A stretch of DNA of 64,000 nucleotides from Acidobacteriota bacterium (lineage in GTDB: Bacteria; Acidobacteriota; CAIWXX01). A program made the translations under genes and the position numbers. Of the stretch, positions 1 through 64,000 are shown one piece after another (within the stretch, counting starts at the first letter, position 1; each line of letters begins with the position of its first letter). Where the stretch lies: the NCBI GenBank assembly GCA_040755995.1, contig JBFMAF010000031.1, positions 32,001-96,000 on the forward strand. The letters are read 5' to 3'. Under the pieces are notes generated by a model. That model was not told where the DNA came from. It saw only the letters and a list, made by a program, of their open reading frames with translations, and searched no databases.

Positions 1-1222
1 CGCGCGAGTCCATGACAAGGAAGACGAACGGCCGGCCACCCCGATCGACGATCGCGCTCGCCGGGATCCCAACGCCGGCCGGCCCTCGGTCCGGCGAGCG
101 CTCCTCCAGAAACGTGAGCTTGACACTCATGTCGTAGGGAAGGATTCGAGCGGATGCTTCGATCGTCGCCTTCACCTCGATCGTGTTCTTGTTTCTGTCG
201 GCGCGCGGCGCGATGCGGGTCACCTCGCCGAGGATCACCTCGCCGGGCCAGGCGTTCGGCGACACCTCGACGGACTGGTGGAGCCGTACCTTGCCGATGT
301 CGGTCTCGCTGATGTCGGCTGCGACCTCTTGCTTTCCGAGGTCGGCCATCGACACTACGGGCGAGCCGGCGGCCAGGGTGTCGTATCCCTCGATGTAGGG
401 CACACCGGGCGCGACGAAGTCACCGACGTCGCTGAACTTCCTTAGAACGCGGCCCGTCACCGGGGCGCGGATCGTCGCGTAGGCCAGACGGTCGCTCGCG
501 GCAGTCCAGCGCGCTTGCGCGGCGGCCAGCGAGGCCTCGGCCATCTCGATCTCCTCTCTTCGCGGCCCGGCCTCCGCCATGCTGAGCGAATGATGAGCAG
601 CCGCCAGGTCGCTTTCGCTGACATCGAGCTCGGTGCAGGCCTGATCGAACGCCTGAGCCGAAAGAAAGCCCGACTCGAAGAGCGCCTTGCTGCGGACCAT
701 CTCGCGCTGCGCCCTCTCCTTGGCTGCCATGAGACCCTGCACCCTGGCTCGTGCCACGGCAACCTCCTCCACGCGGGTCCCGGCTTGCAGCCGGCTGAGA
801 CCGGCCTGGGCGAGCGCGACGTTGGCCCGCGCCTCGGCCTCCTCGACCTCGAAGTCGCGGCTGTCGATTTTCGCGATGACCTCGCCCTGGCCGATCTCGT
901 CTCCTTCGGCGACGCACAGCGAGACGATCCGCCCCTGGACCTTGGGCACGACGTAGACGACCTTCGCGGCTCGCACGTAGCCGCCGGCCGTGAGCGTGGG
1001 CGCCGAGCCCTGTGCGCCTGCCGGCGCAGTCACCGTGATCACCTCTACCGGCACCGCCCTTGCCGAAACGATGCGCCACGTCCCGGCAGCCGTCATGACG
1101 GCGGCGGCGACCGCGCCGATCACCAGGTGTTTCCAGCGCCGGGCCCGTTTGGGATCGCCCCGTGTCGCGTTCCGAATGTGCTGGCTCTTGTCGATCCGCA
1201 GACCTTCAAGCAGCTCTTTCAT
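1..1222 (-). CDS. Efflux RND/ABC periplasmic adaptor (HlyD/MFP family), 3' end outside window
   Basis: Hand translation from ATG 1222 (GGAGG RBS): MKELLEGLRIDK, then a TM helix, then TAGGYVRAAKVVYVVPKVQGRIVSLCVAEGDEIGQGEVIAKID (lipoyl-like half), a coiled coil and TIRAPVTG. Absent from the ORF track because there is no stop in the window. Confidence 0.9.
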   Translation of the reverse strand, partial: MKELLEGLRIDKSQHIRNATRGDPKRARRWKHLVIGAVAAAVMTAAGTWRIVSARAVPVEVITVTAPAGAQGSAPTLTAGGYVRAAKVVYVVPKVQGRIVSLCVAEGDEIGQGEVIAKIDSRDFEVEEAEARANVALAQAGLSRLQAGTRVEEVAVARARVQGLMAAKERAQREMVRSKALFESGFLSAQAFDQACTELDVSESDLAAAHHSLSMAEAGPRREEIEMAEASLAAAQARWTAASDRLAYATIRAPVTGRVLRKFSDVGDFVAPGVPYIEGYDTLAAGSPVVSMADLGKQEVAADISETDIGKVRLHQSVEVSPNAWPGEVILGEVTRIAPRADRNKNTIEVKATIEASARILPYDMSVKLTFLEERSPDRGPAGVGIPASAIVDRGGRPFVFLVMDSR

Positions 1223-1303
1223 CGCGTCCCTCCTGTGCTGCAACGTCTCGGCGGCCGCGCGGGCCTGCTGTGCCGGGCGCCGGGCGAGAAGAAATACTGG
1301 TCG

Positions 1304-1324
1304 ATGTGTTTAGACATATTTACC
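1304..1324. promoter_or_regulatory. Putative ArsR operator upstream of the efflux gene
   Basis: AT-rich 21-mer whose reverse complement matches 1734-1754 at 15/21 positions. Confidence 0.5.
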
Positions 1325-1386
1325 TCTCCGAAACACAAAAAAACGCTGCGGCAGCGCCCTGGTGACAACGCTGTGGAGGCGGCTGT

Positions 1387-1752
1387 TCACTTGTCACTCC
1401 GGTGCTGACAACAGTTCTCGATGGCGTCGGCGACCGCCCGCAGCGTGTCCACGATGCAGTTCCGGCAGATGGAATAGTAGACCTCCTGACCTTCCTTTTC
1501 GGTCTGCACCAGGCCGCCGGTCTTGAGCACCTTCAGGTGATGCGAGATGGCCGGCCGGCTGATGCTGAACTGATCGGCGATGTCGCCGACGCACATCCGC
1601 CTCGCCCTGGCGAGCATGGCGACGATCTTGAGGCGCGTCGGCTCGATCAGCGCCAGCACGGTTTCCATCGCCTTCTGGTCGATAGGCGACGCGCAGGCGA
1701 GCTTATTTGCGGGTCTAGTCTCAGTTGTCATTTGGTAAATCCGTTCATACAT
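1387..1752 (-). CDS. ArsR/SmtB family transcriptional regulator
   Basis: EPTRLKIV...CVGDIADQFSISRPAISHHLKVLKTGGLV...GQEVYYS winged HTH; C-terminal CC. Alternative start at 1731. Confidence 0.93.
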   Translation of the reverse strand: MYERIYQMTTETRPANKLACASPIDQKAMETVLALIEPTRLKIVAMLARARRMCVGDIADQFSISRPAISHHLKVLKTGGLVQTEKEGQEVYYSICRNCIVDTLRAVADAIENCCQHRSDK

Positions 1753-1757
1753 ATTTA

Positions 1758-1786
1758 ATTATAGTACCGGTACCTCCGGTTGTCAA
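1758..1786 (-). promoter_or_regulatory. Consensus sigma70 promoter of arsR
   Basis: Minus-strand TTGACA (1786-1781), 17 bp spacer, TATAAT (1763-1758). Confidence 0.85.
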
Positions 1787-1950
1787 GTACCTTGGCACAC
1801 AAGCACACAAGTGTGCGTAGCAGATCTGGGGGCGGCGGGACCCCCACCCACGCCAGAGGAGGTGACTCAGGCATACAACAGCAGGAACCAGAGCACAGAC
1901 AACTTGGCACCAGAATCAACACGAGGATGGGACCCTTCCGGAGTCGCCCA

Positions 1951-2027
1951 GGTGGCTCAGTATCACCCGACACTGGATGGCTCACCATACCCGACTCCGG
2001 GTGGCTCAATTAGCCCGACTCTTGACA
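1951..2027. mobile_element. Orphan IS21-family terminus
   Basis: Three imperfect 24-25 bp repeats (G[G/A]TGGCTCA-N5/6-CCCGAC) at 1951, 1976 and 2000, ending in ...CTTGACA; no istA/istB present. Confidence 0.65.
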
Positions 2028-2069
2028 CCGCAGAAGTCAGAGGGGCTTTGCGATGTAGCTAGTTCGTCG

Positions 2070-2411
2070 TCAAGGTTGCGAGGGGGGGTTGATACTCTGG
2101 TCTTCCTGTGCGGCATCTTGGGTCGGGTCCATGACTGCCCCAATGATCATGAGTGCGCCGGTAAGTCGGTCACGAATCGTGAACAGGAACGGCCTGTCCA
2201 GTTTCAGATGGAAGCGCTCTTCTCCTGTCATCATGCCTCCGTAAACTATCCCGACCAGCGTTTCTGCATTTGCCAAGATGCCGGCTTCCGTCACCCGGAT
2301 GTCGACAATCTGGGCCATGTCCGTCAGCCGGGAGCGAGGGATCCGGATCATGCACACGAGATCCCGAAACATCTCCCGCATGTTCATTTCCTCGAGCTGC
2401 CTCCGCAAGTC
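2070..2411 (-). pseudogene. Serpin C-terminal fragment
   Basis: DIRVTEAG (hinge-like) ... LKLDRPFLFTIRDRLTGALMIIGAVMDP serpin signature; 5' part missing, in-frame TAG at 2412-2414. Confidence 0.75.
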
Positions 2412-2810
2412 CTAGCAATCAACCTGGGCGTCGTCGCGATCGCCCTCCTCCTTCCGGGATACCTTGGGCATGGATCGAACCCTTTGTCGGATGAGGTGAA
2501 ACTCGGGTTGGTCGGGCAGTACGTTGTCACGGCCGCTGTTACCTGGGGCATAGTGGCCTTCATCAACGGTAGCCGAGCCGAGCCACTCAACGCGGGCCGG
2601 GCGATGATGCTGACGAGCACCCTGCTTGTCGTCGTCAATACAGCGATCCTCATGATAATGAATGTCCACAGGTTTCTCTCGCCGGAGGCCTGGGGCGGGG
2701 TCGTGGTTGACGTTTCCGTCGGCGGCTGGCTGGTGACGGCCATCGGGTGGCGCCGGTCGCATGAGTTTCAGAAGTCCCGCGCCGAAGAGACGGGGATCGG
2801 GTCCGCCTAG
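2412..2810 (+). pseudogene. 5'-truncated membrane protein (about 4 TM)
   Basis: Hydrophobic segments LAINLGVVAIALLLP, VVTAAVTWGIVAFI, MLTSTLLVVVNTAILMIM, GVVVDVSVGGWLVTAIGW; no plausible start. Confidence 0.4.
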
Positions 2811-2846
2811 CCTGGCGTTGGGCGGTATCTTCGGTGCACAGAACCT

Positions 2847-3116
2847 CTGAAACAGTATGAATTCGACCCTCGCCAGTTCTCCGTCGAGACACTCAAGTTC
2901 GACATCACCTGGATCGCTTGGTACGAAGTCCACTTCTGGCTGAACGAGGACGAGTATCAGCTCTTCGGGAATGATCGGCCGGCTTTCGCAAGCCTCGCTG
3001 AACACTGCGCCGCGGACAAAGGACAGCTGTTCAATCGCGACAAGATAGTCCGGAACAACGGCCCTGGTGGCACTTCCATCCGGCCTAACCAACCGATCCC
3101 CATCTCGGCGATGTGA
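2847..3116 (+). CDS. Small cassette-like hypothetical protein (start degenerate, CTG)
   Basis: Open frame LKQYEFDPRQFSVETLKFDITWIAWYEVHFWL...RPNQPIPISAM; preceded by GTTGGGC (2817) and reading through GCCTAAC (3083). Confidence 0.45.
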   Translation: MKQYEFDPRQFSVETLKFDITWIAWYEVHFWLNEDEYQLFGNDRPAFASLAEHCAADKGQLFNRDKIVRNNGPGGTSIRPNQPIPISAM

Positions 3117-3210
3117 TGCTCCGGGCCCTACGCCGTCGTTGCAGAAGCCGGAAGAAGGCACAGAAGACCCGTACGTAACGCAGACCCTCACAGCCTTGCG
3201 GGCAAACACA

Positions 3211-3333
3211 TTGACACGGGGTTTCATGCTGCATACCATCCTGACGGAAGGACAACAAGCCGCGTCTATCCGGAACCAGGATAGACACCGGCTGGGCTTG
3301 AATTGAACCAAACCATGCGGCCTCCCGTTAGGC
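3211..3333 (+). promoter_or_regulatory. Pc-like promoter and attI/attC core-like site
   Basis: TTGACA(3211)-17-TACCAT(3234); GTCTATCC/GGATAGAC inverted repeat; GTTAGGC at 3327-3333, 10 bp before ATG 3344. Confidence 0.5.
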
Positions 3334-3343
3334 GGAAGACGAC

Positions 3344-4072
3344 ATGTGGCCATTTCGACGAAAGCACCCGGAACCAGACACGGGGCTGATCGGACAGTGG
3401 CGCCTCGATAAGCGCGATTCCGCTGCCTTGGCCAACTACGGTGATCACGCGATGACCTTCACCTCACACGGGGAGCTGGTCTACATGACCATAGCCGACC
3501 CAGAGATCAGCGGCCGCGTGCTTCTTGTCTATAGCGTAGAAGGATCGCTGCTGATCACCGATCAGCCAAGCGATCCCCGACAAGAGCGAACAGTCTACCG
3601 CATTCACGGCGACAGGCTGCTTCTTGGCGAACCGCCAGTCATACTGGTTCGAGATCACGCCGAGTCGTCCGATCCCCTTGCGGGCGCCCTGGCGCTCGGC
3701 ACCGCGGCGATCGAGCACGGGCTCGGTTCTGCGCATCCCGATTCGGCCTTCGTCCCCTTCCTAATGACGCAGACTGCCTCGGGGCGCCAATTGTACCGGT
3801 TCGTTACGGATACCGCCGAGGAGGCCAACAAGGCGGCCCATGCACGATTCCGCGAGCTTCGCAGGGAGATCGAGGTTTCGGCATGGGTGTATGACGGCTA
3901 CCTCACCGTTGGCCAGGACAAGTTTGACGCGGTACTCGCCGAACTGAGCTCCCGGCGCTCACCAACCGGGCTTCTTCTCGCACAGCCCTACGCGATCGAG
4001 AAGTTCCCCGCCAAACGTGTTGCTCCGTTGCAAACGCGGGAGTGGGATTCGTGGTTTACTTCCGCCTGCTAG
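3344..4072 (+). CDS. Hypothetical protein (cassette-like)
   Basis: 242-aa ORF MWPFRRK..., starting immediately after a GTTRRRY site. Confidence 0.7.
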   Translation: MWPFRRKHPEPDTGLIGQWRLDKRDSAALANYGDHAMTFTSHGELVYMTIADPEISGRVLLVYSVEGSLLITDQPSDPRQERTVYRIHGDRLLLGEPPVILVRDHAESSDPLAGALALGTAAIEHGLGSAHPDSAFVPFLMTQTASGRQLYRFVTDTAEEANKAAHARFRELRREIEVSAWVYDGYLTVGQDKFDAVLAELSSRRSPTGLLLAQPYAIEKFPAKRVAPLQTREWDSWFTSAC

Positions 4073-4079
4073 CCATCCC

Positions 4080-4841
4080 ATGTCTGCATTGGCAACTTTC
4101 GCAGCAGTAGTCGTTTCAGCCGCGGCAGTTGCGCTCGTGGTAGTGCTAGTGCGCTTCAATCAGAAGCGCCTATATATTGCACGATGCGCCGCTGCCGCTG
4201 CGCACGAGCAGCTTGAGCGTATCTACTGTCTTGTCGACCAAACTGGGACTACGACGTCGAACGGCTATGTCCTAGCTCGTACGAACAAGAGAGTGGACAA
4301 CACAGCTTGCCTCATACCGATCCCCACGGGACTGCCCGACTTTCCATGGGCTGGGAGGGTAGTTGAGGTCAAGGTAGCCGAGACAGTAGAGTTCCGGTTC
4401 GTCAAGTCCGTGGCAGCCGAGCCCTGGCTGCTGGGTCGCGCGTATCGCCCTGTGCGCGTCGCCCGGCACCAGACAAAGAACCGCGCCGAGGCTCGAAATA
4501 CGTTCTCGCCAAGGTGGTACGTGGCCAACAGCAAGGAGTTGTTGGAGGCTCTATGGGCCGTGTGTCCGAAATACCCGACCGAACTACTCTCCTACCTGTT
4601 GTGCGTCGGCGGGTTGAGCTTCGAATTCGAACCGATCGACCAAGGCCGGATCGGCACCAGTCCGGCCTGGGTTCAGGATCCCGAGCACCAAACCTGCGAC
4701 AAGTGCAAGAAGCGGATGTATCTAGTGTTGCAGTTGCCTGGAACGGTGATCAGCAAGAAGGCGTTTCACAGGGGTACGTTTTTCTTCTTCGGCTGTCGTG
4801 CACACCCGAATGAAACCAAGACTCTTGCGCAGTTCACCTGA
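4080..4841 (+). CDS. Membrane-anchored protein with YwqG/DUF1963-like C-terminal domain
   Basis: N-terminal TM; GRIGTSPAWVQD...CDKCKKRMYLVLQL...FFFGCRAH motif. Confidence 0.6.
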   Translation: MSALATFAAVVVSAAAVALVVVLVRFNQKRLYIARCAAAAAHEQLERIYCLVDQTGTTTSNGYVLARTNKRVDNTACLIPIPTGLPDFPWAGRVVEVKVAETVEFRFVKSVAAEPWLLGRAYRPVRVARHQTKNRAEARNTFSPRWYVANSKELLEALWAVCPKYPTELLSYLLCVGGLSFEFEPIDQGRIGTSPAWVQDPEHQTCDKCKKRMYLVLQLPGTVISKKAFHRGTFFFFGCRAHPNETKTLAQFT

Positions 4842-4883
4842 AGACGTCTATCCTTTGAGTCGAGCCGGGTCTCGCGCCCCAGA

Positions 4884-4954
4884 GCCCCAACCGACCGATC
4901 GTAGCGACGATTCCGTGCTGAGATCGGGCTGGAGGCGAGGCTCGCCTTCCAGCC
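4884..4954 (+). repeat. Degenerate attC-like palindromic sequence
   Basis: CCCAACCGACCGATC resembles CCTAACCAACCGATC at 3084; hairpin GGCTGGAGGCGAG/CTCGCCTTCCAGCC at 4927-4954; no closing GTTRRRY. Confidence 0.35.
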
Positions 4955-5028
4955 TCAGCTAGAGGAATACTACCATCGTAGTAGGAAGCCACCACTGAAA
5001 CCAAGCCAGGCCACCAACCGGGGTATGC

Positions 5029-5165
5029 TCATACTCCCCTTAGTGGCCTGTGGAAGCGCTCTTCATAGGCCCGTTTGATCTTGTCGAAGTGATGATAGAG
5101 GACGGCGAAGAAAACAGCCTTCCCGGGATGGCGCGGCCTGTAAGGCGCTGGCTTCGCAGATGAGG
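5029..5165 (-). mobile_element. IS91-family (Y2/HUH) transposase N-terminal fragment
   Basis: YRPRHPGKAVFFAVLYHHFDKIKRAYEERF...LR resembles the N-terminus preceding the Zn-binding domain of IS91-like transposases; truncated. Confidence 0.65.
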
Positions 5166-5486
5166 ATTGTAAAGCGTCCACAGTCCATACATGGACGCAG
5201 TGTTGGGGCCACCCGCGCTTGGTGCCTATCGTCTGCAAATCGCAGGACAGCGCGTGTAACCGGACTGTCATCCCTTTCGCCTAGATACCGAATTGCTGTT
5301 GGGCGGAGTTCCTTCTCCCCTATACTGGGCTCGTGCCCGTACCCGTCCCGCACCCAGCGCCAACTCCCGGAAGGCGAACGCGGACGATCTGCTGGAGACG
5401 CCACAAAGGCACCCAAGGCAAGATGAAAAACGAAAAACGCAGAAGGACTCGACTCTTGGATCCGGCATTTCGCACTTCGCACTGAT

Positions 5487-5516
5487 TTGACTTCCCCGAC
5501 CGAGCGCGGGTATTAT
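5487..5516 (+). promoter_or_regulatory. Sigma70-type promoter of the tes-like gene
   Basis: TTGACT-18-TATTAT; GAGGAGG RBS before GTG 5565. Confidence 0.6.
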
Positions 5517-5564
5517 GCGTCCTCGTCCTTGTAATTCCGTTCCGAGGACAGAGGAGGACAGCCG

Positions 5565-7202
5565 GTGAGCACGCTGAGTTTCTTCAGAAAACGAAAAGTC
5601 GACAGGTTTCAGGTAAGGCAGCCGGAGACGACGTACACAGGCGCGAGGATATACCCCCCTCAGAAGGGCCTGCCCAAGATCACTCAATCTCTATGCCCCG
5701 AGTGCACGTCGGTCATAGATGCGCGGGTCTTCGAGGAAGACGGGGCTGTCTTCATGGAGAAGACGTGCCCGCAACACGGGTACTGCAAGGACCTCATCTT
5801 GTCGGACGCCAAGCTGTACTACAAGATGCAGCAATGGGGATTTGGAGACAACCGCGGCCTCGCGAACCCCGCGGTGCCGAACGCCGCCAGGTGCCCGGAA
5901 CAGTGCGGCCTCTGCGGAATGCACACGTCCCACACCGGTCTGGCCAACATCGATCTGACGAACCGCTGCAACCTGACCTGCCCGGTCTGTTTCGCCAACG
6001 CGAACGCGGCGGGCTACCTGTATGAACCGTCGCTCGAGTACGTCCGCAAGATGCTCACGGCCCTTCGTTCGCTACAGCCCTGCCCCGCGCGCGTGATCCA
6101 GTTCTCAGGCGGAGAGCCCACCATCTACCCGCATTTCTTCGAGGCGTTGAAGATGGCCAGGGAGGTGGGTTTCACACACATCCAGTGCGCAACCAACGGG
6201 CTGGCGTTCAGCGATATCGAGTTCGCGGCGAAGGCCAAGGAATCCGGCCTTCACACCCTCTACCTCCAGCTCGACGGCACCCTCGACACGGTCTACCAGA
6301 GGACGCGAGGCGAGGAGCTGGCAGCCGCCAAGCTCAAGTGCATCGAGAACGTCAAGGCCGTCGGCCTCAAGATCGTCTTCGTCCCCACAATCGTCAAGGG
6401 CGTCAACGATCACCAGATCGGCGACATCATCCGCCTGGCCCTGCAGAACATCGAGTGCATCTCCGGGATCAGCTTCCAGCCCGTGGCGTTCACCGGCCGG
6501 ATCGCGCGGCGCCAGCGCGAGGCCATGCGATTTACCCTGTCAGACCTCGCGCGCTGCGTCGAAGAGCAGACGGGATTGGCAGACCGCTACCGCGATTGGT
6601 ACCCGCTCGCCTTCACATCGCCCTTCAGCCGCCTCGTCAGCGCCATCCGCGGTTCGGAGACCATGACCCTCACCTGCCATCCGAACTGCTCGATGGGCAC
6701 CTACTTCTTCGTAGATCAGGACCGCAACGCGACACCCGTGACGAAGTTCCTGAACTGCGAAGAGATGATGAAGGACATGGACCTGCTTGCGCGCAAGACC
6801 GGCTCCTCTTCATTCAAGTTCTACTCGCAGCTCAAGGCCTGGAACTCGCTGCGGCGGCATTTCAACGAGAAGGAGGCGCCCAAAGGGCTCACCTTCAAGC
6901 GGTTCCTCGCGACGCTCCAGGGCTTCACCGACAAGCGATACGGCCGCGGCGCCATGGACGGCACCTACACGTACAAGACGCTCATGGTAGCGGGTATGCA
7001 CTTCATGGACCACTACAACTACGACGTCGAACGCGTCAAGCGGTGTGTCATTCATTACGCCGCCCCGAACGGGATCGTCTACCCGTTCTGTGCTTACAAC
7101 TCCGGTCCGACCTTCCGCGAGAAGATCGAAAAGCGATTCTCGGTGCCGATAGACATCAAGGAGGTCGCGAGAGGCGAGAGGCTGACAGCGGACGACGCAT
7201 AG
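5565..7202 (+). CDS. tes: Radical SAM enzyme, tetraether lipid synthase Tes/GDGT-MAS (MJ0619-like) homologue
   Basis: Rubredoxin-like CPEC...CPQH; CPEQCGLCGMH cluster motif; CNLTCPVC RS motif; QFSGGEPT; FQPVAFTGR; TCHPNC; MHFMDHYNYDVERVKRCVIHYA; PFCAYN. Confidence 0.85.
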   Translation: MSTLSFFRKRKVDRFQVRQPETTYTGARIYPPQKGLPKITQSLCPECTSVIDARVFEEDGAVFMEKTCPQHGYCKDLILSDAKLYYKMQQWGFGDNRGLANPAVPNAARCPEQCGLCGMHTSHTGLANIDLTNRCNLTCPVCFANANAAGYLYEPSLEYVRKMLTALRSLQPCPARVIQFSGGEPTIYPHFFEALKMAREVGFTHIQCATNGLAFSDIEFAAKAKESGLHTLYLQLDGTLDTVYQRTRGEELAAAKLKCIENVKAVGLKIVFVPTIVKGVNDHQIGDIIRLALQNIECISGISFQPVAFTGRIARRQREAMRFTLSDLARCVEEQTGLADRYRDWYPLAFTSPFSRLVSAIRGSETMTLTCHPNCSMGTYFFVDQDRNATPVTKFLNCEEMMKDMDLLARKTGSSSFKFYSQLKAWNSLRRHFNEKEAPKGLTFKRFLATLQGFTDKRYGRGAMDGTYTYKTLMVAGMHFMDHYNYDVERVKRCVIHYAAPNGIVYPFCAYNSGPTFREKIEKRFSVPIDIKEVARGERLTADDA

Positions 7203-7225
7203 CCCCATCGGAACACGAGAAAGAC

Positions 7226-7262
7226 AGGCCCTGGCCTTCGTTCCGGAAGGCTGGGGCCTTTT
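7226..7262 (+). terminator. Rho-independent terminator after tes
   Basis: AGGCCCTGGCCTTC-loop-GAAGGCTGGGGCCT followed by a T tract. Confidence 0.75.
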
Positions 7263-7357
7263 GCTTCCGGCCGATCTCCCTTCTTCCAGCTCACCGTGTC
7301 TCCGCGTCCCCGCGTCTTCTTGACTGCCTCGCCCCATCGTTGTAGTCTGCGCCGAAG

Positions 7358-9004
7358 ATGCAACGAAGACTGCATCGGTGGTTCTACGCCTTGTCGGTTG
7401 GCCTGGCATGCCTGACGGCGGCGGCCACCGCGGCGCAGGAGCGGCTGTCGTTCGTCTGCGTCGCGTTGGATGTGGAGACGCGACAGGCGGACAAGAAGCT
7501 CCAGGAGTATCTCTACCAGAAGGCAGGCGTGAGCTTCGCGCCGGAGGAGCTCGAGTACGAGCGTGTAGTCGATCGCCTCACGCACTGGCGCGACGAGGAC
7601 GGAGCCTATGTGGCGCGGGTGACGCCGTATGTCTATGTGCTGGCGGAGATGCTGGGCGCCGAGTTCGAGCCTCTGGCGACATACCTCAGCCCCACTACGC
7701 ACGCTAGGACCTATCACGCCTATTTCGTGGTCAATCGCAAGGACTTCGCGGCTCAGCCCTCGCTCGCAGACGTCGTGCGTCTCCTGGGCGAGCGGAAGGA
7801 CCGCGCGAAGTTCATCTACCACAGCCAGTTCAGCACATCGAGCTTCTTCCTGCCGTCGCTATACTTCCGCAGGAACAGGATCTACGAGATGCCTGAGAGT
7901 ACAGAATCGCTCATAGCGATCGCGACTGAGCGGATTCCGGAGAACAGCAGCTCGAAGCTTGTTGAACACGTGGCGCGCGGCGAGGCCGATCTGGCGGCGG
8001 TATGGGACGGATCGAAGACCAAGTTCGATTCGGAGCACGGCGGCGCCTTGTACGAGGAGTTCGGAAAGAAAGTCTACTTCGTACAGCTCCCTACAACTCT
8101 CCCGAACGACCTGCTCCTGTGCTCCTCCTCGCTCGATCAGGCCGCAAAAGCGCGCCTCCGCGAAGCCATCCGGAAGATGAAGCAGGACGAGATCGATATC
8201 GGCGACTTCCTCTGCTGGCAGGTCATCACCGAGGCTACCGATGCCCGCCAGGCCCTGGCGGACCTTCGCTGGCTTGCGCGCGAGCGCATCCCGCCGGTCA
8301 CCGTCGAAATTCGACTGCGTACTTCGAATCCGGATGCCTCGTCCCCATCCCAGCTCACGGATGCCGCGCGGCAGGCCGTGAGGCTCGCGGGCACCGAGTT
8401 CGTCCTCTTCGATCAAGACTTCCACGAGCATATCGACTTCACCTGGACCATCGAGCCAATCCATGATGGGGCCGTCGTACTACACAGCAGCATACCCGGC
8501 TCGGACATCGAGGACCAGGTCTTCCGCATCAGCTTCAGGGACGCAGAGGACCTGACCAGGCGCCTCGTGTCGATCGTGCAATCCAGGCTCCATAGAATCA
8601 GATACGTCTGGTCCCTGAGCACTGGCGCGCCGATCGTAATTCGAGACATGGCGTTCTCGCTTCCGCCCGGCTCCCACGTCAAGGTCCAGAAGATAGCCTG
8701 GCTGGACCCCGAAAAGAACAAGTTCCGCGCCGGGCCCGTGTTCAACGCCAGCATACGCAGCACCGGATACTACAAGTACGAGCTCGACCCCGAGGACTTC
8801 GTTCAACACGGCGAGTCCCTAGTCGGGCTCGATTCCATGAGCAACACGGCATATCGCGTGATCCTGCTCCGGTCGGCGCGGGAGCGACTCGTGTTCCGCG
8901 TGCTGACGGGTGTCTTCTTGGGACTACTTGTTCTCGCGGCTATCGGTCTCGTCTGGGACCTCGCGCGCACACCTAACGGGGGAGAGGTCGAGGAACAGCT
9001 CTAG
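7358..9004 (+). CDS. PhnD/phosphonate-binding-like periplasmic protein with extra C-terminal domain and C-terminal TM anchor
   Basis: Signal peptide (AATA-AQ); TPYVYV, TYHAYFVV, STSSFFLP, GEADLAAVW, LPNDLL PhnD-type motifs; TM LVFRVLTGVFLGLLVLAAIGLVW. Confidence 0.75.
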   Translation: MQRRLHRWFYALSVGLACLTAAATAAQERLSFVCVALDVETRQADKKLQEYLYQKAGVSFAPEELEYERVVDRLTHWRDEDGAYVARVTPYVYVLAEMLGAEFEPLATYLSPTTHARTYHAYFVVNRKDFAAQPSLADVVRLLGERKDRAKFIYHSQFSTSSFFLPSLYFRRNRIYEMPESTESLIAIATERIPENSSSKLVEHVARGEADLAAVWDGSKTKFDSEHGGALYEEFGKKVYFVQLPTTLPNDLLLCSSSLDQAAKARLREAIRKMKQDEIDIGDFLCWQVITEATDARQALADLRWLARERIPPVTVEIRLRTSNPDASSPSQLTDAARQAVRLAGTEFVLFDQDFHEHIDFTWTIEPIHDGAVVLHSSIPGSDIEDQVFRISFRDAEDLTRRLVSIVQSRLHRIRYVWSLSTGAPIVIRDMAFSLPPGSHVKVQKIAWLDPEKNKFRAGPVFNASIRSTGYYKYELDPEDFVQHGESLVGLDSMSNTAYRVILLRSARERLVFRVLTGVFLGLLVLAAIGLVWDLARTPNGGEVEEQL

Positions 9005-9044
9005 ATAGCTCTCGTGACAACAGGCAGCGTGGGGCGTTGGATGA

Positions 9045-9142
9045 GGAGAAACGGAGAAACGGCGAAACGGGGAAACGGAGAGTGGCGACTGCGGGCGCCG
9101 CTCGGATCGCCGCTTCTCCGATTCCCCCCTTCTCCGTTTCGG
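9045..9142. repeat. 8-nt-period intergenic repeat arms in inverted orientation (REP-like)
   Basis: GAGAAACG GAGAAACG GCGAAACG GGGAAACG ... TTCTCCGATTCCCCCTTCTCCGTTTC. Confidence 0.6.
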
Positions 9143-9178
9143 CTGCCAGACACGACAGCCAGCCGGACGTGAGATCCG

Positions 9179-10885
9179 ATGAACGAGCAAGAGCAACTCA
9201 CTCGCAAGCTCGCGCCCAGCAAGATGATCGGCCACTATGCCGTCATCGACCAGCTCGGTCGCGGCGGAATGGGCGAGGTCTTCGTCGCAAGAGACACCAA
9301 GCTCGACCGCAAGGTCGCTCTGAAGGTGCTTGCGCACGAGGTGACGGCGGATGCCGAACGGCTGCAGCGGTTCCAGCGCGAGGCCAAGATGCTTGCGGCG
9401 CTCAACCACCCGAACATCGTCACGATCTTCTCGGTGGAGGAGGCCGAGGAGCTTCATCTGCTGGTGATGGAGCTGGTCGAGGGCAAGACACTACGGCAGG
9501 TTATCCCGAGAGGCGGGTTGCCGCTGGCCAAGTTCTTCGACATCGCCTTGCCGCTCGCCGAGGCCCTCAGCGCCGCGCACGAGCGCGGCATCACGCACAG
9601 GGACCTCAAGCCGGAAAACGTAATGGTCACGGACTCCGGCCGCGTGAAGGTGCTCGACTTCGGCCTGGCCAAGGTCTCCCACGGCCACGCCTATTCGGAA
9701 TCCACTCACGAGAGCTCCACCAAGGCAGTCACACAGCTGGGGGTGATCCTGGGCACAGTGCCCTATATGTCGCCCGAACAGGCGCAGGGCAAGCCGGTCG
9801 ATCACCGGTCCGACATCTTCTCGCTCGGCATCGTGCTATACGAGATGCTCGCAGGCGAGAGGCCGTTCAAGGGCGAGACCGTCTCCGACCTGATCGCCTC
9901 GATCCTGCGCGATACGCCCGGATCGGTCAGCAGCCTCCGCACCGGCGTGCCGCGGGAACTGGGAAGGATCGTCCGCCACTGCCTGGAGAAGAATCCGCAA
10001 GACCGCATTCAGTCCGCGCTCGACCTGCACATCCAGCTGAAGGGCCTCTGGAAGGATCTCGAGCTGGAGCGCGCGATCACAAGCGGCAAGCGCCGCTACT
10101 CGACCACCCGGCGAAGGCCTCTTATCCCGGTCAACCTCTTCGGCTGGCTCGTCAATACACGATGGGGCCTGACTGCGCTCCTCGCCGGCGTCCTGGCGTT
10201 CAATTACCTGGAGACCTCGACCGAGACGGCGCTCAAGGCAAGCTACGGCTGGGGAATGGACCTCGGTTATCACCTCGCGCGAAGCGCCCACTGGTTCGAA
10301 TGGATGTTCAGCTTCGATCGGCACGACGTGACCAACACACTGGCCGTCTATGGCTACTCGATCTCGTACTTCATGCTCTTTCCGGTTCTCGTGATCCTCG
10401 TCGGTCTCGCGCTTGCGCGCCGCGAGGACCTGGCGCCGTATCGCGTTTTCGCGATCGCAATCAGCCTAACGTACGCTGTCAGCCTGCCGTTCTTTCTCCT
10501 GTTCCCGGTGCCCGAACGATGGTCATTCCCCGACGCCGAAGCAGTGCTGCTCTCGGATCTGTGGACATCCAAGCTGATCGAGATGTTTCGGCCGATCAGC
10601 GGACTGGACAACTGCTTCCCGAGCTTCCACGTCGCGACAACCGTTGACATGGTCCTCGCCTCATACCTCTTCCGGCTCCGCACCCGCTCGACCGTCCTGA
10701 TCCTCGGCCTGACCATCATCCTCTCGACCTTTGTCCTCGGCATCCACTGGCTGGTGGACATCGTTGCCGGCGTAGCGACGGGCGTTATCAGCATTGCCAT
10801 CGCGATGCGCGCCGACCGGTCGCTCGAACGGCCGATCGGCAGTGCCGGCAGCGGTGCACTCGCAGAATCACAGCAGTCCGCGTAG
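9179..10885 (+). CDS. Hanks-type Ser/Thr kinase fused to a PAP2 (AUR1/IPC-synthase-like) membrane domain
   Basis: Kinase: GRGGMGEV, VALK, HRDLKPEN, DFG, YMSPE, DIFSLG. C-terminus: about 6 TM with LFPVPERW, NCFPSFH and STFVLGIHWLVDIVAG. Confidence 0.9.
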   Translation: MNEQEQLTRKLAPSKMIGHYAVIDQLGRGGMGEVFVARDTKLDRKVALKVLAHEVTADAERLQRFQREAKMLAALNHPNIVTIFSVEEAEELHLLVMELVEGKTLRQVIPRGGLPLAKFFDIALPLAEALSAAHERGITHRDLKPENVMVTDSGRVKVLDFGLAKVSHGHAYSESTHESSTKAVTQLGVILGTVPYMSPEQAQGKPVDHRSDIFSLGIVLYEMLAGERPFKGETVSDLIASILRDTPGSVSSLRTGVPRELGRIVRHCLEKNPQDRIQSALDLHIQLKGLWKDLELERAITSGKRRYSTTRRRPLIPVNLFGWLVNTRWGLTALLAGVLAFNYLETSTETALKASYGWGMDLGYHLARSAHWFEWMFSFDRHDVTNTLAVYGYSISYFMLFPVLVILVGLALARREDLAPYRVFAIAISLTYAVSLPFFLLFPVPERWSFPDAEAVLLSDLWTSKLIEMFRPISGLDNCFPSFHVATTVDMVLASYLFRLRTRSTVLILGLTIILSTFVLGIHWLVDIVAGVATGVISIAIAMRADRSLERPIGSAGSGALAESQQSA

Positions 10886-10980
10886 AAAGCGCGGCCCACC
10901 ATAGGGCGCGCCGGATGCCCAACTGGGCGAATGGCGCTGTGATATACTACGCCTTCACTCTGGACTGGGAGAGAAAGACG

Positions 10981-12105
10981 ATGCGATCGATACCACTGTT
11001 GGACCTGCGCGCACAGTACGAGACGATCAAGGCTGATGTCGACATAGCGATTCAGCGATCAATTGACAAGACGGCGTTCATCGGCGGAGAAGAACACGAG
11101 GGTTTCGAGAAGGAGTTTGCCGGGTACCTCGGGTGCCGAGCCTGCGCGGGCGTGGCCAACGGGACGGATGCGCTGGTATTGGCGCTGCGCGCGCTGGGGG
11201 TCGGGCCCGGCGACATTGTCCTCACCACCCCTTTCACGTTCATCGCGACGGTCGAGGCAATCACGCTGAATGGCGCCGTGCCGGTCTTCGCCGATATCGA
11301 TATCGGCAGCTTCAACGTCTCGCCCGAGTGCGTCCGGCTGGCGATCGAATCGATGCGACCGGAGGACAGGAAGAGGCTCAAGGTCATCCTGCCGGTACAC
11401 CTGTACGGCCTGCCGGGGGCGGTCCACGAGCTGTGTGCGATCGCAGAAGAATTCGGGGCGAAGGTGCTCGAGGACTGCGCGCAGGCGCACGGGGCGGCGG
11501 TGGCCGGAAAGCGCGTTGGCAACTTCGGCATCGCGGGCACGTTTTCGTTCTATCCCGCGAAGAACCTGGGCGCGTACGGCGACGCGGGCGCCATCGTTTC
11601 GAACGACCATCCGTTCATTGATCACGTGAAGTCGCTGCGGAATCACGGGCGGACCGACAGGTACGCACACGCAATCGAAGGCGTGAACAGCCGGCTTGAC
11701 GGCATACAGGCCGCGGTGCTCCGCGTGAAGCTCCGCAGGCTCGATTCATGGAATGCGGCGCGGCGCCGGTTTGCCGCGCTCTACAACGAGCTGCTGGCGC
11801 CATGCGCGCGTATCGCAGTGCCTCAGGTTTCAGAGGGGGCCGTGGTACATCTCTACACGATCCGGCACCCGGAGCGCGATCGGCTCCGCGAGCACCTCGG
11901 CAAGCAAGGCATCGCCGCGGCCGTGCACTACCCGGCCCCGTTGCATCTGCAGCCGGCCTACGCCCGGCTTGGGCTTGGTGAGGGAACGTATCCTGAATCC
12001 GAACGCGCCTCACGCGAGGTCCTTTCGCTGCCGATCTACCCGGAGATGGGTGAGGAGGCCGTGCGGCACGTGGCCTCGAAGATACTCGAATTCGAACGCG
12101 TGTAG
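10981..12105 (+). CDS. DegT/DnrJ/EryC1/StrS sugar aminotransferase
   Basis: IPLLDL, NGTDAL, EDCAQAHGA, SFYPAKNLGAYGDAG. Confidence 0.95.
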   Translation: MRSIPLLDLRAQYETIKADVDIAIQRSIDKTAFIGGEEHEGFEKEFAGYLGCRACAGVANGTDALVLALRALGVGPGDIVLTTPFTFIATVEAITLNGAVPVFADIDIGSFNVSPECVRLAIESMRPEDRKRLKVILPVHLYGLPGAVHELCAIAEEFGAKVLEDCAQAHGAAVAGKRVGNFGIAGTFSFYPAKNLGAYGDAGAIVSNDHPFIDHVKSLRNHGRTDRYAHAIEGVNSRLDGIQAAVLRVKLRRLDSWNAARRRFAALYNELLAPCARIAVPQVSEGAVVHLYTIRHPERDRLREHLGKQGIAAAVHYPAPLHLQPAYARLGLGEGTYPESERASREVLSLPIYPEMGEEAVRHVASKILEFERV

Positions 12106-12110
12106 ACTGG

Positions 12111-12812
12111 CTACATGGCCGGCGTGTGCGGGCTGTCCTGTGGCGACCCGGCACCTGGAGGCTCATGGGTAGCCATCGAGCCCAGAGCCCATCCGAGCAG
12201 GCCGACAAGCGCGAGGTAGACGGCGGCGAGCACGGTGTATGACCACGCGCGACCGGGCAGGCCGGGCTTGCCTGATGCCACTTGCACGGCGAGATTGCGC
12301 AGGCCGGCCGCGACACCCAGGCCGGCTGACTTCGGCGGCACGAAGCCGCGGTAGTGCGGTATGAAGGCGAGCTCGGTGCCGTCGTGCGTAGTGCCCACGG
12401 CCAGAACAGGTGCACCTGCTGCTTCAGGGGCGTCGAGATAGAACCGGATCGGCGATCCCGGCAGGTTCTTCTTGGGCTTGAAAGCGCACGGGTAGTAGCC
12501 TGGCAGCCGGATGGCGCCCGCGTCGATCGTCAGCCTGTCGCGGTCAGCTGAAGCCGAGGGCGATTCGCGGTAGTGAAAGACGATGAGATTCTTGCTGGGA
12601 GGCTGGACGGGCGTCAGGTATAGATCGATGCGAAAGAGGCCGGTGCGCTCTGGAGTGAAGGTGCAATCGACGGTGGAGGGCCCGACGACTCTCGTGACCC
12701 TGCGATCCGGTGTCGGCACCGGCTGGACCTGGCGCGAAGCGAGGAGAATAGCTGCGGCGACGATTGAGAGGAGGAGTGTCGCACAGAGACCGCGGAACCG
12801 GACGCGTTTCAT
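12111..12812 (-). CDS. Hypothetical membrane protein (N- and C-terminal TM)
   Basis: 233-aa ORF, 3 bp downstream of the preceding minus-strand gene. Confidence 0.65.
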   Translation of the reverse strand: MKRVRFRGLCATLLLSIVAAAILLASRQVQPVPTPDRRVTRVVGPSTVDCTFTPERTGLFRIDLYLTPVQPPSKNLIVFHYRESPSASADRDRLTIDAGAIRLPGYYPCAFKPKKNLPGSPIRFYLDAPEAAGAPVLAVGTTHDGTELAFIPHYRGFVPPKSAGLGVAAGLRNLAVQVASGKPGLPGRAWSYTVLAAVYLALVGLLGWALGSMATHEPPGAGSPQDSPHTPAM

Positions 12813-12815
12813 TGC

Positions 12816-14192
12816 TTAGTTGAAAGGCGTCAAGTAGAAGAAGGGAATCGCCGTGTTGAAGAGGCTGAAGGCGTCGAGTGCGACGAGCCCCGCTGTGAAG
12901 AACAGCAGCGCCGCGCGTTCGAATCGCTGAGGGAAGAGCGTGAGCCAACCGCCTGCGGCGACGATCGCCAGAGCTGAGATCGCGACGAAGAGAAACCGGC
13001 CCTGGCGCAGCACGTTGCCAGTGGTGGAGGAGACAAACAGGCCAAGGAGGAACAGGATGGGCAACGCGGCGGTCAGGCTCACGATCCTGGCCGTGGCCCT
13101 GTCGGCGGCTGCGGTGTTTCGAACACACACAAACCAGCCGGCGATCAGGAGCAGCGTGAGGACGAAGAGGATCAAGTAGAGCGCGCTGGGCAGTGTGAGC
13201 GACAGCCAGCTGAAGTACATCCAGAAGCTCATGAACAGCGTCTTGCACGCCACGGAGAACCCCGCGAGGGCCTTCTCCAGGCGCTCGCCCGAAATGACCA
13301 GCATCACGCGTTGCCTCCATTCCTGGTTGAACAGAGTCACGGCCCATCCCTTGAGATAGGCGAGGAGCTGCTGAGACAAGAGCACAGTCAACAGCACACC
13401 CAGGGCGCAGATCGACACGCCAAGGGCCAGCCGCCAAGGCCGTACGCGCCGGTCCAGGATCTTCTTGCGGAGCGCTCCGGCGAGAACGATGAGCGGGACG
13501 GGGAGTACCGCGAAGGCGGTTGCCTTCGTGATGCACGCTGCGCCGCAGCACAGGAGCAGCAGCGTGACGCGCCAGGCCGTGAAGCCTTGTCGCATGCCCT
13601 TGAGGGTGAGGTAGAGGGCCGAGGTCGTGAGTAGCTCGGCCAGGTTACCGTCGTAGAGCGAGGCAGTGGTCACTCCGCGCTGAGGCAGGAAGAGCACAAA
13701 CAGAGCAGCGCCCCAGGCAACGAGCGGTCGCGCTGGGAACGCCTGCCTGGCGATTGCGAACGTGAGGAGCACCACCGCCATCCCGATCACAACCGAGATC
13801 GCGCGCATGGCGTAGAGTTGGATGACGATGGGCTTGTCGATCCAGGGAGCCACTGCGACGGCGTACAGTACATAGGCGAGCGAGAATCGACCGGTGGTGC
13901 GTCCTACACCGAATTGCGGCAGATTCTCGAAGCGCCCGGGAAGCGGTGCCGGGGGCTGGCGATAGAGGAAGCTCCACGTGCGGTAGGTGAACAGCGAGTG
14001 GATGAGCTCGCGATCGAGGAGAGGTGAACTGTCGGCGAGGCTCGTCGGGCGCCGGTACTCCGCCAGTAGTCGTTGCGCCTCGAAATGCGCTGGTTCGTCA
14101 GGACCCTGCCAGGGCGGGATGATCGCCAGGTACAGGGCGCCGCGCACCAGGGCCAGGGCGGCCAGCAGCCAAAGGACCGGCGCTGCCCGCAC
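12816..14192 (-). CDS. DUF2142/GT-C-like membrane glycosyltransferase
   Basis: PPWQGPDEPAH first-loop DE motif, more than 10 TM, QGRFLF. Confidence 0.8.
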   Translation of the reverse strand: MRAAPVLWLLAALALVRGALYLAIIPPWQGPDEPAHFEAQRLLAEYRRPTSLADSSPLLDRELIHSLFTYRTWSFLYRQPPAPLPGRFENLPQFGVGRTTGRFSLAYVLYAVAVAPWIDKPIVIQLYAMRAISVVIGMAVVLLTFAIARQAFPARPLVAWGAALFVLFLPQRGVTTASLYDGNLAELLTTSALYLTLKGMRQGFTAWRVTLLLLCCGAACITKATAFAVLPVPLIVLAGALRKKILDRRVRPWRLALGVSICALGVLLTVLLSQQLLAYLKGWAVTLFNQEWRQRVMLVISGERLEKALAGFSVACKTLFMSFWMYFSWLSLTLPSALYLILFVLTLLLIAGWFVCVRNTAAADRATARIVSLTAALPILFLLGLFVSSTTGNVLRQGRFLFVAISALAIVAAGGWLTLFPQRFERAALLFFTAGLVALDAFSLFNTAIPFFYLTPFN

Positions 14193-14315
14193 CGAGGTGG
14201 AGCTGGAGGTGCTCGGTTCAGTGCTTCCGGCCGGCGACTTTCACGTCCTTCCTACGAGGACACAACAGTGTTGGCGCGAAAGCCCCGAAGGCCGAGGAGG
14301 GTCTGACCCAGCCTG

Positions 14316-16850
14316 CTACTCCCCCCAACCGCCCCCGCCGGCGCTGGGTTTCTTCTTCGAGAGGCTCTTCTTCGCGGTGATCGTTTGTGAGTTGCCCTCG
14401 CCACCCGCCGCATCCACGAGATAGACTGTCATCTCGAACGACTTGTACCGAGTGCTGTACTTCTTGAAGCGATTCTCCCATTCGATCGTTCCGGTGGTCG
14501 TGCCGGTAATGGACTTCACCTTGGCGGGTATCGCGACCGACTGCCGGTATGTTCTTCCGTTGGACTTGTACTTGTAGGAAACCCTTATGCGACCTCCAGA
14601 CAGGTCGCCGTTGGCATCGGAGTAGTCCAGAGAGAACGTGGCACGGCTCGACTTGATCGAGGACTTCTGCGCGAGATTCGAAATGGCCGGGGCATCATCG
14701 GCGGCCCCTTCCTTGAAGACCGCCGTCACCGACTTGTTCGCATCCATCGTGACGTTGATCGGATTGGTCGATCCCGTCACACTCCCCGTCCAGTAGTCGA
14801 ACGAATAGCCGTCGGCGGAGGTGGCCCGCACGCTCACAACGCTGCCCGCCGCGTAAACACCGTAGTTGGGTGTCACGGTGCCGGTACCCGCCGGCGAGAT
14901 GTTGGTGCTGAGCGTGTATGTGGTGCCGCCACCGCCGTACGTGAAGTCGGCGTAGATGACCTTGTTCGAGTCGATCGTGATGTTGATCGGATTCGCGTTG
15001 CCTGCGCTCGTACCGTTGACGTTCCACGCGGTGAACGAGTAGTTGGCAGCCGGTGTTGCTGTGAACGCGATGACACTTCCAGCAGCGTACCAGAGCGCGC
15101 CGGTCGGAGCCACTGTACCGCCGTTCGTCGGATTCGCGGAGGTGGCGACCGAGTACGCCAGGTCAAAGGCGGCTGTGAGCGTGACGCTCCCGGCAGGCAT
15201 TGAATAGGTATACGCCCGATTCGTGCTCAACACTTGACCACCCGCGTCCCTCCAGCTGTTGAAGATGTAGCCGGTGTTGGCGGTGGCGACCAGTGCGAGC
15301 TGCGAACCTGGAGCAGCCTGCGTGGAGGTAGCCGACTTGCCGTTGATCGTGGTGGACCCGCCGCCTGCTGGGGCCAAGGTGATGGTCAGCGTAGGCCAAG
15401 AGGTGTTGTAGAAATTGGCCACGACGTTCTTCGCGCGGTCCATCGTGATTGTCTTCGGGTTCTCGGTGCCGGACGCGTCACCGCTCCAGCCTGTGAACTG
15501 CCAGTCGGTGCTCGCCGGTGTTGCGGTGATCTGCACGTTCTCGCCCATGTCATACACAGACTTGTCCGGGTTCTTCGTCACGACACCGCCTTCGGTCGGG
15601 GAGGCCGATGCGATCAGCGTATTGGAGTTCGTCGCAGTGGCGCCCCATACATCTTCGTAGCTTAGGCGCCACTGGATGAAGTAGTTGTCCGCGCCGCGCG
15701 CGGCCACGTGCACCTGGTCGCCTCCGATCGACTGTACGATGACGGACGTCCCGTCAAGCACACCGGTGCTGCTGCAGGTGGCGGCCTTCAGGTTCCACTG
15801 GCCGCCGGCCGGGGCTTCGTACCAGCCCAGGACATAGCGCCCCCCGTCCCACCAGAGGTCGCCGGAGTGGACGTCGAAGGCCGATGCCAGAACCTTGCGG
15901 TCGATGAGGCCCGAGGGTCCCAGTCTGGCGAAGTACAACTTACCCGATGACACGAGATCCGACCACTGCCAAGCGGCGCCGAATTCGTTGTTCGTGGAAT
16001 TGAAGTTGATGTGAGGGATGAGGTTGAGGGTGGACTCGCTCACCTGCACGGGACCTGTCTGGATGGTCAGGTCCGACTTCTTGATATAGACATAGTGGAT
16101 ATAGCGGTTGCTGCTGTATGTGTAGGCGATCCCGTACCCATTGGCGTCGGCCGCGATAGTAGGGCCGCTTGCATTGGGGCCCCCGAACTGTGGGAGCTGC
16201 CAGAGCGCTGCCTCCCATTCCGGCATCGTCTGGATTGGTGCGGCCATCCAACCGAGGACGTTGCCGGCGTTGTCCATCGTGAGGAGGCGCAGGTCCCAGT
16301 TGGCCACGCCGGGCTGATAGTACCCGAACACCACTGCGTAGCGGTCGTATGCGCTGTCCCAGACGATATCGGGTCCGTCCGGCCGATAGGGGAAGGAGTT
16401 GGAGATGACGACGGGACTCGATTTCTCTCCGGTCTTCTTGACCCATGCGAACTCCAAAACGCTCGTCGTCCCGGTCGCATCGTACCTGACCCAGACCACG
16501 CCGAACTTGCCGCGATTCGCGTCGAATGCGACGCGCGGGTTCCCCTGGATGCCGCCGGCGTCGTTGCTGACCTGGTAGATTCCGATGGGCGCCCCGGGGT
16601 TGTTCGCATCCACGAACACAACCTTGATCCGGCTAGGGCCCGAATCCGTGTCGATTATCGTGATCGCGTAGACGCCGTCGGCGTAGATCATCGAATGTGA
16701 ATGTAGGCCGTGTGATGAGCCCAATGCCTTGTCGACGACCTTGTATGGCGTTCCCACGGTGAGGGCTTGCAGGGGCGCCGGCGTCAACGATGCCACCGCA
16801 AGGATCAACCCGAACGTCACAAGTGACAAGAACACCGCCTGCTGCTTCAT
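14316..16850 (-). CDS. Secreted surface protein: beta-rich N-terminal domain, four InlB B-repeat-like domains, basic C-terminal domain
   Basis: Signal peptide from MKQQAV (16850); four repeats of type P..GG.V...Y..G..V..TA.P...Y.F..W.G...NP..ITMD.NK.V.A.F. Confidence 0.85.
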   Translation of the reverse strand: MKQQAVFLSLVTFGLILAVASLTPAPLQALTVGTPYKVVDKALGSSHGLHSHSMIYADGVYAITIIDTDSGPSRIKVVFVDANNPGAPIGIYQVSNDAGGIQGNPRVAFDANRGKFGVVWVRYDATGTTSVLEFAWVKKTGEKSSPVVISNSFPYRPDGPDIVWDSAYDRYAVVFGYYQPGVANWDLRLLTMDNAGNVLGWMAAPIQTMPEWEAALWQLPQFGGPNASGPTIAADANGYGIAYTYSSNRYIHYVYIKKSDLTIQTGPVQVSESTLNLIPHINFNSTNNEFGAAWQWSDLVSSGKLYFARLGPSGLIDRKVLASAFDVHSGDLWWDGGRYVLGWYEAPAGGQWNLKAATCSSTGVLDGTSVIVQSIGGDQVHVAARGADNYFIQWRLSYEDVWGATATNSNTLIASASPTEGGVVTKNPDKSVYDMGENVQITATPASTDWQFTGWSGDASGTENPKTITMDRAKNVVANFYNTSWPTLTITLAPAGGGSTTINGKSATSTQAAPGSQLALVATANTGYIFNSWRDAGGQVLSTNRAYTYSMPAGSVTLTAAFDLAYSVATSANPTNGGTVAPTGALWYAAGSVIAFTATPAANYSFTAWNVNGTSAGNANPINITIDSNKVIYADFTYGGGGTTYTLSTNISPAGTGTVTPNYGVYAAGSVVSVRATSADGYSFDYWTGSVTGSTNPINVTMDANKSVTAVFKEGAADDAPAISNLAQKSSIKSSRATFSLDYSDANGDLSGGRIRVSYKYKSNGRTYRQSVAIPAKVKSITGTTTGTIEWENRFKKYSTRYKSFEMTVYLVDAAGGEGNSQTITAKKSLSKKKPSAGGGGWGE

Positions 16851-16969
16851 CTCACCGTACCTCCTCGAAGAGATCCGGCGCGAAAAATACCACAAACGTC
16901 GACAAAAGTCAAAAGAATCGCGGCCGATGTCGAGGCCTGCTGCGAACACAGCGCCGCTGGGGGGCGGCA

Positions 16970-18136
16970 TCATTCGGCCCGATCGAGAGAAGTCCGTTCT
17001 CGGGAAGACACCCAACGCCGCACGGCGTCAATCACGTGCGACTGATCGTCGATCGTAAGCTCGAAGTAGAACGGCAATCTCAGCAGGCGTGCGCTGACAT
17101 CCTCGGTGACGGGACACGTCCCTTCGTGACCCCCGAAACGCCTCCCCATCCCCGACAGATGCAGCGGCAGGTAATGGAAGACGCTGTGGACGCCATCGGC
17201 CCTCAGGTCCGCAATCAGAGAATCGCGATCGGCCTCGGAGCGTAGTAGCATGTAAAACATGTGATAGGGCTGCTCGCAGTGGCCCGGCACCACCGGCAGA
17301 CGGATGCCCGTGTCACCGGCAATCGGCTGCAATGCAGAGTAATACCGCTCCCATATCTCGCGGCGTCTCGCCTGAATTCTGCCGCGCTGTTCGATCTGGG
17401 CCAGCAGAAACGCGGCAAGCATGTCGGACGGCAGGTAGCTGCTGCCGACATCCACCCACGTGTACTTATCCACCTCGCCTCGGAAGAACCTCGACCTGTT
17501 CGTCCCCTTCTCCCTGATGATCTCCGCGCGCTCGACCAGCGACGGGTCATTGATCAGCAAGGCACCCCCTTCGCCGCACGTCAAGTTCTTCGTCTCGTGG
17601 AAGCTGAGTGTCGCCAGTGAACCGAACGCGCCGAGCGGGCGGCCGCGGTACTTGCCGAACAGGCCATGGGCGTTGTCCTCGATCACGGCGATGCTGCGGC
17701 GGCTGGCAATGTCGATGATCGCATCCATCTCGCAGCCGACGCCGGCGTAGTGCACCACCACGACTGCCCGCGTGCGATCGGTCACGAGCCGTTCGAGCCC
17801 GGTCTCGTCGATATTCAGCGTGTCCGGCCTGATATCGGCGAACACCGGCCGCGCACCTCTCATGACGAACGCATTCACTGTCGAGACGAATGTGAACGAC
17901 GGAACGATGACTTCATCGCCCGTTTTGATGTCCAGCAGGATAGCCGCCATCTCGAGAGCATGCGTGCAAGAGGTCGTCAGCAGCGCTTTGCGCACGCCGA
18001 GCGTCTCCTCGAGCATCTTGTGGCAGCGCCTGGTGAACGGGCCGTCGCCCGAGATGTGCCCATTCTTGATGGCTTCAGCCACGTATCGCAACTCTTCTCC
18101 GACCACGGCTGCTCTGTTGAAGGGTATCCCGTGCAT
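16970..18136 (-). CDS. wecE: dTDP-4-amino-4,6-dideoxygalactose transaminase (WecE/RffA)
   Basis: IPFN, ISGDGPFT, TSCTHALEMAA, SFHETKN, REKGTNRSRFFRG.VDKYTW. Confidence 0.92.
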   Translation of the reverse strand: MHGIPFNRAAVVGEELRYVAEAIKNGHISGDGPFTRRCHKMLEETLGVRKALLTTSCTHALEMAAILLDIKTGDEVIVPSFTFVSTVNAFVMRGARPVFADIRPDTLNIDETGLERLVTDRTRAVVVVHYAGVGCEMDAIIDIASRRSIAVIEDNAHGLFGKYRGRPLGAFGSLATLSFHETKNLTCGEGGALLINDPSLVERAEIIREKGTNRSRFFRGEVDKYTWVDVGSSYLPSDMLAAFLLAQIEQRGRIQARRREIWERYYSALQPIAGDTGIRLPVVPGHCEQPYHMFYMLLRSEADRDSLIADLRADGVHSVFHYLPLHLSGMGRRFGGHEGTCPVTEDVSARLLRLPFYFELTIDDQSHVIDAVRRWVSSRERTSLDRAE

Positions 18137-18178
18137 GGCCGTCAGAGCATACCCGCAGTCGAAGCGTGCGACAAGTGC

Positions 18179-19024
18179 TTATGCGTGCTTGCGCGCGACC
18201 GCCAGCAGCGAGGTGCCCCGTCCGAACGATAGCAACCCGATCGACCGCCATTCGGCCGCCAGCACCGTCTTCAGGATCCGGTTGGCCAGTGGGCCGACTG
18301 AGAACTCCGCAGCAGTGTCCGCCACGCGGCGGTTCCGGCGAAGGCGTGCGCTCAGGTAGGCGAGCGGCCAGAGCGTCCTGAAGAGCGGCACCATCAGCTC
18401 GATCTCCAGCGCTGCTGCTCGAAGAAGGCTCCGGAGCGTCTTCGGCCTGTAACGGCGATAGTGCCCCGCGTATACGTCCAGATGGCTCCACAATGAAGGC
18501 CATGCCGGTACAGTGAGAGCCAGCAGCCCCCCCGCGACTAGAGTGGCAGCACATTCACGAACGAACTTCATGTCATCTTCGACGTGTTCGATCACATCGA
18601 ACGCTCCGACCAGCGAGAAGGTCGACTTGAAGGGCATCGGGATGCCCGTTGTCACTACCACGCTCGCGATACCAGTCAGCGCACGCGCCGACAGCACCTC
18701 GCGAATGCTCGCGTCGGCGCCCACCTTGTATCGGCCCGGCAGGACAGGCAGCAGATATCCGTCCCCACACCCGATCTCGAGGGTGCGGCCCTCGCTCTGA
18801 GGCATCAGGCGATGGAGGACTTCTTGCAGCGCGCGCTTCCGCGTCTCGAACCAGAAATGACCTTCACGAATGGCGCGGAACGCGGCGTGAGCATCCTCGG
18901 GGAATTGCCCACCTTCTCCGGAGCGGGGTGCCGGCGCCTCGCCCCTACGGCCAGAAATGATAGTAGTACTCCTGCTTCTCGATCGAAAATCCGCACTTCG
19001 CGTAGAGGCGATTCGCCCCTGCAT
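18179..19024 (-). CDS. Class I SAM methyltransferase (start uncertain)
   Basis: HFWF..R, LEIGCGDG, FDVIEH, TVPA...LWS..D...GHYRRY. Confidence 0.75.
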   Translation of the reverse strand: MQGRIASTRSADFRSRSRSTTIISGRRGEAPAPRSGEGGQFPEDAHAAFRAIREGHFWFETRKRALQEVLHRLMPQSEGRTLEIGCGDGYLLPVLPGRYKVGADASIREVLSARALTGIASVVVTTGIPMPFKSTFSLVGAFDVIEHVEDDMKFVRECAATLVAGGLLALTVPAWPSLWSHLDVYAGHYRRYRPKTLRSLLRAAALEIELMVPLFRTLWPLAYLSARLRRNRRVADTAAEFSVGPLANRILKTVLAAEWRSIGLLSFGRGTSLLAVARKHA

Positions 19025-19766
19025 TCGAGCCCTGTGTCACCACCTGTACTCGTTCGAGATTGTTCCGGGCAAACCAGCGCAGCGCCGCACGCACCAAGGC
19101 CTCGCCGAGCTTCCTCCCGCGCCACTCCCGGTCTACCGCGACCAGCCCGATGTCCCCTCGCGAACCCTTCCGTCCGACCGTGATCATGCCGGTGATTGCA
19201 CCGCCGCTTGCCGCAACGAGGACGTCGTCTGCGAGGGTCTTGTCCACCGATTTCTTGATCCAGATGGTGTACAGCTCCTCAAACTTGTTTCTCGGTATGA
19301 GCGGGTCGACGGCAAAGCGCGAGTGCTCGCCGGCCTGAATCGCCAGTGAGATCAGGTCGGGGCTCGCAGCATCGATTCCGTACGATCGGATCCCGAACGT
19401 TGCGCCCGCCTCAGTGATCACATCACGGCTCAGGTCGATCGCGTAGGTGGTCTTCACGTCCACAAGCCGTCCGTTGTGGCTCTGCAGAACCGGATCACGT
19501 TGCTCGATTGCCGAGGAAGTGGGCCAGTAGATCAGCTTTGCACCCGTCTGCGCGAGCGCGCGGAGGATTCGGGAGAGGGGCCGATGGCTCAACACGGGAC
19601 AGGTGATCCGCGCCACTGGAAACCCAAAGAACTCGGAGTCCCATTTCAGGATCTCGCAATCCTGCCAGCCGGCGCCATCGGTCGGGCAGACGCTCATCTG
19701 CGCCCCATCGCCGCCCTTGTTGCCGGCCGGTGCGGAGGGTACGTCATCGACGGGACGGCTCATCAA
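18945..19766 (-). CDS. wecD: GNAT acetyltransferase, WecD/RffC-like
   Basis: LKWDSEFFG, SRFAVDP, LYTIWI, IGLVAV...RGRKLG, VVTQGSN..ANRLY. Confidence 0.82.
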   Translation of the reverse strand: MMSRPVDDVPSAPAGNKGGDGAQMSVCPTDGAGWQDCEILKWDSEFFGFPVARITCPVLSHRPLSRILRALAQTGAKLIYWPTSSAIEQRDPVLQSHNGRLVDVKTTYAIDLSRDVITEAGATFGIRSYGIDAASPDLISLAIQAGEHSRFAVDPLIPRNKFEELYTIWIKKSVDKTLADDVLVAASGGAITGMITVGRKGSRGDIGLVAVDREWRGRKLGEALVRAALRWFARNNLERVQVVTQGSNAGANRLYAKCGFSIEKQEYYYHFWP

Positions 19767-20722
19767 CGTGTGACGGGGTCACGATCGACCGTGTGGTCCG
19801 GTGTTTCAGCACCGATCACATACGGCGGCCGCTGCATGCTGCGGAAGTGCACGCGCGCGAGGTACTCGCCGATAATGCCCAGCGCGAACAGCTGGGCGCC
19901 GGAGAACAGGGCGATGATGGACGCGAGAAACGCGAATCCCGGCACCGCGGCGCCTTGGATTAGATAACGGCCAAGGACATATGCAAGCACGAAGCCGCCG
20001 AATATGGTGAATGCGAACCCGACGAGGCTGGCAATCTGCAGCGGTCTGGTGCTGAATCCGGTAACCATGTTGAGCGTGTGCCGGATGAGCATCCGCAGCG
20101 TGTAGTTGGACCGGCCGACCCTCCTGGGCTCGCGGTGCACCCTCGCCGACGAGAACTTCGTCGTTCCCCACGTAAGAAGCACGTCCATGTTGACGAATGC
20201 GCCGTGGTAGTCGGCGAATGCGTCTCGGACGCAGGTCCGGAACGCACGAAAGGCCCCGACGTCCCGGGCAGTCGCGACCCCCATCGTGCTCTTCAGCGCG
20301 GCCTTCGTCACCACAGACGCGAGGTCCCGCCAGAGACCATGCCGTTCCTTCTCCGGAACGCCGTACACGACGTCCTGCCCCTCGCCGAGCCTCTCGATCA
20401 GCCCCCGAATCTCCGACGGGGGATGTTGTAGATCGTCATCCATCGTTACCGTGATCTCGTAGCTCGCCTTTCGAATGCCGCACAGCAAGGCACTGTGCTG
20501 GCCGGCGTTCTTCGCGAGTCGGACGCCTCGAACCCACGCGTGTCGCGACGCCAAATCCTGGATGGCCGCCCAGCTTCCGTCGGCACTCCCGTCATCCACC
20601 AGTATCGCTTCGTACGCTGAGCTGACCGTGGGCAGCACCTCTCCGAGCTGGCGAACGAGCTCCCCGATCGTGGCCTCGCCGTTGTAGACGGGGATGACCA
20701 CGGAGATCCTATTCTTCATCAT
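19763..20722 (-). CDS. GT2 polyprenyl-phosphate glycosyltransferase (ArnC/GtrB-like)
   Basis: ISVVIPVYN, VDDGSADGS, MDDDLQHPP, two C-terminal TM, LGIIGEYLAR. Confidence 0.93.
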   Translation of the reverse strand: MMKNRISVVIPVYNGEATIGELVRQLGEVLPTVSSAYEAILVDDGSADGSWAAIQDLASRHAWVRGVRLAKNAGQHSALLCGIRKASYEITVTMDDDLQHPPSEIRGLIERLGEGQDVVYGVPEKERHGLWRDLASVVTKAALKSTMGVATARDVGAFRAFRTCVRDAFADYHGAFVNMDVLLTWGTTKFSSARVHREPRRVGRSNYTLRMLIRHTLNMVTGFSTRPLQIASLVGFAFTIFGGFVLAYVLGRYLIQGAAVPGFAFLASIIALFSGAQLFALGIIGEYLARVHFRSMQRPPYVIGAETPDHTVDRDPVTR

Positions 20723-20754
20723 CTATACTCGATCGCAATCTATACTCGATCGCT
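20721..20754. repeat. Tandem 17-bp duplication
   Basis: ATCTATACTCGATCGCA ATCTATACTCGATCGCT. Confidence 0.85.
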
Positions 20755-20871
20755 CCGGCCCTCAACGCACCGTACCCGTCCTCCCAGGCTCTATCTACCA
20801 CACTTGGGCGACCCGCGAAAGCACTGCACCACCACCGGCCATCCGGCCCGTTCATGCTAGAATCTCACACC

Positions 20872-22512
20872 ATGGCCAGCGGGAAGGCGGCAGGTTACTT
20901 CGCCCTTTGCGTAGCGGCGAACTCAGCCGCGCTCTGGTTACTGGCCGTGCCGTTCGCGGATATCTGGTTCAGCACCGACGAAGGCCTTTACGCCTACCAG
21001 GCCCAACGGATACTCGACGGACAGGTGATCTACAGGGACTTCTTCCAGGCCATCATGCCAGGCTACTTCTTCATGCTTGCTGGCTGGATGAAGGTCGCCG
21101 GAATGGGAGTGGCATCTTTGAGGGCCTTCATGATCCTGCTGATGCTCGCCACCTCGATCGCCATCTACCTCGCCTCCAGGCGCCTCGGCGTGCCGACTCT
21201 TCTCAGCATTGTGCCGGCTCTCACGTTCAGTGTGCTCAGGAGCCGATACAACTTCGAGCTGAATCACTACGCACCCAATCTCCTCTTCGAGACAGCCACG
21301 CTGAGTCTTGTCTGTTCGCAGGCCTTGCGGCCCGCCCGCTGGAAGCTGGCTCTCGCGGGGACGCTCGTATCCGCTGACGTCCTGACGACGCAGCACGTGG
21401 GCGCCCACCTGCTCATCGGAACTATCTTCAGCGTCGTGTTCCTGTCAGTGGTCACTCGGCAGAACGCCTGGCGTGAGATGCTGTCGTTCATCGAAGGCGC
21501 ACTGCCGCTGCCGATCGCCTACCTTGGTTACGCAGTACACACCGGGTCCCTTGCCGCCATGTTCCGGTGCACTGTTCTCTGGGTCTTCAGCCACTACACG
21601 AGGTTCGACACGCAGGACTACTGGTACTACTGGGTGAGGCTGACATGGCGCCTTTTCACAGAGAACCCAGGCGCCGGAACGGCCCATGATTTCGCGCTGG
21701 GAGTCGTCGAGAGCTTCGCCGCCCCGGCAGCAGTCCTGATCAGCGCCGTCTGGCTTCTGCGGCTGTGGCGGGTATCGGGGACGCTCGACGATTCGCAACG
21801 CGCCTTCGGCGCTGCAGCGTTGATCGCAGCTTCCATGTACGCTTGCATCTACGCCGCTCCCAACAGCATTATCAGCCGCGTTTCCCTCACCGGATATCTG
21901 CTCGCCTACGCGCTGGTGCACCGCGTCTACTCGCAATGGCGCAGGCCTTGCCCGCGATTGGGCCTTCGTGGTGGGCTGGTGCCCGGAGGCGTCGCCGCAC
22001 TCCTCCTGCTGGCAGTTCCGCTTAGAACCGCCAGGGTATTCGGAAACATCCTGCTGCAACACAGCACTATGCAGACGACCACTTACAGAACGGCCCACGG
22101 GCCCATCCGGCTGCCAGTTGAATCCGACACGGGCCAGCTCGATGTGCTCTCATTCCTCGCCAGGAACGCAACGCCAGCGGAATTCGTCTATGCCGCGAAC
22201 TGGTCGCCCTGGGTGTACTACCTCGGCGGCTATCGCAACCCAGGAACCACGGAGTACCTCCTGCCGTACTTCACCACCGATGCCACCGTTCGGGAGACGG
22301 TCAGAATTCTAGACAGCACCCGCACCCGATGGCTGGTCCAGGACAGCATCGTTCGCCGCGGCCTCGAACACAACGACGGAAGGCTGCAGTCGTTGAGCGA
22401 GCTGCTCATGCAGCAATGGCAATTCAACCGGTACCGCGATTCGAGCTACACCGTCGCAGTGGTCTTCGGAGACTACACGATCTACCGGAGAAAGGAGACG
22501 GCGCCCGAGTAG
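20872..22512 (+). CDS. GT-C-like (ArnT/PMT family) membrane protein
   Basis: STDEGLYAYQAQRILDGQVIYRDFF, many TM, soluble C-terminal domain; start 20872 follows an extended -10 (TGCTAGAAT). Confidence 0.8.
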   Translation: MASGKAAGYFALCVAANSAALWLLAVPFADIWFSTDEGLYAYQAQRILDGQVIYRDFFQAIMPGYFFMLAGWMKVAGMGVASLRAFMILLMLATSIAIYLASRRLGVPTLLSIVPALTFSVLRSRYNFELNHYAPNLLFETATLSLVCSQALRPARWKLALAGTLVSADVLTTQHVGAHLLIGTIFSVVFLSVVTRQNAWREMLSFIEGALPLPIAYLGYAVHTGSLAAMFRCTVLWVFSHYTRFDTQDYWYYWVRLTWRLFTENPGAGTAHDFALGVVESFAAPAAVLISAVWLLRLWRVSGTLDDSQRAFGAAALIAASMYACIYAAPNSIISRVSLTGYLLAYALVHRVYSQWRRPCPRLGLRGGLVPGGVAALLLLAVPLRTARVFGNILLQHSTMQTTTYRTAHGPIRLPVESDTGQLDVLSFLARNATPAEFVYAANWSPWVYYLGGYRNPGTTEYLLPYFTTDATVRETVRILDSTRTRWLVQDSIVRRGLEHNDGRLQSLSELLMQQWQFNRYRDSSYTVAVVFGDYTIYRRKETAPE

Positions 22513-22579
22513 CGATTCAAGAACCGGTACGCACGGCAGCCGCATCGAGATATCGCGGACCAGTTGGTCAGTGGATCTC

Positions 22580-24472
22580 TCATCTCGTCATCCCTTCGTG
22601 CTCCATCTCATCTGACTCCGGATGAGGCGATTCGGACCCACGTACGTTGCGAGTCGTGAGCCGTATAGAGCTCAGCCGGAAGGGATGTACCCTGCCGTCG
22701 GCGTCCGCAGCATGCAGCACAAGTAGATTGGCACTCCTCCATGTCCTCCGCGGCACCCGCACCGTCCGGGGTCTCCAATCTGGGCCGATGCTGAGCGGTG
22801 GCAACGGGCTGCCGTTCAGCGTGACCCGGACAGTCTGCGGGTTCTCTGAACGGGCCTCGAAGGTCAGCTCCGATACGATCAGCGGCACGGGATCCAGGCC
22901 GAACACGACCCTTCCATATCCACCAGGGGCCTCCTTGCTCACACGGTTGACTCCCTCTTCGGCGCGCGACCACGTCATGGTGGCACGGTCCCCCGGCATT
23001 CGCGACACCTCAAGCACTCCCCGGCCGTTGTGCAGCACCAGTGCCGCTCCGGACTCAATAGCGTACTGATCCATCACACTCAAGTCGTTCTCCTCGGCCC
23101 TCCACCACACCAGTGGAATGCGCAGTGCAGGCAGGGTGGAGTACTCTCGCGCGAGCAGAGGCAGATCCATTGCCATCATCCAGGCCAGGCAGACGCAAGC
23201 TATTGCCTTGCCGTGGATCGTCGGCAGTCCATTGCGACGACTCGCGAGCGCCGCGGCGGCGAGTGGGACGACCATGACCGCGTAGGGAATCGCGTATCTC
23301 CTCGCAATCCACATCACGAACCCTGCGGGCACGAGATTGGCGAGTATCCACACGATCGGAAGGCTCTGCTCCCAGCGACGGACGCATCCGACGCCGATTG
23401 CGGCAGCGAAAAGCAGAAACACATATACGATGTCTCCAACGACGGACATCGCCCATCGTACGATTGATGCCTCAGGCGGCCCCACTGGCGGCCACCAGAT
23501 CGCTTTCAAGTTGTGATGTCGGAAGGAAAGGTAGAACCACGAGAACACGTTCGATGGATTGGCAGCAAGGCCTTGAAATCTCTCCTTCAGGATCTTCCCC
23601 AGTGGGAAATCGACCCGTGCGCGTCGAATGTCGAGATACGGCAACGAGACTTCACGTTGCTCGGGCGGCAACTGGTCCCGCACGTATCTTTCCCACTCCG
23701 GGTTAGGCCACAGCACACCATACGCTCCTATGTTGTCGACGCCGAAGAAGCGGTGATAGAGGAGACTGTTGCGAACTACCCAGGGGACAACAGCGCCGAG
23801 AAACCCGATGGCAAAGGCGGCCGCGAGCCACAGCCGGCGTCTTCGAAAAGGGTACAGGAGCCACAGGGCCAGGACTGGGACCGCGTACTGCGGTGCTGAT
23901 CGCACGAGCGCAGCCAGGCCCATCGTGACGCCTGCCACGGTGGAGATGATACTGAGATCTCGCGCCGACGCCCACGCGAGAAGAAGCAGCGCCAGCAGAA
24001 TGAGAAATACGTAGAGGTTCTCTGTCATGATCTGCACCGGGAGGAAATACAGATCCGCCAGGAAGACTGCAAGAAATCCGGCGATACGTCCGGCTGTCTT
24101 GCCGAAAAGGAGTCCAGTGAAAGCGGCGAGCAGGAGTGGCAGAACCGATCCCATCACCGCTTGCAAGATTCGTATCGCTGCGACAGAAGGTCCAGCGAGC
24201 ATCATCCACCCACCGAGGAACGCGAAATACAGAGGTCCGCGGGACCATCCGCCATAGCTGTGCCACCTGTCATCCCAGAACGCGCCGGCCGTCCTCGCGA
24301 ACTGGGCTGCCTGCGCGTAATAGCCGCCGCCGTCGTCGTCCGGATAATGCGGAGGTGCCTCCAACTCCGGGAGGAGGACGGCAAGACGGACGGCGAGCGA
24401 GAACGCGTAGAGGCAGTACCAATAGCGAGCCGATCGGACGTGACGTAGGAAGCGGTGAACCAAGCTGCGCAT
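22580..24472 (-). CDS. GT39/PMT-like membrane glycosyltransferase
   Basis: DDDGGGYY, RGPLYFAFL, MTENLY, LAALVRS, PWVVRN; start reassigned to MRSLVHRF. Confidence 0.8.
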   Translation of the reverse strand: MRSLVHRFLRHVRSARYWYCLYAFSLAVRLAVLLPELEAPPHYPDDDGGGYYAQAAQFARTAGAFWDDRWHSYGGWSRGPLYFAFLGGWMMLAGPSVAAIRILQAVMGSVLPLLLAAFTGLLFGKTAGRIAGFLAVFLADLYFLPVQIMTENLYVFLILLALLLLAWASARDLSIISTVAGVTMGLAALVRSAPQYAVPVLALWLLYPFRRRRLWLAAAFAIGFLGAVVPWVVRNSLLYHRFFGVDNIGAYGVLWPNPEWERYVRDQLPPEQREVSLPYLDIRRARVDFPLGKILKERFQGLAANPSNVFSWFYLSFRHHNLKAIWWPPVGPPEASIVRWAMSVVGDIVYVFLLFAAAIGVGCVRRWEQSLPIVWILANLVPAGFVMWIARRYAIPYAVMVVPLAAAALASRRNGLPTIHGKAIACVCLAWMMAMDLPLLAREYSTLPALRIPLVWWRAEENDLSVMDQYAIESGAALVLHNGRGVLEVSRMPGDRATMTWSRAEEGVNRVSKEAPGGYGRVVFGLDPVPLIVSELTFEARSENPQTVRVTLNGSPLPPLSIGPDWRPRTVRVPRRTWRSANLLVLHAADADGRVHPFRLSSIRLTTRNVRGSESPHPESDEMEHEGMTR

Positions 24473-24672
24473 GCGGACGGCAGGATAACCACAGCACCGG
24501 CATGTGTCAATCAGGCCGATGCCGCGGTGCCGCGGCGCGGCTGCCGCCCCCCTGCCGCATTCATGCGTAGGATTCCCTGTCCCTGCTCTCTCTTTCTCTC
24601 CGCCGATTGACCCCGTGCGCGCTCGTGTCGTAGGATGCCGTGCCAGTTCTGAGGGAGTGTGGCAGACACAGC

Positions 24673-26022
24673 ATGGAGAACCGCAGCACAGCAAAGCGCG
24701 TCGCCGTCATCGGCGGCGGAGTCGCCGGGCTCACGGCGGCCTGGAGGCTGCTCGAACGCGGCGCGTCGGTCACCATCTACGAGGCCGAGCCGGTGCTCGG
24801 AGGGCTTGCCAGCAGCTTCCCTCTGGGCGACGGATCTATCGAACGCTACTACCATTTCATCTGCCTGGGAGATCGGCCGTACCGGCAAGCGATGGAACAG
24901 CTGGGCATTCTCCACCGGCTCCGCTGGCGTTACACCAGCATGGGTCAATTCCACGACGGCAGAATCTACTCGTTCGGCCATCCGTGGGATGTGTTCTTCT
25001 TCAGCCCGATGAGATGGAGGGACAAGGTTCGTTTCGGCACAAGCCTGATGTCGGTCAAGCGGCAACCGTGGGCCGCGTGGCGCAAAATCGACGATCGCCG
25101 GGCAGACGAATGGCTCGTGGAGCTTTTCGGGAGCCGGACGTACGAGCTGATCTACAGGCCGCTCATCGAACGCAAGTTCGGACCATACGCGAATGGGCTG
25201 TCCGCTGCGTGGATATGGGCTCGAATCCACCGGCTGGGCAAATCGCGGACACGCTTTCTGCAGCTCGAGAAGCTGGGATACCTCGTCGGAGGCAGCCAGG
25301 CGCTCGTCGACGCGCTTGCAGCGCGTATCGCATCGCACGGCTGCACAGTCCACCTGAAGCAGCATGTGAAACGAATTGTAACCGAGTCTGGAAGTGTTCA
25401 GGCCGTCGCAGGCGCCGATTGGAGCCAGAGCTGCGACGCCGTGCTCTCGACGATCCCAACGCCATACCTCTGTCGCCTTACCGACGGGGCCGACCGCGAA
25501 CGACTCGCCTACCTCGACAACATAGCCTCAATCGGCGTGACCTGTGCCGTACTGAGGCTCACCCGCCGACTCACCCCGTTCTTCTGGCTCAATATCAGCG
25601 ACCCGCGCATCCCGTTGGTGGGCGTCATCGAATATACGAACCTGAACCGGGCCGCGTGCCCTGACGGCGACCACATCGTGTACATCCCGCAGTACACGCC
25701 GTCGGACAGCGAGCATTTCAGGCTCGACGATGAGTCCATCCTGCGGTCCTACACGGCTTATCTCAAGTTGATCGTCCCGCAGTTCGACCAGAGTTGGGTC
25801 CGGGGATCATGGGTTTTCCGCGACCGCTATGCCCAGCCCATCTGCACGGTCGGGTTCTCCCGCCAGGTCGCCGGGATCACGACACCGGTCAGCGGGCTCT
25901 ATCTGACCGACTCACACCAGCTCTACCCGGACGACCGGACGATCAGCAACAGCATCCGCCTCGGCTGGGAGGCCGCCGATCACATCATGCCATCAACCGC
26001 CGAGGCCCGTACTAGCCCATGA
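24673..26022 (+). CDS. FAD-dependent oxidoreductase (amine oxidase/protoporphyrinogen oxidase-like)
   Basis: VIGGGVAGL, GGLASS, IERYYHF, YAQP, YPDDR. Confidence 0.88.
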   Translation: MENRSTAKRVAVIGGGVAGLTAAWRLLERGASVTIYEAEPVLGGLASSFPLGDGSIERYYHFICLGDRPYRQAMEQLGILHRLRWRYTSMGQFHDGRIYSFGHPWDVFFFSPMRWRDKVRFGTSLMSVKRQPWAAWRKIDDRRADEWLVELFGSRTYELIYRPLIERKFGPYANGLSAAWIWARIHRLGKSRTRFLQLEKLGYLVGGSQALVDALAARIASHGCTVHLKQHVKRIVTESGSVQAVAGADWSQSCDAVLSTIPTPYLCRLTDGADRERLAYLDNIASIGVTCAVLRLTRRLTPFFWLNISDPRIPLVGVIEYTNLNRAACPDGDHIVYIPQYTPSDSEHFRLDDESILRSYTAYLKLIVPQFDQSWVRGSWVFRDRYAQPICTVGFSRQVAGITTPVSGLYLTDSHQLYPDDRTISNSIRLGWEAADHIMPSTAEARTSP

Positions 26023-26081
26023 CCATCGTCACCCGGTCGGTTGTTGACCTGCCGTACCCCGTCGGCTAGACTCACGGCCCA

Positions 26082-28736
26082 ATGCTGCGAGGGATGGCGA
26101 ATGTGCCCGCTCGCCGCATACTCCTCGGATCCCTTGTTGGAATCATCTTCGGGCTCATCGCATGTCTTCTGGTGCGTTCCGATTCGGGCGAATTCGTACT
26201 CCCTCTGGATCAGGATCTCCCGCCGGGGAGCAGCGGCTTCTACGACAGCGAAGGCGGGGCTCGCTGGACTGGGCGGCGCGCTTCATTGGCTCTCCCCGGT
26301 CTCCCACGTCGACGGCAGTGGCAATGCGAGCTGCTTCTGCGAGCATACTGCCCCGACCCCGCCGCCTGCCCCAGCGTGTCGATCACGGTGGACGAGAAGT
26401 CCGTGGCCACGGGCGAGGTTGACGGCAAGGATCGCACATTCAAGCTGACGATCCCTCCGGACCCGCGGCGCGCCGGTGCAACGCTCGGCATCCAATGCTC
26501 GAAGACCTTCGTTCCCGGGCCGCACGATTCCAGGGAGCTTGGTGCAGTACTGTCCAAAGTCGTGCTGAGGAGACTGCCTGAGCGGACCGGGCTCGGTTCC
26601 ACCCCGGGTCTGGCCGCCGCACTGCTACTGGCCGCGTCGCTTGGGGCCGGGGCATGCCTCGCCATTCCTCGACTGCCGTGGGCGGTGCTCTGCGCGGCAA
26701 TTCTCTCGGTCGCGGCCGCCCGGGCTGCCACCCGAGCGGGAGGTCCGTTCGAAGCACCGGCCGAAATGTCCGCCGGCCCGGCGGCATTTGCATCCCTCAT
26801 GGTGCTCCTCGTCGCGGCGTCTGTGAACTGGGCCTGGGCCCGATCCGACGCCCGCGATGGCGAAACCGTGTGGACGCTCCGAGGTCTCCTCTTGCGTCAT
26901 GCCCCGGCGGTCATTTGCATGGCCGGCTGTCTGATGCTCGGGTTGCAGCTTGGAGCTCCCTACAGACTGGCCATCGGCAGCGGCGAGGATCGCTATGTCC
27001 ACGGATGGAGGGGGGACGACGAGAATGTCCTGGAGGACCACGCTCGGCGCTACTATCGATGGGCGCTGGACGGATGCAGCCTGCGGCTGCCGCTGCGCTT
27101 CCTGCACACGGATGTGGCGCTCAGCCTGGTGGCGGCCCGCCACGCACCGGGCGAGGTCACCGTGGCCGCGAACTCGACGCGAGTGTTTCGGCAGAGCTTC
27201 GATCGGCCGGCTCCATGGCGCAACTACACGGTGATCATTCCGAACGATGTCGCCTCCCGAGGTGCGTTACACCTGAGGTTCTCGGCAACGCCACAAGACC
27301 CCGAGCTGCTGGTGCTGGCGGTTGACTCGATCCAGTTGCTCCCGGGGCGCAGCGGATTGGTGATCCCGACACTGGGTCTGCTGCTATCATTTGTCGCGGC
27401 AGCCGTGACGTTCAACCTGGCTGCCGGCAGATTCCTGGGTCTCGGGAAGGTCCTTACCGCCCAGCTGATCGTTTCGGCCGCCGTTCTCGCCGGCCTGCTG
27501 TTCTGGAAACTGCCCACCATCACGATCGTCTCGCGCTTCTGGCCTTTCCTGCTCTTTCTCTGGGCTGTCTCGTTGATTATTCCCGGCATCGTGCGTGACC
27601 GCAGCTGGGCGGCCGTTCTTTTCCTTGGGCTGGTTCTGCACGGCGTGCTCTACTTCCATCCGTATCATTACCCCGCGGATCTGCACTACCACTCCCGGTT
27701 CGCGCAGAGACTCGGCGGACTCTCGCTCGCGCAGATCTACGACGTCTCGTTGATGTATGACGTCAAGGGCGAGGGGGGACTCACGTACCCCTATTCCCCC
27801 GTGTTTCACCTGATCGCCGGCTCTATCTGCCCTGCGGGAGGGGACATCAAGTACGTCGTGAAATTCCTTATGCTGGCCGTATTCGGATTGGTGGGGGTCT
27901 GTCTAAGGCCGATATGCCGCCGCCTCGGGCTGGGCGTCATCCCCCTCGCCCTCTACCTGCTCGACCCCACGCTCATGCGATACCTCTACCTCTGCTTCGC
28001 CCCCACCGTCTTCGGCCTGGCTCTCTTCGCATGCATTGTCTTGTTCATCGGAACTCGGCACCTGGCGGACCTCGGGCGCGCGCCTCTTCTCGGCGTGACG
28101 CTCTTGGCGGCGTTCGCGATGTGCGCCTATCCGGCCACGTTCGTGCAGCTGTCGCTGTTCCTGGGCTTGCTCGGTGCCTGGGCGGCGTTCGACCGAGACA
28201 CCAGGCCGGAACTTCCGGCACTGGCGCTGATCCTCACCCTTTCTGTAGCAGTCGCAATGGTCGTCTTCTACGGGCACTACGCAGATCTCCTGCTTCGCTT
28301 CGTGCACGAGTCCCGCGACAAGACACTCGGGCACGGATCCGCCCCGTCATTCGGAGCGGCGCTCAGAACCTTTGTAGGGACGCTGGTCGCATCCAGGTCA
28401 TGGCCATTCATTGCCGTTGCCGCCATGGGGGCCGTCCTCTCCCTGAAGCGTCGAGACCAGCCGCGATGGCGAGCCACCCAGCTGGTCTGGTTCGCGACAT
28501 TCCTCGGCATGATCGTGCTGACGAGCGACTACCTGTTGCCGAGCGTCCGCGGGCACATCAAGGAAATGGCCTATTTCTGCCCGCTGCTTGTCATGTGGGA
28601 GGCCGAGTGCATCGTCTGGTTCCACCGCAGGGGATACATCCTTTTCAGGATCACATCCGTGACCGCCTGCTGCATGTTGATCGTTCTCTCGATAGCCGCC
28701 GTATACCGCCTTCTCAGCTGGTCGTTCGTGTTTTGA
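26082..28736 (+). CDS. Large multi-pass membrane protein, probable GT-C with two periplasmic beta domains
   Basis: GFYDSEGGARWT and YRWA periplasmic domains; HP...DLHYH; YPYSPVFH; many TM. Start may be 26094. Confidence 0.72.
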   Translation: MLRGMANVPARRILLGSLVGIIFGLIACLLVRSDSGEFVLPLDQDLPPGSSGFYDSEGGARWTGRRASLALPGLPRRRQWQCELLLRAYCPDPAACPSVSITVDEKSVATGEVDGKDRTFKLTIPPDPRRAGATLGIQCSKTFVPGPHDSRELGAVLSKVVLRRLPERTGLGSTPGLAAALLLAASLGAGACLAIPRLPWAVLCAAILSVAAARAATRAGGPFEAPAEMSAGPAAFASLMVLLVAASVNWAWARSDARDGETVWTLRGLLLRHAPAVICMAGCLMLGLQLGAPYRLAIGSGEDRYVHGWRGDDENVLEDHARRYYRWALDGCSLRLPLRFLHTDVALSLVAARHAPGEVTVAANSTRVFRQSFDRPAPWRNYTVIIPNDVASRGALHLRFSATPQDPELLVLAVDSIQLLPGRSGLVIPTLGLLLSFVAAAVTFNLAAGRFLGLGKVLTAQLIVSAAVLAGLLFWKLPTITIVSRFWPFLLFLWAVSLIIPGIVRDRSWAAVLFLGLVLHGVLYFHPYHYPADLHYHSRFAQRLGGLSLAQIYDVSLMYDVKGEGGLTYPYSPVFHLIAGSICPAGGDIKYVVKFLMLAVFGLVGVCLRPICRRLGLGVIPLALYLLDPTLMRYLYLCFAPTVFGLALFACIVLFIGTRHLADLGRAPLLGVTLLAAFAMCAYPATFVQLSLFLGLLGAWAAFDRDTRPELPALALILTLSVAVAMVVFYGHYADLLLRFVHESRDKTLGHGSAPSFGAALRTFVGTLVASRSWPFIAVAAMGAVLSLKRRDQPRWRATQLVWFATFLGMIVLTSDYLLPSVRGHIKEMAYFCPLLVMWEAECIVWFHRRGYILFRITSVTACCMLIVLSIAAVYRLLSWSFVF

Positions 28737-28860
28737 CCAGCACGAAGAGAAGAGGCCCGCGCCCGGGAGACAGCCGACCGCCTGACGGCCTCACGTCGAG
28801 GCAGGCGGCCCCGCCACCAGGCGCGCTCCTGTTCGCGCCTCATGAGAGTCAGTGACGGGG

Positions 28861-29216
28861 CTACCAGGTCCGGCTTCCGGCTAACCTCCCCATCACCCAA
28901 TCCAGCACCCTCCTCCCTCCGATCCCGGCGAAGGCCAGGTAGAACGGGAGTACAGAATAAGTACCGGGTCCAGGGCGTAGAAGAACGATGCGACTCCGGC
29001 TATGCGCGCGTCCAGGTGTTTCCGCAACGCAAGATACAGCACCAGACACGTGAGCGTATCGATGAAGGCCTGCGCCAGCAGCGCCACCCATGGCTTGGTC
29101 CCGACGATCGCGTAGAGGGTTCCCGCGAAGAGTGGGAACAGCGGCGTTCTGTAAGCGTCGAGCGGGCCGTCTCGCTCGACAGCAAACTGGCGATGGAAGA
29201 CGAAGTTGATGGGCAC
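28861..29216 (-). pseudogene. Internally deleted paralogue of the adjacent GT39 gene
   Basis: RTPLFPLF...PWVALLAQAFID...YALDPVLILYS joined out of frame (about 28950) to LPFYLAFAGIG; both pieces match ORF 29313-30749. Confidence 0.75.
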
Positions 29217-29279
29217 GACTCGGAAACGACAACCAGGCCCTCCCCCAAGTCTGTTACGCCCCCGGGTAGCTCAGATTGA

Positions 29280-29308
29280 TTGACCGGCGAGCTGCACGCC
29301 GGTAGAAT
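29280..29308 (+). promoter_or_regulatory. Sigma70 promoter, probably leaderless
   Basis: TTGACC-17-TAGAAT; ATG at 29313 or 29316. Confidence 0.7.
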
Positions 29309-29312
29309 CAAC

Positions 29313-30749
29313 ATGATGAGTTGTTTGGTTTCGAGGTCTGCGAACTCAGCCACGAACGCCAGCCGAGCGCGGCTGGTCGTTTTCGGCCTGGCTCTGGCGG
29401 CGCGGGTGCTGACGTTTCTCATCGCCGCTCCCTGGGACCCGGCTGTCGAGCATGAACTGGTCCTCCACAATGACGGGATGACCTACAATCAATTGGCTGT
29501 GTCGCTGATCGACGACCGGCGTTTCGCTACCGGGCCTGAAGATCCCCCGGATCCCTGGCACTCGCCGCTGTACCCGGTCTTCGTAGCCGGCGTGTATCTT
29601 GTCTGCGGATACCGTCCCTGGACCGTGCTGCTGGTCCAGGCCTTGCTCGATTCCTTGACAGCGGTGATCGTCTACAGCACGGTGCGGCGATTCGTCAAGG
29701 CGCCACGTGCCGCTCTCTTCGCCGGAGTGTGCTACGCATTCGATCCCATCGCCATCCTTCACTCCATGCAGATGCTCACCGATATTCTCTACGTCGCGGT
29801 CATGGTTGGAGGCGGGTATTTGTTTGCGTCCGCCCTGGATGGCACGAATGAACGCGGCACCCATGCCCGCTTCGCCGCCGCGGGTGTTGTTCTTGGAGCC
29901 GCCGCCCTCGTGCGGCCGGTCGGGCTCTACCTGCCTGTCGCCATGATCCCGCTGATGCTCTGGCTGCACCGTAGGACGCTGCGGAGCGCCCTCGCCCCGG
30001 CCGCTCTGTTTCTCCTCTGCTTCTACTCCACCACGGCCACCTGGCAGCTCCGCAACTGGTCGCTCTATCGCGCCTACTCGCTGGCCGCAATGGGTGCCTG
30101 GGACACCATCACCATCTACACCGATCCGGTCTATACGGCGATCCACAACGTTACGGATCGGGAGGCGCAAATGAGTCTCGCTGCCGAGGCGGACAGAGAG
30201 ATGAGCCGGGACGGGATCGATCCAGCCCATGCCCACGCTTTCGCCAAGGCGCCCTACTGGGAACGCGTGGCATTGCGCCTGGCCCTGGATGAGCCGTTCC
30301 TGTTCGCCAAGTTCTATCTGCGCGGCACGGTGTACTTCTTCGCCAACATGTCCAGCGGCCGGTGGGCCAATCTGATCATGCATCGCCAGCGATCGCACGC
30401 ACCACCTCCGGATGGCGTCGTTGACCGGACCCCGCACAACGGAATGTGGCAGTCGCCGTGGGTCAAGACACGGATCGAGCTGCTCGTGGCTGCGGGGATC
30501 GGGACATGGTTCCTGCTCACCTACTCCTTCGCTCTGTATGGGCTTTGGAGAAGCCTCAGGTCAGGATTGACGCCCTTCCTGGCAATGTGCGCAACCATCG
30601 TGCTGTACTATGTCCTGATATCGGGAACTGGCGGGATGTCCCGTTTCAAGTTGCCGTCGATCCCCTTCTACTCCGCCTTCGCGGGTGTTGGAGCCGCCAG
30701 TGCCGCCATCCGGTGGTCCAGCCGACCCGATGACCGGGAACGTCTCTAG
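29313..30749 (+). CDS. GT39/PMT-like membrane glycosyltransferase
   Basis: NDGMTYNQLA, SPLYPVFVA, LTDILY, LVRPVG, WQLRN, SRFKLP. Confidence 0.85.
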   Translation: MMSCLVSRSANSATNASRARLVVFGLALAARVLTFLIAAPWDPAVEHELVLHNDGMTYNQLAVSLIDDRRFATGPEDPPDPWHSPLYPVFVAGVYLVCGYRPWTVLLVQALLDSLTAVIVYSTVRRFVKAPRAALFAGVCYAFDPIAILHSMQMLTDILYVAVMVGGGYLFASALDGTNERGTHARFAAAGVVLGAAALVRPVGLYLPVAMIPLMLWLHRRTLRSALAPAALFLLCFYSTTATWQLRNWSLYRAYSLAAMGAWDTITIYTDPVYTAIHNVTDREAQMSLAAEADREMSRDGIDPAHAHAFAKAPYWERVALRLALDEPFLFAKFYLRGTVYFFANMSSGRWANLIMHRQRSHAPPPDGVVDRTPHNGMWQSPWVKTRIELLVAAGIGTWFLLTYSFALYGLWRSLRSGLTPFLAMCATIVLYYVLISGTGGMSRFKLPSIPFYSAFAGVGAASAAIRWSSRPDDRERL

Positions 30750-30818
30750 CGGTCATGTGACCGAGGCTCACACAGGCCGAAGGGAAAAGCACATGTTCGC
30801 GCCCGGTCGAGAACTTGC

Positions 30819-32438
30819 ATGAGGGACCCGAAAGAACAGGAAGCGCTGGCCAGGTTCGTCTCTGATCCGGCCGGCAACGTGTTCGTCGTGAATCCCGGCG
30901 CGCTGCCGGGAATGATCGGCGCCGTGTACGCGCGGTACAGCCGTGCGAAGGGCGGATTCCGCGAGATCCTGCTCAATGAGTTCGTGAAGGAGGGCATCCT
31001 GGATCCGAAGCGCGCCGACGAGCTGATCGAACGCGTCCTGATCCAGTTCGGCGACGACTCGGTGCAGGAGCTCGAGAGCGCCTGGCTGTCGATCGAGGAG
31101 ATCTCGAATATCGCCACCAAGGCCATCGAAGACCGGCGGCTCGGGTCCTACATCGAGCAGTCATCGCGATACGTCTACTACGATCGACGCGACGATCAGG
31201 GCCGATTCCGATATCTCCGCGAGCCCACCATCATGGCGTCACCTCATGCGGCCGCATTCGAGGCGACAATGAACTCGGCGTTCGAGACCTACTGCAGGCT
31301 GATCGCGCCAATGCAGGCGTACTTCGAGCGGCGAAAGCCGCTGGAGTCCGCCGAGTACGAAATCCGCCTCGGCCAGGGCCGGATCCGATACGATGGCTGC
31401 GGGGATGAACGGGAACGCCGCGATTTCCATCGCACATGGGTCGCCGACATCCGCACCAAGACCTGCGACACGCTCCGCATCCTCCTCCCCGTCGCCACCC
31501 TCACCAACGTGGGCATGCACGCCAACGGACGCACCTTCGAACACATGCTCCGCCACCTCTACTCCAGCGACCTCCCGGAGCTGCAGGAGATCGCCAAGCG
31601 GGCCCACACAGCGCTGAACACTATCATCCCGCGCTACGTGCAGCGCGCACAGCGTACCGACTTCCTGGTCGAAACACGCCATGCGATGTGTGCGCTGGCA
31701 GAAAAGCTGCTTGCCGGACTCGACGCGCCCCTGCCCGCCGGCAACGGTGTCCGCCTGATCCGCAGCGGCAGCCACGACGACGGCCAGCTGGCCGCCATGC
31801 TGTTCGCCTTCAGTGAGCTCCCCTTCGAGACGCTCCTGACCAGAGTCGAGCAGCTCTCCGGCGAAGAGCGCCACGAGATCCTGGAGACGTACGTCGGGCG
31901 CCGTACCTGGCGCCGCGACCGGCCGGGTCGCGCACTGGAGTTCGGCTGTCCGTGGCTGTTCGAACTGGTGATCGACTTCGGTATCTATCGCGATCTGCAT
32001 CGCCATCGGATGGTCACGCAGGAGAGGCAGCTGCTGTCGACGAGGCTGGGATTCGCCGAGATCCCGCCGGAGATCGTCGAAGCGGGATTCAGCGACGACA
32101 TACAGACGCGCGTAGACGCGAGCGCGCGGATGTACGAGCGCATCCGCGCGGATCTCGGACGAGAGATCGCCCAGTACGCCGTGCTGTTCGGGTTCAACGT
32201 CCGCTGCTACTTCGGATTCAACGATCGTGAGGCGCAGCACCTGCTCGAGCTCCGAACGGGGCGGCAGGGGCATCGGAGCTACCGGCGGGTCTGCCAGGAG
32301 ATGTACCGGCAGATGCTCGCCGTGGCCCCCGAGCGCGTACGTGCGATCTGCCAGTTCGTCGACCTGAACGACTACGAGTGGCCTCGCGCCGACTCCGAGG
32401 CGTGGCAGCGCGCGATGGAGGCTGGTCTCGGGTCTTGA
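30819..32438 (+). CDS. thyX: Flavin-dependent thymidylate synthase, tandem double-domain type
   Basis: ARYSR, GDDSV.EL, EQSSRY, D.LR.LLP.ATLTNVG..ANGR, RDLHRHR, ELRT..QGH.SYR. Confidence 0.88.
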   Translation: MRDPKEQEALARFVSDPAGNVFVVNPGALPGMIGAVYARYSRAKGGFREILLNEFVKEGILDPKRADELIERVLIQFGDDSVQELESAWLSIEEISNIATKAIEDRRLGSYIEQSSRYVYYDRRDDQGRFRYLREPTIMASPHAAAFEATMNSAFETYCRLIAPMQAYFERRKPLESAEYEIRLGQGRIRYDGCGDERERRDFHRTWVADIRTKTCDTLRILLPVATLTNVGMHANGRTFEHMLRHLYSSDLPELQEIAKRAHTALNTIIPRYVQRAQRTDFLVETRHAMCALAEKLLAGLDAPLPAGNGVRLIRSGSHDDGQLAAMLFAFSELPFETLLTRVEQLSGEERHEILETYVGRRTWRRDRPGRALEFGCPWLFELVIDFGIYRDLHRHRMVTQERQLLSTRLGFAEIPPEIVEAGFSDDIQTRVDASARMYERIRADLGREIAQYAVLFGFNVRCYFGFNDREAQHLLELRTGRQGHRSYRRVCQEMYRQMLAVAPERVRAICQFVDLNDYEWPRADSEAWQRAMEAGLGS

Positions 32439-32532
32439 TTGCCCGCGGATCGCCGAATTCGATGAATGAATCCAATGTGATCAGTTGGTTCGCGGCAGTT
32501 GGACTTCGGAAATCGGCTCGTCATCCAGCCGC

Positions 32533-33546
32533 ATGCCTGGCCTGATTTCCCCTCGGGATCTCCCGCCGCCGCCGGACGGCATGACGGGATGGCCGTGGAC
32601 GTGCGACGAACTGCCGCATGTCGCACGCACTCTGCCCGATGGATCTCCGTGGCCGCTCGTCAGCGTCATCACGCCATCATACAATCATGCACACTTCCTG
32701 GAAGAGGCGATCCGGTCGGTGCTCCTGCAGGGCTATCCGAACCTCGAGTACATCGTGATAGACGGTGGCAGCAGCGACGGCAGCGTGGACCTCATTCGCA
32801 AGTACGAGCCCTGGATCACAAGCTGGGTGAGCGAGCGCGACGAGGGGCACGTCCACGCGATCAACAAGGGGTTCTGGCGGTCCACCGGGGATTTCCTCGC
32901 CTGGATCAACGCCGACGACTTGCTGTATCCAGGTTTCCTGATCCAACGTGTCACGCAGTTCCACGAGCGTCCTGACGTGGCCCTGGTCTACGGGGATGTG
33001 GAGACCGCCTGGGACAGGGATCCGAGGAGATGGCAAAGGAAGGGCAGGGCAATCACGCTGCGCGAGATGGTCCGCACGGCCGCGACACCGATGCCGCAGC
33101 AGGCATGCATGTGGCGGAGGCGGGTGTTTGACAAGATCGGCTGGCTCGACCAGAAGTGGAAGACCATAATGGATCGCGAGTTCCTGCTTCGAACGTGTAT
33201 GCACTTCAAGGCGGAGTATATTCCGGGCAAGGTGGGCCTGTTCAGATTCCACGGGGGCTCCAAGTCGGTGTCGATATCTCACGTCTGGCTGGATGAGGTG
33301 CCCGCTCTCTACACAGAGATATTCGACCGGCCGTACTTCCCCGAGGAACTGAAGCCCCTACGGAAAGAGAGCCTCAGCTCAGCCTACATCTTCTCTGCGA
33401 GGACGGCCTATGGGACCGGCGCGAGACGCCTCGCCTACGGCTTCACGCTGCGGGCGATTCGTGCCTATCCCAAGCTCCTGCTGAGAAGGAACGAGATCTA
33501 CATCGGGCTGTGGAAGTGCATCCGCAGGCTCTTGCGGATCTCCTGA
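32533..33546 (+). CDS. GT2 glycosyltransferase
   Basis: GWPW, SVITPSYN, IDGGSSDGS, AWINADD. Confidence 0.93.
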   Translation: MPGLISPRDLPPPPDGMTGWPWTCDELPHVARTLPDGSPWPLVSVITPSYNHAHFLEEAIRSVLLQGYPNLEYIVIDGGSSDGSVDLIRKYEPWITSWVSERDEGHVHAINKGFWRSTGDFLAWINADDLLYPGFLIQRVTQFHERPDVALVYGDVETAWDRDPRRWQRKGRAITLREMVRTAATPMPQQACMWRRRVFDKIGWLDQKWKTIMDREFLLRTCMHFKAEYIPGKVGLFRFHGGSKSVSISHVWLDEVPALYTEIFDRPYFPEELKPLRKESLSSAYIFSARTAYGTGARRLAYGFTLRAIRAYPKLLLRRNEIYIGLWKCIRRLLRIS

Positions 33547-33576
33547 TCGCCGCGCCCGGGTGGCGCGGTATCGGGC

Positions 33577-34362
33577 TCAGGGCGAATCGCCTTGCGGGGG
33601 CGGGCGCCTCTCGCTGCCTTTCCTGAGGAACGCCGCATCCGCGTAGGAGAGAGTCATGCAGGGAGGATGCCGGCGTTCCTCGACGAACTCCAGAAAGCGG
33701 AACCCGCTCGCATCCATGAAGCCCACGATCTCGCTGAAGCCGGCCTGGCCCTCGTAGAGGGGTTCCACCAGGATCTCCATCATGACCACGGTCGTGTCGG
33801 CCAGCGTCCTCTGTGCACCTCGCAACACCGCCAGCTCGAATCCCTGGACATCCAGCTTCATGAAGATCGGCGGCTCGAAGCTGCTCTGTTGGGCGATCTC
33901 GTCGAGCGTCGCCACCTGCACCTCAATTCTCCGGGCGTGCGCAGTCTTCGGGGATATCTCGCGATGCCGGTCGAGCATTGGCAGGAAACTGCTCGACGGG
34001 TCGTAATCGTTCTCGAACATCTCCGCTCGCCCGGCGTGATCGCCCAGCGCTGTAGGATGGACTCGGATGCGCGGTTCCGAGGCGGCCGCGGCCTGCAGCG
34101 CCGCCTGGCAGCCGCTCAGCGGTTCGAATGCATGGATCACGGCGTGCGGGAACAGCGCTGCGCACCAACGCGCAAACTGCCCGCGATTCGCTCCGACATC
34201 CAGCACCGTACGAATGTCGGCGTAGAGGCCGATTCGCCGAAGGAACTGATACAACGGTAGTGGGATGCGGCGCCGGCGGGCGTACCAGGCTCCGGGCGTG
34301 TCGAGGAGATCGGCATACCGGCGGAGTCTCCGCGCCCAGCTGCTCGCCCAACGATTCGTCAT
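33577..34362 (-). CDS. FkbM family methyltransferase
   Basis: LDVGANRGQ, AFEP, MKLDVQGFEL. Confidence 0.92.
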   Translation of the reverse strand: MTNRWASSWARRLRRYADLLDTPGAWYARRRRIPLPLYQFLRRIGLYADIRTVLDVGANRGQFARWCAALFPHAVIHAFEPLSGCQAALQAAAASEPRIRVHPTALGDHAGRAEMFENDYDPSSSFLPMLDRHREISPKTAHARRIEVQVATLDEIAQQSSFEPPIFMKLDVQGFELAVLRGAQRTLADTTVVMMEILVEPLYEGQAGFSEIVGFMDASGFRFLEFVEERRHPPCMTLSYADAAFLRKGSERRPPPQGDSP

Positions 34363-34545
34363 GCCGAGGACAGGATACCAGAAGATAGGTGTGCGCGTGT
34401 ACTCGCCCGCTGGGCCGCTCGTGCTGACCCGTCGCGACCGATCGTGATAGCATCTTCACGGAACGCGGTCAGCGATGGAGGAAGTTGCGATGGCAAAAGG
34501 GCAGGCCCGCAGGAGAGCGCTGCCTATGGTGGAGGCCGCGGGGCT

Positions 34546-35292
34546 GTGATCCGTCTGCCGTTCTCGATAGAGCCCCTTGTGCGATTGCTGCCCGCGTCAT
34601 GGGCAGCAGCCATCGACTACCATCTCCGCCCGCATCTTCGAAGGGAATGGCACGGGCCGTTCAACGGACAACATCATCGCCAGCAGATCTTCCGGGACCT
34701 GGTGGCGGCATGCGACTTCGTCGCGATCGCGGAGACGGGCACATACCGCGGAAGCACCACGGAGTTCATGGCCCGGCAGACAGGCCTGCCGGTGTACACG
34801 GCCGAAGTGGCGCGGCGATATCACGGCTATGCCGCTCGGCGGCTCCGGCGCGTCGCCGGCGTCCACCTGTTCTTGGACGACTCGCGCCGCTTCCTGAGGC
34901 GACTCGCGGAGGATCCGGAGATACCCAAGAGCAGCGTGTTCTTCTATCTGGACGCCCACTGGTACGGGGATCATCCGCTTCTGGAGGAACTCGGGATCAT
35001 CTTCTCCCGGTGGAGCCGGCCCGTCGTCATGATCGACGACTTCGCAGTGCCGGACGACCCGGGATACGACTGTGATGACGAGGGGGCCGGACGCCGGCTG
35101 TGCCTGGCCTACATCGAACCGCCTCTTCTGAAGTTCGATCTCGTGCCCTTCTTCCCGCGGCTGAGATCGGAGCTGGAGTCGGGCAGCAGGCAGGGTTGCG
35201 TCGTCCTCGCCCGCGGCGAGACGCTCTCGCTGCTGGGCGGCGTCACATCTCTCCGCCGCTGCGGGGGACGGCGCGAGGCATCGAGCGTATGA
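34546..35292 (+). CDS. Methyltransferase-like hypothetical protein
   Basis: GPFNGQ, ETGTYRGSTT, FYLDAHW, MIDDF; GTG start with GGAGG. Confidence 0.7.
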   Translation: MIRLPFSIEPLVRLLPASWAAAIDYHLRPHLRREWHGPFNGQHHRQQIFRDLVAACDFVAIAETGTYRGSTTEFMARQTGLPVYTAEVARRYHGYAARRLRRVAGVHLFLDDSRRFLRRLAEDPEIPKSSVFFYLDAHWYGDHPLLEELGIIFSRWSRPVVMIDDFAVPDDPGYDCDDEGAGRRLCLAYIEPPLLKFDLVPFFPRLRSELESGSRQGCVVLARGETLSLLGGVTSLRRCGGRREASSV

Positions 35293-35317
35293 TGCACTCC
35301 GCCCCGGGGACAGAGCG

Positions 35318-36760
35318 GTGAAGAAGCAGCTCTCGCACCAGATCTTCTGGGGCGCCACCTGGCTCAACATCGCCAACGGCGCGAGCATGGCCATGGGGTT
35401 TCTCCAGCAGATCGTGTTCGTGCGTTGTATGGGTCTGAGCCAGTACGGGTCGATGCAGATAGCCGTGGCTGCGTTCGAAGTGGCGGTGGCGTTCTTCGAT
35501 TTCAACCTGTACTACTCGGCTATCCGATACGGCGGCGAGGCGCTGGGGAGAGGGGATCAACGCAAGTTCGAGGAGGTATTCTCGGCCGCGCTGCAGATCA
35601 AGGCGATTCTTGCCGCCCTGCTGCTGGTGATGGCGACCGTCGTGTGGGGGATCGGCGCGTCCTACCGAGGCACAACGCTGGGGATACCCTTCCTGATCCT
35701 CGCATCGAACTACCTCTTCTCCAGCCTGCTCGGCTACGCCACCACTCTGTACAACACCGAGAAGCGATTCGGTGTCGTGTCGCTCCAGAATGCGGCCATG
35801 TCGTTTGCGACATCGATAGCGATGATGACCGCCGCATTTCTGCGGGGCACCGTAGTGAGCGTGCTCCTGGGCCAGATGATCGCCACGTTCATCGTCGCCA
35901 CGATCGCCCTCTTCGTGGTGCGCCGAAAGATCTACTTCCGAAGGATCAGACGAACGGTTCTTAACGAGGTGGCCGTCTACGCCGGGCAATTCGCCATATC
36001 GAGCATCATGAAGAGGATCCTGGGGAAGACGGATACGTTGATTGTGGGCTACTTCCTCACCACCAGGGATGTCGGGCTCTACCGGATCGCCCAGACGTTC
36101 GCGTCGCCAATCTACAATGCCATCAGCCCGCTCTGGAACGTCTTGTTCCCCATCGTCGCTGAGCTTTCCGGCAAGGAGGACTACCCCAAGCTCATGACGC
36201 TGTTCCAGCGCGGTTCCCGGCTGCTCACCGTCGCAGCCATTCCAGCAGCGGGCTTCGGGTCGCTTCTGATCGCACAGTTCCTCCTGATCGCCTACAAAGT
36301 TGATGCCCCCGAGGCAGTGTCCACGTCTCTTCTGCTATTCTGGGCGTCGGCCATCTCGGCCACTATCCCGATGTGTCCTCCGATCATTCGCGTCTTCAGG
36401 AATGATGTCGCGACCTGGTACTCCGTAGTCGCCACGGTCCTCAACACAATGCTCGACTTGCTGCTGGTCCCCTACATCGGGATACTGGGCTGCGGCATCG
36501 CCACGCTGATGGTGGTGAGCCTCGGAGCGACCTTCATGTATGTCTACGTCCACCGATTCCTGTCGGCGCGCACACCCCCTGCCGAATCCAGTCCACACCT
36601 GTTCTTCTTTGCGGCGGCAATCGGTCTGATGATCTTTGGATGGATGCATCTGCACGCGATCACGGCTGCAGGCGCGGCCGCGCTGGTCGTCGCAGCCTTT
36701 GCGTTCAGGATGATCTCGCTGCGGGAGATCAGGCAGCTTTTCGGCGACCTGCGTCGCTGA
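35318..36760 (+). CDS. Wzx-type polysaccharide flippase
   Basis: About 14 TM; D.LIVGYF....VGLYRIA; LFP. Confidence 0.88.
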   Translation: MKKQLSHQIFWGATWLNIANGASMAMGFLQQIVFVRCMGLSQYGSMQIAVAAFEVAVAFFDFNLYYSAIRYGGEALGRGDQRKFEEVFSAALQIKAILAALLLVMATVVWGIGASYRGTTLGIPFLILASNYLFSSLLGYATTLYNTEKRFGVVSLQNAAMSFATSIAMMTAAFLRGTVVSVLLGQMIATFIVATIALFVVRRKIYFRRIRRTVLNEVAVYAGQFAISSIMKRILGKTDTLIVGYFLTTRDVGLYRIAQTFASPIYNAISPLWNVLFPIVAELSGKEDYPKLMTLFQRGSRLLTVAAIPAAGFGSLLIAQFLLIAYKVDAPEAVSTSLLLFWASAISATIPMCPPIIRVFRNDVATWYSVVATVLNTMLDLLLVPYIGILGCGIATLMVVSLGATFMYVYVHRFLSARTPPAESSPHLFFFAAAIGLMIFGWMHLHAITAAGAAALVVAAFAFRMISLREIRQLFGDLRR

Positions 36761-36810
36761 GGCCTCGGGCTGGCCAGCTCGCCGAGGAATCGGCCGGACC
36801 ACCAGCCCTG

Positions 36811-37890
36811 CTAGCCAAGCTCTCTCGAGAGGAATGTGTTGAAGGCGGCGGCGTTCTTCGCGAGATCGTATCGGGCCTCGATCTTCTTGCGCGCCCGCAA
36901 TCCCATGGCAAGCCGCGATTCGTCGTTGTCGAGCAGCGAGCGCAGCTTCTCGACCCACTCGTCGCTCGTTGCGGCCAGGAATCCGTCAATGCCGTCGTCC
37001 ACCAAGTGCTTGTTCTCCCCGATTGAGGAAACGACCACGGGGATACCGCAGGCCATGGATTCAATCGCCTTGAACGCGCACTTGGCCCGATGCCTCGGAG
37101 TGTCCGTCAATGGCATCAGCCCGATGTCGAAGCGATGAAGCGTTGCCACGACATCCACCGAGTCGGACCAGTTCAATCTCGGGATGACCTCCATGCGCAC
37201 ACCGGCGAAGGAGCGGAGAAGCTCGAGCAGCGCCGGATCATCGAGTGACCCGACGAAGAGGAAAAGGAAGTCGGCGCGCTTCGCCAACTCGATCAACGGC
37301 TCCCTGATCAGCCTTATGTTCTCGAGATGCTCAGGGCCCGTGCCCATCCATCCTATCGTCAGCGGCTGCGCACGCAGCCGCGAGCGCAAGGGGTACTTCT
37401 CCAGCGGTACGCTCGTGGGGAGTAGAAAGACCCTCCGAGCGCCGGTCTCGACAGCAAAGCGATCCAGTTCGTGCGACCCCACCACGACGAGCTCGGCGGC
37501 ACACAACATCCGCGTCGTCAGGCGCGCCTGCCCCTCGAACACCGCGTCGTCGATGTCGAAGACGAGCTTGCGGCGGTAGCGCCGTGCGAGGAGCGCAGCG
37601 GCAAACGTCCGGCTGTAAACCGAGCGCTGAGCGAAAATCAGATCGCCGGCCGGAATCGAGGCAAGCGCGCGAACGTTTCGCACCGTCTCCCTGAGACGCA
37701 CCGAGAGCAGCTCGAATGTCGACAGAGGCCGGCCGGTGTTCTGCGTAAGGTAGCGGCGAAGCATTCGCGGTGGATCGTAGATGGTGGCTGGGCGACCGAG
37801 ACCGATCAGCGCGTCGGCGAGGTAGAACACTCGATACCTGGAACTGGCCAACCACCGGCCGCCCTTGGGGAAGAAGTGGACCCGCTTCAT
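36811..37890 (-). CDS. GT4 glycosyltransferase
   Basis: ASSRYR, FDIDDA, IGWMG, KCAFKAIESMACGIPVV. Confidence 0.92.
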   Translation of the reverse strand: MKRVHFFPKGGRWLASSRYRVFYLADALIGLGRPATIYDPPRMLRRYLTQNTGRPLSTFELLSVRLRETVRNVRALASIPAGDLIFAQRSVYSRTFAAALLARRYRRKLVFDIDDAVFEGQARLTTRMLCAAELVVVGSHELDRFAVETGARRVFLLPTSVPLEKYPLRSRLRAQPLTIGWMGTGPEHLENIRLIREPLIELAKRADFLFLFVGSLDDPALLELLRSFAGVRMEVIPRLNWSDSVDVVATLHRFDIGLMPLTDTPRHRAKCAFKAIESMACGIPVVVSSIGENKHLVDDGIDGFLAATSDEWVEKLRSLLDNDESRLAMGLRARKKIEARYDLAKNAAAFNTFLSRELG

Positions 37891-38163
37891 GTTCTGTTGG
37901 CTCGCCAGACCCCGGATGCCATCGGCTGCTTCGGCGACAACAGTATATCTCGGATGGCCAGGGGCCCGCGCGACTCCTGCGTAGGTGCTCCGGCCCCCGC
38001 CGGCAGCAGGCTACCGCTCGCGCCCCAGGCGCATCCAAGCCTTGCACGCGGCGACAGCCACGCCCACGCCAGCGTCGACCGCCACGACGACGGCGAGGTC
38101 GACGGACACGGAACGGGGGTCAATAGGATGGCCCCGCGGCCGCCTCATTGGGCCGCATCCGGG

Positions 38164-39147
38164 CTAAGTGCCCTCGGCAATGATCCGGTCGTAGATCCAG
38201 GCGTATGTCTTCTCGAGGCCGGTGCGCAGCGGTGTCGACGGCTCCCAACCCAGATGCTGCCTGATCCTCGTGTTGTCGCTGTTCCGGCCGTTGACACCCT
38301 TTGGCGCAGCCGGGTTGTACTTGCGCCGCACCTTGATGCCGGCGATGCTCTCGACTATGTCGACAAGCTGGTTGATTGTGACCAGCTCGCTGCTGCCTAC
38401 ATTCAACGGCTCGATGCTGTCGCTCTCCATGATCGCCTGCGTCGCCTTGAGGCAGTCGTCGATGTAGGTGAAGCTGCGGGTGCGCGTGCCGTCGCCCCAG
38501 ACCTCGATTTCGTGGTTGCCCGAGAGCTTCGCCTGGATGACCTTGCGGCAGATGGCAGCCGGTGCCTTCTCGCGGCCTCCGTCGTACTCCCCGTGCGATC
38601 CATACACGTTGTGGTATCTGACGACCCGTGTCGCGAGCCCGAAGTCCTCCCGGAAATGGCGGCACATGCGCTCGCTGAACAGCTTCTCCCACCCGTAGCC
38701 GTCCTCGGGCATCGCCGGGTAAGCGTCGTCCTCCTTCAACGGGATCACGTCGGGCGACATCTGCTTGTCCATGTTGTAAACACAAGCCGAGGACGAGTAG
38801 AAGAAGCGCTCGACACCGAGATCCCGCGCAGCCATTAGTAGGTGCGTGTTGATGAGGACATTCAGCATGCAGAGCGCCTTGTTGGTCTCGATGAAGCCCA
38901 TGCCGCCCATGTCCGCGGCAAGGTTGTAGACCTGAGACGCGCCCTGCAGCGCCTCGTAGCAGGCCGGCTTGCCCTGGAGGTCCAGGACCAGGTTGTCCAC
39001 GTCGCGAAAACGCTGATGCCATTGGGTGAGCGGTTTGATGTCCACCGATCGCAGACGAGTGCACCCCTGCCGGCGCAAATCGGCGATGAGGTGCCCGCCG
39101 ATGAATCCGCCGCCTCCGCAGACTACGATCCTATCGTCCCTGTTCAT
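38164..39147 (-). CDS. NAD-dependent epimerase, GDP-mannose 3,5-epimerase-like
   Basis: GGGGFIG, LAADMGGMGFI, SSACVY, YGWEK, GGREKAPAA.CRK. Confidence 0.92.
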   Translation of the reverse strand: MNRDDRIVVCGGGGFIGGHLIADLRRQGCTRLRSVDIKPLTQWHQRFRDVDNLVLDLQGKPACYEALQGASQVYNLAADMGGMGFIETNKALCMLNVLINTHLLMAARDLGVERFFYSSSACVYNMDKQMSPDVIPLKEDDAYPAMPEDGYGWEKLFSERMCRHFREDFGLATRVVRYHNVYGSHGEYDGGREKAPAAICRKVIQAKLSGNHEIEVWGDGTRTRSFTYIDDCLKATQAIMESDSIEPLNVGSSELVTINQLVDIVESIAGIKVRRKYNPAAPKGVNGRNSDNTRIRQHLGWEPSTPLRTGLEKTYAWIYDRIIAEGT

Positions 39148-39469
39148 GCTTCACTCTCCGTGTCTACGCAAACATCGCATGCACATGTTATGCGTCCGCG
39201 AGCGCGAGATCAACACGCACTCGCACGCCGGGCCCGTAACGGGCCTGGGGGCGAGGGCCCTGGCCCACCAACGCTCCGCCGCGTCCGAGTCGCTCAGGCG
39301 CATTCACGTGCCTCCCCGATCGTGCCCAGGGACCGCGCCCGTTCGCGCTCCCGAGAAGGATGGGCCGGGAACGGGTGCGGGAAGGTGTGCAGGCACGACT
39401 CGACGGCAGCCGCCAGGGCCTCGCCATTCGTTGAGCACCCGGAGATGCGGAGATGCGCGGCGCGGCCGG

Positions 39470-39515
39470 TTGACAGGGAGCGCGATTTGTGTAAAATGAT
39501 ACTGCGTCTCATTTT
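39470..39515 (+). promoter_or_regulatory. feoB promoter with overlapping Fur-like box
   Basis: TTGACA-16-TAAAAT; palindrome AAAATGA-tactgcgtc-TCATTTT (39493-39515). Confidence 0.7.
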
Positions 39516-39686
39516 CAGCTAATATTGTCGAGGCGGAAGGGATGATGCGGATGAGTCAAGTCTTGGGCGCTGTGCGGCGTCGGCCCGCAGTGCGGGGATG
39601 GGAACGGGCCTTCCTGGGCACGCAGGAGCTGTTTGAGCTTGCAGTCTGAATCCTCTTCCCAGGCCCGATCTCACAAGGGGTGAGCG

Positions 39687-41624
39687 ATGGTTGGGTGTGA
39701 AGGATCGGCGGCGGCGCAGCCGGGCACCGGGCCCACCGGCCGCAGGAAGATCGCGCTCGTCGGCAATCCGAACGTCGGGAAGTCCGTGTTGTTCATGCGG
39801 CTGACCGGCCGGTACGTCGCAGTCAGCAACTACCCGGGCACCACGGTCGAGGTGACTCGCGGCGTAATGAAGCTCGGCAGAGACGAGTTCGAGGTGATCG
39901 ATACGCCCGGCGTGAATACGCTCGTGCCCCAGTCCGAGGACGAGCGCGTCACCCGCAATATTCTGATAGACGAGAAGCCTGATATCGTGGTCCAGGTCGC
40001 GGACGCGAAGAACGTCATGCGGACGTTACACGTGCTGTCGCAGCTCTCCGAGATCAGGCGCCCGACCGTGCTGGTTCTCAATCTCATGGACGAGGCGCGG
40101 CTGCGCGGGATCGAAATCCGGGACGATGAGATCTCGAAGCTCTTCGGCATCGACGTCGTGAAAACGGTGGCCACCGAGGGCACGGGAATCTCGCAGCTGC
40201 GCCGGGTTCTCCGCGGTGCGCGCCTTCCGGCGAGCCCGTTCGCGGCATCGTTCATCCCGCGCGAAGCACGGGCGCAACCCGACCTTCCGCTCCAGCTCCT
40301 GCTCGAATGGGCGCAGTACGAGGACCCTCACCCGCTGGCCCACAGGATGGGGCTCGACGGCACGCTCGGGGAATCGCTGGAGCGATACAAGGACATGGGG
40401 AGAATCGTATCCAGGGAGCGCGCGGCGTTTGTGGAGGGGCTCGTGGAGCGGATCAAGGACCAGTCGGCTCCCGCGCGAGTGCGCTGGACCGAGCTCCTGG
40501 GACAATGGACGCGCACCCCGCTGCTGGGAATTCCCATTCTCGCCGGCGTTCTGATAGCCACCTACTACTTCGTCGGCGTTCTCGGGGCAGGCGTCCTGGT
40601 AGACTTCTTCGAGGACACCCTGTTCGGCCGCTACTTGACGCCTGCACTTTCCTCCCTGCTCCGGACGCTCTCGGCCGGACAGTTCATCACAGATCTGGTT
40701 GTCGGCAAATATGGGCTGTTCAGCGTCGGGCTCACATACGCGTTCGCTATTGTGCTCCCGGTCGTCAGCACCTTCTTCATCGCCTTCGGCGTGTTGGAGG
40801 ACAGCGGCTATCTGCCGCGCCTTGCGATACTGTCAGACCGCATCTTCCGGTTGATGGGCTTGAACGGCAAGGCCGTCCTCCCGATGGTGCTGGGCCTAGG
40901 TTGCGACACCATGGCGACGTTGACGACGCGCATTCTCGGGACCAAGAAGGAACGTCTCACCACTACGATCCTCCTGGCACTCGGCGTTCCTTGCTCCGCC
41001 CAGCTGGGCGTCATCATGGGCCTTCTCGGCGCGCGATCGTCCGGCGCGCTGGTACTCTTCATCCTCCTGATTCTCTCCCAGATCCTGATCGTTGGCACTC
41101 TGTCAGGGCGCCTCCTCCCCGGCCGCCGCAGCGATTTCATCCTCGAGATCCCGCCGATCCGCATGGTGAAATGGGAGAACATCCTTCTGAAGACGGGCCT
41201 GCGCGTGAAGTGGTTCTTGCTGGAGGCCGTGCCGTTGTTTCTCGCCGGCACGATGATCCTCTTCGCAATGGACAGGCTGAAGCTGCTGGGCGCTCTTGTA
41301 GGCGGGCTGAGACCCGTCGTCAGCGGGCTGCTCGGTCTTCCTCCACAGACCGCCGAAGTGTTCGTCATGGGGTTCCTGAGGCGTGACTACGGGGCGGCCG
41401 GCCTGTTCACGATGTCAGAGGCGGGGATGCTCACGACCGTGCAGGTGGTAGTGAGTCTGACGGTGCTTACGCTCTTCGTCCCCTGCATCGCGAACTTCTT
41501 CATGATCGTCAAGGAGCAGGGCCTGAAGCGCGCGCTGCTCATTCTCGGATTCATCACGCCTTACGCCGTCGCCGCCGGCGCGGTGGTGAACTTCGCATTG
41601 CGGAGGCTCGGCGTCTCGCTCTAA
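39687..41624 (+). CDS. feoB: Ferrous iron transporter B
   Basis: GNPNVGKS, NYPGTT, DTPG, NLMD, EDSGYLPR, GLGC, PCSAQ, FVPCIA. Confidence 0.96.
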   Translation: MVGCEGSAAAQPGTGPTGRRKIALVGNPNVGKSVLFMRLTGRYVAVSNYPGTTVEVTRGVMKLGRDEFEVIDTPGVNTLVPQSEDERVTRNILIDEKPDIVVQVADAKNVMRTLHVLSQLSEIRRPTVLVLNLMDEARLRGIEIRDDEISKLFGIDVVKTVATEGTGISQLRRVLRGARLPASPFAASFIPREARAQPDLPLQLLLEWAQYEDPHPLAHRMGLDGTLGESLERYKDMGRIVSRERAAFVEGLVERIKDQSAPARVRWTELLGQWTRTPLLGIPILAGVLIATYYFVGVLGAGVLVDFFEDTLFGRYLTPALSSLLRTLSAGQFITDLVVGKYGLFSVGLTYAFAIVLPVVSTFFIAFGVLEDSGYLPRLAILSDRIFRLMGLNGKAVLPMVLGLGCDTMATLTTRILGTKKERLTTTILLALGVPCSAQLGVIMGLLGARSSGALVLFILLILSQILIVGTLSGRLLPGRRSDFILEIPPIRMVKWENILLKTGLRVKWFLLEAVPLFLAGTMILFAMDRLKLLGALVGGLRPVVSGLLGLPPQTAEVFVMGFLRRDYGAAGLFTMSEAGMLTTVQVVVSLTVLTLFVPCIANFFMIVKEQGLKRALLILGFITPYAVAAGAVVNFALRRLGVSL

Positions 41625-41641
41625 CTCGAAAGGGGGCGGTC

Positions 41642-42316
41642 ATGACGATGAATCGCAGGGAACTCGACGAGGTTCTGGAGTACATCTGGATGTCGCGCGA
41701 GGGCGGCGACGCCGCTCAGGAAATCGCGGAGTGCGACAAGCTGTCGACATCGGATGAGGAGCTGGCCGAGCTGGAGGCGGCGGGACTGATCCGCCGGCGC
41801 GGCCAGCAGGTCGAGTTCACCGATCGCGGGGAGGCGGAGGCCTCCGACCTGGTCCGCCGGCACCGTCTGGCGGAGCGCCTCATCGTGGACATCCTCGGGC
41901 CCGGCGGTCACGAGGTACAAGATGCGGCCTGCGAGTTCGAGCACGTCATAGCGCCGCGTCTGACCGAGTCCATCTGCACGCTGCTGGGACACCCGCGGAA
42001 GTGCCCCCACGGCCTGCCGATTCCGGAAGGCGACTGCTGCCGCGAGGCGCGCCGGCAGGTAGAATCAGTCGTCGTACCACTCACCGCTCTCCAAGTGGGC
42101 GAGGCGGCGCCGCTGGCGTACATCAGCACGCGCGACTACCCGAGGCTCCAGAAGCTGATTTCATTCGGAATCTCGCCGGGTGTGCAGATCAGGGTGCACC
42201 AGCGATTCCCGACTTACGTGATCCAGGCCGAAGAGACGCAGATCGCGCTCGAGAGCCAGGTAGCTCGCGACATCTACCTGTGGCGGGGGAGGAGCGAGCC
42301 GAAGACGGCACTCTGA
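41642..42316 (+). CDS. DtxR/MntR family regulator with C-terminal FeoA domain
   Basis: RRHRLAE, ACEFEH, LGHP..CPHG.PIP, FeoA-like LISFGISPG. Confidence 0.92.
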   Translation: MTMNRRELDEVLEYIWMSREGGDAAQEIAECDKLSTSDEELAELEAAGLIRRRGQQVEFTDRGEAEASDLVRRHRLAERLIVDILGPGGHEVQDAACEFEHVIAPRLTESICTLLGHPRKCPHGLPIPEGDCCREARRQVESVVVPLTALQVGEAAPLAYISTRDYPRLQKLISFGISPGVQIRVHQRFPTYVIQAEETQIALESQVARDIYLWRGRSEPKTAL

Positions 42317-42458
42317 TGGCGCTCGCGCGCTGTCCCTGGGGCCTTGCATTTCGCGACGGCCTCGGTTCTGCGCGGGCGCAAGCAGGCGTGAGCGCTTGAC
42401 GCGCGTCCCTTCCCTGGCCTAGTCTAGCACGGCGCTGGAGCGAGGCGCCGAGCTGGAG

Positions 42459-42911
42459 ATGCTGTCGAAGAAGGCGCGGTACGCGATGAAGGCGTTGCTC
42501 CATCTGGCCAGAATCTACCCTGGCGGGCCTGTGTTGATAGCCGACCTGGCGCAGAAGGAGAAGATCCCGAAGAAGTTTCTCGAGCTGATCCTGCTGGATC
42601 TGAAGCACAGGGGTCTTCTGCAGAGCAAGAAGGGCAAGGGCGGAGGATACTCGCTGGCGAGGTCTCCCGGAGAGATCACGTTCGGACCGATCATCCGGAT
42701 GTTCGAGGGCCCACTGGCGCTGGTGCCATGCGCGAGCGTCACTGCGTACCGCAAGTGCGACGACTGTGACGACGAGGCGAGCTGCGGGATCCGGCTGCTG
42801 ATGAAGGACGTCCGGGATGCGACCGCGGCTATCCTTGACGGGACCTCGCTCGCCGACGTCCTTGATCGAATCGAGAAGATCCGGTCAGGCGCGACCGAGA
42901 CATGGATGTAG
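42459..42911 (+). CDS. Rrf2 family transcriptional regulator
   Basis: KKARYA, KFLELIL..L, SKKGKGGGY.L, CASVTAYRKCDDC...C. Confidence 0.94.
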   Translation: MLSKKARYAMKALLHLARIYPGGPVLIADLAQKEKIPKKFLELILLDLKHRGLLQSKKGKGGGYSLARSPGEITFGPIIRMFEGPLALVPCASVTAYRKCDDCDDEASCGIRLLMKDVRDATAAILDGTSLADVLDRIEKIRSGATETWM

Positions 42912-42971
42912 TGATACTCATATTGCGCGGGCCGATTCATCGCAAAAGCATTTCATGACAAGGAGGCATTC

Positions 42972-44510
42972 ATGAGGCGTTTTCTGTTCTCCGGGATCAT
43001 CTTCTTGACGCTCTTCTTGACGGCCGGAGTCGCTCGAGCATCCGAGCAGGAGGAGCCGGCGGCGCCGGCAGCCGGCTCGACGACCTCTTCGTCCGATGAC
43101 GTCGAGGAACTCAAGGCAGAGATCGAAGCACTGAAGAAGAAGCTCCAGGAGATGCCGGACCTCGGCGAGGAAATCAAGGAGCTCGAGAAGAAGCTCGAGA
43201 GCGTCCAGAAGGTGACCGCGAAGATCGACTCGGAGGAAGCCAAGCTCAAGGAGGAGAAGAAGGAGCGGGCGATCGCATACTATCGAGACGGATTCTTCAT
43301 CGAGACGCCCGACAAGAAGTTCCGGCTGCAGATCACCGGAGTGCTGCATTTCGACACGCGTATCTTCAGCGGCGACGAACAGGGCTCTCCCACCTCTTTC
43401 GACATCCGCCGGGGCCGTTACGATTTCCGTGGCAACCTGTACCGTGGCGACATCGAGCACCAGTTCCGGCTGCAGATCGAGATGGCGGACACCCCGTACC
43501 TGCGAAACGCGTACTGGATGTTCAAGTTCCGCCCGGAGCTCAATCTGCAGCTCGGGCAGTTCAAGACGCCCGCAGGCGGAGCCGACTGGCTGACAGAAGA
43601 GGCTCAGGTGAACTTCATCGAGTATTCGATCCTTCCTCCGGTGACACCGTTCTTCGACCGTGGATTCAATCTTCACAGCTTCTTCGCCGGCGGAAAGATC
43701 CAGACGTGCCTTGCCATCGTCACGGGCGTCGGCACCGACTTCGATGCGCCGCAGGGCGACTACGACAACCACAAGGACTATGCCGCCCGAGTCCTTCTGG
43801 TTCCTTTCAAGGGCAAGAAGGACCACCCGTTGGAGGGGTTGCACGCGGCAGGCAGTTTTCAGCAGGGATTGGCTAGCGTGGCGGCCAAGCAGGGTGGGGA
43901 GACCGGTATGAGAACCGAGAACTACGAGTCGAAGTGGTACGAGTGGAAGTCCACTGCCCTCGACATAGAGAAACGCACGCGGTACGGCTGGGACCTTCAC
44001 TACATTCGCGGCCCATTCATTGTGAGCTATGAGTGGGACCGGATAGAGTGGAAGAACGTGACATCGTACACGAGCGGAATCGGAAACCTGCGCGGCGCTG
44101 CTCACTCCGACGCAGGTCAGATCTGGGTCAGCTATTTCCCGACGGGCGAGCAGAAGACCTTCGAGGACGTCTTCTTCGCCTGGCGGCAGCCCAAGCCAAA
44201 GAAGAACCTCAGCATCAAGGAAAAGACCTGGGGCGGATGGGAGCTAATGGGGAAATACGCCTGGAAGAACACCTCGAAGGAGCTGTTCGATCTGGGGATT
44301 CTCGACGGCAGCAGAAAAGGGTACACCGTCACGGGCGGCGTTCGCTGGCTGTGGGATCCCAAGGTGAGAATCATGGCCGACATCAACTATTGTAAGAGCA
44401 CGGAGGGAAAGGGCATCATCGTGCAATACGCGGACAAAGGGTCAGCTTCGCAGAAGCGCTACGTGGAGCACGAGACTGCCCTGTTGGTGCGTTTCATTCT
44501 CACCATTTAG
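42972..44510 (+). CDS. OprO/OprP-like outer membrane porin
   Basis: Signal peptide, coiled coil, DGFFIET, IRRGR, GQFKTP, beta-barrel C-terminus. Confidence 0.82.
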   Translation: MRRFLFSGIIFLTLFLTAGVARASEQEEPAAPAAGSTTSSSDDVEELKAEIEALKKKLQEMPDLGEEIKELEKKLESVQKVTAKIDSEEAKLKEEKKERAIAYYRDGFFIETPDKKFRLQITGVLHFDTRIFSGDEQGSPTSFDIRRGRYDFRGNLYRGDIEHQFRLQIEMADTPYLRNAYWMFKFRPELNLQLGQFKTPAGGADWLTEEAQVNFIEYSILPPVTPFFDRGFNLHSFFAGGKIQTCLAIVTGVGTDFDAPQGDYDNHKDYAARVLLVPFKGKKDHPLEGLHAAGSFQQGLASVAAKQGGETGMRTENYESKWYEWKSTALDIEKRTRYGWDLHYIRGPFIVSYEWDRIEWKNVTSYTSGIGNLRGAAHSDAGQIWVSYFPTGEQKTFEDVFFAWRQPKPKKNLSIKEKTWGGWELMGKYAWKNTSKELFDLGILDGSRKGYTVTGGVRWLWDPKVRIMADINYCKSTEGKGIIVQYADKGSASQKRYVEHETALLVRFILTI

Positions 44511-44658
44511 CGAGGCGCAGCCCGGAAAGCGACTGCGGGCACGACGGTTCACGACTCCGCGGATCGATATCATCGTGCCCGCGTTGCACGTCTGCCTGTG
44601 ATCGGCGCCAATGCCCAGACCAAGACGTGGTACGATAGTCCCGCAAGGAGGCGTGCCA

Positions 44659-45255
44659 ATGTACAGTCGTCACAGTGAACTCGTGGGAATCGTGGTGGTT
44701 ACCGCTATGTTCGCGCTGGTTGTTCCTGCCGTGGCCCAGGAGGCGAATGCACCGGAGGGTCCGACGCGGAAGGCGCCGCTGCGGTTCACGGCTATTGCCG
44801 TGAGCATGCCGCAAGGTGTGGAGGGGCAGGTGCAGATTGTCGTCGAACGGTGGACAACCGATGACGAACGGCAGGCGCTCGTTACGGCGCTTGCGCAAGG
44901 GGGCCAGGACAAGCTGCTCAGCTCGCTTCAGAGCATCAAGGAACGAACCGGGTTCATCAGGACGCCGAACAGCATCGGTTATGACCTGCGCTACTGCCGG
45001 GAGAACATGCTCGCGGACGGGACGCGCCAGATCGTCATCGCGACGGACAAGCCAGTGAGCTTCCTGGCGGCGGCCAGCCAGGCGAGAACGATGGACTACC
45101 CATTCACCATCGTCGAGCTGCGATTCGACAAGGACGACAAGGGTGAAGGCAAGATGCTCGTGGGCACCAGGATCGCAGTGGCGAACGGGAGGCTCGAGCT
45201 CGAGAACTACGGGCAGCAACCGGTGCGGCTCTCGAATGTCAGGGAGTCCAAGTAG
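44659..45255 (+). CDS. Secreted hypothetical protein
   Basis: AGGAGG RBS, signal peptide AVA-QE, ERWTTD.ER, DYPF..ELR. Confidence 0.75.
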   Translation: MYSRHSELVGIVVVTAMFALVVPAVAQEANAPEGPTRKAPLRFTAIAVSMPQGVEGQVQIVVERWTTDDERQALVTALAQGGQDKLLSSLQSIKERTGFIRTPNSIGYDLRYCRENMLADGTRQIVIATDKPVSFLAAASQARTMDYPFTIVELRFDKDDKGEGKMLVGTRIAVANGRLELENYGQQPVRLSNVRESK

Positions 45256-45359
45256 AGGTTTGGGGTCGGGCCGAGGGGCACGCGCCATTTTTCGTCCCAA
45301 CTTTCCCTCTCCGACTGCGAACCGGTAGGATGGTACGCGGGCCGCGGGCGGGGTGACCC

Positions 45360-46304
45360 ATGGAAACGTCTCAACCGGACGCCACGTCATCCGATCAGTG
45401 CGGATCGTCTCCGGCCACACAAGTGGAAAAGGACAGTAGGGCCACCGGGGTCGCCCTGGTGCTCTCCGCGGGTTTCTTCGGATTCTTTGCGCATGCGGGC
45501 TTTCTGATCGCTCTCGATGAGCTGCGCATCGGCTACCGGGCGATCGCCGGATCTAGCGCCGGTGCGCTGGTCGCTGCGTTCGCGGCTGCCGGAATGCAAC
45601 CGCGCGACATCGCCCGGCTGCTGGTGAGCCTGAAGAAGGAGGACTTCTGGGATCCGCCCGGCATCTTCGGCATCGCGCGAGCTGTGCTCAGGCGCGGACG
45701 CGGTTGGAGCGGGTACCTGGCAGGCGATAGGTTCGAGGAACTTGTCGAGCGCCACCTGCCGGTGAAGACATTCGAGCAGTGCGCCAGGAAACTCTACATC
45801 ACGGCACTCAACCTGACCGAAGGCGGAGACGAGACGTTTTTCGAAGGCCCGATTGCTGAGAAGGTGCGGGCATCCTGCAGCTATCCGTTCCTGTTCTCGA
45901 CCAAGCGAATCGGTCGCAGCCAGTACTGGGACGGCGGGGTGACGGCGAAGGTGCCGATGGAGGTGATGGTGGAACGGGAGAGGCCGCAGCTCACGATCGT
46001 ACACTATCTCGAGTCCGCGTCTTCCGAGGAGCCGGGCGAAATCATGGATCGGCCGCTGGCGCCCCTGAAACTGGTGGACCGTGCGATGAGCATAGCTCGC
46101 CGGGAGATCGAGCAGAGCCGCAGGAATGCACATGACAGGCTGTGCCAAGGCTCCATCCGCTACATCACCCCCGAGCTGCCGCGATCGGGCCCGGACCGGC
46201 TTCACCTCGGAGCCGAGATAATCGAGAGGTCGCGCGAGCAGGCCGTGCGCGCGCTGAGCGATTGCGGCAGGCCGGGTGCCGCTTGCCCGGCCTCACCAGG
46301 CTAG
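45360..46304 (+). CDS. Patatin-like phospholipase
   Basis: SAGFFGFFAHAG, GSSAG, DGG. Confidence 0.9.
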   Translation: METSQPDATSSDQCGSSPATQVEKDSRATGVALVLSAGFFGFFAHAGFLIALDELRIGYRAIAGSSAGALVAAFAAAGMQPRDIARLLVSLKKEDFWDPPGIFGIARAVLRRGRGWSGYLAGDRFEELVERHLPVKTFEQCARKLYITALNLTEGGDETFFEGPIAEKVRASCSYPFLFSTKRIGRSQYWDGGVTAKVPMEVMVERERPQLTIVHYLESASSEEPGEIMDRPLAPLKLVDRAMSIARREIEQSRRNAHDRLCQGSIRYITPELPRSGPDRLHLGAEIIERSREQAVRALSDCGRPGAACPASPG

Positions 46305-47884
46305 GGTCGCAGGAGGACCTCCGTGGGGCGGTGCCTCTCGCTCAGCTCCTCGAAAACCTCCTGGATCTCGTCGAGGCCGAGGTGGATGGTCATGGTGATG
46401 TAGTCGTGAAGGCGATTCTCGAGCCCCTCGGACTGGGGATCGGCCCTGAGAACTCTGATCGAGACTTCACCCACGGCCGTGACGGCATCGCAGACCTCTT
46501 GTTCACTGAATCCCTGTTCGAAGCGCCGCCCAGCCAGATCGCGACAATATGCCATGAACAGGGCCTTCTCGCGCGTGCGCACAGCGTTCTTGAGATGGCG
46601 GAGGATGAGGCGATGGTTCCAGTCAAGGTCCTCCGGGTTGATCCGCTGGTAGGTGCCGAAGCGGCCCTTGGCCTCGGGTCCCAGGAACGTCTGGGTGAGC
46701 ATGTCCCGTATCTGCTCCTCATGGATTTCCAGCAGCCGATGGATCCGCAGATTGGCATGCATACGATAACCCTTCATCGCGGCGCGGTTCCTGCTCCCCC
46801 ACTCGATAGGATTTGTCTTGAGATTCTCCATGAGGAACGGTATCCGGCGAAGGATCTGGAGGCGGGCCTTGGGGCTCCAGTCGAGCATCTCACGGGTGAC
46901 CTTTGCTTTCACCGTCATCTCGAGATCGATGTACTGGCCCATCCAGGGGCGCTCGAACGGGCGGCTGCCGAGAACCCGGCCCATCCAGTCCATTGCATAC
47001 AGGCCGATCCGGCAGATGAGCTTGGGCATGAACGTGGGCCTGACCCTTCTCCCAAGATAGGCCGTCGTGGCCGATTCGAAGAGATCGAGGTGCGACACCG
47101 CGCCATCGGTGCTCGCGACGAGCGTAACATCCGGCGGCAGATATTCGTGCCGTTCCAGGAGCTTGGTCATGAAAACGACGGCATCGCGCACGTGGAGGTA
47201 TGGGATCGCGGAACGTCCTTTGCCGGCGAGCACGCGCCGATTCCAGACCCTTGAAAGCCAGGTCTCGAGGAAGACATAGAGCGGCGGATACTCGCACCAG
47301 TCCGAGAACATCGCGCCGAACCTTACGATGCAGTACGGCATCTTGTCGCGGTAGGTCGCGACCATCTCCTCGCCGATCCGCTTTGTCACAGCATAGATGT
47401 GCTCGCCGTCCGGCGGGCTGAACTCGTCGAGCGCCGTGCCCGGCGCAGGGAAATAGCAGGCCGCCACCGAACTGGCGAAGATGAACCGTTTGAGGTGCAT
47501 GTCCTTGGCGAGCTCGAGCACGTTGCGGAGCCCGTCGACGTTCGTGCGGTAGTATTCGGGATGCGGGTCGCCCGTGAAGTCGTAGAACGCCGCCAGATGA
47601 ATCAGCACCTCGATCGGACCGTCTTCCAGCGTCTTCTTGAAGACGGTGGCCAGGCTCTCCGCGTCACCGATATCGACCTGAGACCAGGAGATGTTGTGAT
47701 GCACGGGCGCACCGCTCTCACGCTGCGAGCGCCGAGCCATCCCGACGATGCGGTACTTCTCCTTGAGCGCATCCAGCAGGTGCCTGCCCAGGAACCCGGA
47801 GGCGCCGGTGATCATGATTCGAGGCAGGCGGCGATCAGGCTCTCTCCTCGGAATGCTCAGGTCAGATGAGGACGGTGTCGTCAT
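46301..47884 (-). CDS. Extended SDR/NAD-dependent epimerase with C-terminal helical domain
   Basis: TGASGFLG, HLAA, ASS, YAVTK; C-terminal ~150-aa all-helical segment. Confidence 0.85.
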   Translation of the reverse strand: MTTPSSSDLSIPRREPDRRLPRIMITGASGFLGRHLLDALKEKYRIVGMARRSQRESGAPVHHNISWSQVDIGDAESLATVFKKTLEDGPIEVLIHLAAFYDFTGDPHPEYYRTNVDGLRNVLELAKDMHLKRFIFASSVAACYFPAPGTALDEFSPPDGEHIYAVTKRIGEEMVATYRDKMPYCIVRFGAMFSDWCEYPPLYVFLETWLSRVWNRRVLAGKGRSAIPYLHVRDAVVFMTKLLERHEYLPPDVTLVASTDGAVSHLDLFESATTAYLGRRVRPTFMPKLICRIGLYAMDWMGRVLGSRPFERPWMGQYIDLEMTVKAKVTREMLDWSPKARLQILRRIPFLMENLKTNPIEWGSRNRAAMKGYRMHANLRIHRLLEIHEEQIRDMLTQTFLGPEAKGRFGTYQRINPEDLDWNHRLILRHLKNAVRTREKALFMAYCRDLAGRRFEQGFSEQEVCDAVTAVGEVSIRVLRADPQSEGLENRLHDYITMTIHLGLDEIQEVFEELSERHRPTEVLLRP

Positions 47885-48013
47885 GTGTGATCCCGACCGC
47901 GGTGCGCAATCAGCAGCATGATGTCGTACATCCGTCAGTAGTCATGGCCGGCTTGTCTACAAGGCGGAAGGGTACCAGAAAACGCATCGCAAGAGAAGCG
48001 CGCGCCTCGCCGG

Positions 48014-49207
48014 CTAATCGATCCCCCGAGGGAGCGAATCCACCTTGCAGCAGCGGCGGCAGATCGGGAGCATGTTCCCCTTGAGGAGGCTTCGCCGGAA
48101 CTCCCGGAAGTCCTCGGCGTTCCAGATCTCTTCGAACGTCTTCTCGAGCAGGTTTCCCCAGCTCTTCCTCAGGACGCCGCAGAACAGGATGTTTCCAAGG
48201 TGGTCGATGCGGGCCGTGGGCTCCAGCAGCTTCGGGCAGACGAGTTGCAGCGTGCGATGCCCGGTGCCGTGGTAATAATCCTCCAGGTGATGCTCCCACG
48301 TGTACGGCGTGAAGTTTACGAAAACGCCTCTGGACTCGGCGAATAGCCGAACATCGCGGAGCCGTTTCCTGAGATCCTGCAGTGCGTATGGGAACCCGTC
48401 GCGCTCGTGCGTCGAGATCTCGAACTCGCCTTCCCTCCAGCCCAGGTGCCGGGTGAGTATGTTTCGCGTCTGCGCGATCTCTTCACGCGTGTAGACTTCT
48501 TCAAACGTCAGGTTGAGCGTGGGCAGGCCCAGGTCCCTCACGATCGAGACGGTCTCTTCCAATTGGTCAAGGTTGTCCCCGAGGATCACGGTGTTGATCG
48601 ATATGTTGAAATGCGGCCTGGTCAGCTCGATGGCGCGGCAGACCTTGTCGAACGCGCCCGGCACTCCGCGTATGCGGTCGTGGACGTCGCGCGGGCCGTC
48701 TATCGAGTAGATGATCCGCTCGGTCGACGGCCGGAAAGCCAGCAGGACCGGCAGGTTCCCTTCGTTGATCAGCGTACCGTTGGTCAGAATCGTGTAGGCG
48801 ACGCCGCGGTCCTGCAGATGCTGCAGGAGCTCGAAGATGTCCTTGCGGACAAACACTTCGCTCCCGACCAGCCCGATCGACCGCAGGTTCAGACGGTCGT
48901 AGAGCAGCTTCACCTCCGCCGTGCGAAGTTCGCGGCCGTAGCTCATGAGAGGCAGGGCATTGACCTCATCGCGGAAGTTCTGCTGGTAGCACATCTTGCA
49001 CTTGAGATTGCAGCGGATCGTGGGTTCGTGCGCGACCGAGTACTTGCCGCCGTCGAAACAATGCGGCCCGAAGAGATCCCTCGCCAACGCCGCCTGTAGC
49101 TGCTCGTGTCGCCTGCGCACCTGTCTGCCGCGGTAGGCAGCGTGCACCAGATGATTGACTCCCGGTGTCCTGGCAAGCAGCTTGCGGACTCCCTGTTTCA
49201 CCTGCAT
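48014..49207 (-). CDS. Radical SAM/SPASM(Twitch) protein
   Basis: CNLKCKMC, TNG, SIDG...HD.IRG, C...G.I..C...GNL, CRRCC. Confidence 0.9.
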   Translation of the reverse strand: MQVKQGVRKLLARTPGVNHLVHAAYRGRQVRRRHEQLQAALARDLFGPHCFDGGKYSVAHEPTIRCNLKCKMCYQQNFRDEVNALPLMSYGRELRTAEVKLLYDRLNLRSIGLVGSEVFVRKDIFELLQHLQDRGVAYTILTNGTLINEGNLPVLLAFRPSTERIIYSIDGPRDVHDRIRGVPGAFDKVCRAIELTRPHFNISINTVILGDNLDQLEETVSIVRDLGLPTLNLTFEEVYTREEIAQTRNILTRHLGWREGEFEISTHERDGFPYALQDLRKRLRDVRLFAESRGVFVNFTPYTWEHHLEDYYHGTGHRTLQLVCPKLLEPTARIDHLGNILFCGVLRKSWGNLLEKTFEEIWNAEDFREFRRSLLKGNMLPICRRCCKVDSLPRGID

Positions 49208-49404
49208 ACACGCTGATCATAGGAGGGCGATGGCCCCAAATCAACCAGGGGCAGGAGGCCGAGGCATTTCTCGCACTCCGCGTGGTGGCACGGACCTGCC
49301 TTCTCACCGCCACTCTGTCTCTTCCCCTCGCCCGTTTCCCCGATTCTCCCGATCTGCGCGTCCCAGTTTTGACATCTGCCGGATCGGATGTATATTTCAT
49401 CCGG

Positions 49405-49433
49405 TTGACAGAGAGGGAGCGGGACTTTAGAAT
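49405..49433 (+). promoter_or_regulatory. tRNA promoter
   Basis: TTGACA-17-TAGAAT. Confidence 0.8.
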
Positions 49434-49447
49434 CTTGCGCTTTCGGT

Positions 49448-49520
49448 GGGCCGTTAGCTCAGCCGGCAGAGCACCTGCCTTTTAAGCAGGGGGTCGCGGG
49501 TCCGAATCCCGCACGGCTCA
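49448..49520 (+). tRNA. tRNA-Lys(UUU)
   Basis: GGGCCGT/ACGGCTC acceptor stem; CCTGC-CT TTT AA-GCAGG anticodon arm; T-loop TCCGAAT; CCA not encoded. Confidence 0.92.
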
Positions 49521-49587
49521 ATTCCAACGGAAACGATGCAGCCGTTGGCCGACATGGTTCGGCCGGAAGAGATGGAGCGTTAGGAAT

Positions 49588-49673
49588 GCGACGCAGTGAC
49601 GCGGTGACAAGGAGACGCGGTGAGTGTTCGCGGCCGGTCTCCGCCTCCCCGCGTCTCCGCTTCTCCGCGTCGT
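49588..49673. repeat. 8-nt-period inverted repeat arms between the tRNAs (REP-like)
   Basis: GACGCAGT GACGCGGT GACAAGGA GACGCGGT ... CCCCGCGTCTCCGCTTCTCCGCGTC. Confidence 0.6.
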
Positions 49674-49744
49674 CTGCTGTCGTGACATGGCCGGCTGAGA
49701 GCCCGATCCTTTCTGGAACAGCATCGTGGACTGAGCGAGCCCGC

Positions 49745-49820
49745 GTCCCCATCGTCTAGAGGCCTAGGACACCGCCCTTTCAAGGCGGTAACGGGAGTTC
49801 GAATCTCCTTGGGGACGCCA
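49745..49820 (+). tRNA. tRNA-Glu(UUC)
   Basis: GTCCCCA/TGGGGAC acceptor stem; CCGCC-CT TTC AA-GGCGG; GTTCGAATC; encoded CCA. Confidence 0.97.
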
Positions 49821-49824
49821 ACTA

Positions 49825-50253
49825 TCAACCTCGCAGCGGCTTGACCTGGCCATTCCGATAGACCCGCGCGATGAATGGCGGTCGCCGGCCGCGAATCAGC
49901 AGGATCATGCCGGGAAGCGCCCGCTTGATCACTTCCGCCATCTGCGGGCCGGTTAGATTTGCTGACACCAGGATGAAGGCCCTGACCATTGCTCGTTCGA
50001 GAGCTCGTCTTTCCAGCTCACGGTACTGAATCCGTGTGTCCTTGGAGAGGACCACCCATCCGCTCCTCCCCGCTTCCGCCAGCCACTCCTCATCGAGCGC
50101 GCCGGCGGCAAACCTCTGCTCGTGGGTCACCACCTCGTGTCCCTGAGATCTGAGTGCCTCGGCGACGAAATGGCTTCCTAAGGAGCGATCGATGAAGAAG
50201 ACGACCCGCTCAGGCTGCCCGGAGCTCGCAACGGATCGCTTCCTCGATTTCAT
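49825..50253 (-). CDS. VapC45-like PIN toxin
   Basis: FFIDRSLG, DEEWL..AG..GWVVLSKD.RI; overlaps the antitoxin stop. Confidence 0.85.
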   Translation of the reverse strand: MKSRKRSVASSGQPERVVFFIDRSLGSHFVAEALRSQGHEVVTHEQRFAAGALDEEWLAEAGRSGWVVLSKDTRIQYRELERRALERAMVRAFILVSANLTGPQMAEVIKRALPGMILLIRGRRPPFIARVYRNGQVKPLRG

Positions 50254-50917
50254 CCCGGTCTCTGGCGTAGTCCTTGGCGAGATCCTCGATTGACTCACCG
50301 CTGTTGAATCGCTCGGCGAGTACCTCCGTCGGTATCCCGGTTCCCCGCAAGACCGGGCGCCCGAAAGAGATCCGAGGATCGATCACCACGTAAGACGGTG
50401 CACCCAGATCAACCGGCCGCACGAAGGGGTAGAGCCTTTCGGCCCTCCCAAATGCGTCCCATTCGATTCTCTTCAGATGGGCTTCGAGAACTTCCTTCAT
50501 AGCGAGTTGGCCCCTTCTCGAGACGGCGATGAGCTCGCCGTACTTCACCACGAGAAGGTCGAGCCCATCTGTGAGGAACCGATGATCAGTGAGTGGATGG
50601 GGCGAGGGGAAGGCGCTCTTCAGGTAGTCCAACGCCAACCGGATGCTCCTGAGCGGGACTCCGTGCCGGCGGCGGGTGGCCTTCAACACGTGGGCCTCGA
50701 CGACATTCATGAACGAGAGGAGCCGCTTGCTCCTGTCCGGGAGCTCTATCACAGGCGAGAAGAACGTGCGGCCCTTCTCAGTCGGATAGTAGAGACCGAA
50801 GGCCCAATTCCTGAGCGTGCCTGTCGGCAGACCGACATAGCGAGCTGCTTCACGGGCCGTGTACGTCGGGATCTCGCGCGGATCAGCGCCAGAGTAAATG
50901 TCGCTCCCCTCTCCCAT
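50210..50917 (-). CDS. DUF433/VapB45-like antitoxin
   Basis: YT..EAARY, LSFMNVVE.HV, VIDP.ISFGRP...GTGIPT; start 50917 has a GAGAGG RBS. Confidence 0.88.
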   Translation of the reverse strand: MGEGSDIYSGADPREIPTYTAREAARYVGLPTGTLRNWAFGLYYPTEKGRTFFSPVIELPDRSKRLLSFMNVVEAHVLKATRRRHGVPLRSIRLALDYLKSAFPSPHPLTDHRFLTDGLDLLVVKYGELIAVSRRGQLAMKEVLEAHLKRIEWDAFGRAERLYPFVRPVDLGAPSYVVIDPRISFGRPVLRGTGIPTEVLAERFNSGESIEDLAKDYARDRDEIEEAIRCELRAA

Positions 50918-51023
50918 TTCACCGCGCCTCTCTTTCATGATACCACACTCGCCGGCAGGCCAGGCGCATGGGCTCCGGCCACCCGCCATCTTGGACAGGA
51001 GCGTCTAAGCCGTACGGTCCTAG

Positions 51024-51287
51024 CTATTGGTGCGCCGGCTGGAATCCGATTCGCTTCTGCAATGCGTCGGGAAGCTCAGCCAAGATGCGAGTGTGCTCAA
51101 TCAGAGTTGCGAGCACCTGGTCCAGTTTGACCTCAACCACGTCCATCCGCCGCGCAAGCTCCACCCATCTCTCATCTTGTTCCGCATGTCTCTTCACCGC
51201 CCATGCCTGAAGCGCCAAGAGCTCCGACATCTGTTTCTCAGTCGTGCTCTGCCTCGGCCTCGGCCGGCCGTTCTTCCGTGGTGGCAT
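51024..51287 (-). CDS. Small coiled-coil hypothetical protein
   Basis: GAGGAGG RBS; MPPRKNGRPR...LPDALQKRIGF. Confidence 0.65.
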   Translation of the reverse strand: MPPRKNGRPRPRQSTTEKQMSELLALQAWAVKRHAEQDERWVELARRMDVVEVKLDQVLATLIEHTRILAELPDALQKRIGFQPAHQ

Positions 51288-51465
51288 CGTTGCCTCCTCA
51301 TATGCGGATAGCGCGGAATCGCCGCGCCTGCCAGAGCGCAAGAGCGAGCGGAGCGGGCGAGAATCCTTGACCCGCCCGTTCGCCTGCGTTAGCCTAGAGA
51401 CATAACGGTCGAATCAGGGTACAGGAACGTGCGGCCGGACCTAGCGCACAACGGAAGGAAGACTC

Positions 51466-51981
51466 ATGGCACTAGTCCCTTGCAGGGAATGCAAGAAAGA
51501 GATCAGCACTGACGCGCCCAACTGTCCACACTGCGGCGCGCCGTATCCAGCGAGGGCGGGCTGGCGCGGGCCGGGTTTCGAGTGGAAGTCACAGCAGACA
51601 CTCTGGGGGTATCCGCTCGTGCACGTCGCGTTCGGGCGCGACGCGGGTGGGCGGCTGCGGGTGGCCAAGGGGATCATCGCCATCGGCCAGTTCGGCGTTG
51701 GCCTGATCACGTTTGCTCAGATGGGCATCGGATTGCTCTTCGGCTTCGGCCAGGTGATGTTCGGACTCACAGCCCTGGCGCAGTTCGCCTTCGCTGCGTA
51801 TTTCGGAATCGGACAGATCGCTACCGGCTACATCGCCATCGGCCAGGTGGTTTTCGCATACTACGGCCTGGCGCAGTCTGGATTCGCCGAGTACCTGTGG
51901 AGTGTGAAGAGACGCGATCCGGAGGCCGTCGAGTTCTTCAGGCAGCTGGCAGAGAGAGTCGGGCTGGCCCTGGGCCGATGA
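51466..51981 (+). CDS. Zinc-ribbon plus Gly-rich membrane protein
   Basis: MALVPCRECKKEIS..A..CPHCG; PLVHVAFG, AKGIIAIGQF. Confidence 0.82.
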   Translation: MALVPCRECKKEISTDAPNCPHCGAPYPARAGWRGPGFEWKSQQTLWGYPLVHVAFGRDAGGRLRVAKGIIAIGQFGVGLITFAQMGIGLLFGFGQVMFGLTALAQFAFAAYFGIGQIATGYIAIGQVVFAYYGLAQSGFAEYLWSVKRRDPEAVEFFRQLAERVGLALGR

Positions 51982-52011
51982 GGCACGGGGACGCGGCCAA
52001 TTGGAGGTATC

Positions 52012-52803
52012 ATGGCACTGAAGCTGTATCAAGTTGACGCGTTTACGGATCGCGTGTTCGGCGGCAATCCGGCGGCCGTCTGCATTCTGACCGAGCCGCG
52101 TCAGGACACGTGGATGCAGAGCCTGGCGCAGGAGATGAACCTGTCGGAGACCGCATTTCTCTTGAAGGAACAAGATGACTACGGCCTTCGCTGGTTCACG
52201 CCCGCGGTGGAGGTGGACCTTTGCGGCCATGCCACGCTCGCGAGTGCGCACGTACTATGGGAGACGGGCATGCTCGCACCCGACGAGCTGGCGCGGTTTC
52301 ACACGCGCAGCGGCCTGCTCACGGCCGGCAGACGAGGCGACTGGATCGAGATGGACTTCCCGGAAGAGCCGCCTGAGGCTGCAGATGCTCCTCTGGAGTT
52401 GGTGAAAGCTCTGGAATTGCCTCCTCGTTGGATCGGGCGAAATCGCCGCGACTACTTCGTCGAGGTGGACTCGGAAGAGGTGGTACGGAAGATGAGGCCC
52501 GACTTCGCACTCCTGGCGACCATCCCGGTCCTGGGGACCATCGTGACGAGCCGCTCCGAATCGAGAGAGTATGATTTCGTTTCGCGGTTCTTCGCCCCGA
52601 GGGCCGGGATCAACGAGGACCCTGTGACGGGATCGGCGCATTGCGCGCTGTCACCTTACTGGAGTCGCCGCCTCGACCGCACAGAGCTCGTAGGCTACCA
52701 GGCATCCGCCCGCGGAGGTGTCGTCCGCGTGAGCCACCGGTCTCCTCGCGTGATACTCGGCGGCCAGGCGATCACGGTGCTGACAGGAGAACTGGCGGCA
52801 TGA
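52012..52803 (+). CDS. PhzF family epimerase/isomerase
   Basis: VDAFT...GNPAAV, EMNLSETAF, EVDLCGHATLA, EDPVTGSAHC. Confidence 0.95.
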   Translation: MALKLYQVDAFTDRVFGGNPAAVCILTEPRQDTWMQSLAQEMNLSETAFLLKEQDDYGLRWFTPAVEVDLCGHATLASAHVLWETGMLAPDELARFHTRSGLLTAGRRGDWIEMDFPEEPPEAADAPLELVKALELPPRWIGRNRRDYFVEVDSEEVVRKMRPDFALLATIPVLGTIVTSRSESREYDFVSRFFAPRAGINEDPVTGSAHCALSPYWSRRLDRTELVGYQASARGGVVRVSHRSPRVILGGQAITVLTGELAA

Positions 52804-52925
52804 GCGACCTCCTGGGGCTGATCTACCAACACTGAGCTGCTCGGCATGCCGCATGACAGATCCTCTCCGTCCGGCAGCGGCCACACTCCGTTCGGGCGGA
52901 CAATGCCGATCAGCTTGACACCCCA

Positions 52926-53714
52926 ATGGCTCTCTCACCCGTGATCCCAGTTCTCGCCGTCGCAGCGGCTGCCCTGACCATTCTGCTTTTCTTCCGGGTC
53001 ACGCGATACTCCCGGGTGTTGTTCTGGGCCGCCACATGTCTGCTGCTCGCAGTGCTCTTTCATGCCGATGCGTGGAAGAGACCGATCTCATCGGACGGTT
53101 ACTACTACTACGTCTGGCTCGTGAGTGCCTGGTTTGATCATGATCTGGATCTGACTGACAACTACGGGGCCGGTGGCAATCACTATGGATTCGGCTCCAC
53201 CAACACTGGCTACGCAGACAACATGTTTCCCGTGGGATGTGCTCTAATGTGGCTCCCCTTTTTCGTCGCTGGGCAGTGCCTCCGGTTGCTCCCGGGCCTT
53301 CGAGTCGATGCCGTTGCTGGAATGAGTCTCTTGGAGCAGCGGGCCACGATGGTCGGTACGCTGGTCTATGGGATCGCAGGCCTCATTCTGCTCTTCCGTG
53401 TTTGCAAGCGAACCTCGTCGGAACGCACGGCGTTCCTATCCTTGAGTTGCTTGCTCTGGGGCACCTTCCTCGCATATTACCTGACCTCGCGGCCGTCGAT
53501 GTCGGAGGGTTGCTCGTTCTTCACACAGTGCCTGTTCCTGTTCTTGGTGGTGCGGGCGCGTTCTGATGCCTCGTTGAAGGAATGCTTCGTGCTTGGCCTG
53601 GTCCTGGGCATATCGGCCGCCGTCCGCTATCACAACCTGGCCTCTCTCTGTCTCGTCGCCCCGGTCTTCGTCGGTGGTCGAAGAACACGTGGCTGGGGGG
53701 GGCCAGTCGACTAG
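52926..53714 (+). pseudogene. C-terminally truncated GT-C-like membrane protein
   Basis: SDGYYYY..L.S..FD.DLD, FPVG, PSMS, VR..N, then stops abruptly at 262 aa. Confidence 0.6.
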
Positions 53715-54271
53715 ATTGCCAATACCGACTCAGTGAAAGCCGGGACACAGGCACCCAGAAGCTCTGGATTGTCGCCGCTGATGGAGCCTGTGGACGGGTC
53801 GCGGTTGCATGGATTTCTCATGTCCGTGCTCCGCGATCACAATCGCCATTGCCTGGCGAACCGAGATAGCAGCTGACTTGGGGCGGGAGCCGTCTTCCCC
53901 GGCGGTTGAATTTGTGATGAGCATGTCGCCAGTTTCTGCTGCAGGCGGGCAGTGCTATGATGGCCGTACATGCATAGCGATCTGGAACACGATCCGGCTA
54001 GTTCGGCATCCACGCGGGGCGGGAACGGATCCTCTCCGGCCGAGATAGCCGGCATTGGGAAGGTCGAGCGGCAACAAGGGCGAAGCGCTCCGTGGCTACC
54101 GCAAGTGCATTGAGGCGAACCGGTACACGGACCTGGCGAAGCGGGCCCAATCTGCAATCAGGGTTCTGGCCGCACACTAGCCGCAGGAGCCGTAGCTCCT
54201 CGCCGCCCAATCGAGTGACACTGCAACGACCGGCTACGGCGAGCCGATAGCGCCTCGCCCTTACGCGTAGG

Positions 54272-54691
54272 TCATCCATTCCTACGGCCGGCATGCTCGA
54301 AGACTCCGAGAGCTGAATGGTATGGAATGCCCAATTTCAGGCGAATCAGCTCGGATAGTGAAACATGCTCCTGCTCAGCCTCCCTCTTCAGCGCCGCGTG
54401 AAGACTTCGAGGGACAACCACTGTCAGTCGCCCGGAGAGACATTGAACCTCCTTCGCGAAGCTCTTGGCATCCCGAGCCCGGAGCTTGCTGTGCTCCTTC
54501 TCGAGCCACCTGTACAGCTCGGACTCAACCAAAGCCCTCCGTTCGGCCTCCGTGGTCCATAGCTGTCGCAACAGCCCTTCTGGTCCGAAGAATCGTGCCG
54601 AGAAGCCTGTTGCTGTGGTGCCCTCTCGCACCATCTCCAAGGCTTCCGAATAGATCTTCTTTTCAGTGGTCCCCAGTTGTTTGACATTCAT
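54272..54691 (-). CDS. HicB-like antitoxin with C-terminal RHH domain
   Basis: SGRLTVVVPRSLHAALKREAEQEHVSLSELIRLKL. Confidence 0.78.
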   Translation of the reverse strand: MNVKQLGTTEKKIYSEALEMVREGTTATGFSARFFGPEGLLRQLWTTEAERRALVESELYRWLEKEHSKLRARDAKSFAKEVQCLSGRLTVVVPRSLHAALKREAEQEHVSLSELIRLKLGIPYHSALGVFEHAGRRNG

Positions 54692-54704
54692 ACGAAACCC
54701 CCAC

Positions 54705-55016
54705 TCATATGAGGCGCATGTCGACGTTGTGCTCAATCTCCAAGTAGATTGATTCCTGGGTTGTCCTGGATTTGAACCGCCACAGAATACCCTCCAGCTC
54801 CGGTATGCATTCCTCATCCAATACGATCCAATACGCCGCACTCACGTCCATCTTGCGATCCCCAGTTTGCATCTTCCAAGCTCCCGTGAAGTATCCGGCA
54901 TGTGTCCACGCTCCAAATGCGGCGAAGCACTCGCGTTCGACTTGGACGATCTCCGATGACAAGTCACGTCCGTCGTTGTCTTTCACCGGGAGGAAGAACG
55001 TCGCCTTCACTCTCAT
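54705..55016 (-). CDS. Small alpha/beta hypothetical protein (candidate toxin)
   Basis: MRVKATFFLPVKDNDG...FGAWT...GAW...QESIYLE; 13 bp upstream of the RHH gene. Confidence 0.72.
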   Translation of the reverse strand: MRVKATFFLPVKDNDGRDLSSEIVQVERECFAAFGAWTHAGYFTGAWKMQTGDRKMDVSAAYWIVLDEECIPELEGILWRFKSRTTQESIYLEIEHNVDMRLI

Positions 55017-55077
55017 ACCACTATATGTACCACTGAATACGCCATTAGTCAAGGATGCCATGCTTGTCGGCCGTGGT

Positions 55078-55218
55078 TCACTGAATCGCGAAGTCGCTCA
55101 TGGCCTCGCGACATTCCTTTTGGACGTCAGTCAAGCTCAGATCCTGGTAGATGCTCAGGGTTTCCCGGTTCTTGTGGCCACTGATGAGCTGGATCTTCGC
55201 ATCCGCGACGCCGTATCG
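55078..55218 (-). pseudogene. Tyrosine recombinase C-terminal fragment
   Basis: Hand translation GVADAKIQLISGHKNRETLSIYQDLSLTDVQ...* (box II H and catalytic Y); in-frame stop directly upstream. Confidence 0.72.
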
Positions 55219-55251
55219 TCAGTGTTCGGTCGTGAGACACTGGAGTCCGCA

Positions 55252-55398
55252 ATGGAATCCGATGACGAGAGGATACAGCTGATCAAGACGCTCGAGAGAA
55301 ACCGATGGAACAAGGCCCGCACGGCGCGCGAGCTCAAGATAACGGTTCAGGGACTCTGGAAGAGGATGAAGCGGCTTGGTGTCCGCAATCCGGATTGA
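55252..55398 (+). CDS. Fis-type HTH_8 micro-protein or remnant
   Basis: ERIQLIKTLERNRWNKARTARELKITVQGLWKRMKRLG; GGAG before the ATG. Confidence 0.6.
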   Translation: MESDDERIQLIKTLERNRWNKARTARELKITVQGLWKRMKRLGVRNPD

Positions 55399-55663
55399 GC
55401 GTTCGCTCGGCGATCATCGTGCCGAGGAGCAGCTCTACCCTGCCTTGGCGCAGATGGAGCGTGCTTTGCGCCGCCTGACCGAACATCTCCTCCGGCGCCA
55501 ACGCTCCACCTGACGAGCCCGTCAGACCAAGAATCGCCTCCCACTCGAGAAAGAGACGGAACCCGGGCCGCTGCAGCTCTTCCTCTGCGATCATCGCGCT
55601 TGACACACGCACCGTCCGCGGTGATATGAATAGGCGCAGGTGAGACTGCTAGGAAAGGTTGAC

Positions 55664-56896
55664 ATGAAGCTATCAAGGCGCGCCATCAAGATGCCCGCTT
55701 CTCCGATTCGCAAACTGCACCCTCTGGCTGTCGCGGCCAAGAAGAAAGGCGTCGATGTCATTCATCTGAACATCGGCCAGCCGGACCTCGCGACACCACG
55801 GCAGTTCTTCGAAACAGCCGCGCAGTATCCGTCCCCGGTTCTCGCGTACAGCCCGTCTCAAGGCATTCCCGAATTCATCGACGGCCTTATTCAATACTAC
55901 AAGCAGTGCGAAATGCACGTCGAGCCGAGCCAGGTGCTGGCCACGATCGGTGGCAGCGAGGCGATCGTCATGGCGCTGCTCGCGGTGGCCAACCCCGGCG
56001 AGCGCGTGCTCTGCTTCGAGCCCTTCTACACCAACTACTACTCGCTGGCGCTCACGATCGGCGTCCGCGTCGACGTCTGCTCCACCAGCATCCACGACGG
56101 CTTCCGCCTGCCGAGCGAAGACGTGATCCGCACTGCGCTGACTCCCAAGACTCGCGCCATCCTCTTCTGCAACCCGAACAATCCGACCGGCACCGTGCTG
56201 ACTTGCGGCGAGATAGACATGCTCACGCGGATCGTCAAGGACAAAGACATATTCCTGATTGCAGACGAGGTCTACCGCGAGTTCTGCTACGACCGCCCGT
56301 TCGTCTCGATCTGGCACCAGCAGGGGCTCGATGACCGGTTGATCCTGGTGGATTCGCTGTCGAAGCGATTCTCGGCCTGCGGCGCGAGGCTCGGGAGCAT
56401 CCTCACGCGCAACGAGCAGCTCCAGCAGACGTTCCTCCGGATCGGGCAGGCACGGCTCTCGGCCGGCACTTTCGACCAGTACGCCGCAGTCCCGTTCTTG
56501 TCCCTCGAACGCGACTACTATGCGGGCGTCATCGAAGAGTATCGCCGCCGCCGCGACGTGCTGGTGGATGGGTTGCTGCGCATCCCCGGTGTTGCGACGC
56601 GCAAGCCCGAAGGCGCTTTCTATCTACTGGCCGAGCTCCCGATCGACGACAGCAACCGGTTCTGCGCCTGGCTCCTAACGCATTTCCAGTACCAGGGCGC
56701 GACCGTGATGCTGGCGCCGGCCGACGGATTCTACCTCACCCGCGGCAAGGGCAAGCGCGAAGTGCGGCTCGCTTACGTCGTCAACGTCGACCGCCTGCGG
56801 GTGGCCCTGTCGATTCTGGAGAAGGCGCTCGAAGTCTACCCGGGCCGCGTCAAGCCGAGCGTCGCAGAGAAAGAGCTGGAACCCGTCGGCGCATAG
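55664..56896 (+). CDS. Class I/II PLP aminotransferase (aspartate aminotransferase-like)
   Basis: LNIGQPD, NPNNPTG, DEVY, SLSKRFSACGARLG, PEGAFY. Confidence 0.95.
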   Translation: MKLSRRAIKMPASPIRKLHPLAVAAKKKGVDVIHLNIGQPDLATPRQFFETAAQYPSPVLAYSPSQGIPEFIDGLIQYYKQCEMHVEPSQVLATIGGSEAIVMALLAVANPGERVLCFEPFYTNYYSLALTIGVRVDVCSTSIHDGFRLPSEDVIRTALTPKTRAILFCNPNNPTGTVLTCGEIDMLTRIVKDKDIFLIADEVYREFCYDRPFVSIWHQQGLDDRLILVDSLSKRFSACGARLGSILTRNEQLQQTFLRIGQARLSAGTFDQYAAVPFLSLERDYYAGVIEEYRRRRDVLVDGLLRIPGVATRKPEGAFYLLAELPIDDSNRFCAWLLTHFQYQGATVMLAPADGFYLTRGKGKREVRLAYVVNVDRLRVALSILEKALEVYPGRVKPSVAEKELEPVGA

Positions 56897-57008
56897 CTGC
56901 GGCCTCAACGCTCCTCGGGCGGTCTTTCGACTCGAGTCCTCACCGCGTCTCCCCGTCGGCTATGACGATCGCCCGAATGCCCCCTGAGGCGCCGACAACT
57001 GAACGATA

Positions 57009-57043
57009 AAGGGAGGGGGCGAGCGCGATGCTCGCCCTCCCTT
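57009..57043. terminator. Hairpin terminator between convergent genes
   Basis: AAGGGAGGGGGCGAGC-loop-GCTCGCCCTCCCTT. Confidence 0.7.
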
Positions 57044-57066
57044 GCTGTGAACTCGGTAGCCCGTCG

Positions 57067-59310
<2,244 letters not shown>

Positions 59311-59416
59311 TTATTCGTGCTCCTCCTCCCTATATGGTTATGAGCGAATTAGGGTCGTTCTTCTCAGAGGTCTTCCCACGAGTTCGGCTTTCTATGAATG
59401 CCCAAACGGAAGCGGC

Positions 59417-59452
59417 AGTATAAACAAAGGCAGCTTGCGAAATCAAGCTGCC
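59417..59452 (-). promoter_or_regulatory. hppA promoter with inverted repeat over the -35
   Basis: Minus-strand TTGATT-18-TATACT; GGCAGCTTG-N6-CAAGCTGCC at 59429-59452. Confidence 0.55.
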
Positions 59453-59633
59453 GTGAACCGCCAAACCGCCGGCGCGGGCGGTGCCTGGTGGCGGCTGAGG
59501 GGCGGCTCTGGCCCTCGGGCCCGGAGCCCCTATGAGGTGGCGGGCTCCGGGATTAGAATGGCCGGGAACATCAGTGCTGGACGCGCTCATCGGGGATAGG
59601 ATGGCGGGAATCGGCAGGGAGGTACTTGGCGTA

Positions 59634-60233
59634 ATGGAGGGGCAACGATCGCGCCGGCTGCGTTGCGTGCGCTGCGCCCGGAATCCGATAGTCCGGCCGG
59701 GAATGTTTACTACAGCCGTGGCAAACGTCAACGGACCCAGTCTCATCCAGGCGCCTCCGTGGCAACCGAGGCCGCTGGCGGCCTACTACTTGTACTTCGC
59801 TCATCAGCAGGGCACATTGATCGAGCTGTCGGTGGCGGACACGATCGAGGGGCCGTGGCGCGTTCACGCGCCCGGTGTACTGAGGCTCCACGAGACGCCC
59901 TGCCGCCGCCACATCGCCTCACCGGACGTACACCTGGATCTCCGCAGACACAAGGTGTACCTCTATTTCCACGGGGACACGCCGGACGGCCAGCGCACAT
60001 TTCTGGCCGTGTCCTTCGACGGGCTTCATTTCACCGTTCATCCTGCGGTCCTCGGACCGCCGTACTTCCGGGCGTTCCAGCATGATAGCAGCGTGTACGC
60101 AGTCGCCAGAGGAGATGAAGGACCGCGAGTGCTCAGGTCAAGAGACTGGACCGGTCCGTTCACACCGGGACCGCGTCTGCTGCCGCGCGCACGCCACACC
60201 TCGGTCGACGTGGATGGCGACGTCCTCATGCTA
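59634..60233 (+). pseudogene. Truncated beta-propeller glycoside-hydrolase-like protein
   Basis: NPIVRP, NVNGPSLI..P.W, YYLYFAH, GPW, HIASPDV, LYFHG, RH; similarity lost after ~60233. Confidence 0.6.
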
Positions 60234-60477
60234 GAGCGGCTCGGTGTCGAGGATGGTCGCCCGTTCACTCTTGCAGGGTGTCGGCATCGGGCGCATCACA
60301 CTCGGCCAGCGTGCCTGCGAGCCGTTCGGCCAGCGGCCGGCCCGCTCGGAGGCTTTCAGTCCGCCGATCTTATCGAACTCGATTTCTTCTCTACCGAGTC
60401 GGCTTCACCTCACGCGTGCACTTGGGTTAGGATGTGGCGCAACGACGGCGTGATCGCCGCGATTCAGGAGGGAGCAC

Positions 60478-61758
60478 ATGGTCGAGACGGGAAGACAACA
60501 CTCGGGTTCAACCACCATGGCCAGCGTTGTCGGCAACGCTCTGGAGTGGTACGACTTCGCGGTGTTCGGCTACCTGGCTCCGGTCATCGGCCAGCTCTTC
60601 TTCCCCTCCGACGACCCGATGGGCGCGCTCATCAGCGCATTCGGAGCCTTCGCAGCGGGGTACATCGTGCGCCCGATCGGCGGCGTTATCTTCGGCCAGA
60701 TCGGGGACCGGCTCGGCAGGAAGAAGGCCCTGCTGCTTTCGGTGGTGATGATGGGCATCCCCACGGCTCTGGTGGGGTGCCTGCCGACGCACGCCCAGGT
60801 GGGCATTCTCGCCGGCATCTTGCTCGTCATCTTGAGGATCATCCAAGGTGTGTCGGTCGGTGGTGAGCTCATAGGCTCGGTCGCCTACCTGGTAGAGATG
60901 GCGCCGCCCGGCCGTCGAGGCTACTACGGGAGCTACTCCATGGTCACGGCGGTCGGAGGTGTGCTGCTCGGGTCGGGCGCCGGCAGCATCCTCAGCGGCG
61001 TCCTCTCGCCGCAGCAGGTGCAGGCCTGGGGATGGCGGATTCCATTCCTGCTGGGATTGGTCATCTGCGCGATAGGGGCATGGATGCGGCGCGACCTGCA
61101 GGAGACGCCCGATTTTATCGAGGCGGCGCGAACGGGGCGGACTCACCGCATACCGGCGGCCGAGGCACTCCGCAAGCACCCGTGGCGGATCTTGCAGGTG
61201 ACCGCAATGAACGCGATCATGGGGAGCGCCTTCTATGTGCTGTTCCTCTGGATGCCGACATACACGTCCAAGATCCTCCCACACCCGCTCCACCACGGCC
61301 TCTTGCTGAACACCATTTCAATGGCGATCCTGGTGTCGTGCATGCCGCCGGCCGGATGGCTTTCGGACAGGATCGGGAGGAAGCGGGTACTTCTGAGCGG
61401 TGTGGTCGGAATCGCATTCAGCGTCTATCCGCTCTTTCGGCTCATCGAGGACGGCAGCGTACCGGGCACGCTGCTTGCACAGTGCGTCTTTGCAGTGGTC
61501 GTTGCCGCCCTCTACGGGGTCATGCCGGTTTCCGTTATGGAGCTTTTTCCGGCCGCCATCCGGTTTAGCGCGGTGGCCGTAGGGTACAATGTGGCATTCG
61601 CTCTGTTCTGCGGCACAGCGCCGATGGTGAGCACCTGGCTCATCCACAGAACGGGGATTCTCACGGCACCAGCCTTTTACCTGATGGCGCTGGCGATCGT
61701 CGCCCTGCCTGCGTACCTGGCCCTGCGCGAGGCGGGTGCCGATCATAGTGGCGAGTGA
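60478..61758 (+). CDS. MFS metabolite:H+ symporter (ProP-like)
   Basis: GNALEWYDF, RPIGG..FG..GDRLGRK, RIIQGVSVGGE, WGWRIPF. Confidence 0.95.
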   Translation: MVETGRQHSGSTTMASVVGNALEWYDFAVFGYLAPVIGQLFFPSDDPMGALISAFGAFAAGYIVRPIGGVIFGQIGDRLGRKKALLLSVVMMGIPTALVGCLPTHAQVGILAGILLVILRIIQGVSVGGELIGSVAYLVEMAPPGRRGYYGSYSMVTAVGGVLLGSGAGSILSGVLSPQQVQAWGWRIPFLLGLVICAIGAWMRRDLQETPDFIEAARTGRTHRIPAAEALRKHPWRILQVTAMNAIMGSAFYVLFLWMPTYTSKILPHPLHHGLLLNTISMAILVSCMPPAGWLSDRIGRKRVLLSGVVGIAFSVYPLFRLIEDGSVPGTLLAQCVFAVVVAALYGVMPVSVMELFPAAIRFSAVAVGYNVAFALFCGTAPMVSTWLIHRTGILTAPAFYLMALAIVALPAYLALREAGADHSGE

Positions 61759-61842
61759 GTCCCGCGGCTGCAGCGCTCCACGATCCCGTGATTCATCCCT
61801 GCGTGCACAGACTTGCCGCGTCGCCACCGGGGTCGCGGTGGA

Positions 61843-62598
61843 TTACATGCTGAGGACGAAGACCACCCCTCCTGATCCCGGCCCGGCGTAGGGGAAGAAC
61901 GAAAGCCTGGATGCCGTATTCGACTGAGTCCGCAGGGCGGTGCGAGCAGTCAAGTACCCGAGCGTAGCGCCGAAAATCACGTCGCTCAGGTAGTGCTTGC
62001 CCAGTTCTACCCGTGACCAGCTCACCAGGCCGGCGAAAACGTAAGCCGGGACGGAGAGCTTGTATCCGTAGTAGTGGTGAACCACGGTCGCGAACATGAA
62101 GGTGGTAGCAGCATGGCCCGAGGGAAACGAATAGTCCTCCCCGTTGGGCCGGGTTCGGTCCACGGCCAGCTTCAGGCTTCTGTAAATAACCTCGTCCATG
62201 ATGACGGCCTGCCCCAGCGTGAAGCTGAAGGCGCGGAATCTATCGTTCTGCGTGAAGGGTGCGGCGATCACGCACGCCCCGATCAGTGAGCTCATGACAA
62301 CCGGCCCACCCGCGATTTGGCCTGCCTCACCGAACCCCTCGGAGTCCCCCGCCACAGCGTCACTGATCGACTGATCATAGTTGTATGCTAAAGCGGTGCC
62401 GACACCGCCGATGAAGAGTGGAGGCAGGTTGTCGGAGGTAAACAGCCCACAGGTGAAATTGTGTCCGAGTGTGGGAAGGAACTTGCGAAAATCGGTTTCC
62501 CCCCAGTCCGGCTTTCTCCCGGAGCCCTCATCGGCGGCGGCGGGGCATACTATGAACAGAAGCGTGACCACATGGAGCAACCCCGTGAAACGACTCAT
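61843..62598 (-). CDS. PAP2 family phosphatase
   Basis: K.AVDRTRP, SFPSGH, SRVELGKHYLSDV. Confidence 0.92.
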   Translation of the reverse strand: MSRFTGLLHVVTLLFIVCPAAADEGSGRKPDWGETDFRKFLPTLGHNFTCGLFTSDNLPPLFIGGVGTALAYNYDQSISDAVAGDSEGFGEAGQIAGGPVVMSSLIGACVIAAPFTQNDRFRAFSFTLGQAVIMDEVIYRSLKLAVDRTRPNGEDYSFPSGHAATTFMFATVVHHYYGYKLSVPAYVFAGLVSWSRVELGKHYLSDVIFGATLGYLTARTALRTQSNTASRLSFFPYAGPGSGGVVFVLSM

Positions 62599-62947
62599 CC
62601 GCCCTCCACATCAGCTGGAATCCAACTACGCTGCAAGACGCGCACTCTGCTCATGATCGCGAATCGTGAGGCAAGGCGCAACCCCTCGTAGAAGGCTCGA
62701 TACGACGTGCGCGCAAGCCAGCCGCGGCTGGCTGCTCCGATCGCGACCCTGCGTTCATGAACTACGTCAGGGCGTGGCTCGAGCTGAAGAGAGGCGACGG
62801 AACCGTCCAATCCCTTTATGATCACGGGATTTGGGATAAGGACGTCCAAAGACGCGTCCCCTCGCTGGTGTGTGATCTGCCACGTATTCCACTGGACAGA
62901 TTGACGGCCTGCGGCGCACTCAGGCACACAGGTGCCGTTCGAGCGAC

Positions 62948-63160
62948 CTATGCGCTCCGGGAGACCTTTGGCGAGCCGGTCTCCATCTGCAGCCGCGCTT
63001 CTGCTTCCGTGCTCGCCGAAGCAAAGGACACCTTCCGTTGCGGGTTCTTCTGCTCGGCCTGCTTGAGGGCTTCGCACATCGCAGCGATTTCGAATCGGTA
63101 CTTCGCGGCAAACGCTTGGCGCGCACGCCGCGTCTCCTCAACGATCTCGTCGTCCCACAT
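62948..63160 (-). CDS. Small putative antitoxin partner of the PIN protein
   Basis: MWDDEIVEETRRAR; GGAG RBS; 3 bp after the PIN stop. Confidence 0.7.
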   Translation of the reverse strand: MWDDEIVEETRRARQAFAAKYRFEIAAMCEALKQAEQKNPQRKVSFASASTEAEARLQMETGSPKVSRSA

Positions 63161-63163
63161 TTC

Positions 63164-63637
63164 TCACTCCTCCAGGAGCTCCTCCGGCGTGCAAATGACC
63201 GGAGGCCCGTATCCATGCCGGCGGCACGCTTCAACGATCCGCTGGCGACTGACGGCATTGGCAATATGCTTGAGATTCCAGGTGATGAGATAGTCGACGC
63301 CGTGAACAGCAGCTATCGCTACATGGATGGCTTCCGCCGCGAATTCAGATGGGATAGTGTGATCGTCGACCAGGGCCTGCGCGAGAGTGACGACATCGGA
63401 TGTAGTCTCCAGCATTGGGACCTGTTCGATGAGCTTGGCCCTCTCGCTCGCAGCCTGTTGGTCCCCATCGCGCGCCTCCTCCACCACGAGTTGAGAAATG
63501 AGCAGGTCATGGTGCTCTCGACGGCTATCCCACCATTCGTTCGTGATCCGCTGATGGGCTGCGACTAGCAGGTCACGGCTGGGCCGGGCCGCCCGGTAGC
63601 TTATCACAGTGGTTTCAATGTAGGCTTTGGGTTTCAT
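63164..63637 (-). CDS. VapC/PIN-domain toxin
   Basis: YIETTVIS, S.LV.EE..GD, A.H.A.A, YLITWNLKHIAN, ICTPEEL. Confidence 0.9.
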   Translation of the reverse strand: MKPKAYIETTVISYRAARPSRDLLVAAHQRITNEWWDSRREHHDLLISQLVVEEARDGDQQAASERAKLIEQVPMLETTSDVVTLAQALVDDHTIPSEFAAEAIHVAIAAVHGVDYLITWNLKHIANAVSRQRIVEACRRHGYGPPVICTPEELLEE

Positions 63638-63770
63638 ACGCTAGCAGTATATCACTGCAGGGCCGTCGATTCAGAGCACAACGGGAGGCCGGGGCCGGAG
63701 GCCGGCGTTCCCCGCATAGCGCAAGCATGCAGCGGGAATGGGAGGCGCCCCTGTTGCGGCGACCGCAGCC

Positions 63771-64000
63771 CTACGGGCCGGCGTGTCTTTTCAGCGGCAG
63801 CGGCCGGGCGGCGTCGGTGACGGCGTCGATCTTCACCGCATAGCTCGTCTTCTGCGCGATGTCTTCATCCCTGACGATGTGAATGTCGAGGAGGCCGCCG
63901 GTGCGGTACCCTGTTCTGATGTGGTTCATCTCGTCGAGGCAGAGACTCCACCCGTCGAACCAGATCGTGAGCTCGCGCAGCTGCTGTTCGGTTCCGCCGA
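63771..64000 (-). CDS. 3' end of a gene: nucleotidyltransferase-like C-terminal domain as seen on PEP/pyruvate-binding dikinase-like proteins
   Basis: Hand translation ...WFDGWSLCLDEMNHIRTGYRTGGLLDIHIVRDEDI...SYAVKIDAVTDAARPLP; partial. Confidence 0.65.
   Translation of the reverse strand, partial: GGTEQQLRELTIWFDGWSLCLDEMNHIRTGYRTGGLLDIHIVRDEDIAQKTSYAVKIDAVTDAARPLPLKRHAGP

What the first reader, a model, noticed from the sequence alone, without database searches (positions are those of the whole stretch)
5565..7202. Full-length bacterial Tes/GDGT-MAS homologue: candidate membrane-spanning (brGDGT) lipid synthase
Seen: all four metal-site motif sets (CPEC/CPQH; CPxxCGLCxxH; CxxxCxxC; HPNC, RC and PFC with MHFMD), plus its own promoter and terminator. 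Established: archaeal Tes (MJ0619 family) forms the C-C bonds of GDGT tetraethers, and bacterial homologues, notably in Acidobacteriota, are proposed for branched GDGT synthesis, whose producers are mostly unidentified. Inference: this organism is a candidate producer of membrane-spanning lipids. Automated annotation would likely call it a generic radical SAM or pterin methyltransferase.
Basis: partly seen in the sequence, partly recalled or inferred. Interest (0 to 1): 0.72.

Follow-up and report, generated by a model that had tools for sequence, protein, structure and literature searches.

The report
Acidobacterial tetraether synthase, reductase partner
A rare, uncultured Acidobacterium carries an intact copy of the enzyme archaea use to weld two membrane-lipid tails together, and it likely makes the membrane-spanning lipids used as climate proxies together with one particular lipid reductase that is inherited alongside it, but such copies have been catalogued since 2022 and this one is untested.

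Summary
Observation confirmed. The 545-aa ORF passes the NCBIfam Tes cut-off (563 vs 450 bits), superposes on GDGT-MAS (7TOM, Z 46.9, rmsd 2.4, 41% identity) and keeps every metal ligand plus Met439 and Tyr459. Promoter and terminator hold up. The host is a rare Acidobacteriota lineage; the gene groups with Terriglobia/Solibacteraceae Tes. That is a known kind: 456 bacterial homologues were listed in 2022, current annotation names it Tes, and this scan noted such genes and tes-plsA-plsR operons before on other DNA. What is added: among 201 phylum genomes, 18 of 21 with this 'core' Tes carry an orthologue of one split PlsA/PlsR (Ger-type) reductase that this genome also has; only 2 of the other 180 do. 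The genes are adjacent in one family. The PlsAR paralogue type proposed in print for Solibacter appears to be another one, and overlaps core Tes in 1 of 10. Against: 11 further Tes genomes of one family lack the partner, most iso-diabolic-acid makers lack stringent Tes hits, and no bacterial Tes has been assayed in the papers I could read. Verdict: likely a tail-coupling synthase for ether-linked brGDGT-type lipids; new member of a known kind.

The parts
5487..5516 (+). sigma-70-type promoter candidate, TTGACT-18-TATTAT
   Evidence: 10 of 12 matches; 1 found vs 1.2 expected; same -35 and spacing with TATCCT upstream of tes in family relative G002
5552..5557 (+). ribosome-binding site AGGAGG, 7 nt before the GTG
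   Evidence: sequence
5565..7202 (+). tes: 545-aa Tes/GDGT-MAS family radical SAM enzyme, stand-alone gene
5694..5777 (+). rubredoxin-like iron site C44, C47, C68, H71 (MJ0619 C9, C12, C33, H36)
   Evidence: Pfam PF23545 residues 37-79
5892..5924 (+). N-terminal auxiliary 4Fe-4S site C110, C114, C117, H120 (MJ0619 C73, C77, C80 and the conserved His)
   Evidence: 27 of 27 core Tes keep it, 0 of 6 long forms do
5967..5990 (+). radical SAM motif C135, C139, C142
6687..7091 (+). C-terminal catalytic 4Fe-4S site: C375, M478 (Met439), C494, C509, and Y498 (Tyr459)
   Evidence: M478 and Y498 by alignment to 7TOL and PMC9433317; the three Cys are assigned as ligands by inference from invariance in 85 of 85 rows
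7226..7267 (+). intrinsic terminator candidate, 14-bp stem and short U tail

Best explanation
This gene encodes an intact Tes/GDGT-MAS-family radical SAM enzyme that likely joins the terminal carbons of two bacterial lipid tails to make membrane-spanning lipids, probably ether-linked brGDGT-type ones made with a co-inherited PlsA/PlsR reductase. Shown here: family membership, fold, all four metal sites, SAM-binding residues, native codon use, and co-inheritance with the reductase. From the archaeal enzyme (PMC9433317, PMC13459092): the SAM radical takes a hydrogen from a terminal methyl, the carbon radical is parked on a sulfur of the C-terminal cluster, and a second SAM radical makes the second carbon radical that closes the C-C bond. 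Inferred: the substrate is a bacterial glycerolipid with iso-branched (iso-C15-type) chains, since no GGGP-synthase family gene was found; two rounds would give a tetraether or tetraester, one round a trialkyl intermediate. Inferred: the split reductase on contig C43 (1035-aa PlsA-like and about 430-aa PlsR-like) turns the ester bonds into ethers, before or after coupling.
For: NF045702 563 bits > 450. AF2 pLDDT 91, pTM 0.92; 7TOM TM 0.84/0.91, Z 46.9, 489 residues, next fold Z 19.8. 16 key sites kept in 27 of 27 core bacterial and 21 of 21 Asgard sequences. Tree: nested with SH-aLRT 100 among Terriglobia/Bryobacteraceae/Solibacteraceae Tes. S. usitatus, picked by its Tes homologue, makes brGDGTs (bioRxiv 2022.04.07.487437, PMC10087280; passages). 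Tes plus Ger coincided with brGDGTs and Tes alone with tetraesters (Chen 2025 as cited in PMC13023045). Co-inheritance: 18 of 21 core-Tes genomes have the PlsA orthologue, 2 of 180 others do, across 8 families; 39 of 47 named Terriglobia MAGs with this Tes have it; tes-plsA-plsR in tandem in G065 and G202; a CDP-alcohol phosphatidyltransferase gene directly upstream of tes in 3 genomes. Controls do not track core Tes: NrdD 5 of 21, distant DUF2229 proteins 2 of 21, the 1185-aa PlsA type 1 of 21, another radical SAM 3 of 21. No PF01884 match in a 99.8% complete genome.
Against: No bacterial Tes had been shown active in the papers I read (PMC11868695; review PMC13459092 sections 2.1-2.2). Only 3 of 14 iso-diabolic-acid-producing acidobacteria had a stringent Tes hit (PMC13159169). 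11 genomes of family f19 pass the Tes cut-off but have no PlsA orthologue, so over all Tes the overlap is 18 of 32; 8 of 47 named MAGs lack it. In this genome tes has no lipid gene beside it and the reductase is on another contig; no neighbour recurs in more than 23 of 92 loci. Identity to MJ0619 is only 40-41%, and bacterial copies form their own clade apart from the labelled archaeal one. The lipid tunnel was not measured. Supply of iso-C15 chains was not established. Kin are not independent, so the Fisher value overstates.
Confidence: 0.65

Rival explanations
1. It couples tails, but the product is not an ether brGDGT: ester-linked tetraesters or iso-diabolic acid lipids, or a ring closed within one lipid (macrocyclic diether or diester). 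The reductase is co-inherited for a separate or parallel use.
For: Archaeal Tes makes the macrocycle as well as GDGT and binds ester phospholipids (PMC9433317). K. versatilis, with Tes and no Ger, makes tetraesters. 11 f19 genomes and 8 of 47 Terriglobia MAGs have Tes without the orthologue.
Against: This genome has the reductase pair and two further fused Ger-type genes; the operon in G065 and G202 ties the two steps together.
Confidence: 0.17
2. The widespread long paralogue (600-800 aa, no N-terminal cluster) or an unknown enzyme makes the membrane-spanning backbone in Acidobacteriota, and core Tes does other radical chemistry on a lipid tail.
For: The long form is far commoner than core Tes: 122 of 201 genomes have some match but only 32 pass the cut-off. 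Iso-diabolic acid is made by most strains of subdivisions 1, 3, 4 and 6. S. usitatus has both types and the authors could not choose.
Against: Core Tes is the closer match to the proven enzyme (431 vs 215 bits against 7TOL) and keeps all four metal sites, which the long form does not. This genome has no long form.
Confidence: 0.12
3. It is a class D methyltransferase acting on a pterin or another small polar molecule, as older database labels say.
For: Some relatives carry the label 7,8-dihydro-6-hydroxymethylpterin dimethyltransferase.
Against: That label comes from the first annotation of MJ0619, which the structure paper could not corroborate and rejected (PMC9433317). The model matches the lipid-bound structure over its whole length and amphipathic pocket helices are kept.
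Confidence: 0.03
4. The bacterium makes archaeal-type isoprenoid GDGT, or the gene is an archaeal contaminant or recent import.
For: The only proven substrates of the family are phytanyl lipids.
Against: No PcrB/GGGP-synthase match; codon score at the 81st percentile of the genome, GC3 0.85; a family relative has a 73-75% identical copy that groups with it; best 80 GTDB relatives are bacterial.
Confidence: 0.02

Closest known systems
Tes / GDGT-MAS of Methanocaldococcus jannaschii (MJ0619; PDB 7TOL, 7TOM; NCBIfam NF045702)
   Same: Four-domain layout, all metal ligands, Met439 and Tyr459 equivalents, SAM contacts (F143, G183, Y233, D237, R248, Q305, T310, R312), fold.
   Different: 40-41% identity; bacterial host with no GGGP-synthase match; 35-residue N-terminal arm; a G-R loop at 456-470 in place of an archaeal helix; activity untested.
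Tes homologues of Solibacter usitatus (Acid_5929) and Koribacter versatilis, the top bacterial hits of Zeng et al. 2022 (PMC8941075)
   Same: Same clade by inference: named Solibacteraceae, Bryobacteraceae and Terriglobales MAG proteins are 62-70% identical and share a 100%-supported branch. The two cultured strains' own sequences were not in hand.
   Different: Host is a rare lineage outside the well-sampled groups (RpoB 79-82% to two kin, then 53-55%), uncultured, lipids unknown; it has no long paralogue.
Ger of Thermotoga maritima and PlsA/PlsR of Clostridium perfringens (PMC13159169; PMC10087280)
   Same: The partner on contig C43 has the BBD layout (two PF01869, one PF09989) and a following PlsR-like gene that matches the C-terminal third of fused Ger-type proteins.
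   Different: Split in two genes, about 1030 + 430 aa; not compared with the proven enzymes' sequences; differs from the 1185 + 586 aa type, whose Pfam coordinates match those drawn for S. usitatus Acid_0922.
Mss, membrane-spanning lipid synthase of Thermoanaerobacter and Thermotoga (PMC13159169)
   Same: Radical SAM tail-to-tail coupling of fatty acyl chains; the only bacterial enzyme shown to do it.
   Different: Only remotely related to Tes per that paper; not found in the acidobacterial isolates it screened; I had no profile to test this genome.

Membership tests
Tes / GDGT-MAS | Score above the NF045702 equivalog cut-off, and above the TrsS sister model | tested here: met
   563 vs 450 bits; TrsS 335 vs 490
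Tes / GDGT-MAS | Rubredoxin-like C-x2-C-x20-C-x2-H site | tested here: met
   C44, C47, C68, H71
Tes / GDGT-MAS | N-terminal 4Fe-4S site, three Cys and one His | tested here: met
   C110, C114, C117, H120
Tes / GDGT-MAS | Radical SAM motif and 5'-deoxyadenosine/methionine contacts | tested here: met
   C135/C139/C142; F106, G145, R210, Q268 equivalents identical, S271 is A308, a backbone contact
Tes / GDGT-MAS | C-terminal 4Fe-4S site, three Cys and labile Met439; conserved Tyr459 | tested here: met
   M478, Y498 by alignment; C375, C494, C509 invariant in 85 rows; the Cys numbers were not seen in the paper, so their role is inferred
Tes / GDGT-MAS | Whole-chain fold match to 7TOL/7TOM | tested here: met
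   TM 0.84/0.91, Z 46.9, rmsd 2.4 over 489 residues
Tes / GDGT-MAS | Two hydrophobic lipid pockets with a narrow tunnel to the 5'-carbon | tested here: inconclusive
   Amphipathic helices kept; 47 of 61 hydrophobic core columns in 340-511 are also hydrophobic in Asgard Tes.
Tes / GDGT-MAS | Groups with Tes rather than with TrsS-like or short paralogues | tested here: met
   Inside the 88-row branch (SH-aLRT 95) that holds the Thorarchaeota Tes P0140, apart from the 450-480 aa rows and the C10 pair; within it in a separate 64-row clade whose labelled rows are all bacterial. MJ0619 itself was not in the tree.
Tes / GDGT-MAS | Catalyses sp3-sp3 C-C coupling of lipid tails | not testable with these tools
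   needs expression or assay
brGDGT pathway as proposed for S. usitatus (PlsAR or Ger + Tes + GrsA/B) | Ester-to-ether reductase with BBD domains in the genome | tested here: met
   three PF09989 genes; C43 pair tracks Tes
brGDGT pathway as proposed for S. usitatus (PlsAR or Ger + Tes + GrsA/B) | iso-C15 fatty acid supply | tested here: inconclusive
   one E1/E2/E3 2-oxoacid dehydrogenase cluster scores as pyruvate-type just under cut-off; FabH present; specificity unknown
brGDGT pathway as proposed for S. usitatus (PlsAR or Ger + Tes + GrsA/B) | GrsA/B-like ring synthase | tested here: inconclusive
   C13:126975-128687 resembles a Nitrososphaerota radical SAM cluster by predicted structure (TM 0.82) but no Grs reference was available; overlaps core Tes in 3 of 21
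brGDGT pathway as proposed for S. usitatus (PlsAR or Ger + Tes + GrsA/B) | brGDGTs detected in the organism | not testable with these tools
   uncultured
Archaeal isoprenoid GDGT pathway | GGGP synthase (PF01884) in the genome | tested here: not met
   0 matches in G000, 99.84% complete
Mss | Homology to the T. ethanolicus or T. maritima enzyme | not testable with these tools
   no Mss-named model appeared in the NCBIfam scan of 54 proteins and no reference sequence was in hand

The most novel reading that the evidence does not exclude
Core Tes and one specific split PlsA/PlsR reductase (about 1030 + 430 aa) form the minimal, co-inherited enzyme set for ether-linked brGDGT backbones in Acidobacteriota. 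The pair marks producers genome by genome, separates them from Tes-only tetraester makers, extends producers to deep lineages such as this one, and points to a different reductase paralogue from the one proposed in print for Solibacter usitatus.
Probability: 0.4. Interest if true: 0.62.

Novelty: new member of a known kind. Interest (0 to 1): 0.36.

Why it matters
brGDGTs are widely used temperature and pH proxies, and the enzymes and most producers are unproven. This gene alone adds one more candidate to hundreds. The useful part is the partner: it names which of several look-alike reductases travels with Tes, gives a three-gene construct that can be tested in a laboratory host, and gives a genomic rule (Tes plus this reductase means ether lipids, Tes alone means esters) that can be checked against cultured strains.

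Tried and rejected
16S search in the genome: none assembled. Local gene context: neighbours are a phosphonate-binding-type protein, a kinase-PAP2 fusion and a DegT aminotransferase, none lipid-related or conserved. Plasmid search: 7 records, all 27-30% distant forms. Cluster look-up of ten representatives gave almost no names. NCBIfam scan of 54 proteins (selected radical SAM genes and their neighbours; not all 97 motif-bearing ORFs) gave no model named Mss, Grs or Gms; that is no evidence of absence. Sequencing runs: none was listed. Anaerobic lifestyle as the cause of co-occurrence: NrdD overlaps core Tes in 5 of 21, and this genome has a COX1 gene and no NrdD match; one marker only. The C13 radical SAM as a pathway member: does not track Tes; no solved relative. 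The C23 radical SAM as Mss: atlas names uninformative. A phylum search with PlsR failed on coordinates and was not repeated, so PlsR was checked only in fetched loci. No complex prediction was run, as no binding is claimed. Six literature searches found no assay of a bacterial Tes and no phylum-wide Tes-reductase paralogue analysis; subscription journals are mostly outside the library, and Chen et al. 2025 (doi 10.1016/j.gca.2025.05.019) was seen only as cited by others and may already cover part of this.

Full report
Observation. The ORF runs 5565-7202 on the + strand, 545 aa, with AGGAGG 7 nt before a GTG. It has PF23545 and PF04055 and passes the NCBIfam Tes equivalog at 563 bits against 450, while the sister model TrsS fails at 335 against 490. 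The best solved relative is GDGT-MAS, E 5.7e-128 over residues 30-530. Counting along that alignment, the rubredoxin site, the N-terminal cluster, the SAM motif, the adenosine contacts, Met439 and Tyr459 named in PMC9433317 (sections read) all have identical counterparts except Ser271 (Ala308, a backbone contact). C375, C494 and C509 are invariant in 85 rows and are taken as the C-terminal cluster ligands by inference. The AlphaFold model (pLDDT 91.4, pTM 0.92) matches 7TOM with TM 0.84/0.91 and Z 46.9, rmsd 2.4 over 489 residues, next fold Z 19.8. The promoter match is at chance level in the scan but is kept in the family relative G002. The terminator stem folds at z -3.2. The gene stands alone.

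Host and clade. The genome is 7.7 Mb, about 62-63% GC, 99.84% complete. RpoB has two kin at 79-82%, one labelled Acidobacteria, then falls to 53-55% with hits labelled Acidobacteria and Vicinamibacterales; the relatives search jumps from family to phylum. So it is a rare Acidobacteriota lineage. The gene looks native (codon score 81st percentile, GC3 0.85). Homologues are common: 6090 at E <= 1e-30 among 7999 scored; 366 in GTDB, the best 80 at 62-70% and titled as Acidobacteriota except one labelled Castellaniella. In a 98-row tree (quick IQ-TREE, SH-aLRT only) it forms a family branch with G002 (100) inside a branch with Terriglobia, Bryobacteraceae and Solibacteraceae Tes (100), inside a 64-row clade (100) that excludes the Thorarchaeota Tes P0140. 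Most other deep rows are unlabelled and MJ0619 was not in the tree. The genome has three more distant paralogues, all in fatty-acid-synthase-type clusters: C33 (40%, no N-terminal cluster) and a tandem pair on C10.

The partner. The genome has three Ger/PlsA-type genes with the BBD layout. One, C43:111097-114201, is followed by a PlsR-like ORF that matches the C-terminal third of the fused ones. In 201 phylum genomes at least 90% complete, 32 pass the Tes cut-off: 20 score 551-619 bits, one (G079) is cut by a contig end and groups with them, and 11 of family f19 score 456-512 and form their own branch. I call the 21 'core'; the split was made on the score break and the tree, after first seeing the pattern in 41 genomes. 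Orthologues of the C43 PlsA (53-74%, above 1180 bits, next 647) occur in 20 genomes: 18 with core Tes, 2 without (G001, G051); 3 core genomes lack it (G073, G109, G115) and none of the 11 f19 genomes has it. The 18 span 8 families; in family f27 only 1 of 16 genomes has either gene, and it has both. The orthologues form a branch with support 100, and family groups agree with the Tes tree, so much of this is shared descent and the Fisher value (1e-20) overstates. In a second set, 47 of the 80 named MAGs, chosen for longer loci and all with this Tes, 39 have the orthologue; the 8 without are seven Terriglobales and one Terracidiphilus MAG, completeness not given. In G065 and G202 (family f41) tes, plsA and plsR lie in tandem; in G013, G030 and G050 a CDP-alcohol phosphatidyltransferase gene precedes tes. 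Controls: NrdD 5 of 21, 15 genomes with distant DUF2229 proteins 2 of 21, the C13 radical SAM 3 of 21. A second PlsA type (1185 aa, with a 586-aa PlsR upstream) has PF01869 at 353-621 and PF09989 at 771-1003, the numbers printed in Fig. S13 of PMC10087280 beside S. usitatus Acid_0922 (the PDF text is scrambled, so the assignment is inferred). That type is in 10 of 201 genomes, one with core Tes, and not in G000. Whether S. usitatus also has the 1030-aa type I could not check. The counts of 41 and 201 include the unpublished genome G025 as a negative for core Tes and for the orthologue.

Mechanism. By analogy with the archaeal enzyme (PMC9433317; review PMC13459092 section 2.1), two SAM-derived radicals activate two terminal carbons, the first parked on the C-terminal cluster. 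No GGGP-synthase family gene was found, so the substrate is inferred to be a bacterial glycerolipid; iso-branched tails resemble phytanyl ends, as argued in PMC8941075. With the reductase the product would be a brGDGT-type ether; the order of the two steps is open. iso-C15 supply, ring synthase and Mss were not settled. The pocket was tested only through helix patterns.

Against. No assay of a bacterial Tes appears in what I read (PMC11868695 passages). Only 3 of 14 iso-diabolic-acid makers had a stringent Tes hit (PMC13159169 section 9 part 1), and a long paralogue without the N-terminal cluster is much commoner than core Tes. f19 shows Tes can persist without the partner.

What is known. Zeng et al. 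listed 456 bacterial homologues and proposed the brGDGT role (passages). Chen et al. found a brGDGT producer by its Tes homologue (passages). Halamka et al. proposed PlsAR + Tes + GrsA/B (passages and supplement part 2). Chen et al. 2025 linked Tes + Ger to ethers and Tes alone to tetraesters (not read; cited in PMC13023045 and PMC13274423). Table S21 of PMC13159169 lists two Tes hits and no Ger for K. versatilis (rows seen). PMC12042123 was searched and had nothing on bacterial Tes. Earlier notes of this scan describe stand-alone Tes genes and tes-plsA-plsR operons in other genomes and the C33 and C10 paralogues in this one; I saw them after my own co-occurrence result.

Verdict. The observation and the reading stand. 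The gene is a new member of a catalogued, automatically named family, so interest is moderate-low (0.36). The paralogue-specific co-inheritance is the part worth a specialist's time; six searches did not find it in print, but the library lacks most geochemistry journals.

Noticed in passing
G000:C33:9747-11318 (-), L001:6745-8319, cluster about C33:3300-27000: Tes-like paralogue (40% identity, 342 bits, below cut-off) without the N-terminal cluster, in a cluster with FabF/FabG/FabH-like genes, several B12 radical SAM genes, an acyltransferase and a LolA-like protein. Already noted by the scan.
   Followed up: partly
G000:C10:263659-266753 (+), L002: Tandem pair of distant Tes/TrsS-like genes (26-28%) inside a FabZ/FabF/FabG cluster with two more radical SAM genes. 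Already noted by the scan.
   Followed up: partly
G000:C11:19433-23692 (-) and C32:195450-199682 (-): Two fused Ger-type genes of 1420 and 1411 aa, distant from the Tes-tracking orthologue (33-36%).
   Followed up: partly
L008, L009, L028, L145: A long Tes paralogue (600-800 aa; no N-terminal cluster; MWFQD and PY motifs) is the commonest form in the phylum and lies within a few kb of core tes in some Terriglobia. It is a candidate for iso-diabolic acid synthesis.
   Followed up: partly
L150, L151, L152 (family f19): The f19 Tes branch lacks the PlsA orthologue and instead has a PHP-domain gene next to tes in 3 of 4 loci fetched, and a B12-binding gene in one.
   Followed up: no
L156, L157, L158, L159, L160, L161, L163, L164: A GAF-GAF sigma-54 activator gene lies divergently upstream of plsA in 8 loci of three families: a possible regulator of the ether step.
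   Followed up: no
G000:C13:126975-131035, L101: 571-aa radical SAM whose Atlas model resembles a Nitrososphaerota cluster (TM 0.82), beside a second radical SAM; possible GrsA/B-like pair, in 20 of 201 genomes.
   Followed up: partly
window 9179-10885 (+): Ser/Thr kinase fused to a C-terminal PAP2-family membrane domain, downstream of a phosphonate-binding-type protein.
   Followed up: no
window 5029-5271 (-): Short ORF whose end recalls the start of IS91-type transposases (resemblance from memory; no Pfam hit); possibly a remnant upstream of tes.
   Followed up: no
G000:C34:97965-103251, L112: Four tandem MiaB/RimO-like methylthiotransferase genes, all below family cut-offs.
   Followed up: no
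G000:C11:6574-7533 and C10:204498-205460: Two recA genes, both above cut-off.
   Followed up: no
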